Of a stretch of DNA of 64,000 bases, positions 1 to 64,000 are shown piece by piece (positions within the stretch are counted from its first letter, which is position 1; every line of letters starts with the position of its first letter). The translations under genes were made by a program, and so were the position numbers. The stretch comes from Hyaloraphidium curvatum SAG 235-1 (lineage: Eukaryota > Fungi > Monoblepharomycota), in NCBI GenBank assembly GCA_025558095.1, contig JAIVFI010000034.1, positions 248,001-312,000 of the forward strand. The letters run 5' to 3'. A model generated the notes under the pieces. That model saw nothing but the letters and a program-made list of their open reading frames with translations, ran no database searches and was not told the DNA's origin.

Positions 1-890
1 CGAGCTGCGGCGGGTCGGCGGTGGGCACGTCTGCGGTGTACCAGTCCGTCCTCTTCGTCTACGGAATTCTTCCGGGCCTGGTCAGCTGGACCGTCCTTGC
101 CCAATGGACCTTTCTGGTGACACTGGCATCGGAAACCTGGACATCGTGGAAAGCGTTCTTCGCGGTCTGGACCATCCTCGCCAACCTCGCCGTATGGGTG
201 TCGTTCGAAGTGTCGTCCACGGACGTCGCCCTCATCCGCCTCGAAAGCAAGCTCAAGCACCGAGCGCTCAAGGACGCCCTCGCGGCCTTTGTTGACCGCT
301 GCTGCAATGCTACCCTTGCCGAGTCGGCGGACAACGAGGCCGCCGCCCCCATTTGCTGGCCCTCCCCCGAACCGTACATCACCCTCCACCTCGCCTTCGC
401 CCCCTCGTGGCGGGCAAACAAAGGCATCACCGAAGCCGTCACCAGCCTGTTCCTCGGCCTCTTCCTCGGCATGGCCGTCCTCTCCCTCGTCCTGCTCATC
501 GGCTCGGGCTGCATCCCGGCCTACATCCTCGCCGCCGCGGCCATCTACCTCGTCTCCCTCGTGCGCCACCTCGCTGACGCCGTCGCCGCCAACTCGGGCG
601 TGTCTGCCGTCGCCAATCTGTACCGCCGTGCGCGGACCTCCCTCGCCGCGCTGCAGACCGCACATCCGTCCCACGCGGAGCTCCCCCGCCTGCTGGCGCA
701 CGAGAAGCTGCTGGCGCGATACGAGGCCGCGGTGCAGGAGGACCTGGCGCGGGTGTTTGGGCTCGTCGTGGACTTCGGGCTGCTGAGGGGGCTCCTGGTG
801 ACGGGGCTGACGGTGGGCGTGGGGCTGTTTGGGATCCTGCGGGGGGCCGGGGCCAGGGCGACGGTGCAGACAGTGTGCCCCGTCTATTGA
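1..890 (+). CDS. Multi-pass membrane protein, 5'-truncated by the window edge; C-terminus resembles 7TM ion-channel / gustatory-receptor-like (DUF3537-like) proteins
   Basis: Open frame to TGA at 888-890 with several hydrophobic helices; C-terminal ARVFGLVVDFGLLRGLLVTGLTVGVGLFGILR resembles the split TM7a/TM7b of GR/DUF3537 proteins. Confidence 0.55.
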   Translation, partial: SCGGSAVGTSAVYQSVLFVYGILPGLVSWTVLAQWTFLVTLASETWTSWKAFFAVWTILANLAVWVSFEVSSTDVALIRLESKLKHRALKDALAAFVDRCCNATLAESADNEAAAPICWPSPEPYITLHLAFAPSWRANKGITEAVTSLFLGLFLGMAVLSLVLLIGSGCIPAYILAAAAIYLVSLVRHLADAVAANSGVSAVANLYRRARTSLAALQTAHPSHAELPRLLAHEKLLARYEAAVQEDLARVFGLVVDFGLLRGLLVTGLTVGVGLFGILRGAGARATVQTVCPVY

Positions 891-1383
891 GGTGGCGTTG
901 TAATGATTGGAATGAAGTCTGTCTGCTACTTCTGGTCTTTCGATCTGGCAGCAACAGGTCGGATACGCGCGTTATGGTTTCGAGACGGGCCCAGTCTCGT
1001 TGGTATTGCCACCTTGGGGAAGGAAACACCAATCGGCAAAACGGGGAACCGTTCCCTGGCCACGAGGGCGCAAGCAGTCCGAGCGGGGCTCCCCGGCCGT
1101 GCCGCGCCGGCCGGCCAGGTCCAAACAAGGCGCACCAGTCCCCGAAGAAACCGTCCGCCGGCGGACGCCGCACGTCCGCCGGTGCGCTGCCCGCTTGTGG
1201 CTCCGAGTCCCGTGTGCGGCGCCGCGGGTATCCAAGATCAGGTCTGTACAGGTCGCCTTCGCCGTTCGGGGCGAAGGGAAGGTCACGGCGCGCTGCCAGC
1301 CAGGCAGTCAGGCCCGCACGCCCCGTACCCTCGACACGCCGGATCCCGACGCGTCCATCGCATCGTCTCGCCCCCGGATCACC

Positions 1384-1962
1384 CTACCCATCGTACGTCT
1401 CCATCTCCGCCCCTCCCTCCGCGTATGCCCCCCCCTCCTCGGCCTCCTTGCCCAGCTCGAGCATCAAGGAAGCGCACACGTCCCCGTCGTCGTCCAGCGG
1501 CTCCCCGCTGCCCACCCTCCGCAGCGTCTGCACCTGGAACCTCAAATACGCGTCCAATTCGGCCTCCTCCTTGACGGCGGCCTGCATCGCGTCGGGGTCG
1601 GCCTGCTGCAGCGCCGACGCCGACGCCGCGCGGGCGAGGGAGAGCCGGGCGGCGGTGCGTTCGAGAGCCCTGCGCAGGGCGGCGGCGATCCACGCGCGGG
1701 AACCGTCGGGGGGTGCTTCCAAGGGCGGCGGCGGCGTCGGGTCGTGCGCGGTGCTGGGCGGCGACACGGGCGCCGAAGCCGGACGCGGGAGGAACCCCGG
1801 GAAAAAGTCCGCCGAGGGCGTGCGCGGCGGGTCCGAGCCGGATGGGGAGGGCAGCGGCGGCATGTTGGGGCGCACCGGGCGCGGGGACGCGCCGGGGAGG
1901 AGCTCGGGGGTGTTGCGGCGCTGGGAGGGCCCGCGGCGCATGGGGCCAGGGTTGGAGGCCAT
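1384..1962 (-). CDS. Hypothetical protein (paralog A): Pro-rich N-terminus and conserved helical C-terminal domain
   Basis: ATG 1962 to stop 1384, intronless; shares IAxxLRxALExTA...AELDAYLxFQxxTLRRxGxGExLDxD...CxSLM with the gene at 2791-3384. Confidence 0.7.
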   Translation of the reverse strand: MASNPGPMRRGPSQRRNTPELLPGASPRPVRPNMPPLPSPSGSDPPRTPSADFFPGFLPRPASAPVSPPSTAHDPTPPPPLEAPPDGSRAWIAAALRRALERTAARLSLARAASASALQQADPDAMQAAVKEEAELDAYLRFQVQTLRRVGSGEPLDDDGDVCASLMLELGKEAEEGGAYAEGGAEMETYDG

Positions 1963-2790
1963 CCCGCGGTCTTTGGGAGGTGTCTGCCAGCTTGGAATTG
2001 CGTGGAATGGTTGCGGGGGTGCGCCGTTCGACGGATTTTCCCGCGGAACCGTCCCTGGAACGGTCCCCCAGGTCAGGCACGGGGGGCGCAACGGGCGCAC
2101 CAGGGATGCATGGCGACGGCGGATCCGTCGTCGTGCTGCCGGACTGGGGCCTTTCGATAGCCTTGGTATGAGCGCTGCGGTCCCGGGCGAGTATTCGGGC
2201 GGCCGTCTCGGGCGGCAATGCGGGGCCCGGACCGTGTTCTTGCTTGGAAGTCCATGACGGCATCTACCCCAAATGACTGCCTCAACGCCGCACCAAAGTC
2301 AATTTCGGGCGGAGAATCAATAACGGAAAGGAGACCTACGTATTCCGGGAAAATGCGCGCGGGGGCCCGGGTCTGGCGGCGGTAGTAGCGCAAGGCCGCC
2401 CGCAGGCACCACCGCATCTCCGCCGGCCGGGAAACGGCCGACGTTGAGTCAAGCAGCCGATTGCCCGAACCTCGGAGTCAAGAGGCGAGTGATCGATAAG
2501 ACCAGAGCACTGCGGCATCGGCGAGGTCAATGGGAAGTGGAAGCGACAGGTCAACGTGTTTGCAAGCACAGGTTCCCGTTCCGGCGCCCACGTCGCCACG
2601 CCGGTCCGCCGGCCTACTAGATACATGCGGATGGGCACGAATTGCGTCCGTTCTATACAGAGCACGGGGTCCGAGCCCGGATTCCCCCGTGGCCATCCCC
2701 TGATGAGGTCGTTCCCTGCGGCAAGTCCGATCACGTGGGTCATCCGGTCACTGCCGGACCCCCAATGCCGCGATCCCGCGCCGCGCGCGA

Positions 2791-3384
2791 TCAGTCGTCC
2801 GCCTCCATGGCGTCCGGCTCGTTGAGCAGGTCCCAGCAGCCGTCCTCGTCTGGATCATGCTCGGCCTCGTCCCATCCCGATTGCACCATGAGGCTCACGC
2901 ACAGCTCGGCGTCGGGGTCCAGCCGCTCTCCCCTGCCGAGCCTGCGCAGCGTGGCCAGCTGGAAGGCGAGATAGGCGTCGAGCTCTGCGACCGAGTCCAG
3001 GGCGGCTGGCACGGCTGGGATGTCGCCCTGGCCCTGCAGCAGTGCGGCCAGGCGGCGGGCGGCGTCGAGGTCGCGTGCGGTCTTCTCGAGCGCGGCGCGG
3101 AGGGACCGGGCGATGCGGGCGCGGCGCAGGTCGTCGGCCGGGTCGCTGCCTGGGAGCGGCAGGCGGAGAAACTCGCGCGGGGCGTCTGCCGGCGAGTGCG
3201 CGCTGAGCGGCGGCGACAGCGGGCCGGCGAGCGGCGAGCGTGGCGCGGTGGGGGCGGCCGGCGACCGCGCGCTGTCGGGCGGCGGGGAGGGCAGCGGCGA
3301 GGGCGGCATGGCGCTGCGCTTGAGGGGTGGCAGCGCGTCGGCGGCCGACGGCGAGCGTCGCTGGGCGCGGCGCGACGCCTTCAT
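2791..3384 (-). CDS. Hypothetical protein (paralog B of 1384-1962)
   Basis: ATG 3384 (MKASRR) to stop 2791; same conserved C-terminal block and acidic tail as paralog A. Confidence 0.7.
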   Translation of the reverse strand: MKASRRAQRRSPSAADALPPLKRSAMPPSPLPSPPPDSARSPAAPTAPRSPLAGPLSPPLSAHSPADAPREFLRLPLPGSDPADDLRRARIARSLRAALEKTARDLDAARRLAALLQGQGDIPAVPAALDSVAELDAYLAFQLATLRRLGRGERLDPDAELCVSLMVQSGWDEAEHDPDEDGCWDLLNEPDAMEADD

Positions 3385-3899
3385 CGGTCCGATAGGCGGA
3401 GGCGAAACCGGGCGTGAGTGCGCGCGGCCGTGCGGTGCGGAACGAGTGTTGTCGGTGCCTGCGCCTGGGCCAGCGGTGACGAAAGGTGGCTGACCCGCGT
3501 TGTCGCGCTTCCATGCTTCCAGCCATCCTTCCCGCAGGAACGGCGACCCTTCTGGAAACCCGACCACCCTGAAACGCCAATCCCGATCTTGTGAAACGCT
3601 CGCATGGACTTCAGTAGCTCGCTGCGCGGTCGGACGGGAACACTGTCGTCGATTTACCCCGCAAAAGATTGTTCGGGAACGCCAATCTTGGCATAGGATT
3701 GCGGAGGCCGCCCGCAAACGCAAATCCCATAGCGCCGCACCGCAACGCCAGCTGTGGAAAACTATGCCTGCCGGCAAAGAAAGGTCTGGGAAGACCACCG
3801 CGATGTTGGAACCGGCGCCCGGAGGCCTATCCGAGCCGGAGCGGGCGTCGGACCCGGCCGCTTGGGAGTCCGGAACCCCCGAGTAGATTAGCGGAGCGA

Positions 3900-4733
3900 T
3901 CAGTCCCCCTTCGCCCCCCCTCCATCCCCCCTCCTCCGCTCCCGCAGCTCGAACCCCCAGAACCCCAGCAGCAAGCACATGAAGCCCAGCATGCCCCCCT
4001 CGGCCAGCATCGCCCCCCTGGAAACGTCGCACCGCGGCTCGTCCCTCCGCGCCTCCCAAAGGCGCGACGAGAAGGTCGCCACCCCGCCGAGCACCCCGAC
4101 GAGGAGCTGCGCGGTCCCCGTGAACTCAAGAGCGCGGCTCAGCAGCGCGCGGGGCCGCTCCCAACCCGGCAGGCCGCCAAGCGCGAAGAATGGGTACATG
4201 ATGCCGTGGTGCAGGGCATTGAGGAAGACGACCGGGGTGACGGTCGCCGAGGGGGCCGCACAGAAGGCAGCGAGTGTCAGGATGTAGGTGAACGAGTGAT
4301 GAATCCGGAAGTGCGGGGCCAGGTCGCGCCACGAGGCCCCGCGGAGGACGAGGAGGGCGACGTCGAGGTACTCCCACAGCTTGGAGAGGAGATAAATGGA
4401 GAGCACGTCGCGCCAGGACGGGATGGTGCGGGGCGAGAGCGGGGGCGGCGCGCACAGCGCGGGCAGCGGGCTCGGGGCATCGAGCGCGTCCAGGATGATG
4501 AGCCGGAGCACGACCAGGCTCCCGAGGAAGGAGAGCACGCCGTAAGCCGCGTTGTTGAGGAACACGAGCCGGCTGGCCAGCGCGACGAGGCCGGGAGGCC
4601 GTCGGTTGTGGAGCAGCACGGAGAGGGCGGGCGTGAGGCCGTAGAGGAAGCATCCGATCAGGAAAGCGGTCCGCAGGGAGAGCAGCACGCTCGGAATCAG
4701 GGGAGAGAGAGGGAGGGGACAGCTCGGCTCCAT
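3900..4733 (-). CDS. GNS1/SUR4 (ELO) fatty-acid elongase family protein, divergent
   Basis: SKLWEYLDV (KxxExxDT-like), HFRIHH (His box), NALHHGIMYPFF (NxxxHxxMYxY-like), multiple TM helices; intronless. Confidence 0.75.
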   Translation of the reverse strand: MEPSCPLPLSPLIPSVLLSLRTAFLIGCFLYGLTPALSVLLHNRRPPGLVALASRLVFLNNAAYGVLSFLGSLVVLRLIILDALDAPSPLPALCAPPPLSPRTIPSWRDVLSIYLLSKLWEYLDVALLVLRGASWRDLAPHFRIHHSFTYILTLAAFCAAPSATVTPVVFLNALHHGIMYPFFALGGLPGWERPRALLSRALEFTGTAQLLVGVLGGVATFSSRLWEARRDEPRCDVSRGAMLAEGGMLGFMCLLLGFWGFELRERRRGDGGGAKGD

Positions 4734-4819
4734 CGGGACGCGGTTTGCTCTTAGTGAAGCGGGCGGAGTGTCCGGACCCGAAAGACCCCCTCTGATGACC
4801 GCGCCACTGTCCGTCTCCC

Positions 4820-5020
4820 AGCCAGAACCATCGAAGAGGGGGTATCTCATCTAGTCGCCGCGGCGTCACTACTCCAAGTACGAGACGAGGCCGAAGATGA
4901 TCAAGGCATTGAAGAACGCATCGCCGAGCCGTCAACAGGGGGTATCGACGCCTAATCGCCGCGGTTCCGCCACTCCAAGTACGTAAAGAACGCGAAAATG
5001 ATCAGGACGCTGAAGAAACA
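4820..5020. repeat. Degenerate ~100-nt tandem duplication of the CorA terminal coding sequence and stop region
   Basis: Minus-strand translation FFSVLIIFAFFTYLEWRNRGD* (4952-5017) versus FFNALIIFGLVSYLE**RRGD* (4851-4916); the following 3' flanks also align. Confidence 0.7.
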
Positions 5021-7145
5021 AATGACGTAGAACATTTCATATCCATACTCCCACGTCAGCTGCAGAGGGGCCGAAGGGCCGAAAGCATGAGGGGAGCACC
5101 ACAACGGCTCGAAAAGGTCTCACCTCGGGCATGTTGTCAAAGTTCATTCCACTTGCAACGTTGCAGGGAGCAAATCGATCGCAATCAACGTTGCGCAGAG
5201 GCAAAAACAGGCGTCGGACCCACTAAATTCCAGCGACGAACGTCAGGGGCAGGAAGATGAGCGAGACGAGCGAAAGGAGCCGCATCGACCTGTTTTGCTC
5301 GTGGGAAATGGTGTTGAATATGAGCGAGGTCAGGTCCGTGATTCGCGTCTCCAGGGTCGACAGCTCCTCGAGCGCGAACTTGAGGTGGTCGAGCACGTCG
5401 CCGAGGTAGAACTGCGTCAGCCGCGAGACCGCCCTGAACTGGCCTGTCTGGCCCTCATCCGCGCCCTCCTTGGCCGCCGCCTCCTTTTTGGAGCCTCCTC
5501 CGAGCGATTTCGGGACGGAATGCCGCATCTGCTCCACCGAGGCCGTGAGCGGGGTCAGCACGCGCCGGAGCGCGTGCAGCTCGAGGAGGATGAGGTGCAG
5601 TTGCCTAGTATGGATCTGCTTCGGCTTCCGAAAGACCTTGCGCTCCATGTTCTCGAGCTCGTCCGCGTACTCCTCCACGACCTCGACGATCCTGTCCACG
5701 ATCCCGTCGAGCAGCGCCTCCATCAGGAAACTGACGTCCTCCGACTTGCGGAGCAGGGTCTGCGGGCTCAAGAGCCGCTCGACCACGGGCACTACCACCT
5801 CGTCTGCCTCCTCGGCAAAGATGGAAATCAGCGTCGAGGATCTGTGCAGGAAGAAGGCCACGGGCTTCACGGCCACGTTGCACCACCGCATCCGGTCCCT
5901 CGGATCGTCCTCCACTGCCCACGATTTGCCCGCCCGCATCGAGTACATCAACGGGTAGTTGCCCATGTTCTTGTCGCCCCCGCCCGGGTTCCTGTCGCCC
6001 GAGCCCGTTCCGACGCCGTTGCGCTTCCGCGGCAAGAAATTGCCCTGCCTCTCGGCGCTCTCCTGCCACATGCGCAGGCGATGGTATCGGTGCAGCTCCT
6101 CGGGTTTCTCCACGTCCGGTTGGTCCGAGAACCAGCCCGAGCCGTGGTGCGGGTCGTCCAGGGCCGTCAGAACGAGGTTCATGAAAAGCAGGTTCGAGTA
6201 GTAGTCGACCTTGATCAGGGGAGGGAAGGTGGTGAAATCCTCGATGGCGAGCGGATGGAGCTGGTAGTGCAAGCCGAGCACCCGGATGGTGGCGACGTCA
6301 ATTCCCTCGACGTTGATCCACCGGACCGCCCTGTGCTGCGGCTGCTCCTGCCCGTCATTGTCCAGGTCCACGTCCTCCTCGCCGTCCAACCATGCCGACA
6401 GCTCGGCCGCGGATCGGAAGGTCTGAACCGGCTCCATGGTCGTTGCTGAGTAGTCCATGACGGTCACTTTGACGTTCCCGAGAGGGGGCACGACCGATAT
6501 CTTCTCCTCCGCCATTCCATTTCCTTCCAGAAGTGTTGGAGCCTCTTCATCCTCCTCTTCCGGCTCCAGGAGATCGAAACCCTGCGCGGCGCCGGGGTTG
6601 TGACCCTGGAATCCCATCGGCACATATCTGGAATTCCGTCGACGGAAGTCCCGCGTCACGGAGCTGATCGAGGCCCTCGTGGGCAGCCGCGGAACCGGAA
6701 AATACGCGTCGGCATCCTCGAGCGGCCGCACAAAGTCCGGCGGCGTCTTTGGGGAGCCCAGGGGCCCAGCCTCGGCATTGTCCGGTCCGACATCGTCTTC
6801 GTCTCCGTCGGGCGAGTCCCGAGCCGTGATTGTGGCGCCTTCATACACCCAAGCATCTTCCGGGTTCTCGTCCAGTCGCGCCTGGAGCTCGTCGGCCGTG
6901 GCGAGGGGCTCCACGCGGAGCTTGCCCCGCTTCTTTGCCTTCTTGTTCTTGTGCTTCTTGTGTCCCGTGCCTTTCTTCGCCGTCGCGGAGTCCGCAAGCG
7001 CGGCCGGAGGGAGAGCCGCGAGTTCAAGTGGCGGCGGGACCCGGTTGTCCACCGCAAAGGAAACCGAGGGCGCAGGGCTAGCCATCGCAGCGGCAGGAGA
7101 CCTATTTGAGTCATTGGCAGGGGGATCCGAGCCGGCAGAGGCCAT
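4952..7145 (-). CDS. CorA-family Mg2+/Co2+ transporter (3 exons)
   Basis: Exons 7145-5224, 5151-5124, 5059-4952; splicing rebuilds the signature [26 protein letters not shown]; also WINVEG and LHPLAIED. Confidence 0.93.
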
Positions 7146-7250
7146 TTTGGCCGGCGTTTTGGAGGGTCCGTGATGGTCCCCCGAAGCCACGTGGAGGCGA
7201 GCCCGCGAAAAACCACCGGGTGGCATTCTGCAGACTTGCGACGCCGGAGT

Positions 7251-8352
7251 TTACTTCCAGAGGCTAGCATACACCTTCCTGGTTCCCTCGTAAGTCGTGC
7301 GGGCGTGCTGCGCCAGCACGTTGTCTACCAGCAAGATGGCTCCGTTCTCCCACGGAATCTTTACCCCTACGCTGTCTACCACGCCGATTACCCTTTCCAT
7401 CGTCTCCGCCGGGATCGGCGTGCCGTCTCCAAAGGAGAGCGAAGACTGCTGCGGCGCATGAATGTGGTCCACATAGGCTCCACAGGCGGCGTTGAAGAAC
7501 ACAGTGAGGCCCGTTCGCGGATCGTCGCGACTCCAGCGGAAAGATGGCGAATGAACCAGCAGCGAAGGCTCCCCAGAGTTCTCCGCGTTTTCCAGCCATC
7601 GGAAGTTGGTGATGTTGAGCGAGGCCAGCACCCGTTCGCACTCGGCCTGTGTCTTTACGTTGTACGTGTCTCGCCAACCTCGGCCATTTGCAATCTTCGG
7701 ATTCGTCTGTGCTCCAAGTTTCCGGACGTACTGGAAGCCCTGCCGCGGCGAAGGGATAAGCTTCACACGTCGCTCGTCATCGCTTCAATCGGCCCACCTT
7801 TTCTTGGAGCTGCGACACCAGTTCCGGCTCCAAGCTGCTTTTTAGAGCCTCCAAGACCTCCGCTCCATAGTTGATACAGGTGTTGCCGTCCCTTTCTGCG
7901 GCCTGCTCGCAGTAGAACACGAGCTCCAGCGGAGGGTTTATGGATTGGCTAATCTCGTTGTGCCACGAGATGACGCGGTTCCCGGGTCCTTCGTTGGCGG
8001 TGAAGACGTAACCCACGACGTTTGTCCGCGGTGCGGCGCCTCCTATGTACTCAAAGGGCGCGAAGTTGAAGGCCTGCACGAGCGAGTTGAAGGCCGCGGG
8101 CGTCGGAAGCGGCAGGCCGGTGACATAGATGGCTCCATGCTCTTTCAGAAGCTCCTTGAAGTACGCGGCGCGGGCATCGACGCTAGCGACGGCAGAGTCC
8201 AGAGTCTCGAGGTCGGCGGCCTCCAGAACGAGAGGAAAGCTGGCGCCGAACGGGTTCTGCGGCGGCCGGCGCTGCCACGACGTTTCGCGCGGGACAAAGT
8301 CCGGCGCCACAAGATCCAGAGCGGAAGACGACGAGGCGTCGGCGGCGGGCAT
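7251..8352 (-). CDS. TauD / clavaminate-synthase-like Fe(II)/2-oxoglutarate dioxygenase
   Basis: YIGGAAPRT, WHNE (HxE), LVDNVLAQHAR, RKV; one intron at about 7740-7797. Confidence 0.88.
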
Positions 8353-8478
8353 CGCGTTTGTGTGCCGAAACGGAGAAAGGGGGGAAGACTTCGGTGGCGG
8401 TGCGGCCGGACATGCCGCCTCATGGACACGCCATCTCGGGGCAGGACACTATTCGTATTGCCAATCTCATCTCGCTGT

Positions 8479-10753
8479 CTATGCCTTCTGCGACGAGCCC
8501 TGGTTGGCGAGGAAGTAGGCGATCGCGACCACGATAATGGAACCGAGGATGATCGGTATCCGCAGCGAGTCGAAGGACGACTCGGACGAGGAGGACGGGG
8601 AAGCGGCTGACTTGGCGGAAACGGGAGGTTCTGTGATACAAGGCTAGTCAGAGGAAGCAATCTTCAAGCCGTGGCGGTGCCCCTCACCGCCCAGCGGAAG
8701 CTTGAGGATGTCCGCGCCGTTCTTGATCTCCGTTGCCGACGGCATCTTGCCCAGCCGCATGAGCTCCGACGCCTTGGTGACCACCGGGTCGCGGGCGAGC
8801 GACGCCACGGCAAGGATTTTCTCGCCGTTGGCGTAGTAGGCTTCGAAGCCCTCCTCGAGGTCGTCGGAGCGGACGATCACGTCCTGCTCAGGAGCAGTTA
8901 GCTGTCCCGTCCGCTGCGGACGAAAGCAGAAGAACCAACATCGAAGTGCAGTGCGTGCCCGCAGTACCGGAGGCTGCGGCCGTACTGAACCGACCAGAAG
9001 TACGGGATGTGCTCAAACTTCTCGTCGCCGGCCTCCCCGCTGACGCGCTTGGCGATGTTCCGCGCCGCAACCCTCGCCTGGTTCTGCGCGACCGACCAGT
9101 GCTCCACGCGGACCGTCTCCCCGGGGGTCATGTGGTACGGGTAGCGGGCAATATCGCCAAGGACGTAGATCGAATCGTCCGGCGACTTCATTGTGGCGTC
9201 GACGAGGATGCTCCCGTCGCGCTCGAGGGCAAGCCCGGAGGACTTGAGGAAGTCGGTCGCGCACTTGACACCGACCCCGAGAACGACCATGTCCGCCGGC
9301 AGGACCTCGCCCGACTTGAGGACCACGGAGCCGACCTTGGACGGGTCCTTCTCTGTGGGCAAGTTAGTTTGAGATCGACTGCAGCCGGACAAAGAAACCA
9401 ACCGCTGGGCTCGTAGCGGTCCGTTACGCTCTCCATCCGGAACTTGAGGCCGGCCTTCTCTCCGATCGCCTGGAAGGCGGAGCCAATCTTCTCGCCCAGC
9501 ACGCGCTCGAAGGGGACCTTTTCCATTCCCACAACGGTGATGTCGGCCTGCTTGGCGGCAATGGCGGCCATCTCCATGCCGATGAAGGAGGAACCGACAA
9601 TGACGATCTTGGGCTTGTAGTCCTCGGAGCCCGCAGCAGCCTTGGCCGCCTTCAGAGAGTCGTCGATGCCGGCCGAGTCCTGGATCCCGCGTAGCACGTG
9701 GATCTCCTTGAGGTCCGCACCAGGAACCGGGAGTGTCCGCGGCTGGCAAAGACGTTAGTTGGGGGCGCCGGATCAGCGGCTAAAAGCACGTACGTCGCCG
9801 CCAGTGGCGATGATCAAGTAGTCGTACGAGAGCTGCTCTCCGGTGCTGAGCTTCACCGACTTGGCCTTGGGGTCCACGGAGGTCGCCTCGGTGCCCAGAA
9901 GAAGATCAACGCCGAGGTCCTTGAAAAATTCCTCCTTGCGAAGCAGGACGGAATCCAGCGGCGGGTTCAGCGCCTTGGAGAGCTTCGGCCTGTCAACCGG
10001 CGAACGATGAGCGTCCCCATAACGGCCAACAGTCCGGATCAACTCACCGATCAATGGGCAGGTAGCCCTCCCTGCTGACCATCGTGATCGCCCCGGTGTA
10101 GCCCGCCTCTCTCAATCCTTCCACCGCCACTTCACCCGCAGCGCCACCGCCCAGGATCACGACCTTTTTCGCCGACGACGCGTCCCTCTTGCAGACCGTC
10201 GGCACCCTCCGGCCCTCCTTAACCTGGTCCTCGTCCGCCTCCACAAACACCTTGCCACCCTTCACCGTGACGGTGTACTTGTTCAGGGCATCCAGGCCGG
10301 GCGCGTCCTCGATGTCGCCCGTCTTCGCGCTGAAGCAGGCACCGTGCCACGGGCTGGAAGCGGGATCGCGCGGCGCCGGCCCCATCAGCGGGATCCCTCT
10401 TGGCGAATCGCGCCGGCAAAACGCACCACATAATGCGACCATCTTGGCTGAGCGTGCCCTTGACCAGCGGAGCCTTGTAGTGCGCTGAGGACGCGCCGGA
10501 GCGCGAGTGAGACTTGCCCCTTGACTCACGACACGCGGCGGAGACCCACTGCAGAGGTGCGAGGTCGCAAAGTACTCGTCCCCGACGCGCGACAGCAGCG
10601 CCTTGCCGGCCCCGACCTTGACTTCCTTCCTGGAAACGCCAATCGCGCGCTGGTGAGCGGCGGGCACCGGCGGGAGGCAGTGCGGTGCGGGGCCCACATC
10701 TCGCCCGGCTTGAGCTCGCCGACGGCGGCGGCTTCCACGCTGATCTTGCCCAT
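8479..10753 (-). CDS. AIFM3/Aif1-like Rieske [2Fe-2S] plus FAD-dependent oxidoreductase with a C-terminal TM tail exon
   Basis: Rieske C-x-H...CPWHGACF split by introns; GGGAAG, DRPKLSK, IATGG, GSSFIGME, RVEHW, PYFWS; last exon 8630-8479 encodes IPIILGSIIVVAIAYFL. Confidence 0.9.
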
Positions 10754-10890
10754 TGCTGCTGCCTCGCGATGGCGATGAGGAACGGAGAGGTTGAAAGTCG
10801 GGAAGCCGCGCCACGGAGTTGGGCGATCAATCGGGGATCGGCCACGCCGTCGGCGGGCCGGCGGCCGGCAGGAGGCGTTTTCAGCGTCGG

Positions 10891-12228
10891 CTACAACATC
10901 CGTCCCGCTATTCCACGGCTTCTCGCAGCCAAGATCTTCCGCGCAACCTCGACATTCGCCGCCAGCACGACAGCCCGCGTCTCTCTCGCAGCCGCTTCCC
11001 TTTCCCCGGCCCCTTCCCCTCTCAATACGCTGAGCATCGCACTGGGCAGCGTCGTTGGTCCAGGCACAGACCCCTGCTCCCATTTTGCAGCGTCGTCGTA
11101 GATCCACAACCCCCGCCGATCAAGGTAGTTGTACGAGTCCAAGGCCCGGCTTTCGAGCAGCAACGGCGTCCCCACATGCAGTGCTGTGGTCACCGAGCTC
11201 GACGATTGTTCTGCGACGTATCTCGGGTGCGCAAAGGCCGTGATGATCGCCCGGCACCGGGCGAGCAGCGAAAAGAATTCTGTAAATGGCAGATCCTCCA
11301 CGGCTCGTACCGGCAGGTCCTCGGGGATCTGAGCAAGATCGTTCTGCGCCGTGCGCTGCCGCGTTCCTATCAGGAGGAGGGATTCGTTTAGGATGCGGAG
11401 CATGGAGTGCACCGAGGGATGGCGGAGAGCGAGGAAAAGGAGTCCGTAGTGACGGCGCGACTTTTCGGGCTTCCCCTGCACGCAAAGATGCTCCCGTTTG
11501 GTCACCGCAGCCGTTGGTGGCGACGCCGCGGGAATGTTGACCACCACGGAGATCGGCGGCGGCTCGAAGCCAGCATGCTCCCTGACGGTAGCCGCAAGCG
11601 CCCGGGCGACATGCGGGCCAGACGCCAACAGCACCGCTCTACCCCTCCGAGCTGCATCCCACACGGGGTGAGTCCGCGGGACGTGTTGCGGCAGTAAATA
11701 GGGCTGATGAACCATCAGAAGAAGAAGCGGGCCATCCGCGGCCAGCGACGCATTCAGGAGCGCCGCGTACGTGACTCTATAGTCGTCCACGGCCTCTGGA
11801 AAGGTGGCCAGCGCGACCACGTCGGCTGACGCCACTTCGGGCACCACTTCGGAGCCGAAGCTTCGCACATGAAAGCCCGCCACCGCACCGGCCGGATCCC
11901 AGTTGTGCTTGCGGCCGAAGTGAAGAGCGGTTTCGCAGCCCGCGTAAGACAACGCCAGGGCGATTGCGGCGGCCATGCTCGCGTGATAGGGCGCGTCCTG
12001 CACGACGGCACAGCGCTTCGCGGGGGCTGGCCGAGGTGGTTCCGGCGGAGGTGTCGGTGGATCCCCCGGGTACCGCGGGAACGAGAGCCCCGCGGCAACA
12101 AAAACGGCTGCGATGACTCGCCACGGCGCCCGGAACCTCAAGGGCATCCCGGTTGGGGGATAGGGGATATTGCCGCCGCGGCCGCTCGCCGCCGGCGAAC
12201 GGCCACTGTTCGGGATCGGCCGGTGCAT
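10891..12228 (-). CDS. Putative GT-B glycosyltransferase-like membrane-anchored protein
   Basis: Long intronless ORF with an N-terminal hydrophobic anchor and Pro-rich stem; LCVQG..RRHY, DLPFTEFFSLL, SSSSVTTALHVGTPLL resemble a GT4-like C-terminal Rossmann domain; start uncertain. Confidence 0.5.
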   Translation of the reverse strand: MHRPIPNSGRSPAASGRGGNIPYPPTGMPLRFRAPWRVIAAVFVAAGLSFPRYPGDPPTPPPEPPRPAPAKRCAVVQDAPYHASMAAAIALALSYAGCETALHFGRKHNWDPAGAVAGFHVRSFGSEVVPEVASADVVALATFPEAVDDYRVTYAALLNASLAADGPLLLLMVHQPYLLPQHVPRTHPVWDAARRGRAVLLASGPHVARALAATVREHAGFEPPPISVVVNIPAASPPTAAVTKREHLCVQGKPEKSRRHYGLLFLALRHPSVHSMLRILNESLLLIGTRQRTAQNDLAQIPEDLPVRAVEDLPFTEFFSLLARCRAIITAFAHPRYVAEQSSSSVTTALHVGTPLLLESRALDSYNYLDRRGLWIYDDAAKWEQGSVPGPTTLPSAMLSVLRGEGAGEREAAARETRAVVLAANVEVARKILAARSRGIAGRML

Positions 12229-12550
12229 CACATCGCACCTTGCAACTACGAACGGATGATGGATTGAGATGATGCAGCCTACGAAATTGAAAGAGCTGAG
12301 GCGGTGATGGGGTGTCCGGCGGAAGGAAGGCGGGAGAAAGAAGTGCCAAGCGTCGCTGGCGGAGCCATCCTTGGATGAATCTTCCACGCAGCTTCTGATG
12401 CTTGTACAAGGCTTCCTTGGCTCGCCGAGACGAGCATCTTGGGCTCCCCTTGGGATGGCGTCAGTCCGTGGCCATCTTTGCTGGAGTCAGCTTTTCTGCC
12501 CGCTCCACACCAACCCTGCCACCGCCCTCCGCCGCCATGCGCGGCCTCTG

Positions 12551-13774
12551 ATGCGGCTCGAGCGCGTCCTGCGCCGACTGCCGCGGCTCCCGCCCGCCCT
12601 CACCCCCGCGCGCCGCCACTCGACCGCGCCGCCGCGCGCGCGCCCGCCCGCGATGTCCGCCGCGCTGCAGCAGCCGCCGTGGCTCCGGCCCGAGCCGACA
12701 ACGCCGCTACCGCCGCTCAAGGTGCTCAACTCGCTGACGCGCCAGAAGGACGACTTTGTGCCGCTCGACGGCAAGCGCGTCAAGTGGTACTCGTGCGGCC
12801 CCACAGTCTACGACGCCTCGCACATGGGCCACGCCAGGTGGGCGGCTTTGCGGGCGCTTCTTGCTCCATAGGTGCCAATTGCGCGCCCACGACAGGTCCT
12901 ACATCACCTTCGACATCATCCGGCGGATCCTGGCTGACTACTTCTCGTTCGACATCCTCTACGTGATGAACATCACCGATATCGACGACAAGATCATCGT
13001 CCGGGCGCGGCACAACTACCTTTTCGAGGAGTTTCGGGACGCGAACCCGACCGTCACGGCCGAGGTCGCCGGCGAGGCCAGGAAGGCGTGGGACGCGTTC
13101 GTCGCCAAGAACTTTGGCGGCAAGCCCTGGGACGAGGTCGTCAAGGCAAAGACCGCGGGCACTGTGTCAGAGGACCCCAAATTTGAGATTCGCTATGGTG
13201 CTGCGGTGGGTTTGCGTCGTCCTCTTGGCCCGGATCCGTGCCTGACTAGGTCCCGCAGTCCAACACCCTCTCGCTCCTCGAGTCGACTGCCGTCGGCTCT
13301 CCTTCCGCGGAATTCTTCTCCTCCTCCGCTCTCCGTGACGTCCTCGCCCCCTACCTCGACTCGTTGAAGGGCTCCACCGTCTCGGATCCCGCCGTTTTCC
13401 GGCGCCTCGCCGCCCACTGGGAGCGCGAGTTCCTCGTCGACATGCGCGCGCTGAACGTACGGCCGCCGGACCTCATGACCCGCGTCTCGGAGTACGTCCC
13501 CGAGATCGTCACCTTTGTGCAGCGGATCGTGGCCAACGGTTTCGGCTACGAGTCGGGCGGCTCGGTGTACTTTGACACGCTGGCCTTTGACCGGCATCCG
13601 GACCACACCTACGCCAAGCTGGAGCCCTGGTCCGCCGGCAACATGAAGCTGGTGGAGGAGGGTGAGGGTGACCTTTCCCTGGGCCTCTCAGAGAAGAAGT
13701 CTCCCGCGGACTTTGCCCTCTGGAAGGCGTCTAAGCCCGGGGAACCCGCGTGGGAATCGCCGTGGGGCCAGGGC

Positions 13775-13807
<33 letters not shown>

Positions 13808-15487
13808 GCCTACGAGACCCTCGGCGAGACTATGGACGTGCACAGCGGCGGCGTGGACCTGAAATTCCCGCACCACGACAACGAGATCGCGCAGAGCGAG
13901 GTGCGTGCATTCTCCGCGGGGTGGTGGGCGAACGAGGCAGCGGGACGCGGGCGCCAGCGATTCCACGCGGCGCAGCTTATCAAGCTCCTCGGAGATTCGG
14001 CTCGGCGGGACGCCGGCCGGTCGGTCCGGGGAACGGGCCTTCTCTGCCCGGCTTCCGGGAGTTGGGAGGCGGGTTCGTTGTGGTCCGAAGATCTGATTAT
14101 TCTTGGGAACCGGGGCGGGAACGGTGTTTTTGGCGGCGAGTTCGTGGTCACTAACTGCGTTTCGACCTTCCCACGGCAACGGCAGGCTTGCTTCAAGTGC
14201 CGGCAATGGACCAACTACTTCCTTCACGCCGGTCACCTGCACATCGACGGGCAGAAGATGTCCAAATCGCTCAAGAATTTTGTCACGATCCGGGACGCCC
14301 TCGCGACCTACTCTGCACGGCAGATCCGGCTCATGTTCCTGCTCCATTCTTGGCATGCGGTCCTGGATTACAAGGAGGACAGCATGCGGGAGGCCATTTC
14401 GGTCGAGACGACGATCGGGGTCGGTTCGCTGCCGGTGCACCGGCGGTACTTGCACTGAGCTCCTGCAACAGAAGTTCTTCCTGAACGCGCGGGCGCTCAT
14501 CGCCGAGCAGCGCCATCTGGAAGCCAGCACCGATTCGACCGGCTCGCACAATCACCGCGAGCCCGAGCGCAAGCTCATCGACCTGCTCGCCTCGGCGCAG
14601 GACCGCGTGCACGCCGCCCTGTGCGACAACATCGACACGCCGACCGCCTTTGGCGCCCTCCTGGACCTGGTCGGCGGTGCCAACGTGTACATGACCGCCA
14701 AATCCAAGGGCGGCGCGCGGCCCAACGCCGAGGTGCTGGAAAAGGTGGCAGGTTACGTGACGCGGATGGTCCGAATCTTTGGCTGCGTGCCGGACGACGT
14801 GGACCAGCCCATCGGATGGGACGCCGCAGCGGAGAAGGCGGGACAGGACGTGATGCCGTACCTGAGGGTGCTCAGCGGGTTCCGGGACGGAGTGAGGGAG
14901 ATGGCGAGGAGCAAGAAGCGTGAGTTGGGAAACGTGCGCCGTTTGCCATTGATCCTGAGCTTCGTCTCCTTGGACAGCCCACTCCGATTTCCTCGCGCTC
15001 TCGGACAAGCTGCGCGACGAAGTGTTACCCCCGCTCGGCGTCGTGGTGGACGACCGTGAGGACGGCACGGCGCTCGTCAAGCTCGTCGACCCCGAGACGA
15101 TCGCCAAGGAACGGGAGGACAAGGCCCGCGCGCAGGCCGAGAAGCAGCGCAAAGCCGACGAGATCAAGGCGCGGGAGGCGGAGAAGAAGGCGGCGAAGCT
15201 CGCCAAGGGCGAGAAGAAGCCGCAGGGGCTGTTCACGGATGCCGAATCCGCGAGCCTCTACAGCAAGTGGGACGAGAGGGTGGGTCTTCCATTAGCGAAC
15301 CCACCAGGACAATCTAATCGCAATTGCGCAGGGCATTCCCACGCACGACGCTGCCGGCGAGGAGCTGTCCAAGTCGAAGCGAAAGAACCTGACCAAGGAG
15401 TTTGAGCTGCAGGTGAAGCTCCACGAGGAATGGAAGGCGTGGAAGCGGGAGCAGGACGGCGGGAACGTGCAGGTCAACGGCAGTTGA
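12551..15487 (+). CDS. CRS1: Cysteinyl-tRNA synthetase (multi-exon; second in-frame ATG at 12653)
   Basis: [55 protein letters not shown]; intron donors at 12838, 13206, 13901, 14420, 14920, 15280. Confidence 0.96.
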
Positions 15488-15601
15488 ACTTGTAGCTGTC
15501 GTTGGACACGCAAGATATGCTGCTTGTGCTCCTGCGATGCGGTCATCGCGGATGGACACTTGCTTCGGGGATCTGGGACGGACGCCCGGCCGCCGACATC
15601 A

Positions 15602-16783
15602 ATGAACATCACACCGAGGTTGCTCCGACGCGAATCCCACCTTTTGCGGTCAATGTCAACCGGCAGAGCGAAGCCGGTGGTCCTCCTCACGCGTACCCTC
15701 ACGCCTAACGCGCAAAAGAAGCTTGAATCGGACCAGAGCGTCGCCCTTGTGCAGAGCGGCTCGAAAGATGCCATGCCCCGGGAGACCCTGCTGAAGATGC
15801 TCCGGGAGCACAAGCCGGACGGACTCCTCTGCATGCTCACGGACAAAATCGATGGCGAGGTCCTCGACGCGGCAGGCTTGTTGAAGGTCGTCTCGACTGT
15901 GAGCGTCGGATACGACCACATCGTGACGTCGGTGGGAGACGTGTCACCACTATGTGTCTGCGCAAGCTCACTGCATCATCGTCTTTAGGATCTCGTGGCG
16001 CGGCGCATTCGCCTGGGCAACACGCCGGGAGTGCTCACCGACGCGACAGCGGATTTGACGGTTCTTCTTCTTCTCGCTGTCTCCCGCCGATTCCTTACCT
16101 CAGCCCGCGCTCTTTACGACGGTCAGTGGGGTGCCTGGGACCTGCAATGGAATCTTGGAACAGGGCTCGCGGGGAAAACCGTCGGCATCGTCGGCTTGGG
16201 AGCGATCGGAACGGCCGTCTGCCAGCGGCTTCGTCCCTTCATCGGCTCTGCTGCACGGATCCTGTACACCGGTCCTAGTCGCAAACCCGACGCAGAAGCG
16301 GCTGTCCCCGGTGGCGCTCAGTACTTTGCGGACCTTGACGAAATGCTGCCGGAGGCGGACATTGTGATCGTCCTCTGCTCCCTCAATTCCTCAACAAAGG
16401 ATTTGTTCACGTACGATCGTTTCGCTCTGATGAAGCCGGATGCTCTTTTCGTGAACAGCGCCAGGGGAGGGATCGTGAAGCAGGCGGATCTCGTGCGGGC
16501 ATTGGAGGAAGGCATGCTCGGTGGCGTGGGTTTGGACGTCATGGTGCCGGAGCCGCTCCCAAAGGACGATCCGTTGACGAAGTTCGATCGCGTCACTCTT
16601 TTGCCGCACATCGGCAGTGGAACAATTGGTGGGTTGGGAAAGATATGAGTGAGATATCAATGCTGACCCAAGACGTCCCCAATACCAGAAACTCGGGAGG
16701 CAATGGCAAACCTCGCGGTGGAGAACGTGATCGCTGGCGTTCACGGGCGCCTTATGAAGGCCGAGGTGAAGCTTTTTCAGTAG
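15602..16783 (+). CDS. Glyoxylate/hydroxypyruvate reductase (D-2-hydroxyacid dehydrogenase) with a probable mitochondrial presequence
   Basis: SVGYDH, NTPGVLTDATAD, GLGAIG, NSARGGIV, LDVMVPEP, PHIGSGT; two introns with donors at 15932 and 16629. Confidence 0.92.
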
Positions 16784-16809
16784 AGCGAGTGATCACCCCC
16801 TCCGGAAAG

Positions 16810-17661
16810 ATGTTCAACAGAGATGCCCACGAAGCGAATCGTCTCGCCTGGAACGAGGCCACCAAAGCGCACAACAGCCACAAGAAGAGCCAGGCCGAGT
16901 TTCTACGAAATGGCGGCTCCACCCTCTTCCCCGAGGAAATCCGTTTGCTGGGGGACGTCCGCGGAAAGCGGCTGCTCCACCTGCAGGCAAACTCTGGCCA
17001 GGACACGCTCAGCATTGCCAGCCAGCTGGGAGCTATTGTCACAGGCGTGGACATCTCCGACGAAGCCATTGCATTCGCGCGCGACCTGGCACGCGATTCC
17101 GGCATAGGCGCGACATTCGAGCGCGCCGATGTTTACGACTGGTTGTCGGCCAACAAGGATGCTTTTGACGTGGTGTTCAGCTCCTACGGGGCCATACCAT
17201 GGTTATCCGATCTCCGGCTATGGGCGCGCGGTATCGCGAGCTCTCTGGGTCCAGGAGGCCGGTTCATCTTGGTAGAGTTCCATCCGTACCTGCAGACCCT
17301 CGACGATGACGGAGAACGAGTGGTCGGGGACTATTCTGGAGGGATGCAGTCGTTCGATGAGGGCATCGGCGACTACGTCGCTTGGGCTGGCAAGGCGCTT
17401 GCTCCTTCAGGGTACCTGGACGGCGTCGTCGATTTCCGGAACCCGCATCCGGGCTACGAGTTCAATAACGGCCTGGCGGACGTGATCGGATCGTTGCTTG
17501 GTGCAGGGCTCTCCCTCGATCACTTTGAGGAGTACTCGTTCGCGAACGGGTTCCCGGCGTTCCGGGGCACCGTCGAGATCGCTCCGGGACGGTTCGCGCC
17601 GGCCGAGGGAAAGCCTCGCATTCCGATGATGTACAGCGTAGTTGCTCGGAAACTTGCTTAA
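16810..17661 (+). CDS. Class I SAM-dependent methyltransferase, bacterial-type, intronless
   Basis: ANRLAWN, LLHLQANSGQDTLS, VTGVDIS, FDVVFSSYGAIPWLSDL, LVEFHP. Confidence 0.85.
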   Translation: MFNRDAHEANRLAWNEATKAHNSHKKSQAEFLRNGGSTLFPEEIRLLGDVRGKRLLHLQANSGQDTLSIASQLGAIVTGVDISDEAIAFARDLARDSGIGATFERADVYDWLSANKDAFDVVFSSYGAIPWLSDLRLWARGIASSLGPGGRFILVEFHPYLQTLDDDGERVVGDYSGGMQSFDEGIGDYVAWAGKALAPSGYLDGVVDFRNPHPGYEFNNGLADVIGSLLGAGLSLDHFEEYSFANGFPAFRGTVEIAPGRFAPAEGKPRIPMMYSVVARKLA

Positions 17662-17826
17662 ACTTTTGCCAAAAGAACGTGCAGCACCAGATTCGTGTCG
17701 GCCGCCTGAGCGCCGGAAACGCATGTTTGATCGTGTTGTGGCGCTCGATCACGCGACGTCATGTCATGGCCAGCGGCGTCAGATTCCGCTCGTCCTCCCG
17801 AATCGCTTTCGGACATCGCAGCAACG

Positions 17827-20160
17827 ATGGCTCCTCCCAGCACGCTGGGCCCGCAGAAGCGCGCCCTGGCACGTCTCGAGGCCGTAGCTGCCCACTGCGC
17901 CGGCGACGATGCCCCGAACGGAATCATTAGCTCCTCGCCGACCGCTTCCCGTTCCGAGAGGCTGGTGTACCGCACCGAGCTCAACCCGCTCAACTTCCTC
18001 GAGCGGTCGAGCAGGATCTTCCCGGGCAAGCAGGCCGTCTTTGTGCCCAAGGTCGACGACGAGCACCCGTCGCGCTCATTCACTTACAAGGACTTTGGCG
18101 AACGCGCCCGGAAGCTGGCTTCGCGCCTCATGCGGGAGGGGATTGGCAAGGACAGCCGCGTCGGTTACCTGGTTCCCAACACAGTAGCCGGCTTGGAGGC
18201 CCACTACTCGGTCGCGCTCGCCGGTGGCATCGTCGTGATGATGAACACCAGATTGAAGCCTTCGGAGGTGGTGTACATCCTCAACCACTCCAAGTCGAGC
18301 ATCTTCTTCGTGGATCACGAGCTTGCGGGGCCGTTCCTCGAGCTATTTGCCAAGAACCGCGCCGAGCTGCCGAACCTCAAGACCATGATCGTCGTCAGGG
18401 ACGTCAGTGATCCGGCCGTGGACGAGTACGAGGCATGGGTGGCGTCGGGCGAGCTGAGGCCGTGGGCCGAGTACCCGGGCATGAATCTCGAGGACGAGCG
18501 CGACACCATAACAATCTGCTACACATCCGTGAGAGGAGCGCTGGTTTGTCCCTATTGGGTTCCTTACCATTGATTGCAGGGCACTACGGGCAAGCCGAAG
18601 GGCGTCATGTACCACTACCGCGGCGGTTGGTGGTCCGAGAACCCATGTCGCTTCGAGGACTCATTTGAGGCGTCATCCGTCAGCCTACCTGAACGCTCTC
18701 GGTCAGGTCATAGAGACCTCGATGAACCCCAAGAGCAAGTACATGTGGACGTTGCCAATGTTCCACTGTAAGTGAGTATCGAGTAAGGAATGGGGGTTTC
18801 TTTACCGAAGCTCATTGTCTGCTTCTAAAGCGGCTGGACTTTCCCTTGGGCTGTGACGGCGGCGAGCGCAACGCACGTCACGCTGCGTAAGATCGACTAC
18901 GACGTCATTTGGGATCTGCTCAAGAACCACGGTATGCCGCTACGGGCTGATGATGTGATCTTGGATTGACGCCTCGGGCTGGGACTCATAAGGTGTCACG
19001 CACTACTGCGGCGCGCCCACCGTTCAGACTTTCCTGATCGCCAACCCGAACAAAGTCAAACTCCAGAACGGCGTCAAGGTCATGGTCGCGGGCTCACCGC
19101 CCAGCCCGACTCTGATCGCCCAGATGACGGAGCTCAACCTCCTCCCGATCCACGTCTACGGTCTCACGGAGGTCTACGGGCCCACCAGCATCTGCGTGCC
19201 TCAGGAACAGTGGGACAGCCTGGATGCGGCGCAGAAGTCGGAGATGGTCAGCCGCCAGGGGGTGAACAACATCGTGTCGGACGGTATGCGCATCGTCGAC
19301 CCCGAGACGATGCTGGACGTTGCCGCGGACGGGAAGACCATGGGAGAGATCCTTATGCGCGGAAACATCACGATGACCGGTTGGTTTCCGCAGTTCGGGA
19401 TTGGAGCTTTCGCTTTCACAGGCCTTCCCCCGAACACCCTTCTCATCCACCTTCCGCAGGTTATCTTGACGACCCCAAAGCAACGGAGAAGGCATTCAAG
19501 GTACGGCAATGCGTTGCATGCTGCCACGGGAGCCTCGCTGACGTCTTCTGTCTCGTCCAGGGTGGCTGGTTCCATTCGGGCGATCTTGCGGTCATGCACC
19601 CGGACGGCTACATCGAGATCCGGGACCGGGATAAGGACGTCATTATCTCAGGCGCGTGCGTATCCGTTTTGGTTGTCTCTGGTGCACGCTCTGATGGTCG
19701 TTTGCAGCGAAAACATCAGCAGTGTCGAGGTTGAGAGTGGGGACGGCTTTTCGCCTTCTTTCTACACAGTTTGACACTTTAACCCTTTGCTGCAGACTGC
19801 ATCATGGCGCATTCCAAAGTTCTGGAGTGCTGCGTCGTTGCGGCGCCGGATGACGTGTGGGGCGAGCGTCCGGTGGCCTACGTAGTCTTGAAGCCGTCGG
19901 CAATTGAACACGGCGTCCCAGAACCGGGTGAGCTGGAGCGCGACATCATCGAGTTCTGTCGCAAGCGCCTGGCCAACTTCAAGTGCCCTTCGCGGGTGAT
20001 GCTGGAGATGGAGCTGCCGAAAGTGGGGGGCATGTTCGGTCTCTCGGTCGAGGGCTTACTTCCCTCCCTATCGTAGACCGGAACGGGCAAGATCCAGAAG
20101 TTTGTGCTCCGCGAGAAACTATGGGCCAACAAGAAGAAGGCCGGCAAGTACGTGAACTAG
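17827..20160 (+). CDS. Acyl-CoA synthetase (AMP-binding enzyme), multi-exon
   Basis: YTS|[43 protein letters not shown]|TGTGKIQKF; PTS2-like RLEAVAAHC near the N-terminus. Confidence 0.93.
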
Positions 20161-20453
20161 TGCGCCAAGGCGCTGGGCGGGCGGCCGACTGGAGGACGAG
20201 GTCGTTCAGGACGGGCGTGCCGCAGCATGGGATCTTCCAAATAGATTTGCCTTTTGTCTCTGCAAGTGTCGTGGAGCTTTGAGGTCCGTCCGAACTTCAG
20301 GCAATCCTCGGATCCTGGTCAGCAAAGGAGGTTGGGCAATGTTGAACCTCCACTGGGGAGAAAGACTGTCGCATGACGAAGGACCAAGCATGCATATAAC
20401 ATAACATAACAAACATTGCAATCATGTACAGTATGGCACGTTTGAATTATCAA

Positions 20454-23204
20454 TCACGCCACGGCCTTCCTCGCCTGCGCCCACAGATCTGTGGAAGCTT
20501 TCCCTCCGACCCACCGCTTTGCCTTCTCGACGAGGAGCTCGAACTCGTCGTGGAGCGACGCAAGTTTAAGCTCGAGGAAAGAGACCGCCAGCACCGTCGC
20601 CCAGACTTTCTCGTCGACACCGGTGGGAGTGGCAGGTCGGGAAAAGCCACAAATCGACGCGACGACGGAGGCGTCCGGCCACGATCCGTCGAAACCTTGC
20701 GAGGCGACCAGCCAGGTGAAGACACTGCGCGAGTCCGATGCTCCAGAAGAAGATCGCTCCCGAGACTTCTCCTTGGAAGACGGGGCGCCACGCTCCTGCT
20801 CAAGGAACGGTTCCGAAGCGTCGAACGCAGCCATGCTGTCCATAGCAGCCCCGCCGACGAAGCCACCGAACCGAGCTCCAGGTGCCGCGAAGCCCATTGA
20901 CGAGGCGCGCGCCGGCGCCGGAGACGGAGCCGCACTGCGGGCCTTCATCATCATCGGTGCTGGCATTGCAGCGCACGCCATCATGGGCATCGCGCGGAAC
21001 ATCCCACCCCCGCCTCCCCGACCTCTGAAACCTCCCATGGCAGGCCGACCGGATTCGCGCTCCTGCGGCACGATGACCTGCTGCGCCTGGGCCACTTCGA
21101 CCTTTGTGTCGGGGTCGATCGCGATCCACGAAGTTTCGGTGCTCGCGAGCTGGAACGTCGTGCCCAGCCGGACAATCTCCTTGGCAACGGCGTCGGCAGC
21201 AACGCCGTCCGCGACTTCGGCAGTAACAGCATCGTGGAGGTAAGAAGCGCCGTCGCCCAAGTCCTGGATCAGCCGCTTCGCTGCGAGCACGTGCAGCGCA
21301 CGGTCCGAGCCCGCGGGTGCCGTGCCTTCCTTGGCATCGTAGGCCGGCGGCAACACGGTCACGGGCACATCGAGCTCCATGTCACCAGCAGGGCCGACAC
21401 CGGTGATCTTGATCGACTTCGGAGGCTGACCCCCGACGAGCCCCGGAGCACGGAGGAAGGCGTACACGGTGTACCGCGAAGACGGATAAAGGGGAGGCAC
21501 AATGTGCGGAGCTTGCTGGAAGGATACGCGGGGCACCGACTCCGAGCCAGCCGAAGTGAACGGCGTCGTGTCTTCGGTAAGGTCCTCCGAGAAGAACGAG
21601 AGCTTGCCGGCCGGTTTGACGGGCTCGGACTTGGTGCCGACCGCGGGCTTCGGGTCCACGTCCATGTTCTCGGGGTCGGGGTCGATCAGGCCAAAGTCGA
21701 TCTTGACGTTCCGCACGCCCTCCACGAGCGAAAGCTTCACCATCTTGACCACCTTCTTCTCCATGCGCTCCCCTTCGCCCACGAATTCGGCGATTCCGTT
21801 GCCGCACCGGGCGATGCCCTTGACCAAGTGCGTGGAAACGGCCGGGCCGATGCCAAGGGCAAACAGCCGCACGTTCGACGACTGGGCATGCGAGTGGACG
21901 AGGCGCAGGAGGTCCTGGGTGTTCCAAATCTCGCCGTCCGTGAGCAGGACGATGGAGCGCGAGAGTCCGGCTTGAGCCTTGGCGAGCTTCGGCAGAGCAT
22001 TGTTGCGGGGGGCGTGGGATCCCAACGTTCCGTTCAATATGGCCTGGATCGGCGCTAGCAGCTCCGTTCCGCCCATGTCGGCGTCCATCCGGTCCACTTC
22101 CGCCTCGGCCTCCTTCATGCTGCGCTCGTCGTACGGTTTGGACTCGGGCCAGAGCGATTTGAAGCTGGACCCAAAAGAGACAATGTTGAATCGCACGCCC
22201 TCGTCCGCGGGCAACGACCTCAACATCAGCTTCAAGGCCTCCTTTGCGTGGGCGATCGAGGTGCCCTGCATCGACCCCGAACGATCGACGACGAACACGA
22301 GCTCCTTGGGGGTCGTTGTCGAGGGCAGGGGGAAACGAGGCACCATGGAGAGCGCGGCAACGAACGAAGCCGTCGCCGGATCGTACTGGAAGAGGCAGCG
22401 GGGGCGATCCGCGTGAGGAAGCCGGAGCACGAGCACAAAGTCCTTGTTCAGACGAGAGGAGGGATTCGCGAGCTGCACCTTGGTGACGGCGAACGCAGGG
22501 TCCGAGGATACTTCCGTCGACACGGAGAGAGGGTGGGAGTGCGTTTCGATGGCCTCCACGGCGGACCCAGCCGGCACCCTAACGGAAAGGTCGACCGAGA
22601 GCTCCACCCCGGTGCTCTCCTGCGTCGGCGGAGTCCCCGCAATCATGTTCGATCCCTCCTTGAGGACTGACTCGCCGTAGGTGGCGGAGCCGATGGTAGT
22701 GGGCAGCATGAAGCGGACGCTGTCCGGCGACGACAAATCGGCCGGCAGGGCCGCGAGCAGGCTGAGTGTGACCGTGACGGAAGCCTTGGCTGGGATGTTG
22801 CCCACGGAAATCTGGAAGACATCGTCCTTCTCGCTTTCGACGAGGTAGGCGCCCTGCCCTTTACCCACGGCCTCCTTGTACTCGGCGGCGGCCTTCTTCC
22901 GTTCCTTCACCGTGCCGCGGACCGAGTGTTTCTTGCCGTCCACCTCGACGACTTCAGCCTCGAAGCCGCAGACTGCCGCGCCCTCCTCAAGAGGACACTT
23001 GTAGAGAGCCGTAAGAGGAAAGCTATTGGCGTTGACATAGTGCTGCGCAAGTTTGAGGTCGGCGATGTTCGGGTGCGTGATGGTCCCGGAGAGTTGGACG
23101 GTCTTCAGAGGGACGGCCTTCGGCAGCTCCCGAGGAGGCTCGGGCAACGGGCACCCGATGACGATGAGGCCGAACTGCGCAGTCAAAGTTGAGAGGTTCG
23201 TCAT
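20454..23204 (-). CDS. VIT plus von Willebrand factor A domain protein (VWA5A-like), intronless, 916 aa
   Basis: VIT region (AAVCGFEAE, FQISVGNIP); MIDAS motif FVVDRSGSM, MGGTELL, LLTDGEI, FALGIG; C-terminal QGFDGSW and WATVLA. Confidence 0.9.
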   Translation of the reverse strand: MTNLSTLTAQFGLIVIGCPLPEPPRELPKAVPLKTVQLSGTITHPNIADLKLAQHYVNANSFPLTALYKCPLEEGAAVCGFEAEVVEVDGKKHSVRGTVKERKKAAAEYKEAVGKGQGAYLVESEKDDVFQISVGNIPAKASVTVTLSLLAALPADLSSPDSVRFMLPTTIGSATYGESVLKEGSNMIAGTPPTQESTGVELSVDLSVRVPAGSAVEAIETHSHPLSVSTEVSSDPAFAVTKVQLANPSSRLNKDFVLVLRLPHADRPRCLFQYDPATASFVAALSMVPRFPLPSTTTPKELVFVVDRSGSMQGTSIAHAKEALKLMLRSLPADEGVRFNIVSFGSSFKSLWPESKPYDERSMKEAEAEVDRMDADMGGTELLAPIQAILNGTLGSHAPRNNALPKLAKAQAGLSRSIVLLTDGEIWNTQDLLRLVHSHAQSSNVRLFALGIGPAVSTHLVKGIARCGNGIAEFVGEGERMEKKVVKMVKLSLVEGVRNVKIDFGLIDPDPENMDVDPKPAVGTKSEPVKPAGKLSFFSEDLTEDTTPFTSAGSESVPRVSFQQAPHIVPPLYPSSRYTVYAFLRAPGLVGGQPPKSIKITGVGPAGDMELDVPVTVLPPAYDAKEGTAPAGSDRALHVLAAKRLIQDLGDGASYLHDAVTAEVADGVAADAVAKEIVRLGTTFQLASTETSWIAIDPDTKVEVAQAQQVIVPQERESGRPAMGGFRGRGGGGGMFRAMPMMACAAMPAPMMMKARSAAPSPAPARASSMGFAAPGARFGGFVGGAAMDSMAAFDASEPFLEQERGAPSSKEKSRERSSSGASDSRSVFTWLVASQGFDGSWPDASVVASICGFSRPATPTGVDEKVWATVLAVSFLELKLASLHDEFELLVEKAKRWVGGKASTDLWAQARKAVA

Positions 23205-23665
23205 AGTCGGAGTGGTTCCCTAGATGCGCTCGACGGACGCGAAAGCAGAGGTTCGTGCGATTCGTTCGCTGATATGCTCGACCAGCGAGCTCCGTCGTTC
23301 TGAGTTTGATTTGCTGGGGAGTTGCGAGGTGTGTTGCGTGTCCTTTTGAGACCGTGCTGTGCACTACGGGGGCGGAGTCTCGATCAAGCTCAGCTCGCTC
23401 CGATGAATCACGGACCTGCAAGGCCAAAGGAGTTCCGCTCATTTGGCTTCGCAAATCAAGACCCGTAGCCGCTATGTGAGCTCAGCGCAATGCAAAGCCC
23501 GTGGGGACCTCGATCAAGGTGGATTGGTTTCGTTTTGTCAAGGACGGGAGCGACTGGGTACAGATCAGGCGCGGACACGCGGCGTGTTGCCATTCAATAG
23601 GTCAGATACAATGCTCTAAATCCCGCCGTCCACCGTGCTACAGAAGTCCAGCCCCGAGAAGTCCT

Positions 23666-24105
23666 CTACTTGAGCAGCGCCTCGATCTTGGGCACGATGG
23701 ACTCGGGCGTCGAGGTCGAGGAGTAGCGCTCGACGACCTTGCCGTTCTTGTCAACGAGGAACTTCTCGAACTGCAGAAAGCGGGGACAGGGGCGTTAGGA
23801 CAACGGCCCGCAGCGAACACCGCGCTCGGCAACTCACGTTCCACTTGACCCTCGAGAGACCGAGCCAGCTCTTCTGCGACTTCAGGTATTGGTAGACGGG
23901 CTCCACGTTGTCGCCTGAAAGTGCAAATAAGGCAAGAAGCGGTCAAAAGCGGCGGCAACGGCCGAGATCAGGGACCAAGCACGAATGATCAGCGAAGATG
24001 AGACAGAGACTGTCGCGGCGCTACCCACCGTTAACCTCGACCTTCTTCATGATCGGGAACTTGACGTTCCACGTGTTGGAGCAGAATTCCACGATCTCCT
24101 CCTCG

Positions 24106-24140
<35 letters not shown>

Positions 24141-24451
24141 GAAGCCGATGATCTCGAGGCCCTTGTCGTGGTACTTCTCGTAGAGGTCCTCGAGCCCCTT
24201 GTACTGGGGCGTGAAGCCGCACTTGCTGGCCACACTGGATGCCGGAAACGGTTGGGAAGGGGGAGAAGGGGCGCGATGCGGGCCGCCGAGGGGGAACAGG
24301 GTCGTCGAGAATCAGCACGCCGGATATCCGCGAAACGCGAGTCGACCCACTTGACGACGAGCACGACCTTGCCCTTGAGCTGAGCAAAGTCAAACTCCTT
24401 GCCCTTGTGGTCCTTCGGCTTGAAAGCGTAGAAGGGAGCGGCGGCGGCCAT
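23666..24451 (-). CDS. Glutathione peroxidase family (Cys-type), 4 exons
   Basis: VVN|[27 protein letters not shown]|FEKFLVD; the catalytic codon is TGC. Confidence 0.95.
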
Positions 24452-24782
24452 TGCGACTTTCGCGGAGTTGGTGGAAAGGAAAGCTTTGCGAAGAGCGACT
24501 GCCACGTCCGCGGATTCAAGTAATCGTCGCTCGGAAGAAGTGGCGCTGCTTGGACCAGGGCTCGCTTTTATCCCGGTGGCCGATTTCGGAATCTGTTCGC
24601 GGGCCCGTGAATCTGGGCGCGGCTCAACGGCGTTCCGACATGTTCAGCCTGAACCTTTTGTCCCAACGGAGAACTTAACCCGAGTCACATGGCAGCCTCG
24701 GCGACGCCGAAATCATAGCCGACGCTCTAGTAAATCTGCTCTGGATGTAGCTGTACAATCCGCGGCCGGCAGCCGGAGCGGT

Positions 24783-26817
24783 TCACGACACGCCCTCGAC
24801 GTCCCGGAACAGCTCGTACTTGTCCTTGATCCCGCCTACGTTCTTGGCGTACCGAGCCACGAACGACCGCCAGTCGTGAGGCTGGATGCCCGTGTCCCTT
24901 TTCCCCACCCCCCGATCGCCGCCCTTCGGCGCCCACGACGAGCTGCCGAGGCCGTAGGACGACCCGGTCTCGTACTCGACCTGCCAGTCCAGCACCTCGC
25001 GCTTGTTGGCCCTGTTGAGCGCCACGGCATGCTGCGTCCAGCCGGCCACCGACCAGCCCGGGGATCGGTCCGAGGGGGGCAGCAGGGTGCCGATCCGGAA
25101 GCTCGGGTTGCGGGCCGGCACGAGGGAGGGCGCCGTGTAGAGCGCGCCGGCGATCTCGACCGCGGGGCGGGAGAGCACCTCGGCGGAATCGGGGGCGAGG
25201 GAGAGGAGCTTCCAGGTGGGCGCGAGCGAGAGGTCCCTCGGCCCGCGCGGCTTCTTCTCCGCGCCGATCCCGCCGTCGAGCTCGTCCTCGTCCTCGATCG
25301 GCACCTCGATCAGGTCGTCCGCGTCGTCCTCCTCTTCCGAGACGGCGGCGGCGGTCCGATCGCGCACGGCAAAGGTCACGCCGTCCTCGTTCGTGTGCCC
25401 GCTCCACCATCCGCCCACGACGCCGCGCTCCATGGCGTCGCCCATCATCCTGCCGAACCACTTGCCGCAGCTGCGGTGCCACAACGGGCCGTAGCCCATA
25501 GGGGGTATGTGTCCGATCACGAGCACGGTCTGCCGCTTCCGGCGGGCCCGGATGAGGACGTTGTGGAGCCACAGGAGCGACGCCGAGGGCACCGAGATCT
25601 TGCTCGACCTGGCGGGCTCGCCCGATCCCTCGAGGGGCCGCAGCAGGATCGACCACTCGCCCGACGTGGGGTCCTGAGCGATGTCCCATTCTGGCATCTC
25701 CAGCGGGTCCGAGCCGCGGGCGACGTGCGAGGACAGGCGGCGCTGCCATTCGCTCCGGAAATGGCACTTGCCGCCGCCGTCGTTCGAGGGAAAGTACCAG
25801 AGGGTGTTGAGCGAGACGACGACGAGGCCGCCATCTCCGGGTATAGCAGTCCGCGCAAAGGAACCAAAGGTGAGAAAGTCGTTGGTGATGTTGGCGTGCT
25901 CCCAGGGCTGGTCGGTGGAGAAGAGAAAGGGGGACCACGTGCGGAGCAGGAGGGTGAGCGGGTGGGGCCGGGCGGTGGAGGAGGCGGGTTTCGGGTCACG
26001 CAATTCCTCGAGCATTTGGGGGAGAGGAGGCGGAGGCGACATGTGGTTCGCTGGAAAGAGGTGATTAGGCCGACGGGGATCCGGAAGGAGACGCCGCTCG
26101 GCTCACCAGGGTGGACGTCGTGGTTGCCGATGTTGGGCACGACCACCACATCAGAGTCAAAGATGTTGCGCATCAGGTCCACGCAAGCCTGGAAAAGAAC
26201 GACAATCAGCGCCAGGTCCAAGAGTCGCGTCACGAACGGGCCAAACGGACCTGGTTGTGGTCGATCACGTCGCGCGTCGTCATCGGCATGGCCGGATCCC
26301 GGTCGTGCCTGACCGCGGGAGAACAAGAGCAAGAAAGAATGATACGCGACGTGAACGCGAAGGAACACGCGATTCCGGGCGACGGGGTGAGTTCCGGATG
26401 GCGCCGGGAGCAAAGGAGGGCGCACCTTGCCGAGTCCCCCGTCCAGAGCACCAGATCGATCCTGTCCTCGGGGTCTGCGTCGCGGCCCCAGCGCTTTCGG
26501 ATGTAGCCCAGGCTCTCCTCGACCAGGGCCACGCTGGCGTCGCAGTCGGTGCCGAGCATGCCGTACTTGCCCGCGAGGCGGCGCTGGTTGCCGTCGGCCG
26601 GCACGCGGTGGCACTGCGAGTACGTCGTCGCGCGCTCTCTGTAGTCCGGGTCGTAGTGCAGGTCCGTCAGGTGGAGGAACCGCAGCGGCTCCGCGGACGC
26701 CGGCGCGGGCGGCTTCGCGAGGACGCGCTGCGCGGGCGCAGGCAGGGCGAGACAAGGCGCCGCACTCAGCGCCGCAACAACGGCGCACAGCGCGGCGGCC
26801 CGCGTCCGTCGCCGCAT
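24783..26817 (-). CDS. PPN1: Endopolyphosphatase PPN1-like calcineurin-like metallophosphoesterase with a signal/anchor peptide
   Basis: FLHLTDLH, CHR, DCDAS, WTGDSAR|HDRD, GNHDVHP, SLNT, IGHIPP, GHTNED, APSLVP.RNPSFR. Confidence 0.8.
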
Positions 26818-26991
26818 CGTTGCTCTTCGGTTTGGCCGGGGCGATTCCGCTTCACCGATGGCCGGCTCCCAGGCTGGTGACGCGCGTGGCCACCACGAAT
26901 GACGCACGGGACAAGGAAACCGCGATCTTCCAGCAGCATCTGTAGCATTCGGTCCTACGCTCTCCCATCCTCGCTCCGTCCATCCAATCCA

Positions 26992-28719
26992 TCAGGCTTC
27001 GTGCACGAGGCGGCCCTCGAACCACGTCTTCAGCACCTTTGTCTTCCAAACCTCGCTAATGTCCACCTCAAAGATGTTGCGATCCAAAACGATGGCGTCG
27101 GCCTTGTACCCGACCTTGATCTGGCCGGCAACGTCGCCGAGGCCCATGGCTTCCGCGGGGTTGCGGGTGAAGGTCGCCACAGCCTCCTCCAGCGTCAGGG
27201 CCTGCGACTGGTTGAGCGTGCCCTTGAAAGCCTCCTGATCGGGGTTGGCGCGGGTGACGAGCGCTGCCAGCCCGGTCCAGGGATCGGGCGTAGGCGCCGA
27301 GCAGGGCCAATCCGACCCGCAGGCGACGGGAGCGCCGGCATCCGTGAGCGCGCGCGCCGGCCAGGCAGAGTTGAAGACGTCCTCGTAAATGCAGGTGATC
27401 ATGACCTCTTGTATCGTGTTTGGGAACCTGGCGAGCAAGAGTTAGCCGCCGGGGCGGATGCAAAAGCCCCAGGGGGCCCACCAGAGGTACGGTGAAAAGT
27501 CAGGCACAACCTGCAGCTCCTTGAACCGGACAATGTCCACGTCGGCAATATACTCCGCATGGGCGACCTGGAAGATGGGCCCCGGCCCGCGGGCCTTGCG
27601 GACCTTCTCCACGGCGTCGAGCACGTGCCGTACGGCGCCGTCGCCCGTCGCGTGCATCTTGCAGCCCAGGTTCCTGTCGTAGCACAAGTTGAGATGCGCG
27701 ACGAGGTCGTCCATGCTCCAATAGGGCTCGCCCTTGATATCGCGCTCGTCGCCGTGCCCGTCGTACGCGGCCTTGTGGCACGAGCAGCGGTAGGGAGCCA
27801 GCATGGCCGCCGTCTTGGTCAGCGGCACGCCGTCCATGAAGAGCTTCGTGAAGGTCGGCATGAAGCGCTCCGTAGCCAGCTCCTTCATCTCGTCGAGCAG
27901 AGGCACGCCGTAGATGCCCTCCTCGATGAAGGGCCTGATCATGGAGCAGCCCACGACGCGGGCATTGAGCTTTCCTTCGCGATCGAGCTCCGACAACGCC
28001 ACCGCGGGCCCCAGCGCGGTGAGGGCCTCCTGGACTGTGGTTATGCCGTAGGAGTTGAGCACCTTCACCGCCGTGGCGACCGCCTCCTTGGTCCGGGCGG
28101 GCTTGTCGGGGATGGATTTGCGGAAGGCCGTTTCCGCGACGCCGGTGGCGTGCTCGTAGCACACGCCGGTCAGTTTCCCGTCCTTGTCCTTGACGAACGT
28201 GCCGCCCTCGGGATCGGGGGTCTTTTCGTCGACACCCATCAGCTCGAGGGCGCGGCTGTTGACCCAGCGGTTGTGCTGCGAGTCGTCCTTGAGCAGGACG
28301 GGCCTGCCCCCCGCGGCCTCGTCCAGGTCCTTAATGCGGTTCTCCTTGGCCGCGCTGTCGAGGACCGTCGAGCCGACGATGCCGCCCAGGACCCATTCGT
28401 CGGGGCCGAGGGTCGCAGCGCGCTCGCGGATCTTGGCGACGATGGTGTCGACCGAATCCGTGGGCATGATGGGGATCTCGAACGCCACCATCCCCCCGCC
28501 GAGGTGGAGGTGGCAGTGCACGTCGTTGAGGCCGGGCATGACGAGCCGGCCGCCCGCATCCTCGATCTTGGTCGCAGGCCCGGCCAGCGCCGCGATTTCG
28601 GCTGAGGTGCCGACGGCGGTGATAATGCCTCCCGCGGCGGAGAATGCTTCTGCCCAAGGCTTCGAGGTGTCCCCGGTCCAGATGCGGGCGTTGGTCAGGA
28701 TAAACTCGGGCGCCGCCAT
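26992..28719 (-). CDS. YtcJ-like amidohydrolase 3 family protein, bacterial-like, one intron
   Basis: PGLNDVHCH, HNRWVNSRAL, KLFMDG, MHATGDGA, AHAE, GSDWP, GYKADAIVLDRN; intron at about 27429-27480. Confidence 0.9.
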
Positions 28720-28877
28720 TTCGTCGTTTGAAGGCCGGAGCTCCAGGATGCACTCGGGGATCGTCTCTTGAATCGAGGTGGAGGCAAAGGAGTTGGGATG
28801 CTGCACCACACGTCGCGTAGGGATGACTCCCACGCCGGAACCGATTTTGCGCTCGTCTTCTTCACATCACATCGCGG

Positions 28878-30323
28878 CTACCGCCAAGCGCCGATCCGGT
28901 GCCATCCGCCCGAAAGCGAGCGGGGTTCAGGCGGCGAATCACCCTCGCACAGCACCGCGGTCCGAGCTATCAAAGCTCCCCACCCGGAGAGGCATAGAAC
29001 GCGATCGGCGACCGCTTCGGCCCCCGGTACGTTCCGCCAGGACGAAGGAGCAAGATTAGCTTCCAATAGATGCACTCCAAAGGGACCTCCGGGCGGATGC
29101 GAGACGAGAATGTCCAAGCCGAGCAGTGTCGCACCGGCGACCTCGAAACGGTTGAGCCGATCGCGGGAAATCAAGGCCTCGACGAGGCTGTAAACGCAGG
29201 AAGAGATCATTGGGAACACAGTCCCGTGTGGGAGTTCTTTCGGATGATCCGAAGGCGTGAAGGGGACGACCATGGGATCCCGAGTGCCTTCCGGTACGGA
29301 ATCACCAGCTTCGGCGAGCCACTCCATTTGCAACGCGTAGTTGGTGACTTCACTCCGCAAAAGAAGCTGCGTTGTTGCCCGTCCGCCGTTCCGGCTCGGA
29401 TGGGGGAAACCGGCGATCCTGCAAAGGCCGTGCGAAGCGATCCAGAGCTCGAACCACTTGCTGCCATCTGCCTCGTGACCAAGCTCAACGGGAAGAGTGT
29501 CACCATCGCCAAAAAGATCGAGTTCGGGGTCCTCGCTGGGTTCAGCATCCTGGTCGCCAGCTTTGCACGTGCAGCCCCGACTACGCGTTCCGAACAACAA
29601 GCCAGCCCAAATCCTGAGGTCCACCTTATAGCTGCCGTCGGCAAGGACCGGGTGGGGAACCAGCGGCTGAACGACGTAGCGATCTTCAAGGACCCGAGAA
29701 GAGGCAACAGCAGGAACCCCGCCTTCTTCTTCGCGCTCAGCCCGTCGATCCGGATCCAATCGGTGCGAAGAAAAAAGATGCCTCAATGCCGCATCCTTGG
29801 ATTCAAACACCTCGAGGCCGCGTCCCCGGTGCGAGCTGGCACTTTTCACGATCCAACTCTCCGCGACTGTCGACCCCGCCATGTCCCGAACGGTTCCGAG
29901 CTCGGCCACCGCAACGCTCGGAATCCCGCGCTCCGTATCGAGTTCTCCCAAAAGGAGCGCGAGCTGGTATTTTTCGAAGATCGCATGGAGCCCCGGGCAG
30001 ATGTTCCGCAGGACACGGCTCCGGGTCACGATGGGCCTCGCGGCGCTGCCTTCGAGCCACGAAGGCGGCAGCAGCGGCCATTTCCGGAAAGAGGATTCGG
30101 AAAGCGCGTCCGTGGCTATCCAGTCGTCCGATTCCGAGGCGAATGCGGCGATGAGCGCTCCGTTTGATTCGAGCCGAACCCATTGAACTGGCGCGCCTGC
30201 TGGCGCGCCCTCCTGGGGCCAATCGTCCCCGCCATCGTCCGATGAAGCAGCTCGGAGGAACAACGGGCTTTCCGGCGGTCTTCCATGGGGCAGGCGCCCT
30301 GTGAAATGGTGCAAGATTCGCAT
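28878..30323 (-). CDS. Tubulin-tyrosine-ligase-like (ATP-grasp) protein, divergent, intronless
   Basis: WIVKSASSHRGRG, YVVQPLVPHPVL...KVDLRIW, VTNY, LLGLDILV, LLEANLAPS match TTL core motifs. Confidence 0.72.
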   Translation of the reverse strand: MRILHHFTGRLPHGRPPESPLFLRAASSDDGGDDWPQEGAPAGAPVQWVRLESNGALIAAFASESDDWIATDALSESSFRKWPLLPPSWLEGSAARPIVTRSRVLRNICPGLHAIFEKYQLALLLGELDTERGIPSVAVAELGTVRDMAGSTVAESWIVKSASSHRGRGLEVFESKDAALRHLFSSHRLDPDRRAEREEEGGVPAVASSRVLEDRYVVQPLVPHPVLADGSYKVDLRIWAGLLFGTRSRGCTCKAGDQDAEPSEDPELDLFGDGDTLPVELGHEADGSKWFELWIASHGLCRIAGFPHPSRNGGRATTQLLLRSEVTNYALQMEWLAEAGDSVPEGTRDPMVVPFTPSDHPKELPHGTVFPMISSCVYSLVEALISRDRLNRFEVAGATLLGLDILVSHPPGGPFGVHLLEANLAPSSWRNVPGAEAVADRVLCLSGWGALIARTAVLCEGDSPPEPRSLSGGWHRIGAWR

Positions 30324-30368
30324 TCAGACAGAGGACGCGGGGCCGACCAGCTTGTTCCCCTTTGGAAT

Positions 30369-31776
30369 CTAGAGCCTGCCCGACACTTCCGCCTGCGCAG
30401 CCCGCCGCCCGATCTCTCCCGTCGCGTACTTGCCCCGACCAATGATCTCCGGCGTCCACTTTTCGGGGAAGCCGTAAATGCGCGCGTCTGCAAGATCGGT
30501 GAGCCAACGGATCGCCTCGGAGAGCGGCGGTCCCACATTTGTCCGTCAGCAGCTCCATTGCGTTCACGTCTTTGCCGTCTGTCCCAAGTCCATTCCAGTT
30601 TATGTCCTCGCCGGCGTCCTTCCCGTCCCAGCTGTCCAGCACCGGGCTCGTCCCCTTGGGGAACGGCTTGAGGACGGTGTCGAACCGCGGGTAGGTGAAG
30701 TAGGCGATCGAAAGCCGCGGCGTGGTGCTCTCGCGCGACGAAGTGGCCACGACTTTGTGCGGCGTCGCCCGAAGGTAGCCGCCCGACATGACCTGGAGCT
30801 CCTCGCCCAGGTTGACGATGATGGAGCCCTTCCGCGGCGGAGCCAAATCCCATCCGCCGCGCCTGTTCTTGACGTACAGCCCGCCGATCGACTCCTGGAA
30901 CAGCAAGGTGACGGTGCCAATGTCGCAATGGGCGCCGATCCGGGTGTAGCCCTCCTCTGCGGTGCCGAACTCCTTCGGAAGCGGAGGGTAGTAGAGAAGC
31001 CGCAAAGTGCACCCGCTGGGCGCCTCGTAGTTGTGCATGTCGTCAAAGAAGCTCGCTCCGCCTTTTGCGTCGGGAATCCGCAGCCCGATGGCGATCAGAG
31101 ACATGATGCGCTTGGCCAGGGTGTTGCAGTCGCGGGAGAAGGAGTCGAGCAGCCGCTCGTTCTCGACGATGAGCGGGGGCCAACGCCGATCAGGGTTCGA
31201 GTCGTGGTTGCCGATTCCGTACTTTCCGGGCACTGGATTCGCGGGAGTTGTAAGCTGCCACGGCAAGCAACGCGCTGCAGAGTGCGAGCCTACGGTTCAA
31301 GTGCATCTTCCCGTACATCTGCGGGCGAGACGGTCAGCGACAGCGACGGGGACATCGCAGGCCTCCCACCTTCTGGGCGTCCGACTCGACCCCCGCCAGC
31401 GCTTTGTGGTTGGGCTGGTCCTCGAACGCCTTGTAGCCGAGCTGATTCAGGTCCTGCTTGTACTTCTTGCTCTCCTCCTCCGGAATGCCCTCGAAGAAGG
31501 CCCTCGAGAGCGCCCACATCGCGTCGACCTTGCCATCCTCGATCCCGATGTCGCTAAGGTACAGGAATCCGGTTTCGTGGCACGCTGCGCGGACGTCAGC
31601 GACGAACGGGTGGCCGCTGACGGCGCCCGACCTCGCACGATATCGTCGCCCAGCTTCTGCAGCTCCGCGGCCGTCGGACGCCGCGAGGGGTCGGTCAGCG
31701 CCGCGAGGGAGATGGCCGGGAAGGGAGGGTCGGCGCGGACCGGCGGCGACGGCGTCGGAAGCTGCGGCGAGGCCAT
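30369..31776 (-). CDS. Isopenicillin-N-synthase-like 2OG-Fe(II) oxygenase (DIOX_N plus 2OG-FeII_Oxy)
   Basis: GFLYLSD, LRLLYYP, HCDIGTVTLLFQ (HxD), VNLGE, ATPHKV, RLSIAYF (RxS); spliced last exon ends EVSGRL*. Confidence 0.9.
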
Positions 31777-31932
31777 TTTCGGCAGCGGTTCAGACGCTGG
31801 CCGGTGGCGAATTGCGCGAGTGATCACTCCGCCCCGGGCCGTGTTCGTCTCCCACGAATCCAATCCAGTAAATCGCGGCAGAAGCGCGAAACAAAGCTTA
31901 TCGACCGTTTCTCTACATTCATTGGAAGCACC

Positions 31933-33313
31933 ATGGCTGCGGCCGTTGCCCCGAGCTTCACGCCGCCGGCGACTTGGTCCCCGGAACAAACAGCCTTCGT
32001 CGGGGGCTTCAAAGGTGCCCTCGTAGAGCCGCCAACGGACCTTGTCATCTTCCGGTGGGGCGCACCTCCTTTCAATTGCCCTGCACACCCTGACGGCCGG
32101 TTCTGCCAGCGCGGCGATGGCTGCCGCCCCTGCACCGCCTCTGCCCGACGGAGTTTCGCTGCGGGAGGTCACCATCCCCCGCGTTCCCGTCCCCGGCCTG
32201 GAGGATGACGCCTCGGGATCGTTTCGTGCCGAATGGCACGAACCTGCCGCGCCGACGTCGGACCACGTCCTGCTTTATGCTCACGGAGGGGCGTACGTGA
32301 TCATGTCGCCTGCCTCCCACCGCGGAATCACGGGAGGCATCGCCGCGAACGGCGTGCGCGTGCTCTCCATCGATTGTGGGTGCCCGCTCGTCCGGATTCC
32401 GACATCGAAAACGCCGCTCACGCATTTCCCGCAGATCGCATGGGTCCCGAGGACCCCTTCCCTGCGGCGGTCGTGGATATGGTCAGCGCTTTCAAATACC
32501 TGATCGCCCAGGGCACCCCCGCTGCAAAGATCTGCTTCGCCGGGGACTCGGCCGGCGGCGGCCTCACCCTCGCGGCGGCAATGTACCTGCGAGACCACCC
32601 GGAGGTCGCGCCGATGCCGGGGCGGATCGCGCCCATCTCGCCGTGGATCGACCTGACGGGATCGTCGCCGACCATGTGGGTGCGCGCTGCCTTGCTACCC
32701 GGGTCATGGTCCTGATCGGGTTTCGTACGATCCAGCTGGCTGGGCGACGAGTTTGATTGCTGCATCCTGCGCAAGGGCGTCGAAGGCCTCGGCGCGATGG
32801 TCTCCGCGTACGCGGGCAAGGGCGGCGACTCCGTCAAGGTGGATCCATTTCCGAACCCCCCAAACACGCACCGCTGACCAGCAGCTGCTCCAGAAAACCC
32901 CGTACTTCTCCCCCCTCTTCGACGCCTCGACCAAGCCCCTTCCGCCGACCCTCGTCTCGCTCGCCACCGTCGACAGGCTGTACGGCGAGGACCTCGCCTT
33001 CTACGCCTCGCGCCCGGAGCCCGTGCGCGTCGACATTTACGAGGACCAGATCCACGTGTTCCAGCTCCTGCCGATGCTGCCGCAGTCGCTGGCGTGCTTC
33101 AAGCGGATAGCCGAGTTTGTCAAGGGCGGCGGCGACGGGTCGGGGCACACGTGGATCGCGTACGACGGGTCGGCCAAGCCGATCTCGGACGGGGCGGCCA
33201 AGATGAAGGCGGACCTGGGCAAGCTGCTCGAGCGCGCCGAGAAGGTGGACGGGTATTCGGCTGCGGTCAAGGCCAACGTCGCGCCGTACCTCAAGGCCGC
33301 CGGCAAGGCGTGA
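31933..33313 (+). CDS. Hormone-sensitive-lipase-family alpha/beta hydrolase (esterase)
   Basis: LYAHGGAY, D|YRMGPE.PFPA, GDSAGG, ISPWIDL, QIHVFQ; 4 introns. Confidence 0.9.
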
Positions 33314-33522
33314 ACCGACAAACGACAGCCAATTCGAACTCACTTAGCCAGGTTCTTATCGTTGTTATGCATTTGCCATGTAGTTGCTGGGGTGCGATCG
33401 AGCGAATGAAACAGTGCACGTTCTCTGTCCAGCAGCCGGATTCGGACCGCGAATGCACACCAACTCATCGGAATGCCCGGCAACCCGCCGGGCGCAACGC
33501 TCTACTGCCCACCGCAGCCCAT

Positions 33523-35745
33523 CTACAGCCCGTCGTCCCACACCACCTCCCCTTCGGGCTCGACCTCGAACTCCCCGTCTTCTTCCTTCCCGCACCCCTT
33601 CTCCTCCGCCGCCTTCCTGTGCCTCGCGTAACTCTCTATCCTCACGAACCCCCTCCCGCAGTCCGCGCACACGTACGGCGCGTCCCCCGTGTGCAGCCGC
33701 TGGTGCCGCTTCAGGTCGTGCTTGCGGCAGAAGGCCAGCGGGCACGCGTCGCACTTGAACGGCCGCTCCTGCGCGTGCGACCGCTCGTGCGCCGAGAGGT
33801 TGAACCGCCGCGTGAAGGTCTTGCCGCACTGCGCGCACGACAGGGAGGCGCGCGCCGAGCGGCCGTCGGGCCGGCGCGGGCGGCGCTTCTTCCCCTTCGG
33901 CCTGTCCGAAGACGCCTGCGACGACTCTGTGTCCGGCTCCTCCGACTCGCTCGTCAGCCCCGTCGCGCTCGCCGGCGCCGCGGGCGCGGGCGGGCGCGGC
34001 CGCCGCTCGCGGAAGCTCCGCCCGCCCTCGTTCGGGCCCTGGTCGCCGTCCATCCCCTCGTCCTGCTGCCCGTTTGCAGCCTGCCCCGCGTCTTCCTCGG
34101 CGGGGGGGCGCACGCCGCCCACCCCGCGCGCGAGCAGCGCCTCGATCATGCCGTTGCGGATCGTCTCGTTCATCTCCTCGGCGCTCACCGCGCTGCCCTC
34201 CTCGTACGCCGGCATCCCGCCGAACGCGTACGGGTCCGCCGCACCGTGCGCGTAGGCGTCGCCCGCGGGTTGCGCGGCCGATCGGGCGGCGGCGGCGGCG
34301 AACGAGCCCGACGCCCGCGCCTGGATCGTCGCGTCGCCGTCGAACGCAAACAGCGCCATCATCTCCTCCGCCGCGCGGTCCGAGAGGTCCTCGTCCAGCC
34401 CCGAGGAGGGCAGCGAGGGCGCGGCGGGGGGGATGTCGGAGCGCGCGCGGACGACGGCGTCGCGCGGCGAGGGCTGCCCCTGCGAGGCGAGGTTGCCGGA
34501 CCAGGAGCGGAAGGCCGGGCGGGACTGCGTGGAGGCAGCGTGGGCCGAGTGGGCCGAGGCGGCCGAGGGTGGGCGGTTAGAGATGGCGGCGGGCGAGACG
34601 ACGGCGGGCGAGGAAGACGCAGAAGAGGAGGAGGTGATTGCCGGGGACCAGAAATAGTCCTGCGCGGCGGCCGATGCGGGCGGGTAGGTTTCCGGCGGTG
34701 CCTGCAGGGATCCGGAGCCGAGGAAGGCGGTGGCGTCGGTTCCAGCGCGGGAAGCCGGCGCCGCGGCGAACAGGGCGCTCACGTCGCGGTCCTTGGTCCC
34801 CCCCTGGGCGTAGAAGCCCGCGCCGCCGATCTGGCCCAGGCGGTGCGCGACGGCGTCGAGCTGCGCGTCCGATTCCGCGTCGGCGTCGAAATCCCACGCG
34901 GCGCTGCCCTGCGTGACGGAGGAGGCGGGCGAGCCGACGCTGCTGGCCGAGTCGACCGAGGCGAGGGAGGCGTAGGAGCCGTGGCGGGGGACGAAGCTGC
35001 GGTAGTTGGGCGCGGAGCCGTAGCCGTCGGGGGTCTGGAGGATGGCGGCCGCGGCGGCGGCCGCTTCGGCTGCGGCCTGCGCGGCGGCGAGGTCCTGCGC
35101 GGCGGCGGCGCTGGCGGCGGCCTGCGCGGCCTCGTAGCCGTACTGCACGGCGCCGGCGGCTGCGGCCTCGCGCTGCAGCGCGTGCTCGAGGTTCGCGTAG
35201 GCGAATGCCGAGGCGTCCGGCACGAAGCCCGGCGGCAGGCCGTGCAGCTGCATGCCGCCGACGGGCACTGCGTGGCGCGGCGCCATGCCAGCCATGCTGC
35301 CCATTGTCCCGACGGCGCCCAGCGCGCCGCCCATCATCTGCGAGTTCTGCAGCGCCGACGACGGCACGCTGACGAGCACGTAGTCCACGCCGGGCTGCTG
35401 CGGCGGCAGCGCGAGGCCGTAGTTGGCCATGTGCGGCGCCATGTGCGGGTGGCCCATCTGCTGCGCGTGGCCGAGCGGCAGGAAGCCGCCCTGCATGCCC
35501 TGGATGCCCTGCATGCCCATGGCGGGCCCCACGGGCATGGCGGGGCCCACGGGCATGGCGGGCCCCGCGGGCATGCCGTAGTGCCAGCCGTCCGCGGCGA
35601 TGTAGCCCAGCGAGGCGGGGCGGTGTGCGTCCGCGGGCTTGGGGGCGGGCGGTGCGGGCGCGGGCGGGGCGGCGGCCAGCCCCATCCCCACCGACGCCGA
35701 GTGCGCGCGGCGGGGAGCGGCGTACGGCGGCTGCGCAAAGGGCAT
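33523..35745 (-). CDS. C2H2 zinc-finger transcription factor (3 fingers) with a low-complexity N-terminal region
   Basis: CAQC..FTRRFNLSAHERSH, ERPFKCDAC..HQRLHTGDAPYVCADC; start is ATG 35745 or 35799. Confidence 0.85.
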   Translation of the reverse strand: MPFAQPPYAAPRRAHSASVGMGLAAAPPAPAPPAPKPADAHRPASLGYIAADGWHYGMPAGPAMPVGPAMPVGPAMGMQGIQGMQGGFLPLGHAQQMGHPHMAPHMANYGLALPPQQPGVDYVLVSVPSSALQNSQMMGGALGAVGTMGSMAGMAPRHAVPVGGMQLHGLPPGFVPDASAFAYANLEHALQREAAAAGAVQYGYEAAQAAASAAAAQDLAAAQAAAEAAAAAAAILQTPDGYGSAPNYRSFVPRHGSYASLASVDSASSVGSPASSVTQGSAAWDFDADAESDAQLDAVAHRLGQIGGAGFYAQGGTKDRDVSALFAAAPASRAGTDATAFLGSGSLQAPPETYPPASAAAQDYFWSPAITSSSSASSSPAVVSPAAISNRPPSAASAHSAHAASTQSRPAFRSWSGNLASQGQPSPRDAVVRARSDIPPAAPSLPSSGLDEDLSDRAAEEMMALFAFDGDATIQARASGSFAAAAARSAAQPAGDAYAHGAADPYAFGGMPAYEEGSAVSAEEMNETIRNGMIEALLARGVGGVRPPAEEDAGQAANGQQDEGMDGDQGPNEGGRSFRERRPRPPAPAAPASATGLTSESEEPDTESSQASSDRPKGKKRRPRRPDGRSARASLSCAQCGKTFTRRFNLSAHERSHAQERPFKCDACPLAFCRKHDLKRHQRLHTGDAPYVCADCGRGFVRIESYARHRKAAEEKGCGKEEDGEFEVEPEGEVVWDDGL

Positions 35746-35886
35746 GATGCGGCGGAGCGGGTCGCTGCGGGGGCATCCGTCAGCGGGGCGGGCGAGCATC
35801 ACACGGCGACACCCACCCGGCGGCTGGTGCGGGCGTCGACAGCGCGGGCGCCGGGCCGTCGGCCATCGGCTGCGCGGGCCACGCGG

Positions 35887-35929
35887 GCGGGGGCGCGGCC
35901 TGCGGGGGCGCGGCCTGCGGGGGCGCGGC
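35887..35929. repeat. Short GC-rich tandem repeat, 15-nt unit GCGGGGGCGCGGCCT, about 3 copies, upstream of the C2H2 gene
   Basis: Read directly from the sequence. Confidence 0.6.
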
Positions 35930-36834
35930 GGCGAACGCGCCCGCGCCCGCGCGGCCCGCCGTCCCCGCGCGGTCGGCCATCGGCGGCGCGCTGCTGCGAG
36001 GGCCGCCCGGTCCGCGGCCGCGGCGGAAACCGGGGCCGGTCCGTCGGCCGGGTGGTCGAGCGGGTGTGACGTCGCAAGTCGGCGCTGCGGCAGCTGTCTC
36101 GAAACCCCGCTCGCCCGGCCGGGTCCAAACACCGACGAAACGGGCGCCACGCGGCTCCTCCGCCGCTTCTTCGGAGCCAGATACGCTCCCGCGTTGCCCC
36201 CGGCGCCCTCCGGCCCCCCCGATCGCCCCCGATCGCAGGGGGGTGACTCGGCCGTGCGCAACCGGTCCAGGCCCCAGGCGGCACCGCACACCCGTTGGCG
36301 TCCGTTGATGACCCGCTTCCGACGGTGACCCCGCCCGTGACGCGCTGGCGATCGCGGATGCGGGACTGGTGGATGGATCGGGGGCCGAGGCTGGACGCGG
36401 GACACCCGGTTTCGGAGGGGGACGGGTGGTTTGCGCCGTGCCAGGGGATCGAATTGTTGCGCCGTCCCCTCCGATCCCGCTCCACAGCCCGGCCCCTGCC
36501 TCGTTCGCCCTCCTCGGGCTCGCGGCGTTTCGGTCCCGGCGTGCCGGCTCCGGATCCGTCGCCCATCCGGGCGTTTCGCGTCTCCGCTGCCGCCTAATCC
36601 CGCCACCCGCGATAAGCGACCCGATCCCGTGCGGCCCATCCGCGGCCGCTCCGTCTGATCCATCCACACTCAAGCAATGTCCGCCCGCAGTGCTCTGTAC
36701 CCGCTGGTTCCCGTGCGGCCGCGGGTGCGAGCAATCCTAGTCAAAAATCCGGGGCAGCCCGGCACCCGGCACCGCCTCAACCGACGCGGCAAACAACAGA
36801 TCTTCCTCGACCTTCCCGCAATGCCGGCCTAGCA

Positions 36835-38532
36835 ATGCGCCGACGGACGCGGCACCGCCTCCTTCTCCCCGCGCTCCTCGCGGCGGCGTGCCTTTGGGTG
36901 CCGCATGCGGGCGCGGCGGTCGCCGGCGACGCCGACGCGGCGGGCTACTACGGCGAGGCCCCGCAGGCCGCCCCGCGGTCGACAAAGATCCTCGCGGCGC
37001 TCCCGTTCGCGCGCTCGTTCGCCGCGCTGACGCCGCTGCCGGGCGGCGCGCTGCTGCTGTCGGGCGGCCAGCGCACGCGCGGCAACGCGTCGGACGCCGA
37101 CGCGGAGGACAGCCCCGCCTCGCTGTCCGCCGAAAACGCCCCCTTCTGGATCGTGCGCGCAAAGGGCGGCGGCCCGCCCGCGCTGCCCGAGCCGTTCCAC
37201 TTCGAGGTCGAGGAGCGCCCCGTCGGCGGGCTGCCGGCCTCGGTCAGGGACGTGCTGTGGTCGCACGCCGCGCTGGCCGACCCCGACGGCTCCCGCGTGT
37301 GGATCGTGCACGCCTCGGGCGTCGGGGAGATCGGCACCTCGTCCTGGGAATGGAAGGACGCCGCGGGCCCGCCCCCGCGCCCGGGGAACAAGGGCCCGCC
37401 GCCGCGGACCTTCTACTTCGGCGCGGCATGGGGCACCGGCTCCACCGCCAGATGGATCTTTGTCGCGGGCGGCAACGTGCACTCGCGCGGGCAGTGGTCG
37501 CAGCGCCGGCTCTTTGCCGGGTTCGACACGTCGGCGCGGGAATGGCACGACCTCTCCCTCTCCCCCGCGGCGCTCCCCGGCGGCCCCGCCGCCTACTCCT
37601 CCCCCCCCAGCGCGCCGTACGAGCGCTGCGCGATGGTCCGCCTGGGAACGCACCTCGCCCTGTACTCGGTCTCGGAGCTGTGGACGTTCGACCTCGCCGA
37701 CCCCGGGGCGGGCTGGCTGAACGCCACCTCCCTCGTCCCGCGGGACCCCGCCTCTCCCGTCCCCGTGGACCGCAAGTCCAACCTCCCGCGCGAACCCACC
37801 CCCTTTTCCCGCCCCAGACTGTTCCCCGCCTTCCACGCCGTCTCCCCCGCCTCGGCCCTCCTCCTGGGCGGCCTCTCCCCCTCGGGCGCATCCATCACCC
37901 CGGACCTGTGGCACCTCTCCGCCCGCGGCCCGCCGGAAGCGGGCGGGTGGTCGTGGAGGCTGCTGCTGCACAACGCGCACCACCCCGCGGACGACCACAA
38001 CCCGCTGCGGCGGTGGGCCCCCTCGCTGGCCACGGACGCTTCCCGCGCGCGGGTGGCCGTGTGGGGCGGCGTGGCGGGCACCGGCCTGGGCACGGGCAGG
38101 GTGGGCGGCGGCGACGGCGATGCCGGGTGGAGGGAGCTCGACGTGTCGGGCGGGGACCCCGGGGCGTGGGACTGGGCGCGGCGCCCCCTGCTCGCGGAAG
38201 AGGGCGGCGACGACGAGGTGCCTCCCCGTGCGATGGCGGGCGGCGGGAGGGCCTACGTCCTCCTGCTCCCCGCCGCCGCGCTCGCGCTGTGCGCGCCGTT
38301 GGTGCTCCGCGCGGTGCGGGGGCGCAGCGCGCGGATGGACAGGCTGCACAGGGTGCCCTCGCGGGCGTCGAGGATCGTGCCGCAGAAGATCAGCTTCGTC
38401 GGAGGGGGGGAGGCCGAGGCGGCGATGCTGGGGAGCCCGGGGAGGAGGCACGGCCCGTCGGGAGGGGTGGGCGGGGGGTTGATGGGGATGGGGCTGCTGC
38501 CCATGCTGGGGGGGAAGAGCATGACGGATTGA
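36835..38532 (+). CDS. Secreted/type I membrane protein with Kelch-like beta-propeller repeats
   Basis: Signal peptide; GG-doublet repeats (LLLSGG, IFVAGG, LLLGG, VAVWGG) followed by aromatic/W positions; C-terminal TM YVLLLPAAALALCAPLVL; intronless. Confidence 0.6.
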   Translation: MRRRTRHRLLLPALLAAACLWVPHAGAAVAGDADAAGYYGEAPQAAPRSTKILAALPFARSFAALTPLPGGALLLSGGQRTRGNASDADAEDSPASLSAENAPFWIVRAKGGGPPALPEPFHFEVEERPVGGLPASVRDVLWSHAALADPDGSRVWIVHASGVGEIGTSSWEWKDAAGPPPRPGNKGPPPRTFYFGAAWGTGSTARWIFVAGGNVHSRGQWSQRRLFAGFDTSAREWHDLSLSPAALPGGPAAYSSPPSAPYERCAMVRLGTHLALYSVSELWTFDLADPGAGWLNATSLVPRDPASPVPVDRKSNLPREPTPFSRPRLFPAFHAVSPASALLLGGLSPSGASITPDLWHLSARGPPEAGGWSWRLLLHNAHHPADDHNPLRRWAPSLATDASRARVAVWGGVAGTGLGTGRVGGGDGDAGWRELDVSGGDPGAWDWARRPLLAEEGGDDEVPPRAMAGGGRAYVLLLPAAALALCAPLVLRAVRGRSARMDRLHRVPSRASRIVPQKISFVGGGEAEAAMLGSPGRRHGPSGGVGGGLMGMGLLPMLGGKSMTD

Positions 38533-38675
38533 GGCGCATGGTGGTTTTGACTGACTGTACTGCGAGCGAGGGAAGTGGTAGATCTTGGCCAGAACGGGCC
38601 GCGGGCCGCGCGGGCGATGAGTGGACGCCTCGGCGACAACCAACGCGTCTAGCTCCCATCAGCCCTCGATCCACG

Positions 38676-40246
38676 ATGGCCGCTTCGCAACCCCCCTCCA
38701 TCGGCGCCGGCGGCATCCACGACTACGGCGGGCAGGACTTTTCCGCCCTCCCGCGCCCCGACATGGCCGGGCACGACCTAGCTCCATGGGAGAAGCAGGT
38801 CGACGCGCTCGTCGCGTGCCTCCGCGCAAAGAACCTCCTCACCGTGGACATGCTGCGCCGTGGGATCGAGGGCCACGAGGGGGAGATGTACAGGAGCTGG
38901 CCCTACGTGCGTTTCGCAAGTGCTGGACGGGGGAGATGCTGACGCTTTCCCGCTTCCCAACAGTACGGGCTGTGGGCCAGCAGCATCGCCAAGATCCTCC
39001 TCGAGCGCGGCGCCCTCTCGCAGCGCGACCTGGACGCGCAGCTCGGCCCCGCCGACTCGACCGAGCGGATCCTCTACTCCCCCGGGGAAACCGTCCGCGT
39101 CAAGCCCGAAGGCACCCGCAGTCGCTGGAGGAAGCCGCACCTCCGCGTGCCCGGATACATCTACGGTGCCTGCGGCGTGGTGGAGCGCGTGTGCGGGGTG
39201 TTCAAGGACCCCGAGCGGCTGGCGTTCGATGCCGGGGCGGAGGAGGTGCAGCCGCTGTACAGGGTGCGGTTCGCGCTCGGGGAGCTGTGGCCCGAGTACA
39301 AAAAGGGGAGCAAGGATACCGTCGACGTGGAGATTTACCAGAGCTGGCTCGAGAAGCCCGGGGAAGGGGAGGCGGAGGCCAGCACGCGGGCGGGGCACGA
39401 GGTTTCGCACGATCATGGGGCCCACGACCATGGAGGACACTCTCACGACCACGGAGGACACGGCCACGATCACGGGGCGCACGATCATGGCGGACACTCG
39501 CACGACGGCGACGAGGAAGGCGTCATAGACCACGGGGACCACCAGCACCTCCCCCGCGTGCAGATCGAGCGCGTGGCAGTGGAGCGCGAGGGCGAGCCGT
39601 CGGTCCCGCAGCGGTTCGCCGAGGCGCTGATCGCGGCGTGCCTCGAAACGGGGGTGGTGGACAGGGAAGCGCTCAGGACGGCGGTCGAGCGCGTGGACAT
39701 GGCGGGGGCAAAGGGCGAGGGCGGGCGGATCGTGGCCAAGGCATGGACGGACCCCGAGTTCAAGGCCAGGCTCATCAAGGACGCGTCGTCGGCCGTCGCG
39801 GAGCTGGGCCTCTCGGCGAGCAACACCACGGCGCCGACGGTGCTGACGGCCGTGGAAGACACCGACTCGGTCAAGAACGTGATCGTGTGCACCCTTTGCT
39901 CCTGCTACCCGAGGTCGATCCTGGGTATACCGCCGGACTGGTACAAGTCGCGGTCGTACCGGACCCGCGTGGTGCGGGACCCGCGCGGCACGCTGGCCGA
40001 TTGGTTCGGCATGGAGTTCAGTGGCGACGTGGAGATCCGAGTGCACGACAGCACGGCAGACCTGCGCTGTGGGTCCCTTTTTCTCTGCGTTTTCGAGTGT
40101 TTTTGCTCATGCAGCTGTCGTTTGCAGACATCGTCATCCCCAAGCGCCCCGAAGGCACCGAGGGCTGGACCGAGGAGCAGCTCGCGGCGATCGTGACGAG
40201 GGATGCCATGGTCGGGTGCGCACCCGTCAAGGTGCCCGCAAAGTGA
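38676..40246 (+). CDS. Nitrile hydratase, cobalt-type, fused beta-alpha polypeptide with a His-rich linker (484 aa, 3 exons)
   Basis: Exons 38676-38906, 38964-40068, 40128-40246; beta part GIHDYGG, WEKQVDAL, LRRGIE, YYGLW, HLRVPGYIYG, LYRVRF, VEIYQSWLE; alpha part VAKAWTDPEFKARL, VCTLCSCYP, PDWYKSRSYR, VHDSTADLRY, VTRDAMVG. Confidence 0.96.
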
Positions 40247-40306
40247 TGTCGGGGCGCGAATCATTGTAATTCGAAGAGTGAGGAACAGGGTGCGGTGCAC
40301 GAAACA

Positions 40307-41338
40307 CTAAGCTGCCTTCTTCGCGACAAAGATCAGACCGATCCCCTCGAACTGCCCCGCCGCGATCGCCTTCTTCTCCTGCTCAATGACTACCTTGCCT
40401 ACGGCCGTAGCGACGTTCTCAGCCATCCGCATCGTCGCCATCAGGTACATGCCCGGAAGGCCAGAAACAACCTCCAGGTTGGCCTTGCCAAAGACCGCCT
40501 CGAGGCCGGATATCATGACATCGGAAGTCGGCAGCGGCGGGTCGTGCGTGATCACACGCTTCCATCTGTCCAGCGGCGCCATGTTGGGCGTCCCTTCGCG
40601 CGGCAGGCCGTCGTCACGCACGCCGACGTGCGACTTGGTACCGTGTACGTAGCTGAGGTTGGCCGGCGTCGCGTCGGGCACGTCGTGGTCAGTCTCGAGC
40701 TCGTGTGATCCGCGCTCGGAATGCCCGTGGCCGCCGTGGGAATGCGTGTGCGCTCCTCCGCCGTGACTGTGCCCTCCAGCGCCTCCGTGGGCGTGTGAAT
40801 GTCCAGCTTCCGCTCTTGGGCCGTGGCTATGGCCGTGCGCTCCTTCCTTCCGCGCCGATTCCGGCAGGGCGGCGCGCAGCATGTCCACGCGGTCAAACAG
40901 GAACGTGGCTGCCGCCTCGGTCGGGCCTTCGCGGGCAAACTCATCCGCGAGAAAGATGCCCGACGGGGCGAGGAGCGCGTGGACGTGCCTGATCCCGTCC
41001 TCGAGCGGGAACACGTGGTGCAGGCTCCGCATCATGATGACGACGTCGAAGGTGCCCAGTCCCTCCGTGACCGACAGCAGGTCGGCCTCCCGGAACTCGA
41101 GGTTCGCCGGCAACGATCCCGCCTTGGCCTTTTCGATGGCCCCGGGGAACGGATCGACGGCCAGGTATGTAAACGACGCGTTCGGGTCCTTCCGTGCCAT
41201 TTCGGCGCAGACCGCCTTTGCGAAGCGGCCCTCTCCGCAGCCGACTTCGAGGACGCTCGCCTTGCCCGACGTGCAGGCGGCCGCGATGACCGCAAGCGCA
41301 CGCGGCAGGAGGGTCTGTACCGATGGAGGGTATTCCAT
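40307..41338 (-). CDS. Class I SAM-dependent methyltransferase with an internal His/Gly-rich insert (343 aa), intronless
   Basis: VLEVGCGEG (motif I), LAVDP, EADLL, FDVVIMMRSLHH, LAPSGIFLADEF; 15-His insert at about 40685-40840. Confidence 0.88.
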   Translation of the reverse strand: MEYPPSVQTLLPRALAVIAAACTSGKASVLEVGCGEGRFAKAVCAEMARKDPNASFTYLAVDPFPGAIEKAKAGSLPANLEFREADLLSVTEGLGTFDVVIMMRSLHHVFPLEDGIRHVHALLAPSGIFLADEFAREGPTEAAATFLFDRVDMLRAALPESARKEGAHGHSHGPRAEAGHSHAHGGAGGHSHGGGAHTHSHGGHGHSERGSHELETDHDVPDATPANLSYVHGTKSHVGVRDDGLPREGTPNMAPLDRWKRVITHDPPLPTSDVMISGLEAVFGKANLEVVSGLPGMYLMATMRMAENVATAVGKVVIEQEKKAIAAGQFEGIGLIFVAKKAA

Positions 41339-41598
41339 CGCGCCGAATCGCAGTGAAGAATAGGACAGAACTGGGCAAATGAGGGTGGGGCAACGTGGCG
41401 TGTCCGGCGTGGTGATCGGCGGCGCGGGCCGGGTGGCGAGGAACCCTCCTCCACGACACGGCTCAGGCGTAATCTCGAGGGAAAGGAACGGCATAGATTG
41501 CTCTTTATGCCCCGGTCACGGACCCGGAGGCCAAATTGCCGCGGCCGATGAGCCGTCGGCGCTGACGGGAGGAATCTCTGACATTCGGTCCCCGAAAC

Positions 41599-42346
41599 AT
41601 GGCCCGGCGCGTCGTCGTGCGCTTCGCCGGCGAGCCGGACCTTTTTGCTTCTGATACCCTCACCATCCGGGAGATAAAGGACCTCATCCGGGCGCAGAGG
41701 CCGGCGCTGCGGGATAAACACCTGAGAATCATTCACAGCGGCCGCGTGCTTGAGGACTCGAGCCTTGTTCCCGCACCGGAGCCTCCGCCCGAGGGACAGG
41801 AGGAAAACGTGACGAGATTGGACGGGAACGGGGCCTCGAGTAGTCAGGCCTCGGCGAGCCTGGCCCACCGGACGACCTACCTCCACTGTGCAGTCTCGGA
41901 CTTTGCTTCCGAGGTGAGTAAAAGGATGTTACGAGAATGGTGCCGCCCTCAACCTTGCCGCACTTTAGGGCCCGTCACGTCCGACTTTGCGGCCCCAGCT
42001 TGGGTTGGAGCGTCTCCTGGGCGTTGGCTTCAGTGCCGAGGAGGTTGCCAGCATCCGCGCCCAGTTCCACGCCCTCCGCGGCACCGATGCGGATGACGAG
42101 GAAAGCGCACGGCGTTTGGAGGAGAACTTTCTGGACTCGGCGACGCAAAACTCGGCGGTTGCCGACAACCCTTTCTTTGGCAACTCACCGGGGGACCTCT
42201 TGCTGGGCCTGGTGCTCGGTTTCTTCCTCGGCATTCTGTCGCTCCTCCTGGTGCGCGAGCCGATCTTCAACCGTCGCGTGCAGTTTGGCATCGTGGTCGG
42301 GCTCCTCTTCAATGTCAGTTTCGGCATTGCGAGGCTCCTCAAGTAG
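41599..42346 (+). CDS. DSC3: DSC E3 ubiquitin ligase complex subunit 3 (UBL domain plus TM C-terminus)
   Basis: LRIIHSGRVL, YLHCAVSD, GLERLLGVGFSAEEVASIRAQFH, LLLGLVLGFFLG; one intron with donor at 41914. Confidence 0.85.
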
Positions 42347-42536
42347 CTTAATCGCGGCCGGATTCGAGATGTACCCTTGCGATACCCATTGTCTGTGTCT
42401 TCGCGGTGCGCATTACAGCTAAATGAAGGTGATCGTGCTTCTCGAGTGATGGTTTCGGGTGCGGGCCGGCTCCACGCGGGCCGAAGTCGCCGATCAAACT
42501 CCCCCCCGGTTCGGCTCAATTCCCCAGAAGCGAACG

Positions 42537-43687
42537 ATGTCGTTCGACAGAGAAATTGCGACCGAGTTCGTTGACCCGCGGCGGCCTCTGCTCGCCGGGA
42601 TTCCTGCGGCCCCTCCGGCGGGAACGCGGTACTTCCGTCTCCCTGCCGTCACGAAGGACTGGGTCATAAGGGAGGCCCCCAACGGCGGCTGGCTGCTCTG
42701 TGTGATCCTCGATGGCGTCATGCGGGACTTGCAGATGGGCGATCCGGACCTGGAGGCCGAATATGGCCTCGTTCTGCCCGAGGGGGATTCGCGGCGTCGC
42801 TTCCCGGACCCCATCGAATGCTCGGCAACGTACCTGAATGTTTCCAAGATGAGTCTGCCGGCGTACGTCGAAGTGAAGCGGCTCCGCGTGGGCGGCAAGA
42901 TGGCGACCGTGGACGCGACGCTGTGGCAGGATCAGCGGACGGCCGCGAAGCCCGATGTGCCTCATCCCGTGCTGGTCGTCAAGGCGACCGTGACTTTTGG
43001 GGATTTGACCAAGGAAACGGGCCCGTCCCACACGACGGACGGCGATTTCCCCCGGATTGCGCCGCTGGAGGACTGCCGGAAGACGCCGTCGCTGTCCAAC
43101 CCCGGCCGCTTCGGAAAGCCGGACAACCCGATCAAGGCAAGAAAAGGTAGGTTACCTGGCTCTTGACCAATGATATGGTCTGCTCACCTTCGAGTCACAG
43201 TTATCGACTACCTCGAGGTCTACAGCGACCCGAGAACACAGTCAGAGAACTGGCAGAGGACCGAGCGCCTGGACTGGGCGCGGTTCCGCGATCGGGATCA
43301 GAAGCTAACCAGCCTTTCGTTGGGTTTCTGGTGTGATTCGTATCTCCCTCCCCCGGTCGGCCTCGGCTACATGCCGGGCGAGTACTGGTGAGGCGGCTTT
43401 GCTGACGACTGCGCCCCGTTTTCTGATCCCTTTTGATCCCAACCAGGTTCCCGACGATGCATTACGCCGTTTTCTGGAAACGGCGGCCGCGCCCGGACAC
43501 GCAGTGGCTCGTGACCCGCGGCCTCTCGCGGTGGATCATCAACGGCCGGTTCGACAACGCCTCGGAAGTCTGGGACGCAGACACGAAGGAGATTCTGGCC
43601 ATCTCGCTGCAGACGCAGCAGGTTTCGTCGGCGGCCAAGCAGACCCGGGGCGCGGTGACTGCCGCGGGGAAGGTTCCTAAGCTATAG
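42537..43687 (+). CDS. Double hot-dog thioesterase-like protein with a PTS1-like C-terminus (PKL)
   Basis: [56 protein letters not shown]; two introns. Confidence 0.8.
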
Positions 43688-43747
43688 AGCGACAGTTGGA
43701 GAAGACCAAAATCGAGACATAGAGATCCGCAAGACAAGTCATTCCGG

Positions 43748-44668
43748 CTACATCTTCGACAGCAGCACGACCTGGTCGCAGCCGGGGTATTCGGGCAGGT
43801 TGAGCTCCCATTTCGCCGCAAACTCTCTGCGAAGTCGTCAGCGATTCCCCGTACGGGGCCGCGATCGCAGGAAACCCACGGCGGAATGAAGCGGCCTCCG
43901 AGATAGTGGTATCGCCCCTTCCACTCCCGGGAACCGAGCTTGGGCGCGGTGAGGGAGATGAGCATCTCCGGATCCCGAAGGCCGGTCGGGTGGATGTTGC
44001 CCTTTTCCACGTCCCAGCCGCTGGGAATGTCGATCGAAGCAATGGGGAGTGTCGGGGGTAGGGAATTGAGGACCTGCGACGGGAGACGGTCGACAACGTA
44101 GGCGGGAGACACCGACGGCAGTGTCCACCTTTAGCACGTGGTCGAACGGGGCCCGCAGGTCGCCCGCGAACGAGAACCCAAACACCGCATCGAGAACCAG
44201 GTCCGCATCCTTGACCTGCTCCTCCAGCGCGTCCACGAACGGCACCTTGAGCGTGCCGAGCTGCTTCACGAGCCCCTTGAAGATCTCGGTCTTGCCCTGC
44301 TTGGGGTAGAAAACCCGCGGCTTGTAGCCCCAGTGGAAGAGGTGCCTCGCCGCGACCAGGCCATCTCCTCCGTTGTTTCCCGGTCCCGCGCAGACGAGCA
44401 CGCGCGCGTGGGTTTGCGGCGGGTAAGCCTTGAACACCGCCTGCGCGCAGCTCAGGCCCGCTGGACGGGCATCAGACGCGCCGTGCGGGCTGCAAAGATG
44501 CCCGCACCGAGCTCCATGAGCTGTTCCAGGGCGAATCCGCCGATCGTGGGGTCCATGAGCTCCTCGTCGATCTTGGCAGCGAGCTTCGCTCCGATGTACT
44601 GCGGGAGACGCGTCAGCGCCGCGTCCGGTCCGTGATCGCAGATAGAAGCGTACCCGGAGTGTCGCCAT
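43748..44668 (-). CDS. NNR1: NAD(P)H-hydrate epimerase (YjeF N-terminal)
   Basis: [68 protein letters not shown]. Confidence 0.93.
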
Positions 44669-44769
44669 GTTTCGCTTTCAGCAGCCGAAGCCCGCGAGAC
44701 CAGATGCGAAACGGAGATCGGATTTGCCGCGCGACCGGTCGTCCCAAACAACTGCAAACAGTCCTCGAG

Positions 44770-46432
44770 ATGGCCGACGAAGAGCCCTCGTGCGGCACCG
44801 CGGGCCCCGCACGACGCGTAAAAGGCGAGCTATTTATGGCAGTTTCTCCGCCTACGGATTCTGATACGGCTTCCCTCCCCAGCCAAGGGCGATCCGAACC
44901 TCTGCGTGCGTCCCGCCTTCTCGCACGCCTTTCCCCCCGCTGACCCGCCAACGCAGTCCAAATGCCGCTCCGCCAAACCCACCTCCGTCCTCCGTGGCGA
45001 GCGCTGGTGCGGCCCGTGCCTCGAATCCGCCGTCCGCTTCCGCTTCTCGGTCTGCACTTCGCGCCTCCGGCCCCCTCCCGGCTCCGCCGCCTTGCTCGCC
45101 TTCTCGGGCGGCCCGGCGTCGACGGCCCTGCTCTCGCTGGCGCAGCATTTGGCGAGAGAGGAGGGCAGGAAGCCGGCCAAGTTCGCGAGGATGGCCGTGT
45201 GCCACGTGGACGAGGCGGCGGTGCTGCCGCTGGAGGAGTTCGGGGTGCTGCCGGACGAGCTGCGGGCGGCGGTCGAGGCGGCGGTGGCGACGGATGAGAG
45301 GGTGAGTTTCGTGAGGGTGGGGTTGGAGGAGATTTTCAAGGAGGTGGATGGTGTGGAGGCGGTCGCGGCCGGGTTGGAGGGGCTGTCGGTCAACGGTGGT
45401 GGGTCACCGCGTTGGGCCCTTTCTTATTCGTTCTGACGGCCGAGCGCTGAACGTTCAGGCAATGACGCGGACGGCAAGCCGCCGACTGGCACGCTTTCGC
45501 CCCGCGAGCGCCTCGTCGCTCTCTTTTCCCGGCTCGACGGCCGGCTGAGCTCCAAGGAGGACCTCCTCCACCACTTCCGCACCGCGCTCCTGGCCCGCAC
45601 AGCCCGCCGCCTGGGCTGCAGCCACGTCTTTCTGGGCGACAGCAGCGGCCGCATCGCCGTGCGCGCGCTCTCGCTGACCATCAAGGGCCGCGGCGAACGG
45701 ATGCCCCTGGACGTGGCGGCCGAGTCGCGCCCCTTCCCCGGACTCACCTTCCTGCGGCCGCTCCGCGACGTGCTGCCGGACGAGATCGCGGCTTTCAACC
45801 GCTTCCGCAGGCTCGAGCCCGTCGCCGTTCCCGGGGTCGCCTCGGCGATGCCCTTCAAGGCCAGCATCGACCGGCTGACGGAGCACCTCGTCGTCGGGCT
45901 GCAGGCCGAGTTCCCGGCGACGACGGGGGCGGTGTACAAGACGGCGTACAAGGTGGACACGCTGACGACAAGGGGGAAGCTGGTGCGGTACGGGCCGTCG
46001 GGGAGGGAGCAGGCGGTGCCCGTCGCGGGGAGCTTCCCGGCGTGCGCGCTGTGCTTGGGGGATGTGCACCCGGGAGACTACGGGTGGAGGAGGGACAGGA
46101 CGGTGGAGTCGCTGGACCAGATCGGTACAGGTCCTGCCGCGGATGGGGAGGCGCACGAGGGCAACGGACATCAGGCTGGAGCGCGAGGAGAACCGGCACA
46201 CGCCCCCGACGACCCCGGAGATCTGTTCAGGGACCTATGCTACGCCTGCCAGAACATTGCGCGGGACCTGGCGGCGTCGGCGGTGCCAGGCAGGCGCGAT
46301 CTGCGCCACTCCGAGAGTGCGGCGGCGGTAGCCGCCATGGACCTGCCCCCGCACTCTGCCGCGGCAATTGCGGCCAACAGGGCCAAGATGAGGGCGGCCG
46401 TAGCCGAGTTTCTTCTGGAGGATGATGCGTGA
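44770..46432 (+). CDS. NCS2: Cytoplasmic tRNA 2-thiolation protein 2
   Basis: N-terminal Cys motifs, LLAFSGGPASTALL, KEDLL, LGDSSGRIA..L....KGRG, RPLRDV, FPAT, CALC, LCYAC; divergent from NNR1 with 101 nt between start codons. Confidence 0.85.
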
Positions 46433-47602
46433 TGCGGGCCGTGGAGGGGGGGAGATCTGTAGTGGGGCTGTATTAGCAAACCGGACTTTCTAACCGATGT
46501 CGACCTAACAACCAGATAGGTGACCCGGCCGTGCTTTGTTTTTGGTGAAAGACCGTTCCATCCAGGCCATGGCGTTTTTGCAAAGCAGTATTTCGTAGTG
46601 TCCGGATTGTGTCCGGAGGCTTTGTAAATACACACACGTGGCGCCGCTTACGTGGCGCTCGTCGCAAGAACTACAAAAGCGGCGCCCGGGTGAATCGCCC
46701 GCGGACACCATCACCCACAACTCGGCCCCTTTGCTCCCCAGCATAGAGCGATGCGGGCCCGCAAGCGCAAGAAAAGCTTCCCGGTCGCGCTCTCGCTGTT
46801 GGGGGCGCTGTCCTGGTGGGAGCGCGAGCGCCGCGTGTGCCCCGTCCCCGTCGCCTTCTCACGGCGTCTTTCGACAGTGCCGTCAGGCACAGGAGCCTCA
46901 TCCACGACGGCCGTGCTCTCGGCTCATTGAGAGAAGTAGGTCTCACGGGGTCGCGCCGGAACGACACACCGACCTGACCATTCTCCAGCACCCATCTTCT
47001 CTTCTTTTTTTCGCTTCTTTCTTTCTGTTACCGGCTGCAACGACGGAGGGGCGACGAGCGCACGGGCGCTGCGCGGCGCCGAGGGCCGGAGACCGCCGAT
47101 CGACTCGAGCTGGACTCCACGTGCATCCTCTTGCACCCCTTGGCATTGCGCGCAACTGTGGGGCTCGGAGCTCCATCAAGCCTACCTGCATGTGCACTAT
47201 CCTGCCCGTCGCCCATGGATCTCCAACGTTGCCTTGGTGGTGAAACAACGTGTGGGTGCAAGCCTGCATTCGCCCTGCGAGCGTGCCGGCCAACGCCTTG
47301 CAGATTGATCTGGAGAATTCGTGGGCAGGGAAGGGATATCAGGTGGCAAGTCGTTGATGACAGTAGCCAGAAAACTAGTAGCGGCGTCGAGACCGTCGAG
47401 TACGGATTTCGGATGTAGCCGCACTAGTTCGCCGCAAGACTCCAAAAGGACCGTCCGCTTTTCAGCCGGCCGAGCGAGCGCCGGGCAGCCCGGGCGTTCT
47501 GCGGCGGCCGGCAGCTCTCAGCCGCGTGCCCAGGCCCTGTGGCCGGGAGCGGGGGCGCCGTCCCGGTGCTGATTGCGCCGCGGGGTCCGCGCGCGCGCGG
47601 GG

Positions 47603-49048
47603 ATGGGCGACCTTCCCCCCGCCGCCGCGTCTCCCGCCGAGCCTCCTCCCGTCGAAGAACGGGAGTTCGACGCGCGGAGGGATTTGCGGCCCGCGCAGGC
47701 GGCGCTTTGGTTCCGCTACGGCCGCGAGCGCGCCGACCTGCCGCCCAACGCGCTGCTCGTGCTGCTCGAGCGCTGCAAGTGGGACACGAAGGCCGTCGAC
47801 TACGAGCTCAACTTCCTGCACCCGCGCCCGTTCGCGCCGCCGCCATGCGACTTCACCGAGCCGTGGGACCCGCCGGGCCGCCCGCCGCCGTACCACTCGA
47901 CCGCCGGCAGGCTGCACATCAACGGCGAGCTGGTGCGGCCGACGCTGCTGCCCAGGGCGCCGTTCGCGCTGGGCGGCCCGCCGGACCCGGCGCAGGGGCC
48001 CGTGGGGCCGAGGCCGCGCGTGGCCACGGGGCCCGCGATGCCCGCCGGGCAGTGGGACCCCGGCACGCCGGCGGCACCGCAAAACGGCTTCGCCGACGGA
48101 CCAGATAGCGGCAGCCCCGACGGAGCGGGCGTGCCGGACTCGCCCGGCTTCCAGCGGCCGCCGTCGGCCGTCGGGGGCACGCTGCCCATCATCCGGACAA
48201 TCCTGCGCCCCCCGGGCTACCCGAAACCAAAGGCGCGGGGCGTGACGAAGCTGGTCGGCGAGAACGGGGAGGCCGTGCGGGGCGCGTGCGACAACTGCCG
48301 GCGGGCGAGCAAAAAGTGCGACCGCGGGCGGCCTTGCGGGCGCTGCGTCCGTGGGTTGCTTTCGGTGAAGCGGCCTGCTCCGCTTCCTGATCTTTCCGCG
48401 CCGCTTAGGCTACAAATACCCCTCCTGCAACGACCACGTCAAGTTCCCCACCGCCACCGCGGCCGCCGCGCCCTCCTCGCCCGGCTCCTCGGACCCGGAC
48501 GCCCCACCGAGCAAGCCGTTCGGTGCCCTCGACCCGAGCCAGCGGCCCGCCGTCTCCGAGGTCCGCGAGATGAACTACTCGGGCACCCGCGTGTACGAGA
48601 TGGTCGTCACGTGGGTCCCTTCTCCCCGCTCGCACGACGCCCGATTCCTAACCCTCCGCTCGCCGCAGCTTCCCCGACATCCCCCCCATCGGCGTCATGC
48701 GCCGCCCCGGCGACTCGTGGATCAACGCCACCCACATCCTGCAGGCCGCGCGCGTGGACAAGGGCCCGCGCACGCGCATCTTGACCCGGGACATCCAGAC
48801 GGGCGAGCACGAAAAGGTGCTGGGGGGATTCGGGAAGCACCAGGGGACGTGGTGGGTTTCCCTGTCGGCGCGCGCGGTGCGACATGGAGCTGACGTTTGT
48901 CGTGGCGCGTAGGATCCCGCTGCGGAGGGCGATCGAGCTGGCCAAGGAGTACGGCGTGGAGGAGCTGCTCAAGCCGCTGCTGATCGAGGACGAGAACCAG
49001 CTGCAGGTGCGGCGGGGCCCGGTGGCGGGAGGGGACGGGGATGCGTAG
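47603..49048 (+). CDS. Transcription factor: Zn2Cys6 binuclear cluster fused to an APSES/KilA-N (Mbp1/Swi4-type) DNA-binding domain
   Basis: Introns 48351-48408, 48611-48668, 48852-48912; spliced product contains [28 protein letters not shown] and [58 protein letters not shown]...LKPLL. Confidence 0.85.
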
Positions 49049-49196
49049 CTTTTGCACGGTGTTGCCTACGATACCTGGAGATCTGAATGAAAAGCCGAGG
49101 CTGTGAAGACGAGGATTCCTCTCGCGGACATCCTCGCGCGCGAACGCGTTCGATCGGGGTCAGGTCAACACCTCAAGTCGCTCCCACGCCGGCGCC

Positions 49197-50787
49197 ATGA
49201 GCGGCACGCAGCGGGCCATTGTCGAGCTCGGCGGGGAAAACTACCCCCTGCTGCTCAAGGACGTGGAATCCCTCTCCTTCGACTCGCTTGTCGACGCGAT
49301 CCGGAAGAAGGTCTCCCCGAAGGAAATCCCACAATCCGCGGTCTTTGCCTGCGTAGATAACACAGGCCGCGTTGTGCGGATCAAGGACGATGAAGATGTT
49401 TCGTACTTCCTCGCCGTCGCGCGGCTGCTCGAGGACAAGGGGCGGCAAGCCGTGCTCACCGTACGAATCAAGACGCCCGGCGCACCCACCCCCCCGCCGG
49501 ACCTCTCCGCAGGGCCGCGCGCGCGCTTGAGGGAGGCATCCAATTCGCCTTCGCCGCGGGGTTCGCCGACGCCGGCCTACGTGCCGTCGTACCGCGACCC
49601 GGGCGACGAGGGGGGAAACATCCACTTCGACCCCTCTTCGGACAGGGTGGTGGTGCTCTACGACGGGCACGGCGAGCCGGAGGGGGAGATTTCGCCGTTT
49701 ACGCCGCATCCGCCGTCGCCGATGAAGGCGGAGGGGCATGCGGGGGACGAGGAGGGCTGGGAGGACGAGGAAGAGGGCGGCGGGGAGGGAAAGGGCGACG
49801 GTGCGGGACGGACGACTTCGGACAACGCGAAGGACGGCGCCGCGCAGGGGACCCGGGGAAAGGGGAAGGGACGGCGCGGAGGAGCGCGGGCCGACGCGCC
49901 GGGCCAAGGGCACAAGGATGCCGCCGAGCCCAAGAAGCCGCAGGCCGGGCACGACGAGAAGCACGCCGTGGCGCAGCCGGCTCCCCGACCCGCCAAGCTG
50001 AGCAAGATACCCGAAATTATTCCGGACGGGGAGAACGGTTGGGGAGGCAGTGGCTACGACGTGGGTTCACCTTGAGCGGTGCAGGTCGTGTTCTGACATT
50101 CGTTTCGAGCAGGAGGCGCCCGCTCCCGCTGCTCGACCGCCCAACAGCGGTCCCCCAAAGAAGCCCAAGGAACGCGCACCCCCGAAACAACCCGCTCCCG
50201 CGCCGGCCCCGGCGTCCTCGACCCGCCGCATCGTCGTTCCCCCACCCGAAGACCAGCCCGCCAAGGTCCCCACGGCCCCCGTGCACTCCCCCAAGCTCAC
50301 ACGCCGGGAAGTCGACGAGCTGATGGCCGAGCGCCGCCGCCAGGCGCAGCTGCTGGAGGAGCGCCACGCGCTCGTGGAGCGGGACAAGGCCGAGGCGCTG
50401 GCGCGTGAGCGCGCGCACACGGAGCGGCAGAAGGAGGCCGCGGCCGAGGCCGACCGCCGGAAAAAGGAGGAGGAGGCGAGGCGGAAGGAGTCGCTGCGGG
50501 AGTGGGAGGAGCAGGAGGCCGAACGGCGCAAGAACATGGAGCGGAAGCTGCAGAAGATGGAGCTGCGGGAGTGGGACCTCGACAAGAAGAAGGAGACTCC
50601 ACCTGCCTCGCCGCGGGGAAGCGCAGAGCAGCGCGGCGGAGCCAGGGGTGCCCGCGGGCGCGGTGGACCGCCGAGCAAGGCGGGGCCATCGGGCGGCCGG
50701 CCAGCGGCACGGCCGGGGCAGGATCCGAACTGGGAGCCGCCGAGCGCCGAGGGCGCGAAGCCTTTGGTCGACGAGGGATGGAAATAA
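49197..50787 (+). CDS. Hypothetical protein: PB1-like N-terminal domain, disordered middle, coiled-coil C-terminus
   Basis: SFDSLVDAIRKK..VDNTGRVVRIKDDEDV resembles the PB1 acidic motif; intron 50061-50111; E/R/K-rich coiled coil. Confidence 0.6.
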
Positions 50788-50834
50788 GCTAGTCCTATTT
50801 GCTATTCACGGATGTACAGGCCGGTCTTGAATCC

Positions 50835-52510
50835 TCAGAGCTTTGGCCGAGTGATCGCCTTTCCGTCGCGCCAGTCCCATCCAAAGAGGAGGTCCTTGGC
50901 CACGTCCAGCCGGTCCTGGCCCCATACGAGGTCGTCGCCGATTTGGAAGGTGGGGAAGCCGCAGATCCCGCTGGCGACCGCGTCCGCGGTGTTCTTGCGC
51001 AGCAAATCGCCGGCGGCTTTCGAGTTGCCCCAGGCATCCGACGCCAGCTTTTGCCCGTCGTATCCGGCCTTCGTGAGGTACTGCACGAGCGGGTCCGAGC
51101 CCGGAGGCTTGTCGGCGATGGGCACGTTGTCGGCCCAGCACGCTTTGACTGCGCAGGAAAGCCATGTGAGATGTTTTGCGTGGAGGGCGCGCGCATGGCA
51201 CACATACAAATGACGTTGCAAAGCTTCATCACCTCCGCATCTGACCAGTTGTTGGCGATCGCCGCGCATACGATGCGCAGCGCCAGCGGGGTGCGCAGGG
51301 GGAAGTGGTCATTCCTGGAAGCGGCCGTTCGGTCAAAGTTGCGCAGACTTCTGGTACAGCGGAGAACTTGCCAATGGAACGGAACTGGGTTCGGGGCCTT
51401 TCCGCCGGCGTAGGGAAGCGTTGACCACTGACAACAAGAGTTCAACCGGCATCTTGACTTTCTGGCGGGTGGATTCGACCCACGTATTCGGCCCAACGCT
51501 TCAGCTCGACCTGCTGCCACTCCTGCCTCGCCTTGCTCGCCACAGCAGTGGGCACGATCGGGGTTCCGATCTCCTTGAACACGATCCCGAGCAAAGTAGG
51601 CTTCATCACGATCTTGAGGTTCGTGCCGGCCTCCGCTTGGATCCGCGGCAGCTGCGTGAAGCCAAGATACGTCCATGGGGAAGAGAAATCGAACCAAACT
51701 GTCAAGGTCGTGGGGAGGGAAAGGGGGCCGCGTGCGATGCGGGGCATGTGCACGGGAGCAGGCAGGTTGGCGTTGGAACGAAGCGCGGATTCGACAAACT
51801 GGGATGCTTGCGGTGAGAATAACCACGATGGAACGCATGTGGCGCGCTCACGTGGAGACGGTCCTGACCGAGGAAAACCTTGCCGCCATTTGCAAACCCG
51901 ACGCCCTTTGCTTCCACTTTCAGCGAAGGGTCCGGAACCCAGAATGCGGGCACGCTCAGTCCCCTCAGGCCGTTGACAAAGTCTTCCGTCGCCCTCTCAA
52001 GCAGGCCCTCCGCGACCGAGTCGTCCTGGACCGCCTTTTCGACCTCGTCCTCCTTCAGGATACCCGCAGCCATCCGCTTCAGGACCGCGACGTCTCCGAC
52101 GTCCACGAAAGAGGAGTGCAGAGCTTGAAAGATCCCCTGGGTCAGCCGCATCCTCCCGGAATCGTCCGGCGCCGCATGGAGAACCCGGAGCGCGCGTTCG
52201 GTGCTTCCAACATCGTTCCGGAGCTCCAGATTCCATCGCGCAGCGTAGCGGTCGATGTCCGATTGGAGGACGTTGGCTTTGTTGCCAGTAAACTTCGGAG
52301 CCGGAGGCGCCGAGGTGAGCTTGGCGACAAGGGCGGGAGACACGGGTTGCAGGCTCAACGTCGAGCCCGTACGGGCAACAACATCAAGAACCCTGACAAA
52401 AGCCAGGTATGACTGCGCCGAGAGATCAAAGTAGAGGGCGACTGCCGTGGAACGTGTCAGAAGTGTCTCCCCTTGCGGACAAACGTCTCCCCACCGTGAT
52501 TCAGGTTCAT
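50835..52510 (-). CDS. Tandem two-domain GST-kappa / 2-hydroxychromene-2-carboxylate isomerase (DsbA-like) protein with PTS1-like PKL
   Basis: Domain 1 ALYFDLSAQSY...GLSVPAFWV...FLGQDRL; domain 2 WFDFSSPWTY...GICGFPTF...VWGQDRL; ends RPKL*. Confidence 0.85.
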
Positions 52511-52779
52511 TTCCAGAGTAATTTCCAAGAAAACGATGAGGAGTTTCAGCAGACTCGCGTTTACGATCTCTGACGCAACGATGCCGCGCTCTCGGGCCCG
52601 CGTTCAGCCGCGAAGCGGAGTTGGCCGGAGCGCGCGCTCGATCCGATCGCAGTGCCGCACCCCGCCCTCAAAGCAGCATCGTGTGCCGCGCCTCTCATCA
52701 GCCAATTCGAGCGGCTCTCCAAAGGCAGCGTGCCCTTCAATCTAGCGGGATCTTGGCTGCTCGCCTCGAGGCACGCGGG

Positions 52780-53837
52780 ATGCCTTCGATATTCACGGGC
52801 ATCTTGAGCTCGGCCCCGCTCTACACCGTCTCCGTGACTGCAGCCTCGCTCTACTTCCTCCGCTCGAGGCTGCTCTCTTCTCCGCCCTCTCCGCTCCCAT
52901 CGATTCGGGGTTCGCCCCTCCTCACCGCTTTTGCCATCGACGCGGGTATACAAGCTGCCTTCTACGTCCATGCTCTGCTTTCGGGGAAGACTGAGGTCTG
53001 TTCCGCCAGCTACTGAAGAGAGCAGTATCTAACTCCGATGCAGAAATACTATGATCTCTCTGGATCGTTGACGTACCTTTCGGTCTTCGGGTACACGCTC
53101 TTGTCGCGCGGGGGCTACGACGCGCGCCGCGGGTTCGCCACCATCGCCGGCTGCCTGTGGGCATCTCGCTTGGGCGGCTATTTGTACGAGAGAATAGTCC
53201 GCGAGGGCAAGGATGAGCGATTCGACAAGCTCAAGAGCTCCGCGGCTCGCTTCGCGATCCCGTGGGCGATGCAAGCCGTCTGGGTCGGGCTCGTCGGCGC
53301 CCCCGTGCTTTTGATCAACACTCTGCCGGCCGCGGGACGCCTGGTTCTCACCGACTACGTCGGTCGGGCGCTTTGGGTCGGCGGGTTCTTGATAGAGGCG
53401 ATCTCAGACCGGCAGAAGGACGTTGCCAAGCGCGAAAAGCCGAAAGACTTCGTGCAGACGGGATTGTGGAGCATCTCGCGGCACCCCAACGTGGGCATCG
53501 TGATAGCGATATGGTGCAACTGCCTGACATTCGCTCCAGTACCTTGGCGAGATCATGCTCCAGACAGGCCTCTTTGTCGCCTCGATCTCCTCTTTGTCGA
53601 AGCCATGGCACTTCGCACTGTCAGCAGCGTCGCCACTCTTCTCGTGGTTTCTCCTGACCCGGGTGTCGGGTATCCCTATGCTCGAGCCGGAAGCAAAGAA
53701 GAAGTACGGTGCCGCGTGGGCTGCGTACTGCGAAAAGGTGAGACACCGCTTCGAAACGAGTATCCATCCGCTGACGGGAGCGGTAGGTCCCGGAGCTCTG
53801 GCCGTGGAGCAAGGCGGGTCCTTACAAGGCGTCTTGA
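52780..53837 (+). CDS. DUF1295 / steroid 5-alpha-reductase-like membrane protein
   Basis: EKYYDLSGSLTY, WASRLGGYL, KDERFD, EAISDRQK, TGLWSISRHPN|YLGE, SGIPMLE. Confidence 0.9.
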
Positions 53838-54024
53838 GCTCATGCATGTTCTACATCAGTTGCCGAGTTGAATCGAGCACTTGATGATGCCACATGGGTC
53901 GGATTGGAGCCGATACAGTCCCCAGAAAGCCCAGGGAGCTTTGGGTGAGCAGGGTGTGGGGGGAGGGAGGGCGCAGCATCAGCAGTCCCCTGAAAAGATC
54001 CCTCACTCCTCCATCGCCGTCGTG

Positions 54025-56468
54025 ATGGCGACGGCTTCGCTCTGCTCGGTGTGCAATCTGAAAGTCCGGCCCTTTGAGCGTGCCGATGCGCCGCTGGATC
54101 CCGGCCAGGCCCTGCACGCCCTGTGCTGGAAGTGCCAGACTTGCAACGTCCTGCTCGATGGAAAGAGCGCCGCGAAGCTGGAGAAGCCGGACGGATCTGC
54201 GCCTGTCTGGTACTGTCGCGCCCACTACAACAAGGTAAGCTTCGCCGATGGCACGTCATCTGCGGCTCCCTGATGGCCAAGGGAAGGCGTTCAAAGAAGC
54301 GACAGGCAGCTTGCCGCGTTCGCAACAGTCCACCCCGCCCTCGAGCCCGATGAAGAGAAGCGACTCCGGGACACCGCCGCTCTCAAGCTCTCGCGCGTCT
54401 CCGCTGTCGGCACCTTTGCCGGTTGGGCGGGATTCCGCCCGTCAGGAGATGACTCCCGAGCCCTCCCCGCCGACGGCACCGGCGGCGTCAAAAGCCCCTG
54501 AATCGCCCAGCAAACCGGATCTTGTTGTCGATTCATTGCCGCCGCCCGCCGCGCCAGTCGCGATGCCCGCGGAGGAGCAGAAGCCGGCGGCGGACCCTGA
54601 ACCTGATCCCCCTTCGGCGTCTTCAGCAAATGAACCGCCAGTCTCGGAAGAACGTTCGTCGCCTTTGGAACGATTACCAGCTACAACATTGCAGGACGTG
54701 CCCCAAGCGGAACCTAGGCTTGATTCCGTGTCTGGAGTGTCAGGTTCTAATGTGGGACCTGCTTCCACGAAGGAGCCGGAGCCTGTTTCCAAGGACGAGC
54801 CAGAACCTGCTGCGAAGGAGGAGTCGAAGCTTCCTTCCAACGATGAGCCGAAAACTGCTTCCAAGGAGGAGTCGAAGCCTGCTTTTCAGGAGGAGCCGCC
54901 CTCCCAGGAGGAGCCAAAGGAAGAAGCTCGCGCGCTTGAAAGCGCACCGGAGCCTGTGGTCAAACAACCTACCGGCGAACCGAAAGCGTCTTTGCCGAGT
55001 TCAGCGCTCTTTCGGTCGGATTCTCCACCGCCTGCCAAGGACGAGGTCTATGTTCCCAAAGTCGGTGGACGGGGCCTTGCCAACACGGCTCTGAGCTACG
55101 CGGAGGACAGAGCAACGGCCAGCACGAACGTGCAGAAGAAGGACGATAAGAGGGCGGCTCCCGTCAAGAAGGACGTGCAGCCCAAGGCCGCGAATCCTGC
55201 GGCCGCCAAGATGGACGCTCCGAAAGCCGTGCCGCCAAAGTCGAACGAGAAGAAGGTGGAGCTGAAGGACGACGGCGGAAAGGCGCCTCCTGCACAGCCA
55301 AAAGCGGAGGAGGAAGTGGCGAAGAAGAAGCCGGAGGAGGACCCCAAAGCACCCGTGACGAAGCCGATGGATCAATCCAAGACAGCACCAACCAAGGCGC
55401 CCGAGGGAAAGGCTCCCGTTTCCGGCAAGGACGCCTCCCCTGCGGATCCGGCCAGGCCCGTGTTCAAAACCCGCAAGGAGCGGGAGACGTGGGAAGCACA
55501 CCAGGCCTTTCTCGAAAGGCAACGGGAGCTGGAAGCCACCCGCGCCAAGCTTGCTGCAAAGCCAGTCAAGTCCCGCGCCCAGATCAAAAGACAGGCCGAG
55601 GTCGAGGCGACCAGGAAGCGATTGGAGGAGCTCGGGGTCACGTGGCGGAGTTGGGAAGAGCCGGACGCCAAGCTGAGCGCCTTGAAGAGCGCGGCGTTCG
55701 GCGACGTCGTCGCTGCTGCGAGCTTCAGTCTCAAGGTGGACGACCAGATCCCGTTCGACAAGGAGAAGCAAGAGATCGAAAAGAAGAAGAAAGATGCGGA
55801 GAAAGCCGTTGTCTCTGAGGTGGGCGGAGTTCTCTTTGCGGTGTTCGTGTCATCGTCGGTAACCGGCCTTTCAGATTTACACCAAACCTATCGACGTCCT
55901 TCTCGACGAGATAACCTCCAAGCACATTGCCGAGCGCGAGCGCGAGGAGAAGCGTCGGGACGAGGAAGAGTGGAGGCAGATCGAGAAGGAGCGGGAGATT
56001 GCTGAAATGGGAGCGCGGGTTCACCCCTTCAAGCGGTTCACTGAGGGCGGCGGGGAATCGTCCCGGAGCAACGGCCAGCACGAACTGGACGAAGGCCCAG
56101 AGGACATGGAGGATGGCGGACCCGAGGCCGGTGAGGTCCTGGATCTCTACGGCGGCGACTCGGACGATGGTGGCGAAAAGCGGCGGAAGCGAAAATCGAA
56201 GAAGGGTGGCGCGACAGTCGGGGAGACGACGGCTACCAACTCTTCACGCAAGGTGCCGCCGGATGCGCAGAACACGCCCGCATCTGCTCCATCTGCGCGC
56301 TCAACGCAGCCTACAACGCCTTCGCAGCCCGCACCTGCGGCGTCGGTGACAAAAGGACCGTCGACAGAGCCGCAGCAGGCCGCGGCTTCCGCCGCGGCTG
56401 CGACGCAGCCACCGAAGAAGAAAGGACTCCTCGGGGTACTCAAAGGTCTCGGCAAGAAGAAGTCGTAG
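54025..56468 (+). CDS. LIM-domain protein with a long Pro/Glu/Lys-rich disordered region and coiled coil
   Basis: CSVC...HALCWKCQTC...YCRAHY matches the LIM consensus; intron donors at 54235 and 55820; EPK/EESK repeats. Confidence 0.72.
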
Positions 56469-56512
56469 ATTGCTAGATTTGTACACTTATTGCTTCGGTA
56501 GACGAAAAGCCC

Positions 56513-57513
56513 TCATTCATCGTTCGACGCGTACTGGTGCAAGAAGCTTGCCAGGAGCGGAGTCACGGCTGAGGCGGTCGCGGGTCAGATACCTGCGTTC
56601 GAGAGTAGCGCCTGCGCGTCTACACGCACCTTCGGGGTTCGTGACCGGCAGGACGTGCGCTCCATGCTTGATGACGAAGAAGCCCTTGAGAGCATCCTTG
56701 TTGATCTTGTCGAGAGTGTGATAGGCCTCGTTGACGGGAAAGGAACGATCGAGATCGCCATGGAGGATGAGCGTGGGTTTCGAGAGGTTGGCCAGCTGCT
56801 CTTCAAGGTCCGACCGACCCATGGCGGAATCGAAGGCCAGATTCTGGTTACCAGATTACGATGAGCGCGAGGTCGCAGCATAGAGGCAGTGACAACCCAC
56901 ATAGCTCTCGGCGCCCCGCTTGACAGCAGCATCTCGCCAGCGCTTGATTTCTTTCTGATCGGTGAACTTGTCCCCGTCCCCGAAGGCGATGAAGATGAAC
57001 GCAGGAAGGATGGTGTCGAAGCCTTCCTCCGCCCAGGTCTTGCGGAGGCCTTTGAGCGCCTCGAGGCTTTCGGGCGACTGCTTCCTCGTCGACGAGCTCA
57101 TCACAACGATGGCACGGACCCGGTCCTCGTGCTTCGCGGCCGCTTCGACTGCGAGCCAGCCGCCCTGGGACACGCCGACGATCGTGACCGGCGAACGGAT
57201 CCCCAGGTGGTCGAGCAGACCGACGACATCTTCGACGACGTCCGCCGTCGTGAAAGGTCCGGCCGCCGGCGTGTCTCCGAAGCCTCGCAGATCGATCGAG
57301 ATGCAGCGGAAGGTCGAGTCGAGGGAGGCGATCTGAGAAGGCGTGCTCCGGTCAGGTTGGTTCAGGATCGGTGCTTATCATGCCCACCTGGTGTTCCCAC
57401 ATCGTTTTATCCATGAACAGCGCGTGGAGGAACACGACTGTCGGCACCTCGGGGCCGGAAGGGCCCGAGACGCTGTAGGAGAGAGTGTGGTGGCTGGGCA
57501 GCGTGACGAGCAT
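56513..57513 (-). CDS. Alpha/beta hydrolase, 3-oxoadipate enol-lactonase-like
   Basis: VVFLHALFMDKTMW, IDLRGFG, GVSQGG (nucleophile), PTLILHGDLD, GAH; 3 introns. Confidence 0.85.
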
Positions 57514-58287
57514 GATTTGAATTGCTATTCCTGAACGAAGTGCGACCGTCGGAACGTCGAAAACGATGCCTTTATAGCTCTAGTTCCTCCTTCTTGGGTT
57601 GCTCCGTTATTGGTGACGGACCGATGAGTGTGTCCGCGACGGAGTATCCTCGTGTTGTAGGATCTTCCATCTTTCCTCCCCAAGCCCTTTCATACCCCGG
57701 CCGCTTCACATCGAGCATCGAGCAATCAAAAACAGCTGCTTTCGGCTCGATAGGTGCAACGATGTCGGGGCCATTCAAATCCCCGGAGCCACAGGAGCGA
57801 CAGGAGGATCTGCAGACGCCATTTTCGCTCTACGTGGTCGTTTTAGGAGAACCACCGCATGCAAGAAGCAGCGTCTCTTGATAGAACCACGATCCGAGAG
57901 ACACCGAGGAGGATTCCGTGGAATGGGGCCTGAACGACGGTGGTAACGCGTTGCATCTCTATAGCAACTCCTACGCGGCGCGCGTCGCGAGGGTCCGCTG
58001 GAGCTCCTCGGGCGAGGGTCTTCGAAGAACTTACAATAGAATGCATATGAAATAGAGATGCGAGAACCAGCACAGTGTTCCCTATTCTGCGGTGATTGGT
58101 TTCGCCGGCGCGGCGATCATCACTCGACGTGCGGGGGCTACTCCAGTCTTGCCCGCCCTGCAGCTGCTACAGCCGACGATGGGGGCTTGATTTAGTCACG
58201 TCTTGGTGTCACTTCCGAGGCGGTCGAAGCTAGCGCCATTGGACCGCGTTCGGCGGAGCTCTTTGACGCGTCTTGCCCGGCGGAACG

Positions 58288-60738
58288 ATGCAGTCCTACG
58301 GGGGCGGCGCCGAATATCCAGAGGACGAAGAGGGATACGGCGAAGATGGAGAGGCCGAGGGCTACTACGACGACGAGGAGGAAGGCGCCGGCGATGAGGG
58401 CGGCGGCGGGCAGGGCGGTTACGCCGAGGAGGAGCAGTTCGACCTCGGCGCGCTAGCGGAGGAGGAGCTGGCGGCCCAGGAGTCCGAACAGGACGAAGAA
58501 GAGGAGGAGGAGGAAGAGGAAGAGGAGGATGACGACGAGATGGAGGGTGTCACCATGGACCAGTGGGCACTGCCGAGACGCGATGCCTTTTCGGCCTCTC
58601 ACGCGCGCCCCCAGACAAAGCGCAAACTTGCTCATGCAGTTGCAGTCTCACGCCAACATGCTGCCAAAGGGACAGCAGTATGCTTTTGCCAACATGGCAC
58701 CTAGGGGCCAGCAACCCGTGCCCAGGGGAGGGCGCGGACGCGGAGGTGCCCCGCCAAACGAGCGCGGCGGGGGAAGGACTCTATCGAGCGGCTTGCGCGT
58801 CGGCACGCCTCATGAGACGCCGCCAGAGTCGCCTCCCGATACCCCATCGTTGGGAGGCGGACGCGGAGGCCGCGGTGGCGGCGGCGGTGGTCGGGGCGGC
58901 CGAGGCGGCCAGGGCGTGACCCCACGGGGTCGCGGTGGTCGCGGCAGAGGTCGCGGAGGCTCGAATGCCTACCAAGGACCCCCCATTGCCGGAGACGAAC
59001 CTCTTTCGGATTGGACGATGTCGCAGCTCCGCGAGTTCGCCAACGAGCTGCCCGACAACAAGCGCCCATTCCACGGCTATCTGGAGAAGTTCCTGGTACG
59101 TAACGAGCACCGTGTTTGACGCTTCATGTGTTAATGGTTGATTGCGCTTTCAGAGTGGCTCCTGGGACTTTGTGACTTTCCTGAGCCAGGGCTACATGAA
59201 GCTGACGAAGGAGCAGTTTTCCAAGCTCGAATCCTTTTTCACTCCCGCACAGCGTGCCGTTTTGACGCCCGACATGCGGTCGCAAAAGTACAAGCGGCGC
59301 CAGTCCATGAAGGAGGAGGAGGAGGATCAGCCTGGCACTCCGGTTGGAATGCAGAAGCGGGGACCGAACGCGCAATCGCCGACCTTCATCGAGTCACAGT
59401 GGGCTCAGCGGGCGTTCTTCCTTGTTCTATCTCCTTACAATTTCCCACAGACCTGCTGCGAAGAGGATGAAGACCGAACCTGTTCCGAACTACGGGTCTC
59501 CCAGGCCGCCCATCCGGCCGCAGGGTGTCATGCCTACCTCTACGCCGGTTCGCCCGTCTCCGCTCGGCATGCAGTCGCCCATCAACGGGCCGCAGTTCCG
59601 GCCCGGTATGGGCGGCCCGGTCACGGGGCCCAGGCCACCTGGGCAGTATGCCGTGCGGCCTCCGACGCAACCAGGCACACCAGGGGTAGCCTACGCGTTC
59701 CAGCCTGGACCCAGGCCACCAGCTGCCGGACGACCGGGCCAGGGGCGCGCGGCGGAAGGCGGAATCGACGACGCCTTCGACGCGTCTTTGAACAGCGGCG
59801 TGGACCTGCAGGCCGAGGAGAAGGGCCTGTTGCGTTTCGGGGACGACAGCGGCAAAATGGGCGACCAGCATTTGCGTTACTCGACGCCGCCGCAGAGTGA
59901 AGTCGAGGCGAAGCAGCTGGTCAAGGCGCGAATGGTCGAGATCGGTGAGTCGAGCTCTGTAGTCTGTACCGTTTCAATTGCTTGAGACCTCGGTTCTCCA
60001 GCCCGGGGCAGCGGCTCGGAGACAGCGCTCAACGTCAACGACGGTGCGGCGACGGCCATGGCTGGATGCTTGGACGATCTGCTTCGTTCCCTCATCGAAA
60101 AGATGGTGGTTGCGTCGAAGCACCGCAACGGCATATATCGCCAGATGCTCGAGGAGGACTCCACGCGGGAGGTTCAGCGGACGGGCTCGGGTGTCGAGTT
60201 CCGCTACCAGAAGACCACGGACGTCAAGGCCGTGATCGAGGATCTGCGTTCCAAGGAACGGACCCGGGAGCTGGAGGAGCGGCGGAAGGTCGCCGAGCTA
60301 CAAAAGGACGTCGAGATGCAGAACTCGCTGGACATGGCGGAGCTGGCCAAGAAGGCCAAGAAAAAGACGCTCTCTGTGAAGCGGATCGAGGAGAACCTGC
60401 CGGCCGAGATCAAGGCACGCAACCAGCGGAACGCGATCGAGAAGTCGATCGGGTCGAAGAAGACCTACGGCTGGCTGGAGGGCGGCGGGAAATCGGACGG
60501 CCTGGTGCCGACGGCCAAGGCGGGCGGGCCGCCGAAGCCTGGACCCGGAATCACCGCACGGGAGCTCAAGCAGCAGCAGCGCTTAGAGCAGCACGCCAAA
60601 AAGATGGCGCGGGTGGTGAACGTCGAGGACGCGCTGCTGGTGCTCGAAAAGGATCGGAGGTTCAGGTTGAGCAAAGCGAACATGCGGTGGGTCGCATGGA
60701 GGGACGCGAAGCTCGTGGCGCAACCGGGGCCCAAGTGA
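58288..60738 (+). CDS. TAF4: TFIID subunit TAF4 with an acidic and RGG-rich N-terminus
   Basis: SGVDLQAEE; histone fold CLDDLLRSLIEKMVVASKHR; RNAIEKSIGSKKTYGWL; RVVNVEDALLVLEKDR match the conserved TAF4 blocks; multi-exon. Confidence 0.78.
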
Positions 60739-60866
60739 ACGATGCTTTTGCCGATGTAGCAGCCTGGTAATTGATCGATCTTTGGGTTGATCTCTTTCGA
60801 TGCGTAGATCCAAGAGGGGAGAGAGGCTCGCACTGCCTCGTCACCACACACACCTCCGAATCCGGA

Positions 60867-61711
60867 ATGCTCAGTTCAACGTCTCCCCAGTCCGCCGAGT
60901 CCGATGCCCCGTCAGCGAAAGCCGGCGGGCTACCGCCGCTTCTGGCCGATACCGAGTTGCGGGCGCGGGCCAACCGGTCGACCCAGGCGAGAAAGAGCGA
61001 CGTCGACGGCCTCGGCGTGTTCGCGACCGAGCGCATCCTGAAGGGCCAGGTGGGGCGCTCCGGCCGGTCACGGGCCGGAACAGGGAGCTCATGACTACTC
61101 TGACGCAGGCCTGGTGGGAGTTCGACCCTTCGCGACACGTCCTCGTTACGAGGGAGCAGCACCACCGCCTGGTCTCTGCCGCTGCTGCGCACCCCGACCG
61201 CTATGGCCGCCTCCTCGACGCCGTCCACCGCTATTGTTTCCACTCTCGGTTTCACGGCACGGGAGTCTTTTGCCTGGACGACTCGTAGGTTGCCGGTGAA
61301 CCAGGGGTCGCAGCGACGCTGATCTGAGCACCCGGCAGGCGCTACACCAACTTCTCCTCCGACTCGCCCAACTCCTGCCCCGCCTCGGTCTTCTACGCCT
61401 CGCAGGCTATTTGTAGCGCGGCCGAATCGGTGAATCGATTCGAGTCGCCCTCAGCAAAACGATGGCGATTCTCCGACTCGCACAGGCAAGCTCCAGCTGA
61501 GCCCGATCACATTCACAAAATTCCAGGTGCCATCGTTTTGCACGGAGATGTTGCCGCCGTTGCCAGCTCTGGCGGCGCGGCAGTTGGACCTAGAGCACGT
61601 GAACTCGAGAACCAAGGCTATCTCGGCCATTTCTCGTCCGATTTCGAAAATAACAGTGGCGAGGCGCTCATCTCAATAGAAAACAGCCAGTTGCAGCCGG
61701 GATTTGGCTGA
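60867..61711 (+). CDS. Small divergent SET-domain-like protein (3' end uncertain; may be degenerate)
   Basis: KSDVDGLGVFATERILKGQ|, CLDDS|RYTNFSSDSPNS, FYASQAI; introns 61050-61108 and 61285-61338. Confidence 0.5.
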
Positions 61712-61820
61712 ATCCGAAGAATTCTTGTCCTGTTGAGAGGGAGGTGGAAGCCTTCGTGCGGGAAACAGCCCGTGATGAGCTGGCGCTCCTCGCACATCGA
61801 ATCCACTGAACAAGAACGCG

Positions 61821-62520
61821 ATGACGGATTCCGAGGGCGATGTTGAGCACGGAAACGCTGGTGGAACGCCCAAGGGTCTGTGGTTCGGAGTACGTGACGA
61901 GGGACTGGCTCGCTGCTGCCCCGATTTGATGACTTTCGCAAAGTACGCCGACAAGAACCTGACGTGCGCCAACAAGGGGCAAGGGCAAGGAGAGAAGTCG
62001 GAGGAGGACGCGTGCCAGGTGCCCGGTCGCACCATTCCGAAGGTGGGGCAGGCTGCGCCTCAGCCCGCAACTCGTGGTCATGACACGCCACCTACACCTG
62101 CTGCCTCAGGGTGCGCTCATCGTTCGGCACTTCAGCGGAAATCCCACGCGCGAGGGATGGCAAACGGTTGTGTCATTCCACTTGGAGTGCGTTCGGCCGA
62201 GCTGGGTCAAGCGTTGGGAGCTGAAGGACGACATGCTGGATTCAGCTCTATCTGCCCAGGTGAGACCGGCTTTCTGCCTTGACGATTGCATCTGATGGCC
62301 GAACTCTGCGCAGGACAAGGCCTACATCAAGGAGTGTTTCGACGTCGGCCAAAACGAGCGCTTCTGGGAGGCGAGGCGGGGCTCGCTGCATGAGGACCAG
62401 TTGTTCGTAGCCCGCACCGTCTACGAGGCGCAGCAGCAGTCGCTGACGTCCCCTGCGGCGCGGAAGGCAGAGGCAAGGAGGAAGGCGGAGGCCGATCGGA
62501 TCGCGGCCGAGGCCGAGTGA
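61821..62520 (+). CDS. Small stand-alone PARP-type zinc-finger protein
   Basis: Exons 61821-62042, 62110-62259, 62314-62520; AKYA..C...C...TIPK|GALIV...SFHLECV...LSAQ|DKAYIK. Confidence 0.6.
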
Positions 62521-63029
62521 CGGTCGTGCCTCCTGCCTCGGAGGCGTCCTTGGTAGAGACGGCGACTCTTGAAGGTGCTTTTACACGATCCGTGATTCTT
62601 TCTGAAAGGCACCGTCGATCCTCTTTTGTCCTCTTTGTTGGTTCGATCCCACTGATCTCCTGAAGCTGGCAGAGCATTGCTCCGCGTCTGGTCCCGCGGT
62701 CCCGAAACGACACAACCCGGCGTTCGACCCGGCAGGCCTTCCGCTTTCCCCGCTGCGCCCTCCCAAAACGGCGCATCGCCTCGTACTTTGAGCGAGTCGC
62801 GTGCCTGCTGGCCGGGCGCCCTCCTTTTCCGCGGCGGTGCGCCCGTTTCGCGACTCTTTGGTCGCGCGACCTCACACGCTTCCCGGGACCGCTCCGGCAG
62901 GGCAAGGAGGTGCACGTCGCCGCAAACCCACTGTACCTTCTCTTCTATTGCCTCTTTTGCTCGCCGTTTGATCCAATCGCCTCCGGCAACGCAGTTCTCC
63001 AACGTTCCTCGCGCGACGTCGGACGCGAG

Positions 63030-63950
63030 ATGCCACTCCAGCGGAGGGCGGTTTCTTCCATCGTACCGAAATTCTTTAACCGTGGATCGTGGCTCACTGA
63101 CGATAACGAGTGTATCATCTGTGGTGGCGTCCTCCGGGACAAGGAGGATCGGGGTGAGGTCGAGGAGCATCTCAGGTCATCGTACCACGTCAGGCGCTAC
63201 GTCCAGGAAGTGGTACGTTCCTTTGTGCCGTATCTTTGTCCTTGATTGCTCATTGGGAATTTGCAGGACGTGCTGCTCCTCGGGACGGCGGCATCCGAGG
63301 CCCTGGATCTTCTTCAACGTGCCCATGACCGCGAGCAGGTCCGCTTCGGACTCGACAGCGGTGAGCTCCGGCACATGTCATGGCGTTGATTTTGCTGCTG
63401 ACCGCGGTGGTTTGCCTTTCCCAGTCCAGCGGTACCTCTGGGGGCACAAGCACCTGAACATTGCCGGGGAGGCCCAACCCGTGAGGCGCAGCCAGGGACC
63501 GGTGGAGTTCGTCCTCATCGCCATGGACGTCACCGGCAAGGCGACGAGATGCGTGGAAGCCATCAGCGCCCTGTGCAAGGCAAGGGTACGGCGCTCACCG
63601 TCTCCTATCGGCTTCCCTTCTAACCTGTCTTTCCGCCCCCATGTTTGTTTGTGGTACGTTCGTTGACATCTCTTCTACTCGCGCAGAACGTCCCAGTGGC
63701 AGCTGTCCGTTCCCAAGTGCTCCTCGGGGCGGCGTGCGGCTTCTCCAAGGGCACCACGTGTGCGCTGGTCAAGGGCGGCACCCACGTGGCCGATCGGCAA
63801 CGGATCAATGAACTGGTTCGGCGGATCCGCCTCATCCAGGAGGGAACCTTCGGGCCGGACGAGGATCCCGGAGACTCTCCGTCGTTCGTCGCTTTCGGGC
63901 CTGGTCCCGCTGGCAGACCGGCTTCAGCTGACGAGTCGGACGGCGGATAA
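63030..63950 (+). CDS. U1/matrin-type zinc finger plus divergent L7Ae/Snu13-like domain protein (233 aa, 4 exons)
   Basis: Exons 63030-63212, 63267-63360, 63425-63585, 63687-63950 splice in frame; CIIC..x15..HLRSSYH; ALDLLQRAHDREQVRFG, EFVLIAMDV, LCKARNVPVAAVRSQVLLGAACG. Confidence 0.72.
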
Positions 63951-64000
63951 CGGACATTTGAGGTTATGCTATCGAGTGTTGCTATCGGATGTGGTTATCA

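What the first reader, a model, noticed from the sequence alone, without database searches (positions are those of the whole stretch)
47603..49048. Hybrid transcription factor: Zn2Cys6 cluster fused to an Mbp1/Swi4-type KilA-N domain without ankyrins
Seen: after removing three GTGGGT..AG introns, one frame joins a complete six-Cys cluster (Cx2Cx6Cx5Cx2Cx7C) through a ~40-aa linker to a KilA-N/APSES domain very close to Mbp1 ([13 protein letters not shown], HEKVxGGFGKxQGTW), then stops. Known: SBF/MBF subunits have KilA-N at the N-terminus followed by ankyrin repeats and bind CGCG-core sites, while Zn2Cys6 binds CGG triplets. I know of no described fusion of the two. The wing residues differ (KVQGG to KVLGG, GKYQG to GKHQG). 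Inference: a composite-site TF or a modulator of G1/S SBF/MBF targets. The fusion is not visible in the ORF track.
Basis: partly seen in the sequence, partly recalled or inferred. Interest (0 to 1): 0.72.

Follow-up and report, generated by a model that had tools for sequence, protein, structure and literature searches.

The report
Zinc-cluster plus KilA-N hybrid transcription factor
An early-branching fungus has one spliced gene that joins a Gal4-type zinc cluster to an Mbp1-type DNA-binding domain without ankyrin repeats, a pairing we did not find described and that the public gene model misses, and the protein likely reads a two-part DNA site as a single chain.

Summary
Observation confirmed. 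Three GTGGGT..AG introns (48351-48408, 48611-48668, 48852-48912) are all skipped in one 1513-nt contig of a public run guessed to be RNA; it covers the whole 422-aa frame and reads through 49007 to the stop. The protein has a complete Cx2Cx6Cx5Cx2Cx7C cluster (best solved match Pho7), a 41-aa flexible linker and an Mbp1-type KilA-N domain (E 3e-24), with no ankyrins. The NCBI model (KAI9006883.1, Hyaloraphidium curvatum, 184 aa) drops three cysteines, so databases miss the fusion. None of 148 other KilA-N representatives has a zinc cluster, and the pair is not among Shelest's 12 fungal dual types. Ankyrin-less C-terminal KilA-N proteins are not unique: several chytrids have them. The wing carries Leu at PCG2 Q82; that lab mutant binds MCB DNA 57-fold more weakly. 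A stand-alone MBF competitor is therefore unlikely here; a tethered two-module reader is the best, untested, explanation. New variant of a known kind.

The parts
47603..48350 (+). Exon 1 coding part (aa 1-249 plus 1 nt), from the ATG to the first four Cys of the zinc cluster
   Evidence: contig continuous 47432-48350
47690..47818 (+). Predicted three-helix bundle (aa 30-72), possibly UBA/CUE-like; tentative
   Evidence: single-sequence AlphaFold, mean pLDDT 60; 11 of 18 Foldseek rows name UBA/CUE but all E>=3.6; best Z 5.3 is an unrelated clamp loader
47825..48247 (+). Pro-rich low-complexity region (aa 75-215; 25% Pro), likely effector region
   Evidence: composition; function inferred
48287..48428 (+). 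Zn2Cys6 cluster Cx2Cx6Cx5Cx2Cx7C (aa 229-256), split by intron 1; Ser236 at the Gal4-K18/Pho7-N299 position
   Evidence: Pfam PF00172 23.3 bits against cutoff 21; Pho7 6o19/6e33 E 0.002
48351..48408 (+). Intron 1, 58 nt
   Evidence: joint 48350-48409
48429..48551 (+). 41-aa linker, 61% Pro/Ser/Ala/Gly, no predicted helix
   Evidence: low pLDDT coil
48552..48985 (+). Mbp1/Swi4-type KilA-N winged-helix domain (about aa 298-402), split by introns 2 and 3
   Evidence: Mbp1 1mb1 E 3e-24, PCG2 4ux5 E 4e-23; Foldseek 1mb1 E 7e-8, TM 0.79
48611..48668 (+). Intron 2, 58 nt
   Evidence: joint 48610-48669
48820..48822 (+). Leu368, at the position of base-reading Q82 of PCG2
   Evidence: alignment; 0 of 160 homologous domains have Leu, 149 have Gln
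48852..48912 (+). Intron 3, 61 nt
   Evidence: joint 48850-48912, equivalent cut +1
48913..49048 (+). Exon 4: end of KilA-N, 20-aa acidic tail, TAG stop
   Evidence: contig continues unspliced to 49099; tail has 2 K/R and 5 D/E
47432..49099 (+). Span covered by the single spliced contig (5' end may be a contig break rather than the transcript start)
   Evidence: table 8 record 2

Best explanation
One spliced gene encodes a 422-aa protein with a complete zinc cluster tethered by a 41-aa linker to an Mbp1-type KilA-N domain, and it likely works as a single-chain transcription factor that grips a composite DNA site with both modules. Inferred mechanism: the cluster would read a CGG-like triplet in the major groove as a monomer, as Pho7 does, since no dimer helix follows it. 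The KilA-N wing would read a nearby CG-rich core in the minor groove. The wing is predicted to bind weakly alone (Leu at Q82, Gln at K56, acidic tail), so the tether would supply avidity and narrow the targets. The Pro-rich N-terminus would carry the activating or repressing function. Without ankyrins or a C-terminal extension it would not be an SBF/MBF subunit. It likely arose when a zinc-cluster segment was gained in front of a chytrid-type 'C-terminal KilA-N only' gene.
For: Shown: one contig with all three joints and one frame. Both domains are intact by sequence and fold. All six Cys are present, with Pho7's K300/K301/R306 matched by K237/K238/R243. Most PCG2 DNA contacts are kept (H53, K62, R65, G84, G86, Q89, T91). 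A second genome's protein P0002 is 85% identical in the KilA-N exon and keeps YKYPxC with the sixth Cys; it matches exon 2 at 41% (E 3e-11) and breaks at the same three intron sites, which suggests selection on the join. From papers: PCG2 Q82L KD 46 versus 0.81 uM, and tail deletion weakens binding more than 30-fold (PMC4333399); Pho7 binds as a monomer without a coiled coil (PMC6265462). In the 53-row tree the nearest rows are chytrid C-terminal KilA-N proteins.
Against: There are no binding data. Ser236 replaces the Lys/His/Asn that reads the CGG guanine in the solved clusters, so the cluster's site is uncertain. P0002 keeps the wing Gln, so the weakening is not shared by both copies, and its first five Cys were not seen. 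A 41-aa floppy linker fixes no spacing. The origin is weakly supported: branch 56/79, AU p 0.29 only fails to reject the grouping, the 161-row tree leaves the protein unplaced, and the profile score (+6.4) lies within the random-group control (mean 2.0, sd 8.8).
Confidence: 0.55

Rival explanations
1. The zinc cluster alone sets DNA specificity. The KilA-N domain has drifted to non-specific DNA contact or serves as a protein-binding surface, as the Bqt4 APSES domain does.
For: Several substitutions are rare among 160 homologous domains: Leu368 (0 of 160), Gln342 (1 of 160), His374 (0 of 160), Thr356 (0 of 160), plus a short insertion. The end branch is long. Bqt4 structures with Rap1, Sad1 and Lem2 match the fold.
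Against: Q89, K62, R65 and the wing glycines are kept, and P0002 keeps both wing Gln. The KilA-N exon is far more conserved between the two copies (85%) than exon 2 (41%), which shows constraint but not which kind.
Confidence: 0.23
2. It is a competitor or modulator of SBF/MBF (or E2F) at CGCG cell-cycle boxes: it would occupy these sites without Swi6 coupling, and the zinc cluster would be accessory.
For: The domain is of the Mbp1/Swi4 type. Zoosporic fungi carry both E2F and SBF, which have overlapping sites (PMC4862756, sections 8 and 10). P0002 keeps the QxGxGxxQ motif.
Against: In the window's copy, Q82L, K56Q and an acidic tail each remove contacts that PCG2 needs. There is no full CDK consensus site. 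No cell-cycle expression data were available.
Confidence: 0.17
3. It is an artefact: two neighbouring genes, or a KilA-N-only gene as in the NCBI model, with the cluster a chance or separate feature.
For: The NCBI model has 184 aa and lacks three Cys. Only one run supports the splicing.
Against: The contig is continuous over the stretch that the NCBI model skips. That model's jump fits no GT-AG intron among the two-exon solutions enumerated. The last two exons share one frame with the cluster, and the Cys motif appeared in 0 of 100,000 shuffles.
Confidence: 0.04

Closest known systems
Mbp1/Swi4/Res1/PCG2 (SBF/MBF DNA-binding subunits)
   Same: KilA-N winged-helix domain, E 3e-24 and TM 0.79 to Mbp1; most DNA-contact residues kept
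   Different: Domain is C-terminal; no ankyrins (109 of 148 other representatives have Ank_2); no C-terminal Swi6-binding part; Q82 is Leu, K56 is Gln; zinc cluster in front
Chytrid C-terminal KilA-N-only proteins (e.g. Spizellomyces SPPG_02210; Geranomyces, Thoreauomyces, Nowakowskiella records)
   Same: Low-complexity N-terminus, SBF-type KilA-N at the very end, no ankyrins
   Different: None examined has a zinc cluster; nearly all keep the wing Gln; membership in their clade is unresolved
Fission yeast Pho7 (monomeric Zn2Cys6)
   Same: Best solved match (E 0.002); five-residue spacing between Cys3 and Cys4, KKCD..RPC; no dimer helix
   Different: Ser for Asn299; second DNA-binding domain; no evidence of orthology or of a role in phosphate control
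Fungal dual-specificity TFs (Zn cluster + C2H2 such as Cmr1, + homeodomain, + bZIP, + GATA, + copper fist)
   Same: Two DNA-binding domains of different classes in one chain (PMC5415576, Table 3)
   Different: None of the 12 fungal types includes APSES/KilA-N; that survey required at least 5 genomes and had 2 chytrids

Membership tests
Zn2Cys6 (Gal4-type) cluster | Six Cys in Cx2Cx6Cx5-12Cx2Cx6-8C spacing | tested here: met
   aa 229-256 after splicing; Pfam above cutoff on the first four Cys
Zn2Cys6 (Gal4-type) cluster | Lys/His/Asn side chain reading the CGG guanine (Gal4 K18) | tested here: not met
   Ser236; the main-chain contacts could remain
Zn2Cys6 (Gal4-type) cluster | Coiled-coil dimer helix after the cluster (typical, absent in Pho7 and AlcR) | tested here: not met
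   linker 61% P/S/A/G; no helix in a low-confidence model
Zn2Cys6 (Gal4-type) cluster | Binds two zinc ions and CGG DNA | not testable with these tools
   needs experiment
Mbp1/Swi4-type KilA-N domain | Sequence and fold similarity to Mbp1/PCG2 | tested here: met
   Pfam KilA-N 22.8 bits, just under the 23.8 cutoff
Mbp1/Swi4-type KilA-N domain | QxGxGxxQ wing motif | tested here: not met
   first Gln is Leu in the window; kept in P0002
SBF/MBF subunit | Ankyrin repeats and C-terminal partner-binding region after an N-terminal DNA-binding domain | tested here: not met
   stop 20 aa after the domain, confirmed in the contig; no Ank in Pfam
Dual-specificity TF (Shelest 2017) | Two DNA-binding domains of different classes in one protein | tested here: met
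Dual-specificity TF (Shelest 2017) | Present in 5 or more genomes | tested here: inconclusive
   one genome shown, one inferred (P0002); searches were of limited reach
Chytrid C-terminal KilA-N-only group | KilA-N domain falls within that clade | tested here: inconclusive
   sister at 56/79, AU p 0.29, profile score within control
UBA/CUE-like domain | Three-helix bundle with significant match | tested here: inconclusive
   E>=3.6, Z<=5.3; no Pfam hit

The most novel reading that the evidence does not exclude
A conserved but mis-annotated transcription factor family of Monoblepharomycota that couples fungi's two signature DNA readers, the zinc cluster and the virus-derived SBF wing. Each is attenuated at its main base-reading residue, so only a CGG-plus-CGCG composite site is bound, linking metabolic and G1/S-type promoters outside Swi6/Whi5 control.
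Probability: 0.25. Interest if true: 0.72.

Novelty: new variant of a known kind. Interest (0 to 1): 0.52.

Why it matters
If both modules work, this is a natural experiment in joining a major-groove CGG reader to a minor-groove CGCG reader. It carries a wing change already measured in PCG2, so the avidity idea can be tested directly with three constructs. It also adds to how the virus-derived KilA-N domain diversified in zoosporic fungi, which still carry both E2F and SBF. Practically, it shows that the public gene model drops half the cluster, so architecture surveys of early fungi may undercount such fusions.

Tried and rejected
No whole genome was held, so paralogues, a canonical SBF and genome-wide composite motifs could not be examined. 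Further splicing from the GT at 49007 into the next gene is possible in frame (acceptor 49163) but is not seen in the contig. No RNA holder is listed on record; X1 is a guess. Homologue searches: exon 1 found none; the KilA-N exon found 2 of 23 candidates; a profile spanning cluster and KilA-N found none of 2799 candidates, which is weak because ordinary SBF proteins were not returned either. Metagenome scans found nothing: 69 stretches unconfirmed, and one pattern hit was chance, out of frame in another gene. Viral contigs gave none. ESM Atlas gave no usable hit twice. Alignments A2, A4 and A5 were misaligned and dropped. A weak tblastn hit at 61633-61986 has no Pfam support. Four residues shared with the chytrid clade (G325, H339, A343, A384) were picked after viewing the data, and the all-column test did not confirm them. 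P0002's profile score is unreliable because it includes intron read-through. Earlier-findings look-ups were empty. Medina 2019 and Iyer 2002 were not held.

Full report
Observation. The window is 65% GC eukaryotic DNA. Removing three introns that all begin GTGGGT (48351-48408, 48611-48668, 48852-48912) gives one frame from 47603 to the TAG at 49046-49048, 422 aa long. It holds a Cx2Cx6Cx5Cx2Cx7C cluster at aa 229-256, a 41-aa linker and a KilA-N domain at about aa 298-402, followed by 20 residues. The motif arose in 0 of 100,000 shuffles. One public run, X1, holds the region; it is only guessed to be RNA. A single 1513-nt contig covers 47432-49099 without mismatches and skips exactly these three introns. 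It runs unspliced through the GT at 49007, and the next gene lies on another contig, 49171-50642. This is one run, and contigs hide rare forms, but the main transcript is the fusion and ends without ankyrins.

Identity and annotation. The KilA-N exon matches NCBI protein KAI9006883.1 of Hyaloraphidium curvatum (Monoblepharomycota) at 100%. That model, P0001, has 184 aa. It starts with five residues from an out-of-frame ATG at 47845 and jumps to the third cysteine. None of the four two-exon solutions for that jump has GT-AG ends, and the contig is continuous there. The public record therefore shows an APSES-only protein.

Second genome. P0002, from an unnamed Logan contig of 50,979 bp and called without splicing, is 85% identical in the KilA-N exon. 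It begins with YKYPHC, matching YKYPSC with the sixth cysteine, aligns to exon 2 at 41% (E 3e-11) and departs from the spliced protein at the same three places. The divergent linker points to another species. The first five cysteines would lie in an upstream exon that was not retrieved, so the full fusion there is inferred.

How common. A search of 1.84 billion representatives with P0001 gave 1108 hits; the best 150 were examined. Of the 148 other than P0001 and P0002, none has a zinc cluster by pattern or Pfam, all 148 have KilA-N and 109 have ankyrin repeats. The other 958 hits were not seen. Word-based searches and metagenome and viral scans found no further copy and are weak. Gene models elsewhere may drop the cluster, as this one does. 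Lack of ankyrins is not special: 14 rows (12 representatives plus 2 cluster members) have KilA-N at the very end behind a long N-terminus, and the named ones come from Spizellomyces, Geranomyces, Thoreauomyces, Nowakowskiella and Synchytrium. In a 53-row tree the protein is their weak sister (56/79), and grouping it with them is not rejected (AU p 0.29). The 161-row tree leaves it unplaced, and an all-column profile test is within its control. The origin is therefore a lean, not a result.

Residues. The KilA-N domain matches Mbp1 (E 3e-24) and PCG2 and folds like Mbp1 (TM 0.79, model pLDDT 51). Mapped on PCG2 (passages of PMC4333399), it keeps H53, K62, R65, G84, G86, Q89 and T91. Q82 is Leu (0 of 160 homologous domains; 149 have Gln), K56 is Gln (154 have Lys) and Y88 is His. 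In PCG2, Q82L raised the KD for MCB DNA from 0.81 to 46 uM, and loss of the basic tail cost more than 30-fold; the tail here has 2 basic and 5 acidic residues. P0002 shares the K56 and Y88 changes but keeps Q82. The cluster's best solved match is Pho7 (E 0.002 for the first four Cys), which binds as a monomer without a coiled coil (passages of PMC6265462). K300, K301 and R306 are matched, but the guanine-reading position is Ser. The linker is 61% Pro/Ser/Ala/Gly. Residues 30-72 are predicted as three helices with non-significant UBA/CUE-like matches.

Mechanism. Shown: one transcript, two intact domains, no ankyrins, the substitutions above. Inferred: a monomer whose cluster and wing bind neighbouring CG-rich elements, with the tether compensating for weak single-domain binding and the Pro-rich N-terminus as effector (0.55). 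Rivals: a cluster-driven factor with a drifting or protein-binding KilA-N (0.23); a competitor at cell-cycle boxes (0.17); an artefact (0.04).

Literature. Shelest 2017 (PMC5415576; passages, section 9 in full, supplements searched for APSES/KilA) lists 12 fungal dual types, none with APSES, under a five-genome threshold. Medina 2016 (PMC4862756; sections 8-10 and passages; preprint passage) gives the SBF/E2F background; in the parts read it mentions no such fusion. PMC5448814, PMC12470788 and PMC12638772 were seen as passages only. Nine searches listed no title or abstract opening that describes the pair; most listed papers were not read. Medina 2019 and Iyer 2002 were not held and may describe the chytrid group or related fusions. 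No InterPro architecture query could be run.

Verdict. The gene is real and spliced, probably conserved in two genomes, mis-annotated, and apparently undescribed as a domain pair. It belongs to a known kind (fungal dual-DNA-binding-domain factors) and its function is untested. Interest 0.52.

Noticed in passing
window 46750-47430 (+): Very deep, fragmented contigs (depth up to about 8e4 against 127 for the TF gene; contig depth is a poor expression measure) with joints suggesting short introns near 46816-46872, 46938-46989 and 47252-47304. No convincing ORF in a rough splice and no Rfam hit. It ends where the TF contig begins (47432). Possibly an abundant spliced non-coding RNA directly upstream.
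   Followed up: partly
P0003 (KAJ3102828.1, Phlyctochytrium planicorne): A 1873-aa protein with seven divergent KilA-N repeats and no ankyrin match, labelled swi6. P0004 (Mycena) has two.
   Followed up: partly
P0005, P0008, P0014, P0024, P0100 and others: A chytrid group of ankyrin-less proteins with SBF-type KilA-N at the C-terminus, several labelled swi6; not found described in the papers read.
   Followed up: partly
window 49198-50790 (+): Downstream gene on its own contig with an intron at 50061-50112; no Pfam match under E 0.05. The N-terminus resembles a PB1 domain (recalled, untested) and the C-terminus is coiled-coil-like.
   Followed up: no
window 47845-48331: The NCBI model joins an out-of-frame ATG to the third cysteine through a junction without GT-AG ends.
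   Followed up: yes
window 44822-46432 (+); 50835-52667 (-): Neighbours: a CTU2 tRNA thiolation gene and two DSBA-like thioredoxin stretches; no second zinc-cluster or KilA-N gene in the window.
   Followed up: partly
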